Shown: positions 1 to 64,000 of the stretch, one piece after another
Layout of the letters: every line of letters begins with the position of its first letter
Position numbering within the stretch: position 1 is the stretch's first letter
NCBI RefSeq assembly: GCF_002113885.1
Contig: NW_018408913.1
Span: forward strand, 451,537 to 515,536
Direction of reading: 5' to 3'
Source of the DNA: Mizuhopecten yessoensis
Taxonomy: Eukaryota
Length of the DNA stretch: 64,000 nucleotides
Made by a program: the position numbers and the translations under genes
The notes under the pieces: model-generated
Databases searched by the model: none
What the model saw: only the letters and a program-made list of their open reading frames with translations
Told to the model about the DNA's origin: nothing

Positions 1-370
1 TACAATAGTGACTGAATTACTTCTATTTTACACCTCACAATGGTGACTGAATTACTACTATTTTACACCTCACACTGGTGACTGAATTACTTCTATTTTA
101 CACCTCACAATGGTGACTGAATTACTTCTGTATCTACACCTCACACTGGTGACTGTATTACTACTGTATCTACACCTCACAATGGCGACTGAATTACTTC
201 TGTATCTACAGCTCACAATGGTGACTGAATTACTTCTGTATCTACACCTCACAATGGTGACTGAATTACTNTCACGATGGTGACTGAATTACTACTGTAT
301 CTAAACTTCAAAATGGTGACTGAACTTCTACTGTACATGTATCTGCACCTCGTAATGGCAACTGAATTAG
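1..370. repeat. 36-bp minisatellite (truncated by window start)
   Basis: Unit ~CTCACAATGGTGACTGAATTACTTCTGTATCTACAC, about 10 copies, with an 'n' at 271. Confidence 0.95.
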
Positions 371-1277
371 TGATAATTGCAACTATTTTCTGTTGAAAAA
401 CAACATACATTTGTTTTGAAAAAGATGGTTTATTGTCATTATCATTTGTTTCTGACATAAAATCGATTCTCAAATAATATTAACACTGCGTTGACATTGT
501 TGTTATTATTAAACCTGTGTATGATATATTTACTAATGTGTACAATGCTTGTCCTTATCTCTGTAAACTTTGTAAAACATTCTTCATGTTGATGTCAAGT
601 AAACATTACATGTTAATTGTACATACAAATGTCATAAAAGAGATCAAGAGCATTTTATAAGATGTACAGGAAGAAAACAATTGAAAGAACCCATTTGAGG
701 TAGAATTAAACTCTCACCTTACCCTGTTAAAGAGCTAGTGTCTCACCATGGAGTGTGACTAAATCTATTTTCATGGTCTTACATATTAATTTCTGCTGCA
801 AAACAGGATTCATTTCAAAATGTAAAATTTGATCACAAGCAAGATACATACAAATTATTGAAGATAGTATAACATTTATGATATTGTAACTGAGATTCTC
901 AAAAATTGCATTAATTTATTTTTAGGCGTTTTTTGTCTTTATTTGGGACTCAATTAACATTCTTACAAATATTTTTACTTAACTTAGTAGCAAACAGTAA
1001 AATCAGAAAGCTTTTTTGTGGTTTTATTTTTTAGCATCGACAAGAGGGCAAATTGGTTTCAAAAGGAAAGAAGGTAAAAATTGTACAGTCACAGTAATTT
1101 TACAATGAATCACGTAACTGGACAACTTCATGTAAATAATATTATTGACGACCATGATAGCAATAAAAACAACCCATTAAGTATAAGTTAGTGCACATTA
1201 CAAGTTTGTAGAGAAACACATTGCCACTGATCCAAGGTCACAGCCGACAAAGTCAGAGGTCATCACAAGGCTACACT

Positions 1278-1343
1278 AAGGGTCATCTGGTACAAGACAA
1301 AGAGGGTTTGCATCTTGTTCCGTCATTGTAAGCGCCTCCTCCT
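1278..1343 (-). promoter_or_regulatory. SECIS element in the SELENOW 3'UTR exon (exon begins at 1363 after ttattttag)
   Basis: Minus strand reads AUGAC-GGAACAAGAU-GC-AAA-CCCUCUUU-GUCUUGUACC-AGAU. This gives an AUGA/GA kink-turn core (1322-1326 with 1285-1288), a 10-bp helix II with one A-A mismatch, and unpaired AAA in the apical loop. It lies downstream of a gene with an in-frame UGA. Confidence 0.92.
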
Positions 1344-1451
1344 GATACCTCCAAGTTCTTCAGCTAAAATAACCAAAAACGAAAAAGGATTCCAAATTTT
1401 AACTTCGATACACTTAGAACTATTAGCCTCTAGCCTCACAATAATTATATA

Positions 1452-1656
1452 CTGTATAACATGAATGCTTCGTTGTGTATAAACATTCATTGTTTTCGTG
1501 GTTGTTGTAGAACCACGAAAATAAATACAATGAATTTGAATGAAACAAGTCTACTGTTTGTTAATAAAGGATATCCACGAAAGTTTGTACCACGAAACAA
1601 TCTAAATGGCTTCAAACCACGATGGAGAGTACCCACGAACATTTCGTGTTATACAG
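1452..1656. mobile_element. MITE, Tc1/mariner-like (TA target duplication)
   Basis: ta|CTGTATAACATGAA ... TTCGTGTTATACAG|ta terminal inverted repeats; non-coding interior. Confidence 0.7.
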
Positions 1657-1936
1657 TACTGTGAGGCTATGGTTGGCTCGACTATGCAAATTCTCCCTTA
1701 CATCAAGACAGAGATGTTAAATGGAGTTTTAATTCTGAGTCCCAAAAAAATCTGATACCAGTACTGATATCAATAAACAATCCAGCCAACTGTAATGGTA
1801 AACTATCTGGTCTTACAGAAAAGTAAATGTCACTAAAATGTTAACATTAACATTTGGACAGGGGGCTTTTCCCGACGTTTTTAAACTACAACACTTTTAC
1901 TTACTGCGATCCTTGACCTGTGGCCACTTTCCTACA

Positions 1937-4900
1937 TCAAGAGGCTGCCTCAACAGCCTTCACGATCTTATCCAATTTGGCATCAGTGTCAACATAGCCA
2001 TCACTATTCTGGTGGGTGCAAACCAAAAGAAATTAATGTGTAAATCATGAAATAGGAATGCATATATGACATGAACATTCTACAGAAATCCTGCAAAAAC
2101 CATATACTATATTACATGTATATATCTATACCTCTCGCAACCACTCTAGCTTTCCTCATTTCAAACTCATTTGATAGACCTGCCAGAAATTGGGAAACCT
2201 TTTTGATTAATGACAAATGAGTACCACCATGATAACACTACAATGGCCGATATTCATGAAAATGTTCTTATGCTCAGGCATGGATTCTGTGCTCAAATCA
2301 ACTTTCTTGTTACTCGCTCAAATCATGTGACACAATCAAAAGTCAAGGGTTAACATTGAAAATGGTATCTGGCTTCAAAAATCTCTCTAAAATTCCTCAA
2401 AATTATGGACAAGATGTGCTTTTTTGTTGACTAGAAACAGGGTTTGGGCACAGAATCTGAGTTTGAGCATGGTTTCATGTTTCATGAATGCTAACCCAGG
2501 TATTTCATTGGTCAATCTTCTTATTATGAGGATAAGTAACAATGCTTGGCAACATCATCTTTCATTGTGACGTCATAATTCATGGAAAGTGTTTGCCTAT
2601 TGGGAACAGGGATAATCAGGAATAACGTATTTCCAAAAGAAATATTGTTTCCTGGATATATTATCTGAATGTTCTTCTTCTTTATACGAGGGCTCCATCA
2701 GTTTGATGATTATGCCATCGTGGGAGAAGAAAGTCTCCAAACTTGTAATGGGTTTGGTTATGATGTTTATCTAACTTTCGTTAGTTAACTTTAAAATCTA
2801 GGTAAACCCAGTGTCTTTGTACAATTTGAAAAGTAACTAACTCAAAATAAATAAACATTATAACCTACCATCACAAGTGTGGAGATCCTTATATTGTATT
2901 AACTGTATTACATTTATATATGCAAGTATGCTCCAATAAACATTCACACGGGGATACAAGCTTTAAGTACAGATTCTTAGACTAGAATTTAGACAGAAAT
3001 TGACCCAAAACCATACAGGTACATGTGATAATGCAAGTTTCTTGAAGTAAAATCTAGGATAAGAGTTGACCCAAAGCCATGCTGGTATGTATCAACTGAT
3101 TAAGATTCCTGGGCTAGAATTAGGCAAGAATTGACCTAAAACTATACAGCCATGGGCCAGTGCAAACTATGGTGAAGGGGAGATAATTACCTTCTTACTG
3201 TGGATAAGTTTGTCGTTTACAGAAACTTCAAAGAATCCTGTTACATTTGGTGTGGCATAGTGGTCCTGTAACAACACAGTCAGAGTTAGAAATAATCATA
3301 CAAATGCATATCATACTCAATCCATTTTTAAATGTACCTAAGTTTCCAGTGAACCAATTGTTTTTGTCATTTCTAGACAAGCAATGCCTATAAAATACTA
3401 GAGCTCTATAAAAGCGTATTCTACATAATTTAAGAAATGCTTAAAAGTATTTAAAGGAAGAAAAAAAATTAGATTTGAACAAAAAAAAAATCAGCTTGTG
3501 TCAATTATACCCTTGAATATTATTCTTTGAATTTATATCCAAGCCGCATTTGTAAATTAAAACTTCTACCAGATACAACCTTTCTTAAATTACAACTCGG
3601 ATAGCAATAATCCAAATATGCAAGAAAACTTCTCAAATTATATCAAAACCTTGTTACACTGTCACCGTGTGTACAGAGAAATTTTGGCTTTATAAGGGAT
3701 TTGGCGATATTTATAGAAAAGTATGAAGGAAGTCTCAAGAAAAAGATAAAAATGAACCTTGAAATATGTCAGTGGTAAGTACGGTCACAAATGGAACAAG
3801 GGGCGATATTGAGGTTTAACTGTATATAAATCAATTCTGTATAATATTTTTTTGCCATTGATGAAGATTTCACTAGTTTAATTCAGCCACTTATTAGGCT
3901 TATAACAAAAAAATAAATCAAAATCTTTTCATGATCACTGCTCAAGATATACAATCATCATACAGCATCTTTTTCTTATATACAATGAGTCAAATGAAAA
4001 TTATTGTTAATACATGTGTACAGGATATCTAATAGTTTTCCATTGAATGCCATAACTATTTAAAGAGTATGGCAAGATACCTGTACCAATATCTTTTAAA
4101 ATCTTGTGAAGCACAAGTGACAATATTGGTTTACTCTGCCATACAAGTGAAATTTATATGGTATTCATTTGCAAAACCAATGTATTTTCTGTTCATTATA
4201 TTTTAAAACTAACTTCCATGAAAAAAATGTTACTGGATCTAAACAGTAAGGGATTTAGAAAATAGCATAATCTTAGCAACATGATCTAAAGACATCACAC
4301 TTATCGATTTTGATTGGGTTACTCAACACCGTCCTACATTATTTTGCTTTTATCTAGTAAGATTTGCTCACAAAATGTTATCAATAGTTTAGTTAAGTAT
4401 CTTAGAGTATGAAGCAAAGATGTACCTAAACAACCACTATGGTCACTTCATCTGGGCCTTACACGAAAACCTGTGGCTCTGGATGCAGCAAAAAGGAAGA
4501 ACCGTTTTGTTTGGTCAATACAAAAAGTGAATTCACTGTGACAAATAAAGCAGATTTTGTTTAATGTCACTTCTCATTTTCATCAGAAGATTTTTTTTAT
4601 ATTTTTCAGAACGTGACATAACAGAAAATGTGTTTGCTATGTTTTTAGCAGTCAATACCCAAAAGTGACCATATTTAAAAGTCTAAGTGAACACTTCTGA
4701 TATCTGTCACAGTGTACTGTTATCAAGTTGACAGAATTCAGTATATCTCAGGCAGAAGTATAATAAATTGATTTTGATTGTGCAAAGTGTATGTATTGTA
4801 TTTTATGGTATTGATTATTTTTTTTATTATACTATGTTATTATACACTTTTTCAAACTCTAGGTTCAAATTTTGAAGTGACAAAAGTTTGGAAATTGCCA

Positions 4901-7900
4901 GTATACAGGACCTACCATAGTGACGCCATTTCCAAATTTCTTCTGAAGCTGATTCTTCAACTTCTGAAACTGAAAATGTAAAAAAAAAGCATGAATAAAT
5001 AGAGTAATTTTCCATTTTAATCAATTCTATCTATATTCAATACACATGCCACACTGCTAAACTGCTAGCCACTTTCTATCAACTCTGTTAGCTCATCTGG
5101 AAGAGCATCAAAGACAGACTTGTAAGTGGATGCAATGAAAAATAATTACCACTGTAGTGTTACAAACAAGTTATCATCCTTGATACTCCAGGGGTTCGCT
5201 CACTTACGTTCTCTACACCCCTGGAATATTTCATGACGAAATCAAAGGCTGATTAGTGTGCGCCATCTTGAAAAAGAGATAAGAAGTTTGATCCTTTGAT
5301 GTACATTGTACATAAATAATCTCATGGTTGTTTAATGGTAAATTTGACTGACTTTGAAGCCGGGTATTGCCCCTCTGTAATCTTCAAAGGACAGGTATCT
5401 GCCTAGCGATTGGTCAATTATTTTTTTTACCCGAGACCAATCAAATAGATAGCCACATGCCTTCAATTTTCTATGACATTTTCCAGGATTGCTGAGAGCG
5501 AAAGTGAGCATAACCCCTGGAGTATCGAGGATGCTACATTATATCCATGCAGGTTACAACAGATTCAGAACATGGATACTGTCCATCCTTCAGATTCAAA
5601 ACATAATGTTTGTTTGTTTGTGTTTATATTTAACAGCCCATCGACAACTGTGGTCATTTAGGCCTGAACTGACACGTCGTTGACCGTGACATTGTCAACC
5701 GGCGCCTTGCCTCGAGTTACCTGTGCGCAAAAGGGTGCAGCAATGTCTGCACTCTCGACTATCCTCATTTATACATAAATGTCTATCCTACAAACGCAAT
5801 ACAATATACATAAGGTCCTTAAACAGATATAACATATTTCTAGACCACTGTTTCAATAAACTGATTTAACACATCTTTATATACATTCAACCACAAATTC
5901 AATTCACATAATTATAATGTTAACCAATACAATTGAATGTCATAGCTATATATATAATGGTTTTAAATATAGAGCCTACCAAATAATTTCATTTCAGTAA
6001 AAGAAAAACAAATGATACTTTATTCAAATTCAGATTTATTTATTCTAATTGTTTTTTAAGGTGTACAGTAAATTGTATCGATGTAATACCAAAATTGTCT
6101 CTAGAAAAATAACTACAGGACACCAACTCATCAGAATCAATGGAAGACATGTACAGAACACACACACTCTTTTGACACAAACTAAGAGCAAACATTAACT
6201 TCTGAATTTGTAAGGTGTCAATTATGACCAACTGATCTGTTTAATACGGACAAACTTTTATTAAATATTACACTGCCACTAATTATATATCAACAGCCAA
6301 CAACAATTAGTCTAGGATTTAAATTCTGCTATGGATGAAACCTCTGGAGTGGTTTTTTAAATGTGATACAGATTTTATCACATGCATTTCACATTTTCAT
6401 AGTGACAATAAATTATAATTATACTGTTAGTTTTACACTCTAGCTACCAAGGCTAATAATTCCACTTTTAATGGATTATTTGATGTGGGTTAATTAGAAT
6501 CAAAAGATGAAATTAGACAGTACAGAACAATCTTCAAACAACCAACATCACTGTAATTAGAGTTGTAGCCATGTATGAAATATAAGCAGGTCAGGAGAGG
6601 TGTTGGATATATCACAGAAAATCAGCACGGGAGAGCTGAGGTTATAGCCTGCTGCCAGCTGTCACATCAACCCACAGGTAGTCAATCATACACGGGAGTG
6701 TTCAGGGATGGAACACAGGTCCAGATATATAACACACACACATATATGGAAATGTACAAAATGTGAATGTAAAATAGGGGTTTGTAAGTGGAGGGAAGAC
6801 GAGAGGTTAAAGATCCCTGTCTTTAACTGTTTAAAGTCAAGATCAGTCACTTATATAAACCTATGAAAAATGAAATAAAAATAAAATTTGTTACCAACCT
6901 ATTCTATTTTGTTCAGACATGTAACAGGAAACAAACATGTACTTTTTGTTTTGCCTTACTGTATTCTGCCTAGTAAGCATCTGAGCACTGCGAAAATTGC
7001 AGAATCTTCCAAAATTCTCAAATAATAATCATAATAGACATTTTCAACCAAGTTAGTAAATTATGGTGAAATCTAGAAGACATACTTACTTTGGGGGCGT
7101 ACCCTCATGCACCACTGAAACATAAATGAAATGTGTAAACAAGAATTAATCAGAAAATGATAAATTAATTTCCAGACAATCAAGATAACTGCAGGTATCA
7201 ACAGAAAGATCTGCTGAATATGAAGTGATTTGTTATACATCATCACATGTACAATGTTACTGAGAACAAATATAACACAAGCAAATTCGTGGAATATTTA
7301 TCCCCCGCTTGAAGGACATATTGTAGGTTAAAATTATTGAGGTTAGGTTTAAACATGCGAGTATCTTGCTGTTGAGACATAATGTATAGCTTGAAACTTG
7401 AAGAAAAGCCCTAGACCTCATTGAATATCCGTAAATATGCACAAATCACATCAGTTGGCAAACTAAGCATGAGTTAGATGTGCATACGGAATATGGTTGA
7501 AGCATCTTAACAATATCTACAGCAATTATCACACGAAAACCAAAGAGTGCCCGAGATGGGTGGAAAGACAAAGGAACACAAACATTGTTATCAAGTTTGA
7601 AGGAATTTGGCTAATATTTGCTGGAGTCCAATTAAAGTGGTTGTCAAACTTGGCTGAGCCCTTAATACGTTGAACCCTGTTACTAAGTTTCAAGACAATC
7701 GGATAATATTTGCGAGAGTAAATTACAGAAACGGCAAATGATGCTTTTCGTTATTCAAGGGGCCATAACTTCGCAAAATGGGGTCCAATGAAAGTGGTCA
7801 TCAAACTTGGCCCAGCCCTTAACGAATTCAACCCTGTGACCAAGTTTGAAGAAATCTGTTAACATTTGTTGTAGTTATTGCACGGAAATGAAACGCAGCA

Positions 7901-9576
7901 GATAGTGACGGTTTTGTTATTCAAGGTGCCATAACTCCGCAAAATAGTGTCAACTGAAAGTGGTCATCGAACTTGGCCGAGCCCTTGAGGCATTTAACCC
8001 TGTGACCAAGTTTGAAGAAATTTGATTAACATTTGTTGTAGTTATTGAACGTTAACGAAACGCGGCAGATAATGATGGTTTTAATTATTCAAGGGGCCAT
8101 ATAACTCTGCTAAATGGGGTCAGCTTAAAGTGGTCATCAAACTTGGCCGAGCCCTTAAGGCATTTAATTCTGTAACCAAGTTTGAAAAAGAAATTGGTTA
8201 ACATTTGTTGTAGTTATTGCACAGAAATGAAACCCAACAGATAATGAAGTTTTTTGTTATTCAAGGGGCCATAACTCCGCCAAATATGGTCCGCTGAAAG
8301 TGGTCATCGAACCTGGCTGAGCCCGCCATTTAGCCCTGTGACCAAGTTTGAAGAAAATTGGTTAATATTTGTTGTAGTTATAATTGCACAGAAACGAAGC
8401 ATGACAGACAGGTGGACATACAGACAGACGAACAAATCCAAATTAATATTCCCGGGGGATAATAGCAATACGAGACAAGGGAAGGAACAACAAATGTACA
8501 GGATCGACAGTGAAAATGTCTATATCATTGTAAGACATTCACTCTTTTGGCCATCAGTATGTAGCAGTCAGTATATAGACCTGACCAAGATAACAAACTG
8601 GGACCAGCGTGTTCAAGCTAGCTTCGTACACCGATAAAAACATCATAAAACATGTAACCCCTATATCAACATTGTGACATGTGTTTTTTACGTGGGTTTT
8701 CTGTACATATAACATTACTTGTATGTATTATAATCCAGTAGCCCATGCTACAGAATATTGCATGCATTATATAACTAATGCAGCAGAGATATTTCTTTAA
8801 TGAATATTAATGTTAGATTTAGGGAAATACAGAATGCGAAGGACCAATCAAATGATTTTGAGGAATTTACCTTTTTGTGATTTGGGGAAAAGCATACACA
8901 CTGACATTATATGGATATAGTTTTCGAACATTGAAATTCAAATTTTATAATACAGTATGTGCATTCTTTTACATTTTCTGTTTTTTTTTGTGTTTTTTAT
9001 ATATATTTCTCATATACAGAAAATGGAAATTTCCAAAAAAAAAAAGAGTACACTTTTTCTGGATGGGGAAATATATTACAGAATAAAACAATAGTTTTAA
9101 GTTTTAGCTAAGCTAAGAATCTTAACGATAGGTGGATTTTTCTCAACAGGAAATTCACCATATCCAGTTAGATTTTGGCCTAGATTGATTCCTGACCTTT
9201 TATACCTTTTGTAATAATTAAATGAAAAATAGGACTTAGTCAAAACTATACAGGAAATTCATCAATTTATATTACATGATATACAGATATCATGCATTGA
9301 ATACAGAGCAAAAAACCCTCTGGATCCGCCACTGCTGTATCTTACATAAATCTCCATATTGTGGCTGGAAGTTTTACTGGTGGGTCAATATAAAAAAAAT
9401 ATTCGACAGTTGCCTAGTACAAGTGTAATGATCACACTTGTACTGTTCTGTCGATTTTTTTTAAAGAGGAACCTGACCCTGTAAGACACCCATGCAATTA
9501 TCTGGCATTTAAAAATGTTAATTAACAAAACAACTTAAAATGCATACCAATACTCCACGTGTACTTTTACGACCAT
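1937..9576 (-). CDS. SELENOW: Selenoprotein W (Rdx family, CxxU), 84 aa, 5 coding exons
   Basis: Exons 9576-9548, 7114-7090, 4969-4916, 3265-3191 and 2008-1937 (this exon continues to a donor at 1905). All introns are GT-AG with consistent phase. Translation: MVVKVHVEYCGAUGYAPKFQKLKNQLQKKFGNGVTMDHYATPNVTGFFEVSVNDKLIHSKKNSDGYVDTDAKLDKIVKAVEAAS*. SelW hallmarks YCGAUGY, TGFFEV and LIHSKK..DGYVDT are present, with a SECIS downstream. Probable 5'UTR micro-exon at 9709-9687. Confidence 0.96.
2244..2498. mobile_element. MITE-like element with ~50-bp imperfect inverted ends
   Basis: Left ATTCATGAAA..ATGCTCA..GATTCTGTGCTCAAA is the reverse complement of right TTTGGGCACAGAATC..TGAGCAT..TTTCATGAAT. 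Confidence 0.6.
2733..2886. repeat. Fold-back inverted repeat (probable MITE remnant)
   Basis: TCTCCAAACTTGTAATGG..GGTTATGATGTTTAT pairs with ATAAACATTATAACC..CCATCACAAGTGTGGAGA; inner TTAGTTA/TAACTAA arms. Confidence 0.6.
5208..5441 (-). promoter_or_regulatory. Candidate internal promoter and alternative first exon of SELENOW
   Basis: Two oppositely oriented CCAAT boxes (5409-5413, 5437-5441) and a YY1-type AAGATGGCG (5269-5261). ATG at 5234 gives MKYSRGVEN, followed by a consensus donor AAC|GTAAGT after 5208, in phase 0 with exon 4969-4916. Confidence 0.45.
7105..7107 (-). other. SELENOW: In-frame UGA selenocysteine codon (Sec13 of SELENOW)
   Basis: 25-nt exon T GGT GCA TGA GGG TAC GCC CCC AAA, flanked by tttcag and gtaagt; completes CGAUGY. 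Confidence 0.95.
7537..8463. mobile_element. Non-autonomous Helentron/HINE-like element with internal ~167-bp tandem repeats
   Basis: About 5 diverged units (anchor TCAAACTTGG/TCGAACTTGG near 7644, 7801, 7967, 8137, 8307; core AAGGGGCCATAACTC). They are followed by a GACA/GGAC microsatellite-like tract (8403-8430) and a short GC palindrome, the layout typical of bivalve repeat-carrying rolling-circle elements. Confidence 0.65.
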
Positions 9577-9709
9577 GCTGATAGATCTCTGAGGCACACA
9601 GTGACAAACGTCCAGCTAATGTTTACAGTCTTATTTATGGTGATGGTGTAACGCTGTGGCGGTGTATAGGCAAATTGTATGCTTACTTATAGTTCCGACT
9701 ATGATTGAG

Positions 9710-10204
9710 CTAAAAATCAGATTACACTCGATACAAATGTCACAATCAATAAAGGTAGAACTTTCCAAAATATAGATTAAGGAAATCTCAAGAAGTCTAA
9801 TTTGTATTTCAATTGCGATAGAAAAAATATACTCTATTGACTAACCAGTACATTACGTAACACATGTTAGATCCAACACTGTTCTATTTTTGAGATGGTC
9901 CCCGCGCCAAACGATCCCCGCCCGGTTCTGACTGCCTTAAAATGAGAAATCATAGTTTATGAAATGCATTACATTTTTTAAGTTATTGTGCGCTATAAGT
10001 GAAATTATCAACTGTAAGCCTAAGTGATTTGTTTTTCGAAAGTCCGTTTCCAAAAAGGATTTTTTTTGAAAAAGACTATAGACTGTCAAGTATACTGCGC
10101 GCGCATTCACTATCATTCGATTTAGCGCCATTTATGAGAGGGGTTTTGTTGACAGTCACGAAAAGGGCGCTAATGTAGGCAAAGAAGTCAATTTGCCGAA
10201 GAAG
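9710..10204. promoter_or_regulatory. Bidirectional promoter region between SELENOW (-) and the Kelch gene (+)
   Basis: Divergent start codons about 630 bp apart; locally CpG-enriched; TGCGCGCGCA (NRF1-like) at ~10096; AAGATGGC YY1-type motif over the Kelch ATG. Confidence 0.6.
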
Positions 10205-13200
10205 ATGGCAGATCTTAAGATTTATAGTATAAACAGTACACGAGAACCTCCAAGTGAATTGAAGTAAGTATGAACCATCTAAGAAAGAAATGCGAAGCCT
10301 TTTCTTGATATCAAGGCCGGCAGGTGATCGGCAAAAGATCGGACTGAAAGTGAAACAGTTTTTTTTTCTTAAATATTAGATGTGAGATGGTTATAATCAG
10401 TTATAAAAAGAAAATGCGTTCTGTGTAAAGCAATAGAACGTGTCTACTCTATCAGAAAAAATATAGCTGAGCCTTTTCTTTGAACGTAAGAAGGTCTGGT
10501 AACCGTGAGGTTGGACATCGCCTGATCCAGTATTAAATTACACTGCATATCTCAAAGGCATCTTAATTTTGATCAGTAAGTTGATCAATACAGCAGAGTT
10601 GAACTATCGACCCAAAACACATCTCAATATATGAATTATAAATACTTTTTTTTATATATATATATACATGAGGCATCTTTTTATTAGGGGGGGGGGATTC
10701 TTTAGTCTATGGCTATAAAGTATTAATTGCTGATAAAATTTTAAAGGCTTGTTAATAATTGTAGCCACATATACTGTCCAGCATGTGTGACAATTGTTAA
10801 TTGTCCTTGAAATGATCATACAGTCAACCTACTTAATATTTTTTTAAATGTGGTTTTCAAGTTCATTTGAAAAATCTAAAATTTGGTAAATTGCTAATGG
10901 CAAAAAGACTATCTTACTCAACTAAATTAATGAAATATTCAAATAAAGCACAAAATCCAAAGTAAAGTAAGGAACCTTGTTTTGACTTTGGCAGGCCTTT
11001 GTTTGTATATATTGAATATGATTATATATATTTAATAGCACTAAGATAACAAATCAAAATATATCATAGTTGAGATATACTGAAGAAGCAGATTTTACTT
11101 TAAATTTCGAAATTTAGTTGAACAGGCCACTATTCACAGCAACAGTAATACTGATGTTCAGTTTAAACTTTGAACTATGTATTTGGATGGGTTTGCAAAA
11201 ATAAGGATAATAGTTGTCTATGTTCATTTACATTTGAACTTATTAATAATGTAACAGAATGTTGAAACATGCATTTAACAAGAGGACAGAAGTAACAGCT
11301 GTGAAAGTGAAGAAAAACTGTGTTCAGTATTTGAACTTTTAAATTTTAATACATATTTCAGCGTTCAGAACAAAGACTTTTTCCATCACCTTCATGACAT
11401 GCCCCTTATATATTTACCAGTCGTTCTCTTTACTTTCGTAGTGAAATTATATTTGTAAAGAAACACTTAGCCGGACATAGTATTTATCAAAGTTTCTGGC
11501 ATGAACTAACCTTACAAACATGACAGAAAACATGTTTTGTGCTAATTCTGTGCGGTATCAACTTCACAGGAAATTTCGATGCTGAAGCCGACACCGTCGG
11601 GTAGTGGTTAAGACTAAGAATGTCAGGCATTCTGTAGTATCACGGATATATATGTATACGTATTGCAACAAAAGAGAGGATCACACTAAATCTTTTATAT
11701 GAATTTATTTTAATTGTTCAGATATATTACTTATTGTAAAAGACACTGAAATCAACCCGGCCATTTCAACCAGCTTTTTCGGAAATAATCGAAAGAGCTC
11801 TTTGATCACATGAGTGCTACTCGAGATCTCTCGTGATTTATCCCTGAAAACATTGTGGAATCTCGTAAGACTTTGAGTAAACAACAACAGGAAAATGGTT
11901 CACCGATCGATCATTAAAAAACGTTAGAGTTTGGGGACTTTTTCGTAAATTCATGTCCCACGCCGTGAGACTTTATCGGAGTTGAAAATCTGTGAGATGT
12001 TGCCTCTCGCCGTGAGTTCGGGCATGTATGACTACAGCAGTAAAACCCTAATTGAGAATATATATATTGTGTTTTTAAAGCAGTGAATATGCACAGCCTG
12101 ACTGGAAGTCGAACCTAGGACTCTAGAATCCTTTTTCTATGTCTTCGCACATGAAGACATCACTATTTACAACCCAGGTGACGGTATCCCCTTGCCAAGT
12201 ATTCACCCAGAATCTGAAACAAGGTTTGGTCATGGTACCATAATAGAGGCGGAAAAAATGCATGGCCAGACTCGGATTTGAACCTGGGACCTTCTGAACT
12301 CTAAACAGACGCTCTATCAATTGAGCTACCAGCGTACAACCAGTCCAGTTCCTATATCATATTGGTGCAAAATGCTACAATGATATAAATCACATGTTAA
12401 GAAATTCTTCAAGAATTCATATCATTTGATTTGTTTTTTACAGAGTTCAAATAAAGGATACTTAATTTGTATGTGAATTTGTATACATTTGATCTTGCAT
12501 ACATTTAGCAGTACATGAAAGATGGAACATGCAGGTGAAAACAGTATACGGCATATTGTTAAATTGATGTCCATCTTATCTTTCAATATATAAAACAAAG
12601 ATAATATATGAGTAAAGAGTTTTAAAAGTGAAATGCTTTATGCTGTTTCAGGGCCAGTGATGGAGGATTCTACCAATACTGTTCAGTTCCGCTGCCTGAT
12701 CAGATGGTCATATTCTGTTTGGGGAAATTTCCTGAGGGTGATGGACATGTGTCGATTGAAGCCACATTTCTTTACAAAGACGACATCTTGACACTGGGCA
12801 CACTCAGTCAAAAGCAAAGGTAATTCAGCATTGGATAGTAATATCTACATTTTTTTTCAAATATTTATGTAAAATTGATAAGTTCGAACTAAATTGTTCA
12901 GCATGTATAAATCTGGCTGGTCCGAGACAAATATATGCTTGATTATTAGAACCGAATGTTTACCTACAGTCTGATTGTAGTGTCACAGTGAGTGCATTAA
13001 TTGAATTGATTAATGATCATATGTAATTCATACATACTTTTTGTCCACGTTTTGGTGATTTGGATTCCTACTTTCACAGTGTCTTTTCATTTGACCGATT
13101 GTTTTGTGGTCTCAGCTGGAGAATTTAAAATTTCAACATTCTTTAAATTAATGTTTCATTTAATAGGCTTTGACTTAGTTACTTGTTTCACTTCAGTGCA

Positions 13201-16200
13201 TGCAAGTTTTACAGACAATTTTGCCAATTTATTGGTCATCGATAATGAGTTGATACATGATGTTAACATGTTGAAGAATTGAAAATGAAATGATCTAAGC
13301 CTGGGTTTTGAGTGATAAAACAAATGAATCCATAAGGCAGCTTTATATCGATAGATGAGTGAACCGTTCTTGCTGAATTTGACGGTACATCTTTTACAAT
13401 TTATTTCCATCAAAGGATGATTACAATCCACAAGCATTAATCCTCCAGATCAACACTTGTTTGTTTCCAGAGCCCTGTGTTGGGAGAGAGGAAGCAGTGC
13501 TGTACCAGCCAGTATGGTATCCACTACCGAGAACGGTATGGCAAAGCTGGTACTGGAGATCCATGGGGTAACCAAGTCATCTAGCGACGAAGACATGAAC
13601 GTAGAACCAGTCCTTAAGGCTGGAAAGAAGAGTGACCAGGAAAAGTCAGAGAAAACACCACAGGTAAAAAAGCAGTATTTTCAATGCAAGGTGAAAAAAT
13701 AATCCATACTTAAGTGAAAACTGCTAAATCCTCAGTTTAAAGGATTTTTACACAAATACCGATCTGTCATTACATTACTTGTTTTTTTCTCAGGTTGTTG
13801 AAAAGAAGACTGAGCCAAACAAACCAACCAAACAAAAGAGGCGGTCTAGCATTGGTAAAGGGGAGAAGACCCCTACAGGACCCTCATCTAAGAAACAGCG
13901 TAAAAATACAAGGGTCCGAGGCTTGAAACTAAAGCTGGAGAATGAATCGTCATCAGAGGAGAAATCCGACAAAGAAAACTTCAGTATGGAGGAAGCAAAG
14001 CTTTCAAAGTCGGCTCAGTCAGAAAAGAAAATTGTCCACAGCCAGCCTCCCAATCTCACAAAAGTCACTCTCTCCGTCTGTAAAGATGTGACAAGCAGAG
14101 GTACAAAACTTTATAGTTGTTTAATTTCACAGTTCTAATATTTAATAATCACAACATCATGAAATATGAATCCAGAAAATATTTTGAGTATAAACGTTGT
14201 AGAAAACGATCCACTGTGGTCATTATTTCATCATACTAGTTAAAATATTAATGGCAATTGCAGTATTTTTTGTCATCAAATTTGCACAAAAGTGAGTTTT
14301 TGAAGATACATATATATATGCCTGCTAAATTGGAACTAATTATGTAAAAAGTATGGTTGTAGCTTTACCTATAGCAAATGTAATTGCTTTATACCAATAG
14401 GAAAAGTCCTTGTAGCGTTGGAACAGTCTGTAAGACAACAATTCTGATATATGTGATAGTCCGTTTCTCACAGCTTCAGAGAAGTGAAGTTGTGGTTTTA
14501 GACCATCACAGAGAAATCCATGTCCTCCACCGGTGAGGTCATGGAGTGCATTGCTTCACCCAGGAAAACTGGGGACAGGGTTGTCCTCCATAGCTTTACT
14601 GGTTTTGCGGATGCATACACCATTAAAAACAATAATGAACGAAATGAAAATTACAAAATTGAATAGCAATGTTGTTGCCCCATTTTCAAGATAAAACCAA
14701 TTTTGCATTATCAGATTCAATAATTGCAGAGATGCAAAATATAAACGGTACATTTTTGTTCACTTCAAGGATTTCTGAAATCTTGAACCTCTGGAAAATA
14801 ATATATTTAAGAGAACTTTAGACCTTTATCACCTATTAAGTGATATAGATTAAGATAACAATTATGCTTTACAGCTGGCCCCAACCCAAGCAGTCGATGG
14901 GGTCACAGCCTGTGTATGATACCTGACAAGAAGATGGCTGTACTTGTTGGAGGACAGGGGGAGCGACAACAGCTCAGCAAAGACTCCGTTTGGACACTCG
15001 ATCCAGGTAAGTCTAGCTAGGGCATGGGGCAATATGTTGATGTGTCCTGATACTTTCTTTAATGATACAATGTAAAGAAATACATTACAATGACACAGTA
15101 TGGTGATACTTCCCATATATGAGAAAAACACTTCAAATGGTTGTTTATGTCCATAGTAATGTTGTCTCGCTGCCACAAAGTAGCAGAAGCGAAACTTAGG
15201 TGTTGCTTTTCCGGCGGCATTGACATGAAGTTTTGTGTTTAAGTTAGTTTCTCTGAAACTATAAGTGCTACACCAACCAAACCTGACATGTTCATTGATG
15301 GTCAAAGCGGGGCACAGGTGAGATATGAATCTGAATGGCTTGTTCATTTAAATAAGAGGGTATAATTTACAGCATGTGACCAAGAACATCAGGAATTTCT
15401 AGCCACTTATAAAAGGAAACTTATGTTATAGGTCCCTCCTTATAATCAAGAGGTCCAGGGATCAAACTCCAATCACAGACACAGGGATATTTTTGTGTCG
15501 AAGGAAAACAATATAAACATTTTCTTGGTATTGAACTCTTTCAACTATTGTTAATTTGCAAGCAGCATTAGAACTTTTCTTCTTGTCTGGGGATAAAAAG
15601 CAGTGTGCTGAGACTCTATAATTTTTTAATAAGGCATATTATAAATTTTATTATATATGGTTAACTTATTTATCTTTCTTGTTTTTATTTCATGAAATAA
15701 AATTTTAAATACACTGCAATAATATTTTCAAAGAGACTTACCTCCCCTTGATCAGTTGATGCACATTTCACTAGGGGTCTGTTTGTTTATGCGGAACAAC
15801 TGGTTTGACCGTTTATAAATGTAACAATTTCAGGTATAAATCCTCGCAGACCTGCAAATGTTTTTGCATGCCTTGTAAGACATTGTCAAGGCTTGCCTGA
15901 AAGCAGCATCAGATCACTAGGTCCGACCGGTTTGACCGTTTAAACAAAAACGGCCTAGTATTTTAACAAGACCGAAAACTTGACACAAGTTAACTTAAAT
16001 AACAAATTATTACCACATGGTGTGAATTTAGGTGATTTTTTTAACACATAAAATGGCACATAACGACATTTTTAACATCTGTGGGTTGGTATATAGGTAT
16101 AAGCCCATTGAGGAATTCAGATTTTCAGTCTTTTCAAATGAAGTACAGTCAGAATTCCAATGACTATTGGGTGAACAAACTAAATAGCACAACACTAAAT

Positions 16201-19200
16201 AATTATACCCAAATGATTTACAGATAAAAGTGAACTGATAGAGAATATAATGTAATAAGGAGTGTTTTACTCATTTCTCAGTGACAAGGAAGTGGCGGTG
16301 CCCTGAGCTGAAGTCGGAGACACAGAAGCCCGAGTACAGGATGGGCCACACAGCCACATATGATCCCATGGTCAAGTGTATATATGTGTATGGAGGCTCC
16401 AAGAACCTCAAGTGGTTCCATGATGTACATATGCTGGACATAGACGAGTGGAAATGGCAGCTACTCAAGGTAATTATAAGCCTTTGGAAACTCTTTTTGA
16501 TTTTTAGGCTGCAAAATAGAAGGTAAGGATGGACATTTTGAAATATGTAACAAAGCTTAAATTTAATCTAAGCAATTTTGGGACGTAAAAAAATTATCAG
16601 GGATGAAGATATTTTTTATAATGTCAAACATTTTACAATAAAAAATTACAGGCTACAGGCACATAAAGAGCTGTTTGGTTGGATTAGACAAGTCATTTGC
16701 AGACAGAATATTTGCCAGATTGAACCGAAGGTACTGACAAAGTGGCAATAAGGGGAGGGAACTATAATATTTTAGGATGAAAATTATGTGACATGTCTAT
16801 TCATATTATCTGTGTTTCATTGCCAGGTGTCTGGTAAAGCCCCAACGCGTGCCTACCACAGTGCGACACTGTACCGTAATGAGCTGTGGATCTTCGGTGG
16901 CGTGTATCCCCGACCAGACCCCCAGCCTGATGGCTGCAGTAACGATGTGCACATCTTCTCTCCTGTCATGGAGAGTTGGTACACACCCATCATCAAGGGA
17001 GACAAGCCCATTGCCAGATCTGGGTATGTCAATATTCTGCCTATGCTTATGCTCATTCAAAATAGAGGGAAAATTGAAAATATTTCATTAATGTTTCAGA
17101 ATTGTGAAACACTTGACAGAAGAAATTGGGCATGGTACAACAGATTCATCAATAAACATTGCAGATTAATATCAAGAATAACAAACCATGTCAATATATT
17201 TTAAGATTTGGTAAAATTAGCATTAAATGCCTCCGTCAACTCTTGCTAGTATTACACTAGGTAATGGATATATTGTCAATGCTCTTTGATGACAAATATG
17301 CTGTTTGTGAATTACCTGTGAGGTATACATCGGATCAGATCTGGACACTATTAACTGATTTATACATGTTTTCAGCCACTCGGCCACGCTGATGAAGGAC
17401 CAGCTGGTGGTGTTTGGAGGCTGGGATGCTCCTTATGTGTACAACGACCTTCATATCCTTGACCTCAGTACGTGTAATGCTTTATGCCTTTTCAGCATTA
17501 GCCTTTTAGTGTAATTATTTTGATTTTGTTTGTTGCTTGAGTTTGCTCTGTTTACAGTATATGTAGTTGTTTGTTGACAAATTGATGAGATTTCTGTAAT
17601 GTTTAGTAATATTTCTATATTCCCCATGGTAAAAAATAAATAAACTCAAATGCATGCTTTCTTGTCCCTTAATACAACAAAATTGTTATAAAAACTTAAA
17701 CCTCCGACAATAGAACTCATCACAACACAAACTATTGTAGTATAAAGGACGACAAGACATAATAGCTGTAGATAAATAATCATAAAAATGTTTCCTCCTC
17801 CCCAAGTTGAACAATTATATCAAGAAGAAAACTGTCAACATGAGTATCTAAAAAAGTGTAGCTTACTTGTGCTTGCTGGCAACATGCTATATCATTTCAT
17901 GCACATAAATACACATCATCACTGGTAATATTCTTCATAAATATTCACATTTGTGTTTTTGTCAAACAATTGTTCATTCAAATTTCTCATTTCAGGTATG
18001 GTGGAATGGTCTCAACCCAAAGTCTCTGGTACTCCACCTAATCCACGCAGGTATGTCATCAATTTGGAAGTTTCTGCATTCAATTTTGTTAGGTGACCTA
18101 TGAATACATGGTCCATACAGGCTATGAAAAAGCTTAAATTGAGGTCAGTGCTTGGAAAATGTATGCATCCTTGAATTTGTTGTTTATGGGTTGAAAAGAG
18201 CTGGAATATTTTAAAATTATTTACCAGAGACAACTTGTATATTTTTCTATGAAAAACGTTTTAAAAAATGAATACATATTTTTTCAATTTAAATATGACC
18301 TTGAGCTAAGTACCAAATGCTGTTTAGGAACAGATTATTAGTAAATTGGCCAATCTGCAGAGAGTTACTGATTGTACAGTGTACCTTTAATATATTTTCA
18401 TTGTCAGAAATAAACGTTAGTTGATTTAGACAAAAATTCAGATTGGATAGAGCTCGGGTTAAACAGTGTATTGCATATTGTTGCAAACTTAAAACATAAC
18501 CTCTTCTTTCTCTAGAAATCGGCTAAAAAACTCCAAGCTCCTGGTAGAAGTAATGCTATAATGTTATTTTCAGTTAAAAGTTTTTGGTTGTGATTTGTTC
18601 TGTTAAATCTCTGACAGATGTCTTTTGATCTGTGACATCACAATGTTGGAAAATTTAGTGATTTAGTGTTGTTAATCTGCTCTCAACAGCTGGTTTTCCT
18701 ATCATACTAGTAGGTGGTATATGAGAGCATGTATAATTCAATCAATAACAAAGTCGCATACATTCAACTAATTCGTCTGTTTGTTTTTCCAGTTGGCATG
18801 CTTCCTCTGCACTGTCTGGAAACAGAATACTCATTCATGGTGGCTATGATGGCAATGTGGCCCTAGATGACACCCATGTCTTCTGTCTTGGTACGTAACA
18901 GATTATCAAGATGATGAATAGGGAAAATATAAGGTTTTCATGGAAATAGATGAAAAGAAGAAAGGTTGATTCTCTCATGTGATAGTCCGTTTCTCACAGC
19001 TTCAGAGAAGTGAAGTTGTGGTTTTAGACCATCACAGAGAAATCCATGTCCTCCACCGGCGAGGTCATGGAGTGCATTGCTTCACCCAGGAAAACTGGGG
19101 ACAGGGTTGTCCTCCATAGCTTTACTGGTTTTGCGGATGCATACACCATTAAAAATAATAATAATGATATACATTTCTGTGTAAACAGTTATTATTAAAG

Positions 19201-20981
19201 AATTAAAGAGCATAAACATACTAAGCTATCAACCCTTTTCAAAATAAAAAATTGATATGACACCAAATTGTCTGTTAGAACGCCTTCCTAGTCTCCGTTC
19301 TGAAACATCAACATATGCTACTCGTATTAAACCAAGACGATTTCACTATCCCACGATGTAGGACAGAACTTTTAAAAAAATCATTCATACCTTCATCTGT
19401 AACACAATGGAATTCCCTCAACTCCTGTATAAAGTCAACCCATTCTCTTGTTGCATTTAAAAACTGTTTCAAACATGATGTTGTTTCTATTCCAAAATTT
19501 TTAACAGTAGGAGATAGAAAATTTACAATTTTACACATCAGACTTAGGAACGAATGCAGCAGTCTTCAATATGACATTTATAGAGTTAACCTCAGTGATA
19601 ACCCTTTATGTTTATGTGGGGAAGTAGAAAATGTACATCACTATTTCTATACATGTCCAAATTACTCAACTGTAAGAAATCACCTGGTAAGAAATCTTAG
19701 GAACTTAAATCTTCTAGAGATCCTCCTAACAGACATAAACACACTTCTCTGGGGTAATCATGATCTCACTTTTGAACAAAACAGTAAAACCTTTAACTAT
19801 GTATGTAAGTACATTAAGGATACAAACCGCTTCTAGTAGGTAGTCTTAATTACAACAATTACATCATGTTCGAAGAATAATTTTTCTTTATCTGTGGGAA
19901 AACCTCGGTTAATTCTCTATGAGAAGGTCGGGGTACAGAGAAACAGTCGTCAACAACCTATTTTGTTAATTCAATTTAAATTTAAAAAAAAATGAAATGT
20001 ACATGTTAAGACAGCTATGATGTACCAGGTACATACAATGTATTTAAGTCAGGAGAGGGCTTAAATAAGTTGTAAAAACTTGTGCCCAAACCTTTTGTCA
20101 TTTTCAAGGCAATAAAAATATGTTTAAACCAATAGGGAAAATATAAGGTTTTCATGGAAATAGATGAAAAGAGGAAAGGAAATTTAAAGCCAGGTTGATT
20201 CTCTCATGTGATAGTCCGTTTCTCACAGCTTCAGAGAAGTGAAGTTGTGGTTTTAGACCATCACAGAGAAATCCATGTCCTCCACCGGTGAGGTCATGGA
20301 GTGCATTGCTTCACCCAGGAAAACTGGGGACAGGGTTGTCCTCCATAGCTTTACTGGTTTTGCGGATGCATACACCATTAAAAATAATAATAATGAAATA
20401 AATTTATGATGTAAATAGTCATTATTAAAGAATTAAAAAGGACTAAATTGAAAACAATGTTGTTGACCAATTTCAAGATAAAATCATTTTTGCATGCTCA
20501 GATCTATAAGATACATTTTTGTTCACTTCAAGGATTTCTGAAATCTTGAACCTCTGGATAATAATATATTTAAGAGAATTTTAGACCTTTTGCAGACGTT
20601 GCTCCATATTTTTTCAGTGATTTGTACTTGATTCTGTTTTTGTTCGGGCTTGGCTGGGTTATTGGTTGTAACTGGTTTAAATTATTATTATTTTTATATA
20701 TATATATACTGTCTTTTGTAGATTCCCTAACTTGGATGAGAATTCGTCTGGATCCCAAACCAATTGCCCGTGCTGGCCACCAGGCGGTGTGTCTGCCATA
20801 CTCCCATGACAATGACGACCAGGACGAGGTGTTAGTGTTCGGCGGTGGCGACAACGATGGTGCCTTCTACAGGGATCTCATCAGTGTCAATGTGGCTTTT
20901 AACCCGGAGCTGGAGATCATCAGTAAGGAAAATGACGCCCCGCCAGTCTTGTCTTGCATTGATGGCAATGTGACCTGCTAA
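10205..20981 (+). CDS. Kelch-repeat beta-propeller protein (RABEPK/KLHDC-like repeats) with N-terminal globular domain and charged linker, 582 aa, 11 exons
   Basis: Exons 10205-10263, 12652-12819, 13471-13663, 13794-14100, 14875-15006, 16282-16469, 16827-17023, 17376-17467, 17996-18050, 18793-18890 and 20722-20981. All GT-AG, total 1749 nt, in frame. Six Kelch motifs: PSSRWGHS..VGG, RMGHT..VYGG, RAYHSA..IFGG, RSGHSA..VFGG, RSWHAS..IHGG, RAGHQA..VFGG. Confidence 0.92.
12262..12333 (-). mobile_element. tRNA-derived SINE head
   Basis: Minus strand has box A GGTAGCTCAATTGATAGAGC and box B GGTTCAAATCC, but acceptor and anticodon pairing is poor. A second degenerate box B lies near 12110. Confidence 0.6.
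14453..14622 (+). ncRNA. SNORA79: Box H/ACA guide RNA for U6 snRNA psi31/psi86 (SNORA79/ACA65-like), copy 1, Kelch intron 4
   Basis: Hairpin 1 is GTGATAGTC/GACCATCAC plus CACAGCTTCA/TGAAGTTGTG, with H box AGAGAA 14 nt from the pocket. Its pocket CGUUUC + UUUUAG pairs with U6 CUAAAA-U31-U-GGAACG. The 3' hairpin pocket GCUUCAC + UUUGCG pairs with U6 CGCAAA-U-U86-C-GUGAAGC. The ACA box (14617-14619) is 14 nt from that pocket. U6 sequence is recalled from the human RNA. Confidence 0.88.
18979..19148 (+). ncRNA. SNORA79: SNORA79/ACA65-like H/ACA RNA, copy 2, Kelch intron 10
   Basis: Identical to copy 1 except one T>C in the hinge-hairpin loop; boxes and guides intact. Confidence 0.85.
19211..20130 (+). 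mobile_element. 5'-truncated, frameshifted non-LTR retrotransposon (CR1/L2-like ORF2 C-terminus plus 3'UTR)
   Basis: ORF 19315-19836 has KSFIPSSVTQWNSL, LHIRLRNECSSL and the zinc knuckle CLCG..ENVHHYFYTCPNY, typical of LINE ORF2 C-termini. It ends in AATAAAAATATGTTTAAACC. Confidence 0.85.
20208..20377 (+). ncRNA. SNORA79: SNORA79/ACA65-like H/ACA RNA, copy 3, Kelch intron 10
   Basis: Appears identical to copy 1 over 170 nt while the flanks are diverged; ACA at 20372-20374. Confidence 0.87.
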
Positions 20982-21645
20982 GCTGAGATTAAGCCGATTA
21001 TTCAGGGACCGTGTTGAAGAGGGAAGAGATTGAGGGGATAAATTCCTTGGAGACAAATTAACTTGTAAATTAAAAGATTCTGATTGTTAAAGGGCACAAT
21101 CTGTTGAACTTTCATGCTGTTATGTTTCATCATGAGAAGTAAAATATCCGTTTTCATTGTTAAAATGTGCAATTTTCAGATATTATTTGTTGGCAGCAAA
21201 GTATGTAGGAAGTGTTAATGAGAGTGAAATTGTCCACTGTTATATAAATGTTTATACATACATACTGTTGTATTGTAATTATTCTGTTCTGCTTCCTGTT
21301 TCACTGAAAGCAGTAACTTCTGTAAGAAATTGTTGGTTGAAAGATTTGGAGTTGTTCTCTTTTGGGAACGGAAAACAAATTAAAACAACCATGGTAGTAT
21401 TTGCATGAATCCAATGTATTTATGTAATTCAAATCTCTTTTATTTGTAAATTAACTTTTAATATAATGTCACAATTAATCTGATTTATAGTGATTCGTGT
21501 TGTATGTAATTATGTATAAAAGCAGTTTTTAACTTGTATAATGATTTACAGTGAATGACTTATCATTTATAATGAGAATATCACAAGAAAACTTTGTCAT
21601 AATGGCAACAAGACGACAAATGTTTAATCAAAGGTTATAATTATT

Positions 21646-21651
21646 AATAAA
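21646..21651 (+). terminator. Probable polyadenylation signal of the Kelch gene
   Basis: AATAAA ~665 nt after the stop, followed by T-rich sequence. Confidence 0.5.
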
Positions 21652-22540
21652 TTTGATTTAAAAACTTTTGACTGTTCAGAAGATTTTTTCATTTCAAATA
21701 AGCTTCATACATATTTCACAACAATGTAGACTGATATCTTTGTCAAGAAATTCATTATTGTGTACATTGGACCATGCACCAATGTAGGAAGTATGGCACT
21801 GATTTTGTCAGGTGATGTATATGCCAGATCCATGATCCAAAACCTAGGAGAAAAACTTGTTTATATATCATCACATCATGTAGAGGAGCATAATTTCTTT
21901 AATACTGAATACATTCTAATGGAACAGCTCCAGCACAAATCACAAACTTTTATGTATTGTTTAGCATGTCTGAAGTTCCAGGTTCTCCACCTATTCAAAA
22001 TATTATGAAACCACAGCACTCTTGACTGACCTGTGCCTCTCATCACTGGTCATATGGCTAATCAGTGTCTCCCATGACTCCTACTAGTGCCTTGCACTAC
22101 ACATGCCCGACCACTGCCTTGAAGCATGATAATAATTGCTGGTCTCATCAATTGAATACATGTAGTTCATAGGACCCTGCCCTTTTAAGACTAGGTGTCA
22201 CAAAGCACTAACCTTTATAAAACGCACACAGAAACAACTGACAACATATGAAAAAAATATGGAGAATGCATCAATTAAAAATATTGCAAGCACCGGTACA
22301 TGTACTAAGACATTAACAAGAGTGTTAAAACTAGCTAACATAAAAAAAAGTTGCAATGAAGGCAACCTATCATTTGGATTGATAAGTTGCCTTTATCTGG
22401 CATCGTAAATCATCAAGGTATGGTCGTGGTGCTATTTGGTATCCAGGGTAATGGGTTTTTATGATGTCATTTAAAACGAAATCTGGTTTTTGTGGCGTCG
22501 TTTAATTCAAATTTCGTAGAGGGGGAAAATATCGTATTAA

Positions 22541-23347
22541 TGTAGCACAGCTGGTACATGTTTATGTGTGACGTTTGGATGACTAGTACGGTACATACTC
22601 GCCCTCCTCAAATGACCAGTGAGCGTATACATAGTACACAAAGATGTAAGAGTTGGCAATATAAGATCGACGTCGATTCGGCTATGCTATAAGCGTATGC
22701 ACACTTAGTTGTTATGCGTGCACGAAATGATTATTCAAACCGATAAATTAATGCGGATAATTTTTGTTTATACCTGGTCATATATGTGTCAAGTCTTTGA
22801 GACCCCTCATCTCGATTCAAATCTTGTCGCTGCGGATGGCGCCCCTTACCTGCCGCTTAATAGATTATTCTCTGTTCAGTACCTTACAGTTGTTCCAGTA
22901 AATACCATGGTTTTGCTAAATATAGCGCATGGTTTGTTTTATTGACCTGGGACCTGCTTCCTTTCAGACCAGGAGAATTTCTTTCCCTGTTGCGTTTCCG
23001 TTTCTTTTCGGTGTTCACTAAATTGCCTTCCAGTTTCTTTTTCGATGTAGAATGCGTTATAGTTCTTCATCGTGTGATTTACTGGGGTAATTCCAAAGTA
23101 CAGGACAGTTCTAAAGCGAGATGAGGGGGCCAATAGACTCTCGCACAACTATGACCATGTATAAAACAAAGCGTAGCCAGATCGATTCTTTTATCTTTTT
23201 CGTCATTTTGTACATATGATCTACATCGATTTTATATTGCCAACTTGTTTACGCTTCACGGGTCATTTATTTGATGAAGGTGCCGATTATGTACTGTACT
23301 AGTCTTAGAACGTCGCACATAAAACACGTACCTGGTTGTGCTACATG
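22541..23347. mobile_element. Decayed Penelope-like retroelement (GIY-YIG endonuclease remnant) with inverted pLTR-type arms
   Basis: Minus strand 23065-22770 gives the frameshifted fragments AFYIEKETGRQFSEHRK, NHGIYWNNCKVLNRE*SIKRQVRGAI and LNRDEG. Plus strand 23068-23160 gives HRVIYWGNSKV and KRDEGANRLSHNYD. The downstream non-coding parts of both arms are homologous (TATATTGCCAACT, TGTACYGTACTAGTC, TGTGCTACAT). Confidence 0.75.
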
Positions 23348-24768
23348 AACATTTCTACGATCCATACTAATAGTATTATTACTGATGTTCACGACAGTTT
23401 GGATTTTGATGTGGATCATCAGAATATGTAAATTTATAGTATACTTAAGTGGTATATATAGTCTGCTGTACCTCAATAGAATGTCTCCTAGAAAAATTCA
23501 ACACTATTTTGAAAGTTTTGTTACCAGAAATATATCATTGTTTTGTGACGGAAAAGAACGAGGCTTAAGTGAGCATGAACACAACGGCAACGGTGGTTGT
23601 TTTGAGGGCTGTGTTATCGCAGTTGTCCGGTATGAAACAAATTTTTCCGGTTTTGTTTCTTCTTAACAACGTTTTTCTAGTAATAGTACTAAGTAAGGCT
23701 GATATAAGCAACAATAATATATCCATGCGATGTTAGTGCTTTTAAGTAACTTTATATCAATGGACATGTTCTTTCTCTTATTTTGGCAGTTTGCTACTTC
23801 CCATTGATATTTTCTGACTATTTGGACCAACTGAGACAAACCACGACCAGCCAGTCTTCTGTTGTTAACGTGCCGTCAGTATCGGTACCACGTCGAGTTA
23901 AGATACTTATAATTCAGTGGCCTTTATATTTGAAACAAAATTGAAGGATGGATATGTTTCAATTCAAGCGGTTCTGATATTTTAATTGAAATGATATAAC
24001 GCAACTCAAACAAGAGGTTCTCACAATGTACCGCTTTCACCCGGTGAGGAAATACCACATTGTGACCTTTCTATACTAATACCATTCCAATATTGGAACT
24101 TTACACAATGATCTATATTTCTCGGACTGATGTTACGGATGGGAAGTTATATTTCCTATACAAACACTGACATCAATTATTCCTTGAAATAGCGTGGCGT
24201 AGGGAGCGAACGTGCTCCCGCGACTGGTGTCATCCCCCGCTAGCGGTACACGAGGGACGCCGACAGGTAATCACACATCCGATATTGGTCTGGGTTATAG
24301 CTGACTTGATGGCACTTTATTGGCTGAAGCGCACGGAAATAATTTGAAATAGTTTGCCTTCCAGTTTATGATGGAATGTAAAGGTTGAGTTTTATATCAA
24401 TCAATTGAGTGTACATTAAATGTATTTAAACCAATGCATGATTCATTGCCTTGCCATTATTACAGATATGAGAATTTGTTCGAGGTGTCCACTTTTTTCA
24501 AAACTGAATATCACATTTTCTCTCTGTAAAGAATGCACTTTTACAATAAAGCAAAAGGGCCTTCACTCTGTTTATTATTCCTTTCCACTAGTTGTTGTTT
24601 TCCTCTCGTAAGTATTGTTGTTGTTGCTGTTTCCATTGTGATTACCGTTGTTTCACTCGATTTATTGCTGTTTTTACTTTATTGTTGTTCCATTGCGTTA
24701 ACTCTTGTTAGTTAATATTTCCGGTTTCTCCTCTTGTTGGTATAACCATTCTTTTCCCGTGTAAATGT

Positions 24769-26996
24769 CGTTCGTTCCTCTTGTTTTGTTGTTCCTCTTG
24801 TTACAGTCGTTCCTTCCTCTTGTTTTGTTGTTTCTCTTGTTACAGTCGTTCCTTCCTCTTGTTTTGTTGTTTCTCATGTAACAGTTGTTCCTTCCTCTTG
24901 TTTTGTTGTTTCTCTTGTTACAGTCGTTCCTTCCTCTTGTTTTGTTGTTTCTCTTGTTACAGTCGTTCCTTCCTCTTGTTTTGTTGTTTCTCTTGTTACA
25001 GTCGTTCCTTCCTCTTGTTTTGTTGTTTCTCTTGTTACAGTCGTTCCTTCCTCTTGTTTTGTTGTTTCTCTTGTTACAGTCGTTCCTTCCTCTTGTTTTG
25101 TTGTTTCTCTTGTTACAGTCGTTCCTTCCTCTTGTTTTGTTGTTTCTCTTGTTACAGTCGTTCCTTCCTCTTGTTTTGTTGTTTCTCTTGTTACAGTCGT
25201 TCCTTCCTCTTGTTTTGTTGTTTCTCTTGTTACAGTCGTTCCTTCCTCTTGTTTTGTTGTTTCTCTTGTTACAGTCGTTCCTTCCTCTTGTTTTGTTGTT
25301 TCTCTTGTTACAGTCGTTCCTTCCTCTTGTTTTGTTGTTTCTCTTGTTACAGTCGTTCCTTCCTCTTGTTTTGTTGTTTCTCTTGTTACAGTCGTTCCTT
25401 CCTCTTGTTTTGTTGTTTCTCTTGTTACAGTCGTTCCTTCCTCTTGTTTTGTTGTTTCTCTTGTTACAGTCGTTCCTTCCTCTTGTTTTGTTGTTTCTCT
25501 TGTTACAGTCGTTCCTTCCTCTTGTTTTGTTGTTTCTCTTGTTACAGTCGTTCCTTCCTCTTGTTTTGTTGTTTCTCTTGTTACAGTCGTTCCTTCCTCT
25601 TGTTTTGTTGTTTCTCTTGTTACAGTCGTTCCTTCCTCTTGTTTTGTTGTTTCTCTTGTTACAGTCGTTCCTTCCTCTTGTTTTGTTGTTTCTCTTGTTA
25701 CAGTCGTTCCTTCCTCTTGTTTTGTTGTTTCTCTTGTTACAGTCGTTCCTTCCTCTTGTTTTGTTGTTTCTCTTGTTACAGTCGTTCCTTCCTCTTGTTT
25801 TGTTGTTTCTCTTGTTACAGTCGTTCCTTCCTCTTGTTTTGTTGTTTCTCTTGTTACAGTCGTTCCTTCCTCTTGTTTTGTTGTTTCTCTTGTTACAGTC
25901 GTTCCTTCCTCTTGTTTTGTTGTTTCTCTTGTTACAGTCGTTCCTTCCTCTTGTTTTGTTGTTTCTCTTGTTACAGTCGTTCCTTCCTCTTGTTTTGTTG
26001 TTTCTCTTGTTACAGTCGTTCCTTCCTCTTGTTTTGTTGTTTCTCTTGTTACAGTCGTTCCTTCCTCTTGTTTTGTTGTTTCTCTTGTTACAGTCGTTCC
26101 TTCCTCTTGTTTTGTTGTTTCTCTTGTTACAGTCGTTCCTTCCTCTTGTTTTGTTGTTTCTCTTGTTACAGTCGTTCCTTCCTCTTGTTTTGTTGTTTCT
26201 CTTGTTACAGTCGTTCCTTCCTCTTGTTTTGTTGTTTCTCTTGTTACAGTCGTTCCTTCCTCTTGTTTTGTTGTTTCTCTTGTTACAGTCGTTCCTTCCT
26301 CTTGTTTTGTTGTTTCTCTTGTTACAGTCGTTCCTTCCTCTTGTTTTGTTGTTTCTCTTGTTACAGTCGTTCCTTCCTCTTGTTTTGTTGTTTCTCTTGT
26401 TACAGTCGTTCCTTCCTCTTGTTTTGTTGTTTCTCTTGTTACAGTCGTTCCTTCCTCTTGTTTTGTTGTTTCTCTTGTTACAGTCGTTCCTTCCTCTTGT
26501 TTTGTTGTTTCTCTTGTTACAGTCGTTCCTTCCTCTTGTTTTGTTGTTTCTCTTGTTACAGTCGTTCCTTCCTCTTGTTTTGTTGTTTCTCTTGTTACAG
26601 TCGTTCCTTCCTCTTGTTTTGTTGTTTCTCTTGTTACAGTCGTTCCTTCCTCTTGTTTTGTTGTTTCTCTTGTTACAGTCGTTCCTTCCTCTTGTTTTGT
26701 TGTTTCTCTTGTTACAGTCGTTCCTTCCTCTTGTTTTGTTGTTTCTCTTGTTACAGTCGTTCCTTCCTCTTGTTTTGTTGTTTCTCTTGTTACAGTCGTT
26801 CCTTCCTCTTGTTTTGTTGTTTCTCTTGTTACAGTTGTTCCTTCCTCTTGTTTTGTTGTTTCCCTTGTTACAGTCGTTCCTTCCTCTTGTTTTGTTGTTT
26901 CCCTTGTTACAGTCGTTCCTTCCTCTTGTTTTATTGTTTCATTTGTTACAGTCGTTCCTTTCTCTTGTTTTGTTGTTTCTAATATAACAGTCGTTC
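24769..26996. repeat. 39-bp minisatellite, ~57 near-perfect copies
   Basis: Unit GTCGTTCCTTCCTCTTGTTTTGTTGTTTCTCTTGTTACA; variants only at the array edges. Confidence 0.98.
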
Positions 26997-28317
26997 TTTT
27001 CCTTGTTTTTTGTGTCTCTTGTTACACTTGTTATTTTTATTGTTTCTTCTCTGTTTGTTTTTGTTTGACAGTGACTTTTTATTTCAATATCTCTTCACCT
27101 GTAACAGTGGCCCTTTGTAAATATATCGATAACCTGGTCGAGTTACGAGTCTATATATATATAAAAAAAAAATCTCAGTTTATTGCTAAAACGGTTTTGA
27201 ACCATATTGTCAGATGTGAAGCAAAAAATAATAATAATTTGGAATTCAGTGTTCTTTTGTTGTTACTGTCATTCCTGTTTCAACTGAGAAAAGATGCATG
27301 TTTTGATAACAAATATCCGCATCCAAGTGCACACTATTAAAAAAGACACTTAAAGTGCATGCTGCTAATTATGCTTGAACATTACAAAGAAGTGAATAGC
27401 CGGATTTTGTGTCGTAATTAATATTCTCTTTGCGGCAGTCCACGAGTGTTCAGTTATAAGGCTAATTAAGCCGACAAGGACCAGCATTCCAAGACAGCTG
27501 TAAGACTAATACTCTGGAATCCCAGGCACAAGTACACATCGTAGTGCCTGACCAAGTTTTGGAGTGCCACGTACTTGTATGGTTACATTCATATCAGAAA
27601 TGAGGAAATCTTATCTGATCGGAAAATCATGCGGGTCCTTCTGCTGCACCAGAAACGTTTTCGAGGCATAAGGGAATTGTTGTGATTTCATTTTCAGAAA
27701 ACCTGTACACTGTGATGTGTCTCATAGTTCTTCTTAAGGACCAAGCTGCATAGAGTCATAGTATGTTCAAATAAATGACATTGACCTCACATTCAGGACA
27801 TCGGTTCAAATCAAATGACTTATTTTCAAGAACTGTAATAAGAAGCTAAGTTGGGTAACGGTTTATCGGTTTGTTTGTTCATTCGTTCAATATTTATCAG
27901 TTTTGTACAAATGAATGACTGTCTCTGTAGGTCACAGAGGTCAAATGTGTTCTATCAATAAATCAATATACCAAGGTTAACGAGAAGCGCTCAAAGGTTA
28001 GTTCAAAGGAATGACAATGTCGTACCTTCAATATCACAGAGGTCAAATGTGTTTTAAAAATGCAAATGTCTTTTCCCAGTGAATCACGAAGCACATATTA
28101 ATGCTACTTTGCCAGTAACTTGCATATATGAACGTCTGTTTAAATGAATTACCTAGAAGTGTATTCAACGTTACAGCGGTCAAACATATTGAAAATTCCA
28201 AACAACTCTGCTAAAGAACCACAATACATTAAAAAACCTTTATAGCCTGTATCTTTCAGGGGTGAAGGGCCGATACTAAAATCAAACATGACCGCCGTAG
28301 TCTTTTGATTGGCTTAA

Positions 28318-28475
28318 AGGGGACATCACGATAATCATAGTAAAATTATTCATTTTTATGAATAGATTTCAGAAAATCCGACCGTTATTTTCCATAAGGA
28401 GACTCCATTGATATGTTTATGTAGTTTGAAAAAAAGAAAGACAAAAAATACATATACTTCACCGTGATGTCCCCT
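28318..28475. mobile_element. 158-bp MITE with TTAA target duplication (Kolobok-type AG...CT termini)
   Basis: ttaa|AGGGGACATCACG ... CGTGATGTCCCCT|ttaa: perfect 13-bp TIRs. Confidence 0.85.
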
Positions 28476-30867
28476 TTAATTAAAGTTTTCTGCATTAAAT
28501 ATATTTGTAAAAACATGTCAATATAGCGACACATACTAGAGAAACAGGTCCCTAGGGCCTCTTGTTATATCAATGAGGTTGACGTCTGACATGGCGATAA
28601 AAGTGATGACATTATCAAAATAATGAGACCATATCCCGACAAATTAGTGACGTCATTAATGGAGTGAAGACACTGTATTTAATACATAAGTAAACTTTAT
28701 TTCGCAACAGACATTGGCGGTTTGTTAGATATCCTCTCAAGTGAGATCATCATAAATCAACAGTACCGTGTATGTCCCCTCTGTTGTAACTCGACAGGGC
28801 AGGGTAAACATGCACTGATCACGTGACCTATATGGCGTTACCTTTGATTAGACTTTCAAGATATTCCACTTGCCGGCACAAGTTTGCTCTCCTGTACACG
28901 AGGGTTATAGAGAGGTATAATAGGCACTAGGAAAGTATTAGTGGGGTGATTAAGACAAATCATTACGGCAATGGCTGAACAGCGAGTGTCTATCAACGAC
29001 TACTTCTAGACCATCATTCAGTTCATAGAGGCCAAACTGTCAGACTACATATACAAATGTATTCAACAAAATCATGTTTACGAACCCAGGAATTTACAAA
29101 CCAATAGCCAAGAGAGGGAGTAGAAAACATATTAATATACATCTCCTATTTTTACTCTTTATAAAAGTAACTTGATACAATTATTATGTAACTGCTTTTG
29201 CCCTGACTTTGCTGTGCAGGGAGTTAGTCCTGTATCAGAATGTTAGTCCGAACGCTAAAACACTACTGCAGACTAATTAACACGGCAGTTTCCGTAGCAT
29301 CAAAGAGCCAATCAGGTTAGAGGAACAGAAACTTGTATTGACCTGTCCCTAGTTATCGATCGTGAGACAAACAGCAGACGACAATAGACAATTATGGCTC
29401 TCGATTTTTATTGTTGTTTATTTTAATTAATATATTAATATATATTATTTTTTTAAATTGCAACTAGAATATCAGGTCTATTTTTCTCAATGGAAGTAAC
29501 CCGTTAAGTTTGTAAGTCCGACAACTAAAACAGAAATGTAGACTTAATCCCCGGCTGTTTCCGTTTACCTTCCTTGCGGATATGACCAAGCCAATCGATC
29601 AGGTGAGAGATGGGCGGAACTTAAAAATGACCTTTCCCGGTTGTTATCGACCGTGAGACAAACGCGACTCTCAGTAGGTTTTGGGAAACTGCTGTCGAAA
29701 AAGCTGAACTTCAAAATAAATACGATTTTTACGATTTGAATAGGTAAAATAAAATAATTAAAGTCTATTTTTGAAGAATAAAATAAGTTTCTGATTTCTC
29801 GCAGCCAGGGCTGTTTCCTTCGCTCCACCTTAGGAAATATACCCGGTTTCTGTGAACAGGAAACTTGCTAAATCCCTCAATACAGGCCCACACAAGCCAA
29901 CCAGACCTCATCAAGGTTCTAGACGTCACATAACTCAATGGTTGGTAACTGTTGTTCTCTATCAATGGAGTGGGGGAGTCAAGTATTTCAAACTAACGTT
30001 GTGTGATTCTAATGTCCTCACTATCTACGGGTACCGAGTTAATAGATCGAGGACACGTCGAGTTGATACCTATTGCTTACCTACTATTGTATAGACCTAT
30101 ACATGCGTGTCAGTTGTACATGTGTCGGAAACAATTAACACACCCATATTTAATGCTGTATTATGAATAAACTGTACAGTATATAGATTTTAACTACGTG
30201 ATATAAAAACCAACCAAGTCCTAGGACACCGGTGTCAGTTCATGCTGATTTCGTCGACGGTTGGCGTGACGGAGGTTCGTTGTCACTGAATCATTGAGAC
30301 AATTCTGTTGTTGGCCCAAACACTTCATTAACAAGCTGGCGGTATTATATTGATGTACGCCGTAACGCGAGACGTTATCTGTCAATAAAACTGCCTCTGA
30401 ATACAAATACATGTATTAAGGACAAACAAGAAAATTGGATCATTATTTTCCTCATTAAAAATGTAATAATATTCAAATTTTGCTGATCAATTGTGAAGCT
30501 TCAAACTTTTACGATGTGAAACCTGAAAATAAAATATAGTCTTTTTAAATTGATAAATTGATAAAAGACTGATTTACATATCAAGTCAATCGACTGTACA
30601 CATGCATTTTTAATACACACGGAATAGAGTGAATAGTCATTGATATTGAAATGTTCCTGCTCAATTATACATCTGGATTTGGAATATAGAAAACATTGAC
30701 AGGTAAATTCGTATAAAATGGTTGATATTGGCACAATAAATGTATATAATCAAGCTATCAACTGCATTCCTTTTTCAATACGAACATTATCTATAGTATC
30801 ACAAAGGATCCGTGTGTCAGCTGTAGCAACACGCTGTAATAATACACCGAGGAAGGAAGATATCGTC

Positions 30868-32170
30868 CCTTGGTACACCGGTACACTGGGGCAGACACCC
30901 GTTACACTGGTACACCAAGGGAAGGTAGCCCGTGACCGATACACCGGTACACGAACTGAAGACACCCGATATACTGGTACACCAAGGAAAGGTAGCCCGT
31001 CCCCGGTACAGTGGGGGAAGACATTCGATACACTGGTACACCAATGAAAGGTGGGCCCGTGCCCGGTACACTGGGGAAAGACACCCGATACATTGGTACA
31101 CCAAGGAAAGGTAGCCCGTGCCCGTTACACCGGTATACTGAAGGAAGACATCTGATACACTGGTACACCAATGGAAAGTAGCCCGTCGCCGGTACAGTGG
31201 GGGAAGACATTCGATAAACTGTTACACCAAGGAAAGATGGACCCGTCCCCGGTACACCGGTACACTGGGGGAAGACACCCGATACACTGGTATACCAAGG
31301 GAAGGTTGCCCGTCCCCGGTACAGTGGGAAAGACATTCCATACACTGGTACACCAAGGAAAGATGGACCCGTCCCCGGTTCACCGGTACACTGGGGGAGG
31401 ACACCCGATACACTGGCACACCAAGGAAAGGTAGCCCGTCCCCGGTACAGTGGGAAAGACACCATATACCCTGGCACACCAAGGTAAGGTAACCCGTCCC
31501 CGGTGCACCGGAACACTGGCACACTGGGGGAAGACATTCGATTCACTGGTACGCCAGGGGAAGGTAGTCTGTCAACCGGTACACCAGGGGAATGTAGTCT
31601 GTATACCGGTGCACCAGGGGAAGGTAGTCTGTCTACCGGTACACCAGGGGAAGGTAGTCTGTCTACCGGTACACTGGGTGAAGGTAGTCTGTCTACCGGT
31701 ACACTGGGTGAAGGTCGTCCGTCTACCGTTACACCAGGGGAAGGTAGTCTGTCTACCGTTACACTAGGGGAAGGTAGTCCGTCTACCGTTACACCAGGGG
31801 AAGATAGTCTGTCTATGGTACACCACGGGAAGGTTATCCTTATACTGGTAAATGGGGAAGATAAATTGTAGCTTGTACGCCGGTGCAACAGAGGAAGAAA
31901 GTTCGTCTACTGGTACACCAGGGGAATGTAGTCCGTTTACCGGTACACCAGGGGAAGGTAGTCTGTCTACCGGTCCGTTTACCGGTACACCAGGGGAAGG
32001 TAATCTTTCTACCGGTACACCAGGGGACGGTAGTCCGTCTACCGGTACACCAGGGAAAGGTTATCTGTCTACTAGTACACCGAGGGAAAGGTAGCCCGTC
32101 TACTGGTACACCAGGGGAATGTAGTCCGTCTACCGGTACACCGGGAGAAGTTCACCCATAGACTGGTACA
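30868..32170. repeat. Composite GC-rich tandem repeat (longer irregular units grading into 30-bp units)
   Basis: Recurrent GGTACACC core; from ~31545 the unit is TACCGGTACACCAGGGGAAGGTAGTCTGTC. Confidence 0.9.
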
Positions 32171-32340
32171 TGGGAAGCAAGGGAAGATAGCCCGTCCACT
32201 GGAATAGTCCATCCACGCTAATTGGCGGTGCTGTTTATAATAAGATAGTAACACAGATGGTACGAGCATGGTTCTGCTGTAATACAAACCATGCCCCTCA
32301 GTCGGTGCTAACTCGGGTCAGGTATGACCTCCAGCCAGGC

Positions 32341-32390
32341 GTGACGTCACTCTGGTACCAATTGTATCTGAGCGCACGTGTGTATATATA
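32341..32390 (+). promoter_or_regulatory. Candidate promoter of the K2P gene: CRE, E-box, TATA
   Basis: Perfect palindrome GTGACGTCAC at 32341-32350, CACGTG at 32375-32380 and TATATATA at 32383-32390, about 1 kb upstream of the ATG. Confidence 0.45.
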
Positions 32391-33400
32391 TTGGAGCTGT
32401 ATCGACTCTATACAGTAGTACGGTACTGAGGCTGAACTACGACTGTCCGGTGATGAGATAGACATCCGGGCAGTAGAGGCATGACTCTCTCTAGTTTATT
32501 GTTTTTATTCTATCGGAATTCGTCTTCGAAAATGAATACTATTATATAAAGGAATTAAGATAATGGTGATATAGAAAATATATATGTATGTGATGATAAC
32601 TGTTTTGTCCTGTGTACATGTTTAAACTTCAAAGATTTCCTGTGGTAGCCGTGATGTACAATAGTAACACAGCGATACCCGTTTCCAATTTCCGCCGTTA
32701 ATTGGCAGAGCGCTGGATTCTTCTTACCTGTGGATGCCGATAGCCGCGATCCTTGGTGACAGTAGCGAATCGCTCCACCACACTGTCTACGGAAACACCG
32801 ACAACGATAGCGGATCTGGCACTACTTTTACTACCCAGTATTTTAAGAAAGCTACTCTAAGTTTACATCAGTGACATTCGGATGGTATCCGGTATATACA
32901 TTGGCAGTACATGTGTATTTGTTCTGGACATAATCCAGTGTGATTATAAACATGGTTCTTGTACATGTGCATTGTATTCACATTTGGTACTTCAAAGCGG
33001 TTCCTACATCATGGTGTGTTTGCGTGGGCTAAGTTTATAATTGATCAGGATTTTTGTTAACATGTTGCTGGATTTTATAAAAAAATAAATGACTGTTCGA
33101 TGACCAAAGGTTGAGTGTACGGATTTTACTTCACTAGAACAAATGGCGTGTTTCGAGCGCCACAAACAGAAACATCCTCTGTGGTGTTAATATTTACACA
33201 ACAGTAAAATCAAAGCGTTTAATTTCCTTTGTTTTGTTTCACGAACAACACCATTTGTCGTGTATTCTAAATAGTGTGTTGGCACACTGCCGTGAAAGTT
33301 AGCTGTAACTTTTTATATTTTGTAAAATTATCACAGATGTTCGACGTCATATTTTGAAGATAGCCTTTAGACGGTGACGTTATAAGCCTGCGACATCACA

Positions 33401-36400
33401 ATGGATCCCGGTCCGACATGGAAGAAGATGTTACCACTGTCCATCATTGTGATCATTTTTCTATGTACCGGGGCACTCGTGTTCAGCGCCCTGGAAGGCG
33501 ACCCGGAACTGGAGAGGCGACAGGTGCTTAGGGAATACCTCAACAGGTTTCTCAGTAAGTATTCTGCGTTTTACGTCTTAAACCCATCTTACATCAATCT
33601 ATTCCTTCAAACTTAATGTTCTATTTGTGTATGCTCCAACAACTTCTTTTGTAATAACCCAGTTATATATATATGTACCCCCCCNATTGATACTATATTG
33701 TGTCCCTGCTTATGAGAGATATACCGTTACAAAATCGATTAAAACACGATCCTGAATAGTTCATAGTTAAATAAAACATCTGGGTATGTGTACTTCCTTG
33801 TATTTTGGTTTTCGTTTTACTTGCTTTCTTTGCATTCAATATTTCCATTGACCCATCGTTTCCATCTCTATATAAATATATAAAAAAATCTAATGTCGCT
33901 ATTTTAATATAACCAGCTTGATGTGCAGAACATGTTATACCGTTTCTTCCCTTCCTACTAACACAAACTAGAACTGTATTTCCCTTCACGAAACAAACTG
34001 ATGTAGCCTGTAATAATTCGTATCAATGTAAGATATTTCTTACAATGCGGGGATCATTAACTCTAACAAAGCATCGACATGCTTCACTTTCTGCCGGGTG
34101 TAACGACACTGTTTCAATGAGATATTAGTTTAACACAATGTTTCAGTGTGCTCTCGGTGTAACGACGGGATCAATGAGTTCTCTGTGTTACGATACGGTT
34201 TCAATTAGTTTTCAGTGTTATCATTGGCTATTTCCGTATATCTTACGTCCAAGGTTCATGTACTAAATTACAAGATAATAAAGAGCATTCGTCCAACGCC
34301 AATTGCCGTATCTTATACCTGACTCAACATATAATACGGGTTTTCCGTTTTCGTTATGATTTGTATTCCCAGCTATTTTTTTGTCTAATTGGCCGATTCG
34401 CTATTGATATTGTATATTATGGATATTTTTGTTATAGTTTTTTTTCGGTATTCTTGCTTCCACGTTTTGTTGAACAAATTTTAGCTGTTTACTATCTCCC
34501 ATCACCAATAATCAGTTTTGTTTTATAGATAAACTACATAATTTAGTTTCTGTAGGTGTTTTAATCTCAATTCAGTGCTCACATCTGATTAAATCATGTT
34601 TAAACTTCAAGGGGGCTCAGGAAACAAGTAATATGTATCTACTGTGAATCCAACTGTTCAAAATGCAGATGTACTGCTACAGTATCTAGATACTCATCAG
34701 CCTTTCCTTGCCGGTAGCTGCACGTCGTTCTCTGCGTGGAAACAAGCAGTGCTCTCCTGCAGTATTAGACAGGTGTCCTGACACAGGAAAATTAAATTTT
34801 ACTCAGTGTTATGGTAATTTGGAAAAAAACGATTAAATACGTAAACATCTTTTCAGGTCAGCTTTCTAACTTCATCATGGTGGTAAAATTAATTCACGAG
34901 TTTTGTATTATTATCAGTAATCACAGACAGAGGTCTACATAGCACCAGACTTGTGTAAATCGCAATCTGGTTTTCGTAATTCACCAGGTAATTATCTAAT
35001 ATTTCGCAAGTAGCCTCTTTCCAATAAGGTCATTGACCCTAATTTCTACTTATAGTACATCGCTGCTGTTATTTGATAACGCCTATTTTGACGAAGCAAA
35101 ATTAGTCGCGAGAAAACGGCGTCATATGGCTTTCCTTTTTTCACGCCTTTTGGTAAGTGTGTTTAAGGAAATGACGATAGCAATGGCGGCAAGTGATGAT
35201 GGGGCCAAACAAAAGCAAACGTACAAGAAGTATGACGAAATCGATGGTATCCACTGATGACGAGGTCACACAACAGAAAATACATTGTTCTTATTACGAT
35301 GTTGTGAGCTGATGATGAGACGACACAACAGCAAAGGTCTAATAACGGCAGTGTCGATTGGTGGGGGTCACACAACAGCAAAGGTCTTATAACGGCGGTG
35401 TCGATTGGTGGGGGTCACACAGCAGCAATGGTCTTATAACGGCGGTGTCGATTGGTGGGGGTCACACAGCAGCAATGGTCTTATAACGGCAGTGTCGATT
35501 GGTGGGGGTCACACAACAGCAAAGGTCTTATAACGGCGGTGTCGATTGGTGGGGGTCACACAGCAGCAATGGTCTTATAACGGCGGTGTCGATTGGTGGG
35601 GGTCACACAGCAGCAATGGTCTTATAACGGCAGTGTCGATTGGTGGGGGTCACACAGCAGCAATGGTCTTATAACGGCGGTGTCGATTGGTGGGGGTCAC
35701 ACAGCAGCAATGGTCTTATAACGGCAGTGTCGATTGGTGGGGGTCACACAACAGCAAAGGTCTTATAACGGCGGTGTCGATTGGTGGGGGTCACACAACA
35801 GCAATGGTCTTATAACGGCGGTGTCGATTGGTGGGGGTCACACAACAGCAATGGTCTTATAACGGCGGTGTCGATTGGTGGGGGTCACACAACAGCAATG
35901 GTCTTATAACGGCGGTGTCGATTGGTGGGGGTCACACAACAGCAATGGTCTTATAACGGCGGTGTCGATTGGTGGGGGTCACACAACAGCAATGGTCTTA
36001 TAACGGCGGTGTCGATTGGTGGGGGTCACACAACAGCAATGGTCTTATAACGGCGGTGTCGATTGGTGGGGGTCACACAACAGCAATGGTCTTATAACGG
36101 CGGTGTCGATTGGTGGGGTCACACATTAACAAAGGTCTTATAACGGCGGTGTCGATTGGTGGGGGTCACACAACAGCAAAGGTCTTATAACGGCGGTGTC
36201 GATTGGTGGGGTCACACAACAGCAATGGTCTTATAACGGCGGTGTCGATTGGTGGGGTCACACATTAACAAAGGTCTTATAACGGCGGTGTCGATTGGTG
36301 GGGGTCACACAACAGCAAAGGTCTTATAACGGCGGTGTCGATTAGTGGGGTCATACAACAGCAATGGTCTTATAACACCAGTGTCGAATAGTGGGGTCAC

Positions 36401-39400
36401 ACAACAGCAAATTTCTGATGACAAAAGTGTTTGCTGTTACTAATGATGGGACAATGGAACAGCAAATGTCCAAAGGTCTCCATTGATAATTTGGACCAAC
36501 CAATTTCAAAGGTTTGGTCGTTTTAATTACTACAGAGCCCAACATCAGCAAAGGTCTTACGGCGGTTGTGACCATTGATGAAGAAGTGACCTTGTCCATT
36601 TGAACTACCATTTCGTGCATGTTATCCCATTGGTTACATTATGATAGATTGATAACAAGCTTACTACAGGTAGGTAGGGATACATCATCGAAAGAAAACT
36701 GTCTATAACCTAAAGAAAAATAAAGATAGAAGTCCAAAGTGTTACAACAGGGACACGCTTATATTTCTGCGGTGTCTCAAGTATGAGAGCACAACAAGAA
36801 CTCCACAATCTACGACCATTCACTCGAATATTTTTCCATGAACTGCTAAACAGATCTTTTCAATACCCAACGTCTTACGGCCGTTAAACCGTAGTTTCAC
36901 ACTGCAGTTGAAGGTCATGAGGACTTAAATTCCCACAAGTGTATCACTACAAAGGGTTTACAAATACACCAGGTATATAACGGAGTAACACTTGCAGGTT
37001 CGAGGAAAGAATAAGCCTGCTATACCTAACTGCATGTTATTTTAAAAGCGGATTAATGTGTGCTCCTGCAGAACTAGGGGTTTCTTCTGTGACAACAAAT
37101 AATTTGTTTCCTTTTCTCACTTTCTTCCACTTTCTTTGCGACGGTGTATCCCTAGGCAACCGTCTTTATATCACATGACCTGTTACAAGCACGTTAACCA
37201 CAAACAAACAAACAAACAATGTAACTATATACATGTATATATATAATCTGGTCACGATAGCGGGAGGATTCTGAACGCAAGAATAAGACATCGGTGCCAA
37301 ATGTTTAATTCACAATAGAAATAACGACACGGACTTGTGCACACAGAATCTTCATCATTATGCCTAGTGATACTCATTTTGATCCCTACCCAACGAGAAA
37401 CATATCTTACGTCATCTGGTGGTGATACTCCACAGGGGTATGACTGCACAACAAATACTCGCTCGCAGAACTATTTTTGAAATTATGTTTTTACCTCAAA
37501 AAATGAGGTGCATGATACCTATTTACGTTAGCTCATAATTAAGATAGAAATCTGTCACATCTAGTAAAGTATCTCATTACAGCGATCGTAATTCTTTTGT
37601 GAACATTGGGCATTACTTACACCAAGAAATCACAGTATATGTTATGATGTAGCTTACGCATTAGGTAGATTTGATTGGATAACAGGCGACTGCCTGCGTG
37701 GATCTATCAGCGTATCTTCAATGTGTGGCTACGGGAGTTCGCACAGAATTGATGTATCATGTTGAGATCGGCGCAATTCACCAATGTACTTCCTCATCCA
37801 TGTATTTTTATAAGCGCTCGACGATAATATTTCAGCATAAAGTATAAAGTTTATTAACACAACATCTGAAACACGAAAGTGATTTGAACTGCTTACAGGC
37901 TTTTAAGTGCATGACAAACAAACGTCATAGAAGAAGAACATGTTTATTTATTTGCACTGCCATGGCATATCGCTGTTTGTACACCAAGTGTACGCTAAGA
38001 TGCACATTGATCGAGTTTTGTCTTACACGGATATTTTTCCTCCTTAGTAGAAAATATAGTCATTCGAAAACGTGCATAAACTAGGAACAACACCTTCACT
38101 CCTATCTCCTCGCTCTTCGACAGGATACACAGGGTAAGGGATACACAGCGATACTAGTACTCGTATCACTGCTGCCACAAAGGCCAGTTTGTTTGGAAAT
38201 AAATGACAAATAATCCTTGTCATTTTCACAAATAGTAATTTCACATCTCATTTGCCTAGTCATTGTCTATGTCTAGCAAGAAGTCGCATACCATGACATA
38301 AGTGTATATACTACGTCAAAATCATTATAACGGCTTATGTTACTTTCATGGGGTGATGAATTTTGTGGGTCTTAAGACTAATTTAATGTGCTGCCAATGT
38401 TGAGACGAATTTAATGAGGTACAAATACTGACACAAAAGTAATGAGCTACGAATGTTGAGATAAATTAAATGAGCTGCGAGTATTGAGATAAGTTTAATG
38501 AACTGTAAATGTGGAGAAAAAATCACTGATCTGCGAATATCGAGACAAATTTAATGATCTGTGAATGTTGAAGCAAATATAATGAACTAAAATTTTGACA
38601 CAAATTTAATGAGTTACGAATGTTGAGACAATTTAATGAACTGCGAATGTTGAGACAATTTAATAAGCTGCAACTATTGAGACATATTGAATGCTATGCG
38701 AATATGGAGACAAGTTTAATGAACTGCGAATGTTCAGACACATTTAATGAACTTCAAATGTTGTGACAAATTTAATGAACTACGAATATGGAGACAAGTT
38801 TAATGAACTGCGAATGTTCAGACACATTTAATGAACTACGAATATGGGGACAAATTTAATGAGCTGCGAATATTGAATTGGAAAGCCAACTTAATTCCTC
38901 ATTTTATGAGGTCGACTTAATCAATACCCAGTCCTTATATTTTAACTAAACACGTTTGTTTATACCTGGAACTTGTTTAAATCTACCATTTTGCGCTAGA
39001 TAAACTGGTGCATGTGCAAGTCTATGTTTAAATTTGATGTTACAATATTGTCCATCAATTAATGTTCTTCGTCATAACGGGAATAAATTATGAAGAAAGC
39101 AACAGTTTAATGAACTAACGCATATTATAACTATGCATGTTTTAAGTTGTCATCTGTAACGATAGCGTTTTTCATTAATTAACCCAAACAGTTTTACTAT
39201 TGCATCGAATGAATACTGGTTAAACGGTTTAAAACAGGCACGAATTCATACGGACAGGCAATGTTAATCTGGTCAATTTCATAGCCGAAGGTAGCTAACA
39301 AAATTTGATAGTTTCACTGAGTCTAACTTCAGTTGAAATTGACATATTACATAACATTAGCGGATTTTGAATGTTAATTCAGGTTTTGATTTGTTATATG

Positions 39401-42400
39401 TTTTATTCATTTGTTTTTCCGAAAAACAACAACAATATTCTATGTTACGTATGCAACATACCGTGAAATGTAAAGTCGGTTAGCTAGCGGCGCAGTTGAA
39501 AAATTAACACCTAATTACTAGGATTGTCGGTAGTAGGAGGAAGTATTTATGATGCCTTTTGAACGAAGAGAAACAAATCAACCCGAGCTGGAGTCGTGAC
39601 ACCCTTTGATCTGGTTTACATAGATGTTGAATACACTACACGGTTTAGTATTCAAAGCAATATCGGGTTTAGTACCATTTTGGAAACAGAACAAAAAACT
39701 CATTTATATTGCAGCATTTTGTATTGGGAATATTGTCAGTATGGTGTTGTTATTGACTTCCCTTGATATTTCCGGGTTGGTTTGCTGTGACTGATTCCTG
39801 GAGACAATGTTATTAATAATATATGCTGACTATGTAGGTCTTCATCACGGATATGAACTGTGGATTTGTTAGTGTTCAGTGTCAATACTCAAGCGGTAGT
39901 GTCATAACAACTTGTCCGTCATCGATTCGTCTGTAATATATCTTCAGCAGACTATGGGTTTCTTATTTGGCCTCTGACGTACCCCTTAATAGGTCAAAAC
40001 GAAGTCATTACAAAATGTATAGAATCTCCAATTAAACATTACTAATGACATATATTGTCGGTTTCATACTTTGATACCTTATGTCCTATTCATGTAGACA
40101 CTACCTGAAACACATCGTCTGTAGGCTGAAGAAATTCAGATATTCATGTTTACACTTTTAGAGAAACCTTCCGGCACCATCAAGTGGTAATATCAAGAAG
40201 TCAAAAAATCTTCTTCTGAATTTAGGCAAAATAGCAGTAGTTTCCGTAACAAGTTCAAGATTGGTTTATTATGATTTTTAAAAAAAACGTAAAAAAAACC
40301 CACAGAATTATGTTCACATACGCCCAATTAATTATAAAGAAAAAACAATACCGAAGTGCCAACAAAATTCTAATTCGAACTCAAAATCGATAATACTAGA
40401 GCAAAATGTGAACAAAAGAAAAAAAATAGCGGAGTACAAGGTGAATACGATCAGGTGTTCCGGAAGGGTCAGAGTCTTCTGCTTCGTCGACGACGCCCGC
40501 CTTGTAAATCTAGGTCAAATCCAAGTAAGGTCACGTCCTCATATCGAAAACTCGGGGCGTCACAACAAAACAAGGATCGACATTTAGGAATACCAGTTAA
40601 AATATCTTTTCGACAAGCTTGATACTAGGGCTTTCAGTTTGATAGATGTTAATTTTTAAAACGATGATTACAAAAAATGCTTTGTAACCATACAAAGGGT
40701 CAAACCGATTTGGTCATATTTCAGAAAAAATAGAATGAAGATAATATATTTCTTTCTTATTTTTTCTTAATTTTAAAATCTTTGTAAAAAAAAAACCCCG
40801 ATCAAACAAGATCTTTTCAATTAAATATATACAAATTATTAAAACTCTTCTACGCATATCATGGTCAATAGGGAACTACACAAGGGGTCAAATACAATAT
40901 AAGACTATATAATTTTCAAATAGCATTGCTTACGAGTATTGATTAAGATTAATTGAAATTCGGGCTCTGGGATAATGATGGAACTGTGATTTTAATAAGT
41001 AGGTAAAATACAAATCAGGTGAGTGGATTAACACCCCTGTGTCTCTTGTTTTCTGAACGGTCACTAAATAAATCATCTATCAAATACATGACACAGAAAC
41101 ATACACACACCAGTATCATAGAAGAAGATCATACTTGTAAATAGTGGGATGTGAGTTTCACATAGATACCTAGAGACGATCGTCAACGATAAACAGAGGC
41201 TTAAAAACAATGGCTGTATTTTGAAACCATTCCCAGTTTAATGTCGCACCTGTTTGTGTTTAACCTAGATTTTTCAATCGTTTTAACGAACTTCTTTCTT
41301 TACACTGCCAGAGCTACTCTTCATTTAGAACATTATACCTATATATCATTTTTTTATCGTTAAATGAGCGTTTAATGCTTCTTTAATTTATTTTGCAGCT
41401 TTGCACATTTGTGATGAGCTATTATTTCTCTAAATAGTTAAGGTTTCTTGAAGTTCGTCCGTTTGTTCATTTAGAGCAAAATACAAAACGTTTCATCTTC
41501 TAAAATATAAAAATAGATTAGCACTCATACAGCTACACACATTTCATATAGTTTGATTAGAAACATTTCGTTTGATAAAGACAAAACAAAACAAAATCAT
41601 TTTTATTGTTGACCTCTTATCTAAAGACCCTGATTTCCATTCATGATCATGCTTGCAAAGATTGGCAGCGTAACATTACTAGTCCATACTAAGTACATCA
41701 AGAGAAACGCTCTCAGCGAAACTTTGTGAGATACTGACTGCGTATATTTATCGGACAAGAATCTCTTGCATGGACAGGTGTCGTGGAGGAAGGAAGCAGA
41801 CACATGTTGCACACCACACAGACTTTCTTCATGTTATCAAACGTTAACAGTATACAGGGCCAGGTGTGTGTTGGAACACCAGTCGTTTCAAATAAGCGAG
41901 CAGTTTTACCGGCCACGAAAACATCTCTTTCGACGCTATTTTGCTGTGATGATGTCGTTGTTTTTCACCCTCGAAGTTATTCTGTTGTGATTAGGTCATT
42001 TTGGTTCTGATTAATCATTGCCTGTCTAACAGTACTTTCTGACGTTTTTTGTCCACACAATTCACCGAGAAATGTGTTTGGTCGTATGTCTTAATAGAAA
42101 TAGTGTTTTGTACATTATCCTTGAGTTAAAGTAATTCTTGACAATCATTTTTTGTCGTTTTCATTATCTCTGTTCAGCTGCCGCACAATCAATCTACAAA
42201 AAGAAAATACGGAATCCATGAAAACATAACAGTCATCTCATACATTAAGGGACCTAGATATACGTGGTCTTGATGGTTTACCAAGTCCATACATTAAGAA
42301 CACTAAGATCGTACGTGGTCCTGGTGAGGTACCGATTCTCACACATTGGAACGTGGTTCTGATGATATACTGAGTCTCATACATTAGGAAGATGTACTGA

Positions 42401-45400
42401 GTTATTGCAAAGGCAACCAGCACAAGTACTTTCGTTTTTCATCACAGTTTAAATCTCGGTTTATTCACAGGTGGACAAACTTGTTTTAATTACTTTTTAA
42501 ATCTCCTTAAAATCTCTTTTTTATTGTAAAATTTCCCGAAATTCATGTTTTAGTCAGCCATTTATGATAATTTATTGTCCTTAGCTCCTAGCATCGCTAT
42601 AAAAAGTGTAATAATAATACCTTGTCATCAACCGTTACAGGGAACCACACCTGCATTGATTCTGACGAACTGCACGAATTGCTGTCAGAAGTGGACACCG
42701 AGATCAACTTCGCTTTACGGATGATCCGAAACAAGACGATATACACACAATGGGACTTCTCGGGGTCATTCTCCTTCGTCATCACCGTCGTCACAACTAT
42801 AGGTATGTCATCAACAACACCGTCTTGGCTTTGTACTAGGACACCTGCTAATCGATATTATAATATATTTAAATTTCTGCCAAAGACTTTCGACTTACGA
42901 CACGATATGTCGATATGATTTTCAAACGATGTTGACATAGTCTGAGATGTCGACACAATATATGAATATGTTGCAACAAATTTTGAATTATGTCAACATA
43001 TCAATTTTTTTTTCAAAATATTCGAACATATTTCGATTGTTTGGTGGTTGCTATTCAAATGCTGAAACCTTGTAAACAATACATACGCTCAATATTAAAC
43101 TCGACAATATATTTCACCATAGCATATAATGTCTAATCTATGTTGAAATAAGATCTCTGTTATAACAATTTAATGCCTTTTCGGGGGTGTAAAATGACTA
43201 TGTAAATGTCCATATCAATCAATAACCCACTTTTCCTTTGTTATTTACTGCTGTACTTTAAACATAAACGTGCAGGAAAACTTGATTAGAGTTTAATATT
43301 AATAAAATGAATAATGGCCATATCTGGCATGCTTCATTAGTTCATATATTAAAGAGCAAATCCTTTTCATACAGACAGAATCTGATCATTATAAATATAA
43401 AACATTATCAAAAGTCATATTCGGTAAAAATATTTAACGTTGAAAGTAAAATATTAAAAAAATCGGTTATTGGGGAATGAGGGAGATGAAGGATGAAGGG
43501 ATAAATGAAAACAAATCGGAGACTTTATTAACACATAAGCTATATCATGGAGAAGGGTGTTTAAAGATAAGAATATAGAAGATAGAATATTTATACTGAC
43601 AGTAGAGATAAAAAGAATGCTAAAATTAAAGTACAATGCGGTAGCCACACCGCCATGTTAAATATGTCTGATCCTCTGACAACATAAGTTGTGTTAGCTA
43701 TTGACGCTTTTAATCATGTTTATTATCCGCTACGCTTGTTTATCAATTTACGTAATTGTATTTTAATTGCATCCTGTTGAGTTAGACTTTAATATGAGCT
43801 GCCCTTACTCAGGGGAACTGTTAGAGTTCTAATGAAATATGAAATTTCGATAAGTTTCCTGTTATAATAATTTCAGAGAATATACCTGCGGAAACCTGCT
43901 GTTGATATTTGATGATTTTAACAGAATAATGAAAATAACATAATGACTTTAGGATTCTGAACTCATCTTCCAGTGAGTGCTAATATATGATTTTTTCACG
44001 GACGGTTTAAGCCACGTCTGCTCTGGCACCAGCCGTACGTGTTTACCTGTAGGTAACTAGGTTACAGATGCTTACATAATGTTGTCTGTGTTTATAGAAT
44101 AAATAGTGTCTAGATCTTTGTCTCTTCTGTTACTAAGAAGTAACCGTTGAGTCCTCTTGAAGACCTATTAGTGACGGGTAGGGACGTGTGATGTGTGTGG
44201 CCTACTGGTGGCTCGAACACTTGACTACTTTTACATTGACAGAACAAAGACATGTTTCCTTGTAAATATAGCGGTAATACTGCAAAAAAAAACACCCACG
44301 TAAATAAAACGATATTCACTTACAAAGCAATGATACTCATGTTCGAGATACGACATTCTGATCACATGTGATCGACGTATCGGGAATAAAAAAGCCAAAC
44401 TGGTACCACCATTGTTTAAACATTATTTCAATTTAAACCTTTAAAAACGCGTATTCATGGTAATCTTAGTTTTTAGAGTTTAATAATAAATTTGATATAT
44501 AAATCAACTTTATATTATATTTCCATATTATAATAAACATGAGTCATATGATCATACTATTGATAATCATCTACCATGTTGATGGATATTTAAGAATAAG
44601 TTAAACGATATTTCATGGAAACAAGTTTTTTAATTCGTGTGACGAACTGCAATATTTAAGTTTAAAATCAAACTAAGAATAGACACATAATTATTGTAAA
44701 AATCATGTGAAATCTTAGTGACTATGGTATGAAGTATGACATGTTTTAAACCAGAAATTAAACAAAAAATCCTTTTTTTTCTAAAATTATAATTTAACAA
44801 CGAAGTATAAATTGTTTTGAAACATCTGCTAGAATTTTAGCATGATAGAAATATTTCTTTAACATATTTTTCTCGAATAAGATACTTCAGTATGGTGTAC
44901 TTGATCTTGCCCTTCCAGACAAAATCAATATAACTGTTAATGTGGGAGGAAACAGGTGTACCCGATAAAAACCAACGTAGTCGAAACAGGTCATCCCATA
45001 CCTTTTCACGTCCGATCGGGGAATCGAACACCGGCCGCCATGGTGAAAGGCGAATGCGTTATCTATCCGCTGAGCCATCCGACCTCCCTGATTTGATTAC
45101 GACCCGTACAATACAATTCAATACAATACAAGCAAACCCTATGACGCTTGTTAGTTTTTAGTCATTTGAAGAAATCAATGAGTTTGTGTCGTAATGTCCT
45201 ACTATTTGCGTCACAACTAAATTCCATTTCAATAGTGCATATAAAAATATATAAAACCCAAAACATTCCGAAATATAAAACGACTTGAAGAAGGTGGTGA
45301 TCATATAGCAATGACTGTCTTTAACACTAGTCATTTGGTTATAACTCAATGAATTTTCGTAGAATATTTTACAAACAATACCTCGTTTTCCATTCCCGCC

Positions 45401-48400
45401 GAGCCGTCCCGGAAAACTCTAGACACTTACCTCGTTACATCGAATTTGAAAAGTTCCTTTTCTATCAATAATTGTTATTAATCACTAGCAATACGAAGAA
45501 AGGTACAACTTATTTAAATCATTAGCAAGTTGATGCAACAAGTCACTTTATTGCCAGGCTTCAACAGTAAGGCTAAAAGTCAAAAGAAAATAAACACCGT
45601 TTAAATCAGATAAGTTTCAGATACATTTTCAAATACAAATTTTGTCAGATTTGTTTGTGTTTTCCTGGGATGTCTAAGTGAGATAATAAAGAAGTATGAC
45701 GTCAGTGAGTTTGTTAAATATTGATTAAATAATAGTCAAAACGAGAGTCAAAAAGAGAATGATTAGTATATTCCACAAAGTACTATCATATCATACAGTT
45801 TTCGCTTAATTATGGTGATTGATGACAGTAGCCGTTTAAAGCTATGTAAAGATTGAGGTGACATTATGTAGTGTAACTCCTTTCACGAATTACAGTGAAA
45901 ATTAATATTTTGCATATTCTTATTTATTGACAGTAAAAATGATTATTACATATAGCATATTAACAAAATGTCCTACCTTGTGTCCCCAGGGTACGGTAAT
46001 CTGGCCCCTCGAACGGGCCTGGGGAAGGTTGCTGTGGTTGTGTTCGCCTTCATCGGTATCCCCATCACCATGATAATGATCTCGTACATAGGACAGGTGC
46101 TGACCAGACTGTCCAAACGGGTTAACAAGTGTAACCTCTGTTCGTCCAAACCAATGGTCAACAAAGTCCTCAACATTGTGTTGATTATAACGCTTGGAAT
46201 CACCATGTTGTTTGGAATTCCTGCCTTCATTTTCAATCAAGTCGAGAAATGGGACTTTTTGGAAGGGCTTTATTATTGTTTTGTCACGTTATCTACGATA
46301 GGATTTGGGGATTACATTGCAGGTAAGTAATATGTCTGTGATCGTGAACACGTCTCATTATGCTTTTGTGTCCTGTATGGTAGATTATATACTAGTATGT
46401 ATGTGCATTTGTCATAATTCATCTTGAGATCATATAAAGCGTCCATATATTTATTCATCCTCCAAATATTCAAACAGAAGATATTGTCTTCTTTCTTACC
46501 CATTGACATGTTCTGCTATATTGTGACAAATGGGACTAATTCACAAACGCTTACCCTCCTTTCCTCATTAGCAACATACTATATCCCTCTCAGCTGATGG
46601 AGTTTACATTATCATGATGGATTTACTACACCAGATACCTTTCAAGTATCAGAATGTCCATGTCGACCATTGGTTATTGAAAACCTATTCTAAAACGTAA
46701 TGTCACTTAACTACTCGGTCAGGCCAGCGTTTTACAATACTCTTCAATAATAATCTGTTTTCCAGAGATTGTTGTCAACTTAGTTAAGAAGACTGATTTA
46801 TTGTATCTTATATCGTTGATGTCCTGCACACTTCCCTAGATATACTGACGGTGTCTTAGTGGTTGCTACACGTTTTGAAACGAAACAGGGCCTTATCGTT
46901 CCAGAACACCTAGTAGTTCTTGAAGTCCTTCCCCCTTGTTTCCGTGGGTCCTTTTATATCTCATTGACGTATTTTTGTATCTTAACAACGCGATATTTTT
47001 TATTTAGTTTATTTTTGAACTTCCCTTTAACCAATTTTCTTCCCACATATAGTGATCTTAAGATCTTATATGTTTTGTTTCTATGTTGGTCTCTGTGCAC
47101 TATTTATCCACGTTAGTATACCGATCTCATTAAGTTGTTTTGCTGTAATAATGTTTATCAATTTAAAGGCAATATGATGTTATAATGAAGGGAAATGTCC
47201 TTATATCAAAGATGCAACTTGTTTCGCTCGGGTGCGATTTTTTCTCGAGAAATTCGGGTTTGTTATATCGATATCCGAATGGGTATAAGCGTGGAATTTA
47301 TTTTCATAGTAGGAATGTAATCACCAGCTACGACTATCGAGTTTGTTAGTTTGATAGAGTGGGTGGTGATAGACACCAATGGGGAAATATTTACCCAGAT
47401 CATAATGCCATACGTCACTGCCGGGCACACACCTCCATGTCAACACGCTGTCCGTCACGGATATCGTACCGAACGATCCCGTTACTCATAATATTAGCTT
47501 GGCTTAGCATATATGTATGATTGTACCTTAATTCCACAGACGGGAAGTAATGATACAAGTTCATGCGTGTTATACGTATATCTTTGACAGGTGCTGCATG
47601 TCAGCACGTGATTAAATATAACTTAACAGACGGTTCTACATATATAAAGTGATGAAAGCATGTCATTTTTTTCTAGTGTTGATTTTGATTCCAATGCAGC
47701 AGGAGATGCTTCCTCGTAGATCACATTACACTAGTCTCTGTCATGGTGATATAGGCAAAAATACTACTTATCAGTTATCTTTGGACCACCAGGGGCGACT
47801 CCTAACTTACTAAGATTTATAAATTCCTTTATTCCAATGTATATATTGAAGAAAATCATTTTCAGTTTTGAGATGCTTTGCATATTGGAGGTAGACTGAT
47901 ACCCGTTTATTCCATTTAAAGCGTTTATGAAGTTCTTATCATTTCAGTATTTGTCATTTCAATTCAAATAGTCTATGAAATCTCGTTATTGCAGACACAA
48001 ATGCTTTCAGAAAAGTCGTCCATACTAAAATTGTCTGGAACAAAGAGCTTCCCCTGCACGTAGTCATCAGTTAAAACATATCCATGACGATCGTTCTTGT
48101 TTAATGGCTATTCCTGGTTATCACTATGTCGTTGTGATACCACCTGTCCATTTTTAGAAACAAATATCTGTATACCGATTCACTAAACCACTTTTCAGCG
48201 GATGCCTTCTTTTGATGATGCTGTAGTATATTTTGTCATTGTGATGATGCTGTAGTATATTTTGTCCTTGTGATGATGCTGTAATACATTTTGTCCTTGT
48301 GATGATGCTGAAGTACATTTTGTCCTTGTGATGATGCTGTAGTACATTTTGTCATTGTGATGATGCTGTAGTATATTTTGTCCTTGTGATGATGCTGTAG

Positions 48401-51400
48401 TACATTTTGTCCTTGTGATGATGATGTAGTATATTTTGTCCTTGTGATGATCCTGTAGTATATTATGTCCTTGTGATGATGCTTTAGTATATTTTGTCCT
48501 TGTGATGATGCTGTAGTACATTTTGTCCTTGTGATTATGCTGTAGTATATTTTGTCCTTGTGATGATGCTGTAGCACTTTTTGTCCTTGTGATGATGCTG
48601 TAGTACATTTTGTCCTTGTGATGATGATGTTTTATGTTTTGTCCTTGTGATGATCCTGTAGTATATTTTGTCCTTGTGATGATGCTGTAGTATATTTTGT
48701 CCTTGTGATGATGCTGTAGTACATTTTGTCCTTGTGATGATGCTGTAGTACATTTTGGCCTTGTGATGATGCTGTAGTATATTTTGTCCTTGTGATGATG
48801 CTGTAGTACATTTTGTCCTTGAATGTTGATGCTGTAGTACATTTTGTCCTTGTGATGATGCTGTAGTACATTTTGTCCTTGTGATGATGCTGTAGTATAT
48901 TTGTCCTTGTGATGATGCTGTAGTATATTTTGTCCTTGTGATGATGCTGTAGTATATTTTGTTCTTGTGATGATGCTGTAGTATATTTTGTCCTTGTGAT
49001 GATGCTGTAGTATTTTTTTCTATTTACTCAAGCTATATCCGAGAACCGCCTGAGTGATCGCGGGGCTGGTGACGTGTATCGAGTTGTGACGTATGTGTGG
49101 ATCCTGTTCGGGCTGTCCTATCTCTCACTCGTCATATCTTACATCACAGAGGTCTTCATAAAAAAAGCAGAGAAAATGGAAAACTTCACCAAGAATAAAT
49201 TTGAGGTGAGAATTTTCAGGAAAATTAGATGCATTAAGACAGTATCTTATATTCTCTTTTTCGATATGTATGAAATAAAATATATCTGTGTATCTTGAGT
49301 TGTGTCTATGGTGGTATGTACCGGTCTTGTATACATTTGTCGTTTAAACAAACTCTTTCACTGCGTCAGGTCGTTTTGTCTTTGAATCACAAGAAAAACA
49401 AAAATGTAAATGTTTTTCAAATGGCCTGCTACATTGAAATCAGTCCGGTGATTCTGAGACAGAATTTGGCAAGTGGTCCACGATGATAGGCATAAATGAT
49501 CTGACTACATTGCAATCAGTCCAGTGATTCTGAGACAGAATTTCGTCAGTGGTCACTGTGGTCCCAGATGATAGATATCAATGGTCTGACTACATGTTAG
49601 TGACACCATAGTCTTTACACTGGACACGACCAAGGATATGCCTTGTGTTCTTGAGTGTTAGTGGCACTACAGAGATCGCATGTTATTTGGTTGACCAATC
49701 ACATGTTTGTTATGACTAAACTGAAAGCAATTCAGAGATTTCGAAACAGGATTTGTTAAGTGGTCCCAGTGGAACGCGATAAAAATTCTTTATCATATTT
49801 ATCTGAGAGGTACATGTCATTATCGACAGAGATGATATTCGTGTCTACGCCAAGCTCTGTCAAACCGGATGTATGTACTTCCTAAACAGGAAGTTGAGCG
49901 CACCTATGCGGCAATTATATTCCAATACATCTTGTCCAATTCCAGTTTTCTGTCAATGATATGATGTTGTTTACTTTTTAAACGGAAATTTGATATACAT
50001 CATGCTCTCATAACATATGAAGATAAAGTTTAATTTCGATAACAGAAAGAAAAATCGGTGCGTGTTTTTGGTTTCCTCTTATTGACAGACTATAATGAAT
50101 GTTATATTCACGAGCTCACACCTTGTCTGGTTTTGTAAACACAGACTTCGATTTCTCGATTGACTGCCTGTTATGTTATTAGTGTAGGTTACAGGCAAAC
50201 ACCATTACGATGAGTTTCGTTTAGATATTTCTTATTATTTAAATAAATTTGACTGGATTTACGACAATGACGATGTAAGATGAATACTATGTGCCAATAA
50301 CCACTAGTTAAGTCTGCATTAGGTATGGTCTATAATCAAATATGAGCTACACAGTTGAAGTAGAAATACAATATCGACGGTTAATCAGAACTAATATCAA
50401 CAGTCCGAAAGGGCCTGTCAACGGTACTGCTATCAACAGTCGGACAAGGCCTAAAATCTGCTACTGTAGCTCAAAAGGTATAGGGGCCTATGAGTGCTGC
50501 TAATATCAACAATCGGACTGAGCTTATTGAAGCTACTTGTATCAAGAGTCGAACAAGGCCTGTACAAGTTCTCAATATCAACAATCGGAAAAGGCCTATA
50601 CAAGCTACTGATATTGACAATATGTCAAGGCTTATACATTAAAGCGTGGAATAAACAGCAATCAATTAACAGAAATGAAACTTAGACGTAGAAATAATGA
50701 AGATATTAAAAAGATACTTATTACTGCTTGATAACATAGTTCTGAATACTTGGAGCACATGCATTTGTGTGTGTAAACGTTTACCAGTAGTTTTATTAAC
50801 ACATGGACGTTTACCAGTAGTTTTATTAGCACATGGACGTGTACCAGTAGTCTAATTAACACATGGACGTTTACCAGTAGTTTTATTCCCACATGGACGT
50901 TTACCAGTAATCTGATTAACGCATGAACATTTACCAGTAGTCGTATTAACACATGGACGTTTACCAGTAGTCTAATTAACACATGGACGTTTACCCGTAG
51001 TCTAATTCACACATGGACGTTTACCAGTAATCTAATTAACGCATGAACATTTACCAGTAGTCTTATTAACACATGGACATTTACCAGTAGTTTAATTAAA
51101 ACATTGACGTTTACCAGTAGTCTAATTCACACATGGACGTTTACCAGTAGTCTTATTAACAAATGGACGTTTACCAGTAGTCTAATTAACACATGGATGT
51201 TTACCAGTAGTGTTATTAACACATGAACATTTACCAGTAGTCTAATTAACACATGGACGTTTACCAGTAGTCTAATTCACACATGGACGTTTACCAGTAG
51301 TCTAATTCACACATCGACGTTTACCAGTAATCTGATTAACGCATGAACATTTACCAGTAGTCTAATTCACACATGGACATTTAACAGTTACCTGATTCAC

Positions 51401-54400
51401 ACATGGACGTTTACAAGTAATCTGATTAACGTATGAACATTTACCAGTAGTCTAATTAACACATTTAAGTTTACCAGTAGTCTAATATTAACACCTGTAT
51501 GTTTACCAGTAGTCTTATTAACGCANTTAATATTAACACATGGACGTTTACCAGTAGTCTAATTAACACATGAACATTTACCAGAAGTCTAATTAACACA
51601 TGGACGTTTACCAGTAGTCTTATTAACACATGGACATTTACCAGTCGTTTAAATAACACATGGACGTTTACCAGTAGTCTAATTAACACATGGACATTTA
51701 CCAGTAGTCTTATTAACACATGGACGTTAACCAGTAGTCTAATTCACACATGGACGTTTACCAGTAGTCTTATTAACACATGAACGTTTACCAGTAGTCA
51801 AAGTAACACATGAACATTTACCAGTAGTCTAATTAACACATGAACATTTACCAGTAGTCTTATTAACACATGGACGTTTACCAGTAGTCTTATTCACACA
51901 TGAACATTTACCAGTAGTCTAATTAACACATGAACATTTACCAGTAGTCTAATTAACACATAAACATTTACCAGTAGTCTTATTAACACATGAACATTTA
52001 CCAGTAGTCTAATTAACACATGGACGTTTACCAGTAGTCTAATTAACACATGAACATTTACCAGTAGTCTAATTAACACATGAACATTTACAAGTAGTCT
52101 AATTAAGACATGAACGTTTACCAGTAGTCGTATTTTTAACACATAAACATTTACCAGTAGTCTAATATTAACACATGGACATTTACCAGTAGTCTAATTA
52201 ACACATGAACATTTACCAGTAGTCTTATTAACACATGGACGTTTACCAGTAGTCTTATTAACACATTGACGTTTACCAGTAGTCTAATTCAGACATGAAC
52301 ATTTACCAAAAAGTCTTTTGCTTTGGTAAGTGAAAGTGTGATACCATTTTAGTTTTAACATAGGGACATATTGCTTATCGTAATCATCTTTATGATGAAA
52401 TGTATATGTCCTTAACTTATTGTGTGAAGAAGGATTACGGTTAGAATGTTCTTTTCGGTAGCGACGAGATTTTTTATTGTGTCGACTAATCTAATTTCAC
52501 TATGAATACCGATCGTATTATTTTTTCCCGTTTCTGTCAAAAAACCTGAACATAATTGTATGCTGGTATTCTAAGGCCAGGTAATGTTGTAAACAAGCTA
52601 TGACGGATTGTAACAACCTGTCAATCATATCGGAAAAAATATCGACGTATTCTATTAGTTCTCTGCATGGTGAATATTATGATGGCGAGAGCACCAGCTA
52701 AACCCGTCAGAACCTACAATTAACTTCGGAAAACTGATCATCAAATGTGCACAGTATCATGTATTGAAGGAAAGATCTCACGGTAGAGTTGTTAGGCTTT
52801 AGGACGTTACTAGCTTGCTTACTCGTACCGTATAACTGATTCAATTTTTGTTTTCTATAGCCTCGTTCCAAAATTGATTTTCTTCGAAATGGAATAGATT
52901 AATATGAATGACGGCCTCAGCTTTGCTTTTATCCACATGATAATTTATTTACTTAATTCTTTATCGTATTTGAAATATTTGTTTGAAATAAACATATATA
53001 TTTGACAATACAGTTTATTAATCCAAAGAGTGATGCCTCATATACGTATATATGTACAATATTGATTATGTGTTCATAGGTTCAGCCCAGCACGCGTTTG
53101 TAGGATATTGTTCATGTGTCTCATAGGGACACCTCTGCAGGTAGTTATACATAATATAGTTAAATTTGTCTACATAGGGACATCCCAGCAGGTAGTTATA
53201 CATAATATCGTTAAATGTGTCTGCATAGTGACATCCCTGCAGGTAGTTTTATATAATATAGATAAATGTGTCTGCATAGGGGCATCCCTGCAGGGAGTTA
53301 TACATAATATAGTTGAATGTGTATACATAGGGACATCTCTGCAGGTAGTTATACATAATATCGTTAAATGTGTCTGCATAGTGACATCCCTGCAGGTAGT
53401 TAAACATAATATAGTTAAATGTGCCTGCATAGGGACATCCCTGCAGGGAGTTATACATAATATAGTTAACTGTGTCTACGTAGGGACATCCCTGCAGGTA
53501 GTTAAACATAATATAGTTAAATGTGTCTGCATAGAGACATCCCTGCAGGTAGTTAAACATAATATAGTTAAATGTGTCTGCATAGTGACATCCCTGCAGG
53601 TAGTTTTATATAATATAGATAAATGTGTCTGCATAGGGACATCCCTGCAGGGAGTTATACATAATATAGTTGAATGTGTCCACATAGGGCCATCTCTGCA
53701 GGTAGTTATGCATAATATAGTTAAATGTGCCTGCATAGGGACATCCCTGAAGGCAGTTATACATTATATTGTTAAATGTGTCCGCATAGGGACATCTCTG
53801 CAGGTAGTTATACATAATATCGTTAAATGTGTCTGCATAGAGACATCCCTGCAGGTAGTTATGCATAATATAGTTAAATGTGCCTGCATAGGGACATCCC
53901 TGCAGGTAGTTTTATATAATATAGATAAATGTGTCTGCATAGGGACATCTCTGCAGGTAGTGATACATAATATAGTTGAATGTGTCCACATAGGGACATC
54001 TCTGCAGGCAGTTATGCATAATGTAGTTAAATGTGTCTGCATAGAGACATCCCTGCAGGTAGTTTTATATAATATAGTTAAATGTGTCCGCATAGGGACA
54101 TCTCTGCAGGTAGTTTTATATAATATAGTTAAATGTGTCTGCATAGGGACATCCCTGCAGGTAGTTTTATATAATATAGTTAAATGTGTCTGCATAGGGA
54201 CATCCCTGCAGGTAGTTTTATATAATATAGATAAATGTGTCTGCATAGGGACATCTCTGCAGGCAGTTATGCATAATGTAGTTAAATGTGTCTGCATAGG
54301 GACATCTCTGCAGGTAGTTATACATAATATAGTTAAATGTGTCTACATAGGGACATTATGTACGACATTGTTAAGTGTGTCTGCAATGGATATCTGTTCA

Positions 54401-55255
54401 GGTAGATTTGTGCAGTGAAGTTGATTTTGCTTACATATGGATATCTCTGCACGTAGATATGTAACATAAAGCTTAATGTAGGGATATATAGGCTAACTCT
54501 ACATATACATTGATTACATTGATTACCTGATCATATAGCGATATTATATACGCTAACCTGGGGGCATGCATCCTTTTTGCAGGAAGATAAGACAGAGGAC
54601 ATTCCGCTATCAGGGTCATGCGCAACCAATCAGGCACACTGCATGCTTCCTCAATGATAACCTGTGTGCTTACCTAACTTTATAATATTTGTTTTGAGGA
54701 AACATTTAAAGCGTTTATAGATGTCTTGATGTCAGTACATATTATAACAAATATTGAAAAGGCAAGATCATAGTAGTATCTCATTATATGACTCGGTAGT
54801 ATATCATGGTATGAATGATTTACCAAGCGTTTCTATGTCAAATGTCACTAGGTTTCATTAAGTATCGATGTAGTTATGAATACTCCATCATCAGACAAAC
54901 ACTAAATTCCCTTCAAAAAATACCGAACCTAAAACACCATGACAGTGTTAGAAGACATGCTTCCTTTTCAATTCCATATTTTGATTACTGAAGAAAATGT
55001 CTGTATTATTGGGTATTTGATGATTATTTTCAGAATGAAATAAACAAACTTCAAGACGAAATCACAAAAACAAAGCGAACGGTACAACAGAAGGCTTCTA
55101 CAGTGAAAACCAGTGTCAACCGTAAAATGCGAGACTCGCACTCACCAAAGTTAACAAGAGGCGACGCTCTAGACCAAAAGGACACCAAAAATGGGGTACA
55201 GCTTCTGAGAGTGACTTTCATGTCGGAAGGCAGAGACAACACAGTCTGTTCTTGA
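33401..55255 (+). CDS. Two-pore-domain potassium channel (KCNK family, TREK/TALK-like), 347 aa, 5 coding exons
   Basis: Exons 33401-33554, 42641-42802, 45990-46322, 49033-49205 and 55034-55255; 1044 nt, in frame. M1 GALVFSALE, cap cysteine NHTC, P1 WDF..TTIGYGNLAP, P2 YYCFVTLSTIGFGDY, M4 WILFGLSY. An in-frame TAA lies 18 nt upstream of the ATG. Confidence 0.94.
35336..36410. repeat. 47-bp minisatellite, ~23 copies (K2P intron 1)
   Basis: Unit GGTCTTATAACGGCGGTGTCGATTGGTGGGGGTCACACAACAGCAAT. Confidence 0.95.
38382..38876. repeat. Degenerate ~31-bp tandem repeat
   Basis: Consensus ~TTTAATGAACTGCGAATGTTGAGACAAA, about 16 diverged copies. Confidence 0.8.
44890..45089 (-). mobile_element. tRNA-derived SINE with V-domain-like core
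   Basis: Minus strand: box A GATGGCTCAGCGG, box B GTTCGATTCC, then GGTTTTTATCGGGTACACCTGTTTCCTCCCAC. Confidence 0.7.
48211..49013. repeat. 29-bp minisatellite, ~27 copies, abutting the K2P exon 4 acceptor
   Basis: Unit TGTCCTTGTGATGATGCTGTAGTATATTT. Confidence 0.95.
50777..52308. repeat. 30-bp minisatellite, ~50 copies (K2P intron 4)
   Basis: Unit TTACCAGTAGTCTAATTAACACATGGACGT; an 'n' at ~51526 suggests an assembly join. Confidence 0.95.
53123..54355. repeat. 51-bp minisatellite, ~24 copies (K2P intron 4)
   Basis: Unit ATAGGGACATCCCTGCAGGTAGTTATACATAATATAGTTAAATGTGTCTGC. Confidence 0.95.
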
Positions 55256-57069
55256 CGTCATTGAAATTATCAGCGACATTAACAGTTTAGGTTATCACTA
55301 TAAAACTGAAAGAAGCTAAGAATTTATTTATAACTCATAAATACAGTTCAAAAGTCTATGTGAGTGTTTGACTATATACATGCAACACATCAAGCGGGGT
55401 GACTACATGACGACCATGATGATTCAGTATAGCGTGTTTATGTCGCCATCCAATGTGGGTGAGATTAGGGCTGCACAGTGTGATATCGAAAACCCCAAGG
55501 CTGTACAAATAGCGTGATTTTGACGTAACGAATGTGGACAAGTTAAAGTCTGATTTAAAATGTTTTATCATTGTACTGTGTTGAGCAACATCTTATTATT
55601 TTTGGAGGAAAGTCACAATGTATTCTTTTAATGAATTTAATGTCGTCATATTTTGTCATTTGATTCAGAGTGTTTCCAATACCTAATTTATATAATAGTT
55701 ATCCGTATACAAACTAAAGATATGACAATATGTCTAATATAGTCGTTGACGAGCCAGATATTGGATGGTGTGGAACTTCCAAAAGTGACAAATTATACGC
55801 AAGGTGATCCACGAATCCATTCAGTGAAGAGAAGATTTTTAAAATTTGAAAAGGAAATATTGACGGATGCTCATCCAGGCCTTAATGAAGGTGGGGGTTT
55901 TGGGTTTTTTTTTTGCATATCAGAACATGATATGTATTTTTAACTCACAACTGAATGACGTGACTCATGTAACGCACACACCTCTATGGATGTCCTAAAT
56001 ATCGTTCCAGACAGTGAGAAATGTCAGGTGTCGTAGTACTCAAGTCTTGTTATATATCCATTCACTTACCGGAATCACGTAATCCCCTAGATACTTGTCA
56101 CAATTTAATGTAGTGATTAATCAAGATAAACATAATAAAAGGATTCATTGGTGATCGTTAGGATAATCCATGGATTATCACAGCGTCTAGATATTACTGT
56201 GAACACGTGCCCGTTATCACATCCCAGACGAGCAACTTTTGTACATTAATCTCATAACAAACACATAGCTCATTCATGTAACTTGTTTGTAAAGGCCAGA
56301 GAAAAACTTTTTTGAAATACTGAGGTATTTTTTTTTAATTCTTATAGAATGTCCAAGAAAGAAAAATGTGTCTAGAGGGATTGGTTTGATCTGTAAATGT
56401 AATTCTTATTAAGGGAGTCGAAAGTTTAAAATACTTTAATGATAAATGCTCTTTCCGGAAAATAAGGCTGACGATAATTTGCATAAAAAAGCATGTGTTG
56501 TGGTTTTTCACAATGACGGTGTGGTTTATATTTTAAAAATCTCAATTTATACATTTGTTCATGTAGAAATTTCGTTTATTTCGTAATTCTGAAAAATGGG
56601 AAATAACGGTAGCATGTGTTCTGTATTCATTAAAATATATCTGTGTTTTTGGTAGAGTACTTAATCGTGTAAATGCTGAGTTAATAATAGATCCAAGATG
56701 AATGGTTTATGTACTTTGTTTTCTTTTTCCATGTTTGTTGACTTACCGACTATTAAAATGAACCGATAACTTCACCTACTGTGATATATACTATGTTCGA
56801 TAAAATGCAATTATTATTAATGTGTTTTCTCTTTATTGAAAAGAATAGCATACCATAGTATGAATTATCTCCCTTGCAGCATTGTACAGACAGTAAATTC
56901 GTTCAATACGGCAACATAGTCAGGAAAACTTAATAAGAGTGGAGGATATGTTTTATAAACCAGATAACCTTGCTTGCCAGATAATAGCACGAATAGAATC
57001 AAATTTAGCCAATATCTTTTAGCTATAATTACGGTTGGGATGTCATTGTCAGAGACGAACCACATTAGC

Positions 57070-57227
57070 AAATGCTCGTCCGGTCGTTTTTTGACAGTGT
57101 AACTGCATCTTTGTAGCTAGCGACGTACCACACTCTTGCCGGGAAATGCTCGTCCGGTCGTTTTGTGACAGTGTAACTGCATCTTTGTAGCAAGCGACGT
57201 ACCACACTCTTGCCAGGAAATGCTCGT
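57070..57227. repeat. 74-bp direct tandem duplication
   Basis: AAATGCTCGT recurs at 57070, 57144 and 57218 with near-identical intervening sequence. Confidence 0.85.
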
Positions 57228-57440
57228 ACAAGATTTTTTATTTTTTTGTCGTAATTATGAAACACAATCCTCTGAAAATAAATTCGTATTTTCATGTTGT
57301 TGTATGAGGCTATGTACACTAGTAAAAAGTGTCATCTTATCATTCTACCTGTACAACCTTCCTCACACGTACGACAAGCTTCATGTAACAAATTACCTAG
57401 CCAGGGGATACCGTCGTAATCTCATGTATGGTGTGGTCAT

Positions 57441-57570
57441 GTGACGTCCGATAACACTCTTATCAAGTGCATACATACCTGGACCCCGCCCTATTCTGCT
57501 CCGTGTATAAATAGGTGTTTAACTGTGGCCGGTCACCGAGGTCTCTACCATCCACTGCCATCGTCTCAAG
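57441..57570 (+). promoter_or_regulatory. Galectin promoter and non-coding first exon
   Basis: CRE-like GTGACGTC at 57441, GC box CCCCGCCC at 57484 and TATAAATA at 57506-57513. A donor AAG|GTAGGT after 57570 would splice to the acceptor at 58339. Confidence 0.65.
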
Positions 57571-58363
57571 GTAGGTACACATTCTAGTGTTCAGTTTGAA
57601 TGACACCAATTTCCTTGTTTAAAATTCTTACTAAAAAGTAATTTCAGTATTCACTTTTTTTCATTAACACCAAAGGTAGTTATAAAAGGTAAAAACGAGG
57701 TTCATAATCTTTTTTGAACAAGAACTGTCGCCTCTAACCGCATAGTAGAAGTCCTTAAATGAGATAAGTGTGTGTTGTCAATATCAATATTGTAACTAAA
57801 AGCATATTCTGGTAAAATTATTTGGCAAAAATATAAGTTATCCTGAATATAATATTATGATACATGGAAAAAACACCTTCCTGTGTTGTTAAAATTATCT
57901 TTATAGAAACTTTAAATTTAAAATAATTCAACATTTAACTGAATAATTAAGTAGGCAACGAAACTCTCCTGCGGTAAAAGGAACATACCAATGGAGCATC
58001 CTTGCGTTATTTACTTGTTTTATTCACTGTGATGTATATATTATATGCCATATAGTAAGAAGTAATTTGCATCTTACATGACATAATTATGGCGGTGACA
58101 ATCTTACGGACTACTTACTCCATGATACCTGGATACATACATCCACTAGTGAACATTCTAATTGCACTGTCATATTTCACAGACGAAATGTTATTGACAT
58201 GGCGGATTACGAGGGTTATGGCCCTGTATAAGTTTTTCCTCGTGCCAGCTATAAACGTGATTGAGAATGATCTTATAGTATTTTTGATGGGTTTTACAGG
58301 TTGACATTATATGATCATAAGTTCGCTTAACTTTACAGGCCGCCATACCGTCCATCTACAAGC

Positions 58364-61300
58364 ATGTCCTACCAAATAAGCAGAGTGGTAAGATACTATT
58401 AGTTGTATTAGAATATAATTTTGTATAACATTATCTCTATATCATCCTACTAAATTCAGATGGTTTTCATATCAACTATAAATGCCACTGCCAAATTGAC
58501 GACATAATCATTAATGATATCTAAGCAGCTGTTCAATGATGTATTCAAATACATACAATTATTTTTTCAGAAAGTACTGAATTTTAATAAATAAATGTAA
58601 TTTTCTATGAGATAAAAATATACAGAACGTAAAAAACCCATTAGAAGTAAACTCTTTACAGTCAGTGTTTCGTAGTAAATATAAAAGCCAAATGGAAAAT
58701 GACATGTTCAACATGGTGTGCCAGTCCGATTCATGGAGTTTGTCAGTTCCAGTTGGCAGTAATATTGAACATGCATAACGCACACGGTCTATCACTGTTT
58801 AAGTTAACGCAGAGTCGTTTTATTCTAATGTTATATTCACATATCTAAAATGTAGATTTTGTATATCAAATAATGAAAATATTGAAGCCAACATTTCCAG
58901 CACCATTAGCAATTATTAACATATTAAATGTTTAAATCAATAAAGACAACATTCCTATCACCATTATTACTGATATAATCAGTCCAATAAAGGTATTAAG
59001 GCTCCAGCCAACGTGAGGGGGATGTTTGGTATTGACCAAGGATATATTTGTATAAGTATGACACGTTATCGGTATAATCCACAGCGGAGTACATGATAAC
59101 ACCGCAGATACTGTAGTGTGGTCAACTGATGTGGGGAACAAACAACACCCGCACTGACCAATCACCTTACATTAACCATCAGTTAAAAAGTTATTTTAAG
59201 ATTAGCTCAACAAGTTATGCTCTAATCCCCTTAACGATACAAACACTTAATCCTTTATGTCGTAATGTTTGTTATACATATTAATAAAGGGTAAAAAAAG
59301 GAGGAAATAACTCTGCTCAACACTAGAGGGAGATCAGCCAGGGACTCTTATTGAAACTGAAACACGGAAACAAATAAGTGCAACTGGAATGCAGATTTTT
59401 TTTTAGTTTAGGTTGTTTATGCAGTTTACACGTATGTGTTTCACCTTGGGCTGATTATAACACATGACTGGATGAATCAACGTGTCCTGAAACAGAGACA
59501 CTATCTATTACGCTGATAATATTGTACAGCTTCAAATTGCCTTCAAACTTAAATTGAATAATATTGGTTGATGTTTTATAATTTTATGCGATAGACAACT
59601 GTTAGGTCTAAATCAGTCACTAAGTTTTATTTTACAATCCTTGATTTACCTTTGTCGTATTGTGGGCGCTGGGATATCGTATAGTTATCCCTCCCACGCT
59701 CAGAGATTAGGCGATATGACGTGGTATGGGTTGGATATTGGAGGAAGTCAAGTAGTGATGTATTGGGATGACGGGTATAGCTCCTAGGTTAAGGGACAAG
59801 GATGTGTGGTTAGAAAACTATTTTTTTCAACACATTCCCGAAATGCAATCTCGATGTTGTAATCTTTATTGTAAAAAATCTTCAAACCTTTTGATTCTTT
59901 ACATCATTTGGTGTTTCCAGGGAAAGCATGGTTTAATGAAATCTTGTCGGAGAGATATATAAAACACTTTCTCTTTTACCAATGAAATTTAAATTTAATT
60001 TGTATTTCATGTTATTTTACTACTTCATTCTGATGGTAACTTATAGATATATTTAATCTGTTGTATTTGTCCTGCGAAGGGAAGGTATATATATGTCATG
60101 TAAAACAGTTATTATCATCTTTAATACAAAGAGTATAATAATTTGATATTAACCTATTACCTCAAAAACATATCATCAACGAATCAGTACATTTGTGACC
60201 GTGAAGAATGAAAACAACGTTCACGTTTTGTAGCTTGTGGCATTCTGACCACATCGGTAAACACAAATAATGTGAATTTCAAATACAGTCTGACCAAGTA
60301 TTCAACCTATCTACCCAGGTCAACCTCGACCGTGGTATATCTGTAATGAATGGTTTATTTATTGTACATACCCATGTCAACCTCGACCGTCGTATATCTG
60401 TAATGAATGGTTAATTTATTGTACATACCCGGGAATGTATAAGATATCACCAATTATGACTGGTGTGGACACTATCTGGCGAGTACAGTTTGTCTGGTGG
60501 TGGGAGTGACCACTGTACTCGCTATCTCGGACCACTTGTCTAGTTATTTGTATCTGTCATACGACAGCAGGTACGATAATTTATCACTAGGTTGCTGATT
60601 AGAAATTTTTGTAATTGGCTAAGATTCAGGTGAAATTTTCATGACCAATTACTTGTCACCAGGCCTATATCTTGTATGAAAGGACATCACATTGGCTTTT
60701 TAGCATGAACTGCATAAATTTCAGGTGAAATTATCATGGCCAATTAGTTGTCACCAGGCCTATATCATGTAGGAAGGCCATCTTACCGACTTTTTAGCAT
60801 ATACTTCAAACCCTCTCTATACAATCATATCCATAAATAAAAGAGAATGCCGAAGAGGGAAAAAACTGTAATTCGAACTGCGGAAAGACCCTTGAAAAAT
60901 ACTTCGAGAGCAAAACCAGATATTTAAATAGCTAAATATAAATACGTGTTAACGTAATCATACTTATTCTCTGAAAATATCGAAGATAGTAACACTTGCT
61001 AAACATCAATGTCCTTGAAATCTGTGAGCGACATTGTTAAATTATAAGAGAAAAATGATATCGTGGTCACATGGTTTAAGTAATAATAAAGGTCTTTTAT
61101 GTATTCTTTAAAAAAAACACATCTATCTTGCCGCTCTTTGTCAAAACAGGTCTACACAAAATTATATTGTAAAGAGCACACGATTGGAACATGTACACCC
61201 TTCCACTCTGTAATGTCTCGCCCACGCTAAGGGATCCATTGATGACGTGCCAGGCGGTATTCAGTGGGATTTAAAGCGGTCAATTTACAATGTAGACGTA

Positions 61301-63667
61301 CTTTACATCGTAGCTTTCTGATATGAATTCGATAGTACGAGTTAGAAGGTCATGTTTGCTTTGTTTGTTTACCCTATCGTCTGCCCGAACCAATATATCT
61401 GAACACCCGACACATATTACTCATACTGCCCTACCCGATAGTGTAGTTGTGCTGACTGTACAAAATTCACATTTTTACTGCACTAGGCTGTATGGTCAAT
61501 AAACCATGTAACACTCAAATAAAGCATTTTATATTGATATTTGCTTGCACTTTGATGTCATATTTGGGGAAAACAAGTACGGGCAAGTACCAAAAAGGAT
61601 AGGTACACAAGGTAATATAAAATGCACTTAGATATGCATTTAAAACAATATGCATTCATACATCTATATTAAACGAGAATATATTAAGATGATAAGAAGG
61701 ATATGCAGTTATTTATGCTTTAAAGAGTAAATGCATTTTTACATGTAAAATAGAATTGATATGCATTTATACCTGTATATAAAATGATATGCATTTCTAT
61801 ATGAGTATTAAAAGGAGAAGTGTTCATACACTTGTATACAAAAGATACACACTCATACATGTATATGAAAAGAACCTCTTGTGTTATTATCTAGTTTCAT
61901 GTTATATACGATAAACAGTTATTGCGTAAAACAACAGTATTGTTCGCTTTAACAGTATTGTATCGAATACTGTTAACATTTATGATATTAAATTGGATAT
62001 TGGTCACAATAATGAAATATGGGGGAAAATGCAGCGATGGTTCTGATTCCAAAAGTCGATCGACCGTGAAGGTTTAAATAAAATATTGCAATCAATTGTT
62101 GAATACAAAATAAGATTTCGAACATAAATATAAAATGATTGAATATTGCAACGTTTGATACGCAATATGTTCCTGTGACGTATCCTCTTGATGCGTTCAT
62201 ATCAGTGATACATACCCTGTGACATGCTTGCTGAAATATACATATACACAGTACTTTCGCCGACGTTTGGAAGATTTGATGAAAACTAGATAATTAACCG
62301 TGTAAATGAAACTAGCAACCATTATACATTGCATTTGGTACTTGACCTTTGTAAAGAATTCATTTACCTAAAATACTCGATAGTCAAAATTTTGTTTCCT
62401 AAAACAAGACTTTTTAATACTTGTACGTTGTTAAGTAGAATTGTTCATTCCATTACAGAACCTTCCGGCAACTTACAGGATTCCTAATGGACTCCATGTA
62501 GGGAAGCAGATTATCATACGAGGCAGAGTCACCTGGGGCACAGATGTGTAAGTGTGTCAATTATACCTAATATATTCTAATGTGCACAAGCAATAACAAT
62601 GTTTTTCTTGAAATGAGCAATATGAAGAAATACATTTTAGAGTCAGCATCGACAATTTTACTTGCAATAGTATAATTACTGATTTTAACACATAAATAGG
62701 TACATTGTATAGCATGAAGTGCATTTTCAATAGTATATGTTGAAACATATTAAACACAGGGACTGATCAAAGGAGTGTGATAAATAAAACATAACCTTAA
62801 AATGAAATGAAATCTTATATGGATTGGCTTGGTAATAGTGGCTGTATATGACGAATTCCAGATTCGCCATCAACTTACAGCAAGAGGAGAACCCTACCGA
62901 CGGGGAAATCGCTTTCCACTTCAACCCCCGTCCCAGTGCCAGTACGTGTGTGCGCAACTCGTTCGCCGGAGACTGGATGGAGGAGGAGACTGACCAGCCC
63001 CACTTCCCGTTCGACGATGGGATGTCCTTCCTCCTCCGTATCGAGGTCGCTGAAGACGGATTCCGGACTTACGTTCACGGCAAACCTTACATCAACTTTG
63101 CACACCGGCTGGACTACGGCAACGTGCATTACCTACACCTGACCACAGGGGTGGAGTACTATGATATCACCTTTCAAGAGAGATACGTGCGTACCTAATT
63201 TGCATATTTTTTCACTAAATTGAAGTAAAATCTATCATGGCAAAACAAATTGCAAAATCTTAACCATTCTTGACCAACAAGCGATAAGTAACGTCTTATA
63301 TCTAGTTAAAATATAATGTATGTATTTGTCCTTCACAATTTCAAAAACATGACTTGTTGAAAACAAAATTGAAATTTGATATCAATTATTTGCATTATTC
63401 TTTATGACTCATGCTTGACAAAAGGACCAGTCTGTCTTGAAACGTAGCGAGACGTCGAATACTTACACTATTGGTGCATAAAGTAACACTTTGATATTGA
63501 AAATTTCGAAACTGATAAATCTTATTGAAGATAACAGTGACATTAAATTTAAGTAATTAATTTGTGATGATTTTGTATTAGACACTGCCATACCGCACTG
63601 AGATTCCCGGTAGTATGAATGTTGGGAAGGCCGTCCGTGTCCGAGGAGCTGCCCAGGACAACGATGG
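58364..63667 (+). CDS. Multi-CRD galectin, 5' part (CRD1 complete, CRD2 begun; continues beyond window)
   Basis: Exons 58364-58387 (MSYQISRV), 62459-62547, 62862-63186 and 63582-63667; GT-AG with consistent phase. CRD motifs FAINL, IAFHFNPR, VRNS, WMEEE and FAHRL. A second CRD start LPYRTEIPGSMNVGKAVRVRG follows with no linker. Confidence 0.92.
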
Positions 63668-64000
63668 GTAGGTGCTAAATGATAGAAGGACGATGGGTAG
63701 GTACGAGAGGATAGAAGGACGATGGGTAGGTATTAGATGATAGAAGGACGATGGGTAGGTACGAGATGATAGAAGGACGGTGGGGAGGTGCTAGATGATA
63801 GAAGGACGATGGATAGGTATTAGATGATAGAAGGACGATGGGTAGGTACGAGAGGATAGAAGGACGATGGGTAGGTACGAGAGGATAGAAGGACGTTGGG
63901 TAGGTATTAGATCATAGAAGGACGATGGGTAGGTACGAGATGATAGAAGGACGATGGGTAGGTACGAGAAAAAAGAAGGACGATGGGTAGGTGCTAGATG
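63661..64000 (+). repeat. 29-bp purine-rich minisatellite starting at the galectin exon/intron boundary
   Basis: Unit ACGATGGGTAGGTACGAGATGATAGAAGG, 12 units visible, truncated by the window end. Confidence 0.95.

Follow-up and report, generated by a model that had tools for sequence, protein, structure and literature searches.

A four-copy intronic gene for a probable H/ACA RNA in the scallop Mizuhopecten yessoensis, a distant counterpart of vertebrate SNORA79 with predicted pairing to U6

Does a mollusc possess an RNA guide for the pseudouridines of U6, and how would such a gene multiply and change hosts? U6, the catalytic RNA of the spliceosome, carries at position 31 a pseudouridine that is conserved from nematodes to mammals; to our knowledge, a guide for this modification has been described only in vertebrates. 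The question is raised by a 64,000-nt stretch of the Mizuhopecten yessoensis assembly (contig NW_018408913.1, positions 451,537 to 515,536; hereafter the window), which a preliminary description had read as harbouring three near-identical H/ACA RNAs directed at U6 within a Kelch host gene. All coordinates below are positions in the window on its plus strand unless indicated otherwise.

By using repeat searches and alignments, a block of about 170 nt was found three times in the window, at 14453..14622 (copy 1), 18979..19148 (copy 2), and 20208..20377 (copy 3), which bears out the earlier reading of a repeat with at most one substitution amid diverged flanks. Copies 1 and 3 have the same sequence (0 differences in 170 nt), and the sole change in the block of copy 2 is a T>C at 19060 (RNA position 81), which turns the stem pair U81-A145 into C.A. 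The 3' flanks of copies 1 and 3, in contrast to their blocks, have accumulated 8-17% substitutions and many indels (P of about 1e-6 for an unchanged block at the lower rate). The alignment of copies 2 and 3 extends over 317 nt with 8 mismatches and 6 gaps, only one of which falls inside the block. Exactly four copies were found in the 988-Mb assembly by BLAST, by Rfam RF00600, and by a purpose-built covariance model, each used alone, so the block is not a high-copy dispersed repeat, a possibility that had been raised beforehand; moreover, no diverged paralogues beyond the four could be detected genome-wide with either of the two models. Copy 4 lies outside the window, 125 kb downstream on the same scaffold, in an intron of SF3B2 on the sense strand. 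It carries one substitution, C155>U, which keeps the pairing with U6 G80 as a wobble. Its identity to copies 1-3 extends from 3 nt upstream of the 5' stem to the ACA, the flanks being unrelated; directly 3' of the ACA, copies 1-3 read CCA and copy 4 reads AUA, and an interrupted A-rich tract is present 3' of copies 1-3 and absent 3' of copy 4. An apparent fifth, partial copy at the end of contig C81014 was rejected, as this contig represents the alternate haplotype of window positions 15884-19020 (97.8% identity over 1,542 nt).

RNAs of the H/ACA class consist of a hairpin, a hinge, a second hairpin, and a tail. The hinge contains an H box (ANANNA), an ACA lies near the 3' end, and the distance from the target position in each pocket to the H or ACA box is 14-16 nt. 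The block follows this order. With -63.8 kcal/mol and z = -4.19, it folded into two hairpins with internal loops in both the MFE and the centroid structure, and none of 200 shuffled sequences was as stable. In copy 1, the hinge contains the H box AGAGAA (14510..14515), whose distance from the first base of the 5' pocket's 3' arm is 14 nt, and the ACA box occupies 14617..14619, where the identity among the four copies stops. The 14-nt spacing that had been proposed for both pockets was counted in each hairpin (RNA positions 43-56 to the H box and 150-163 to the ACA). The block is thus presumably a gene of about 170 nt for a guide RNA of the box H/ACA type, small nucleolar or Cajal-body, which, like other RNAs of its class, would accumulate as a discrete species bound by dyskerin, Nop10, Nhp2, and Gar1. 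In H/ACA RNAs of the Cajal body (scaRNAs), each hairpin carries a CAB box (ugAG) in its apical loop. The apical loop of the scallop 5' hairpin, AGAGAAG, is CAB-like (AGAG), and that of the 3' hairpin, GGAAAAC, has no CAB box. Human ACA65 is coprecipitated by WDR79 (PMC3884663).

The family to which this RNA is related was examined by scanning 7 kb against all 4,227 Rfam families. At a permissive threshold, SNORA79 (RF00600) was the only credible match, covering the model over its full length (1-143) with 36.4 bits and an E-value of 0.0021, and it was also the only family with an E-value below 1. In the genome-wide scan with this model, the four copies were the only matches (36.4, 36.4, 36.3, and 32.4 bits, the last being copy 2), with an E-value of just 0.07 at genome scale. 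The gathering score of RF00600 is 55 bits, an operational cut-off trained on vertebrates; since the copies score below it, the scan of the whole window at the gathering threshold returned no match. Thus, the expectation that a covariance scan would point to SNORA79 held at the permissive threshold and failed at the gathering score. As the RNA is not a member of the Rfam family by that test, it was classed as distantly homologous and functionally equivalent to SNORA79, and the gene is probably unannotated because the cut-off misses it. A SNORD11-like match on the minus strand at 17844-17931 (E 5.7) was regarded as chance, being antisense to the host and having an unmatched D box.

According to the literature, and in agreement with the preliminary description, human ACA65/SNORA79, hosted by GTF2A1, is predicted to guide U6 psi31 by its 5' pocket and psi86 by its 3' pocket (PMC1636440; PMC7960923; PMC3884663). 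The scallop RNA therefore has its pockets in the same order and, like SNORA79, is an intronic two-hairpin H/ACA RNA, with a 5' pocket facing the region of U6 U31 and a 3' pocket that probably faces that of U86 (PMC1636440; PMC7960923). In the alignment with SNORA79, the guide arms, the H box, and the ACA are conserved, and the 3' arm UUUUAG and the core UUUGCGG are identical to the consensus. On the other hand, the scallop RNA is longer (169 nt compared with about 140-143 nt), as the apical part of its 3' hairpin is extended by about 30 nt; its 5' pocket carries one change that makes a wobble and its 3' pocket two that make mismatches; and it is present in four near-identical copies. The hosts also differ, being a Kelch-repeat gene and SF3B2 in the scallop but GTF2A1 in human and an HTR2C intron in chicken (PMC1636440, PMC2653536). 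These comparisons support the earlier suggestion of an invertebrate SNORA79 counterpart in a different host, and a search of the literature brought up no SNORA79 from an invertebrate. The scallop RNA is an addition from invertebrates to a known type of guide RNA, and no new type of system is involved.

Pairing was evaluated with the U6 of this genome, recovered from the assembly. In the 5' pocket, the 5' arm CGUUUC (14462..14467) pairs with U6 G33-G38 and the 3' arm UUUUAG (14496..14501) with U25-A30, each with one G.U pair, giving 6+6 bp around U31, so that U31 and U32 remain unpaired. In the 3' pocket, the 3' arm UUUUGCG (14603..14609) pairs through UUUGCG with U6 C79-A84, and its first U is mismatched with U85 next to the target; in the 5' arm CUCCAC (14525..14530), CAC pairs with G88-G90 and UC with A92-G93, separated by a C.A mismatch at A91, so that 6 + 3(+2) bp surround U86. 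The preliminary claim that both pockets pair with U6 therefore stands fully for U31 and in an imperfect form for U86. U6-31 for the 5' pocket and U6-86 for the 3' pocket each ranked first among 2,537 uridines of U6, 18S, and the available 28S/5.8S, a set that includes 28S only in part because this sequence is largely N in the fetched rRNA loci. No better target for either pocket was found in 18S, the available 28S/5.8S/ITS, U2, or U5. Random arms matched the observed score in 2 of 200,000 trials for the 5' pocket and in 20 of 200,000 for the 3' pocket. By complementarity, the 5' pocket is predicted to position U31 for pseudouridylation, and the 3' pocket probably positions U86 through weaker pairing. 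In C. elegans, U6 carries a pseudouridine at the equivalent of position 31 (PMC1276797).

The placement of the copies in the host gene was established by RNA-seq junctions. Copy 1 lies in one intron of the Kelch gene (14101-14874), whose 3' splice site is about 250 nt downstream of it, and copies 2 and 3 lie together in another (18891-20721), where reads run from 18890 straight into 20722; this confirms the sharing of one intron by two snoRNAs that had been noticed at the outset. Both introns are GT..AG and on the same strand as the snoRNA copies. Pfam matches to the exons directly downstream of copy 1 (14873..15003) and directly upstream of copies 2 and 3 (18790..18890) agree with the Kelch host that had been named from the sequence. 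With regard to expression, contigs of one RNA library, X2, cover the block at a high depth that may be inflated by adapter sequence inside them, and the neighbouring intron bin has zero coverage. Copy 2 is nearly absent from these contigs (depth 0.74), and three mRNA-seq libraries have essentially zero reads on the block.

Copies 2 and 3 share one intron because a 5'-truncated LINE was inserted with a target-site duplication of about 300 nt that holds the whole snoRNA gene. The left unit of this direct duplication (18917..19212) contains copy 2 and the right unit (20131..20447) copy 3, and between the two copies is a fragment of a 5'-truncated non-LTR retrotransposon (19213..20133), whose ends fall exactly on the duplication boundaries. 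The fragment is one of at least 40 dispersed copies of a family in which the 3' end is common and the 5' ends vary, and it is called a retrotransposon on account of this copy pattern, as its ORF (19315-19836) has no Pfam match. The arrangement of two snoRNAs in one intron is thus a by-product of the LINE insertion.

Several other explanations of the locus should be considered. That a structured and duplicated intronic element resembles a guide RNA by chance is a very remote prospect: it would account for the sub-threshold Rfam match, but two hairpins, both boxes, two 14-nt spacings, and the first rank of precisely those two U6 sites for which the matched family is the predicted guide make too great a coincidence, and the sense orientation in introns of two unrelated hosts, with conservation limited to the RNA, also argues against it. 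An alternative of more weight, although still unlikely, is a real SNORA79-like H/ACA RNA in which the 5' pocket (U6 psi31) alone works and the 3' pocket is degenerate or serves another target. Both arms of the 3' pocket are changed from the Rfam consensus, each losing a pair with U6, and U6 around this site is identical to that of human, where the vertebrate consensus pocket pairs perfectly; moreover, U6-86 leads the best rRNA site for this pocket by one score unit only (22 compared with 21 for the runner-up rRNA sites). However, the minimum guide-substrate pairing is 8 bp and the pocket is flexible (PMC6049503), so that the nine pairs in contiguous arms (6+3) exceed the minimum and additional unpaired bases are tolerated. 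The top rank of U6-86, the wobble that preserves the G80 pair in copy 4, and the exact 14-nt spacing to the ACA are also more easily reconciled with a working pocket.

It is also conceivable, but improbable, that only one gene works (for example, the SF3B2 copy) and that the Kelch copies are recent retroposed or segmental passengers, which appear conserved through recency or gene conversion. Mammalian snoRNA retroposons (snoRTs) show similarity only within the RNA body, with an A-rich tract after it. The scallop copies resemble them in that copy 4 is similar to copies 1-3 in the RNA body only and that the A-rich tract follows copies 1-3; in addition, the stem-breaking change of copy 2 and its near absence from the X2 contigs would suit a passenger. 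On the other hand, the marks of snoRNA retroposons (a poly(A) tail and short flanking target-site duplications) were not found around the copies, copies 1 and 4 included, where neither a clean poly(A) tail nor a flanking target-site duplication is present. Unlike snoRTs, copies 1 and 3 have a common flank at the DNA level, and the bases after the ACA differ between copy 4 and the others. Copies 1 and 3 are not young, as their blocks are identical between flanks that differ by 8-17%. No departure from the Kelch-copy sequence was reported for the X2 contigs on the block, which points only weakly to expression of the Kelch copies.

Taken as a whole, the reading we favour, and hold to be quite likely, is a four-copy intronic H/ACA guide, distantly homologous and functionally equivalent to SNORA79/ACA65, which is directed at U6 U31 and probably U86 and of which one pair of copies was made by a LINE. 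Under this explanation, the snoRNA would be transcribed in sense orientation within introns of the host pre-mRNAs, and trimming would presumably leave an RNA of the form hairpin-H-hairpin-ACA in association with the dyskerin complex. The 5' pocket would then place U31 of U6 for pseudouridylation, and the 3' pocket would probably place U86. Insertion of the 5'-truncated LINE would have generated the long target-site duplication and hence copies 2 and 3, and the near-identity of the copies may be attributed to purifying selection, probably aided by gene conversion. A broader combination remains tentative, with slightly less than an even chance in our judgement: a dual-pocket psi31 and psi86 guide that predates the divergence of molluscs and vertebrates, its movement between the unrelated hosts SF3B2 and the Kelch gene, gene conversion across 125 kb, and a single LINE-associated target-site duplication of an entire working gene.

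Were the RNA a true mollusc homologue with both pockets ordered as in vertebrates, the dual guide would predate the protostome-deuterostome split, and the RNA would offer a non-vertebrate handle on the function of U6 pseudouridines. The weakened 3' pocket may serve as a natural experiment on the pairing that a pocket needs. In addition, the locus shows how a snoRNA gene can multiply and change hosts, through a long target-site duplication tied to a LINE and through probable concerted evolution.

With regard to the hosts, a word search with the SF3B2 exon retrieved many exon-sized fragments, and no snoRNA was found in 80 metagenome contigs with the same exon by either a motif regular expression or the purpose-built covariance model. 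The protein of the window's host gene was searched in Pfam one exon at a time, and the host is therefore named to the level of the Kelch-repeat family; the nearest solved chain for one of its exons is KLHDC3 (E 9e-14).

A repeat search of the window identified a direct repeat family with three copies around 14432, 18958 and 20187, and alignment placed a 170-nt block on the forward strand at 14453-14622 (copy 1), 18979-19148 (copy 2) and 20208-20377 (copy 3), in agreement with the preliminary description of near-identical copies within diverged flanks. Copies 1 and 3 are identical over the whole block, and the sole difference of copy 2 is a T>C change at 19060. The common 3' flank of copies 1 and 3 (approximately 205 nt) has diverged by 8-17% substitutions, the figure varying with the aligner, and by numerous indels, yet their blocks are free of differences (P about 1e-6 if the lower rate of 8% is taken). 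Copies 2 and 3 have approximately 300 nt in common, with 8 mismatches and 6 gaps, just one of which lies within the block.

Genome-wide searches covered the 988 Mb scallop assembly (82,659 contigs). Four full block copies and one partial match were detected by BLAST, and both the Rfam SNORA79 model and R1, a covariance model built here, retrieved the same four loci and no others; the block is therefore not a high-copy dispersed repeat, a possibility the preliminary description had raised. Copy 4 (C5586:597053-597222; 4954-5123 of the extracted locus L024) is located on the same scaffold, about 125 kb downstream and outside the window. It carries a single substitution, C>U at RNA position 155 within a 3' pocket arm, and its flanks are wholly unrelated to those of the other copies, the identity beginning 3 bases before the 5' stem and ending at ACA. 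The partial match was rejected as a fifth copy: it lies at the terminus of C81014 (locus L023), a 3.1-kb contig that represents window 15884-19020 in a second haplotype (about 98% identity). Some haplotigs thus remain uncollapsed in the assembly and can inflate copy counts.

For the 169-nt RNA starting at 14454, two long hairpins are predicted, both interrupted by an internal loop (fold energy -63.8 kcal/mol; z = -4.2), with an H box (AGAGAA, 14510-14515) in the hinge and an ACA box (14617-14619) in the tail. As had been proposed, the spacing from the start of the 3' pocket strand to the box is exactly 14 nt in both hairpins. The T>C change of copy 2 turns the U81-A145 stem pair into C.A, which matches its lower model score. 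A CAB-box-like motif (ugAG) was found in the apical loop of the 5' hairpin (AGAGAAG, 14477-14484) and was absent from the 3' hairpin loop; human ACA65 has been reported to coprecipitate with WDR79 (PMC3884663).

No Rfam family was matched at gathering thresholds. At permissive thresholds, the expected SNORA79 (RF00600) was the sole credible match, covering model positions 1-143 end to end with a score of 36.4 bits (E 0.0021 when 7 kb were searched with all 4,227 Rfam families, 0.07 genome-wide), and identities were concentrated in the guide arms, H box and ACA. A weak SNORD11-like match at 17844-17931 on the reverse strand (20 bits, E 5.7), which has a C box but lacks a matching D box and runs antisense to the host gene, is probably due to chance. 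Human SNORA79/ACA65 is a 140-nt RNA hosted by GTF2A1 and, as the preliminary description had assumed, the predicted guide for U6 psi31 (5' pocket) and psi86 (3' pocket) (PMC1636440; PMC7960923; PMC3884663), whereas the scallop copies reside in a Kelch-repeat gene and SF3B2, and the apical part of their 3' hairpin is approximately 30 nt longer than in vertebrates. Taken at the level of sequence, these features support the preliminary interpretation, with the four-copy family as a distant invertebrate homologue of SNORA79 with predicted U6 guide pockets. Among 80 metagenome contigs carrying the same SF3B2 exon, no homologue was found by motif search or R1.

The pockets were compared with the species' own U6. 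The only canonical U6 gene found (L006, C5405:117695-117801, reverse strand; 118 bits) agrees with human U6 in its numbering and across both stretches facing the guide, the exception being position 25 (U, where human U6 has C); the other U6-like loci (L007-L012) are truncated or altered in the ACAGAGA box or the internal stem-loop and look like variants or pseudogenes. In the 5' pocket, UUUUAG would pair with U25-A30 and CGUUUC with G33-G38 (6+6 bp, two wobbles), leaving U31 and U32 unpaired. In the 3' pocket, UUUGCG faces C79-A84 and CAC faces G88-G90, followed by a C.A mismatch and UC with A92-G93, and the base facing U85 is a U, which forms no pair; the vertebrate SNORA79 consensus, in contrast, pairs with U6 at both of these positions. 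Every uridine of U6, 18S and unmasked 28S/5.8S/ITS was scored (2,537 sites, much of 28S being N). U6-31 ranked first for the 5' pocket (score 25; best rRNA runner-up 23; reached by 2 of 200,000 random arms) and U6-86 for the 3' pocket (22; 21; 20 of 200,000), and no better sites were found in U2 and U5. The proposed pairing is thus solid for the predicted U31 side; the U86 side is weakened by its two mismatches and is plausible but not secure, considering that at least 8 pairs are needed in a guide-substrate duplex and additional unpaired bases can be accommodated in the pocket (PMC6049503). Pseudouridine at the equivalent of position 31 in C. elegans U6 (PMC1276797) is consistent with an old guide.

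Host introns were defined from splice-spanning reads of three RNA-seq runs together with one contig set. Forward-strand exons were obtained at 14873-15003, 16279-16467, 16825-17022, 17375-17467, 17996-18047 and 18790-18890, with GT..AG introns. The loose read ends found at 14873 and 18890 correspond to window 14069-14098 and 20722-20751, respectively; together with the splice sites, this places copy 1 in intron 14101-14874 and both copy 2 and copy 3 in intron 18891-20721, uninterrupted by an exon, as previously suggested. The proposed Kelch host was also recovered, as exons queried singly match Kelch-repeat families (closest solved chain for one exon, KLHDC3). Copy 4 is hosted by SF3B2, in a sense-strand intron that follows the exon ending ...GDLYYE and whose 3' splice site lies 200 nt downstream of the copy; the exons on either side match DUF382 and PSP as well as human SF3B2 (E 4e-50).

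Between copies 2 and 3, 19213-20133 belongs to a dispersed family of at least 40 genomic copies (83-96% identity) with a common 3' end and varied 5' starts, a signature of 5'-truncated non-LTR retrotransposons; a 173-aa ORF inside it (19315-19836) has no Pfam match. Its ends abut direct duplication units 18917-19212 and 20131-20447, which carry copies 2 and 3, respectively. Judged from the sequence, this arrangement has the form expected of a long target-site duplication, which would account for the two copies sharing an intron.

At approximately 167 positions, 0-1 differences are seen between copies with flanks that diverge by 8-17% (1 and 3) or cannot be aligned (4). The preliminary description had invoked selection or gene conversion; the identity against diverged flanks is confirmed, and for the mechanism, selection acting on each base in all four redundant genes seems unlikely, so that we infer gene conversion confined to the RNA, plus selection, as the simplest reading. 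Retroposition would be a possible source of the unrelated flanks of copy 4 and the A-rich tract 3' of copies 1-3; however, neither a clean tail nor a short target-site duplication was seen, and the three bases 3' of ACA differ between copy 4 and copies 1-3.

In three mRNA-type libraries, block depth was at intron level (between 0 and 1). Contigs of a separate RNA library, X2, span copies 1 and 3 with reported depths of 2,461 and 2,659, compared with 95.8 for host exons, 0 for the bin directly after copy 1 and 0.74 for the barely covered copy 2. In two of these contigs the sequence passes into Illumina adapter, at 20221 and 20362, which suggests short inserts, yet the depths may be inflated; X2 coverage weakly supports expression. 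Intronic stretches 15220-16020 and 20093-20132 stand out in the RNA libraries by a very high depth of contigs and numerous variant letters; expressed dispersed repeats, not host exons, are the most likely source. Besides, a 39-nt minisatellite at 24767-27026 (58 copies, 98% matches) is a source of long artefactual forward-strand ORFs, and a tandem repeat in an SF3B2 intron (L024:3883-4485) contains long repetitive ORFs, on the forward as well as the reverse strand (NNESVINNESMI...).
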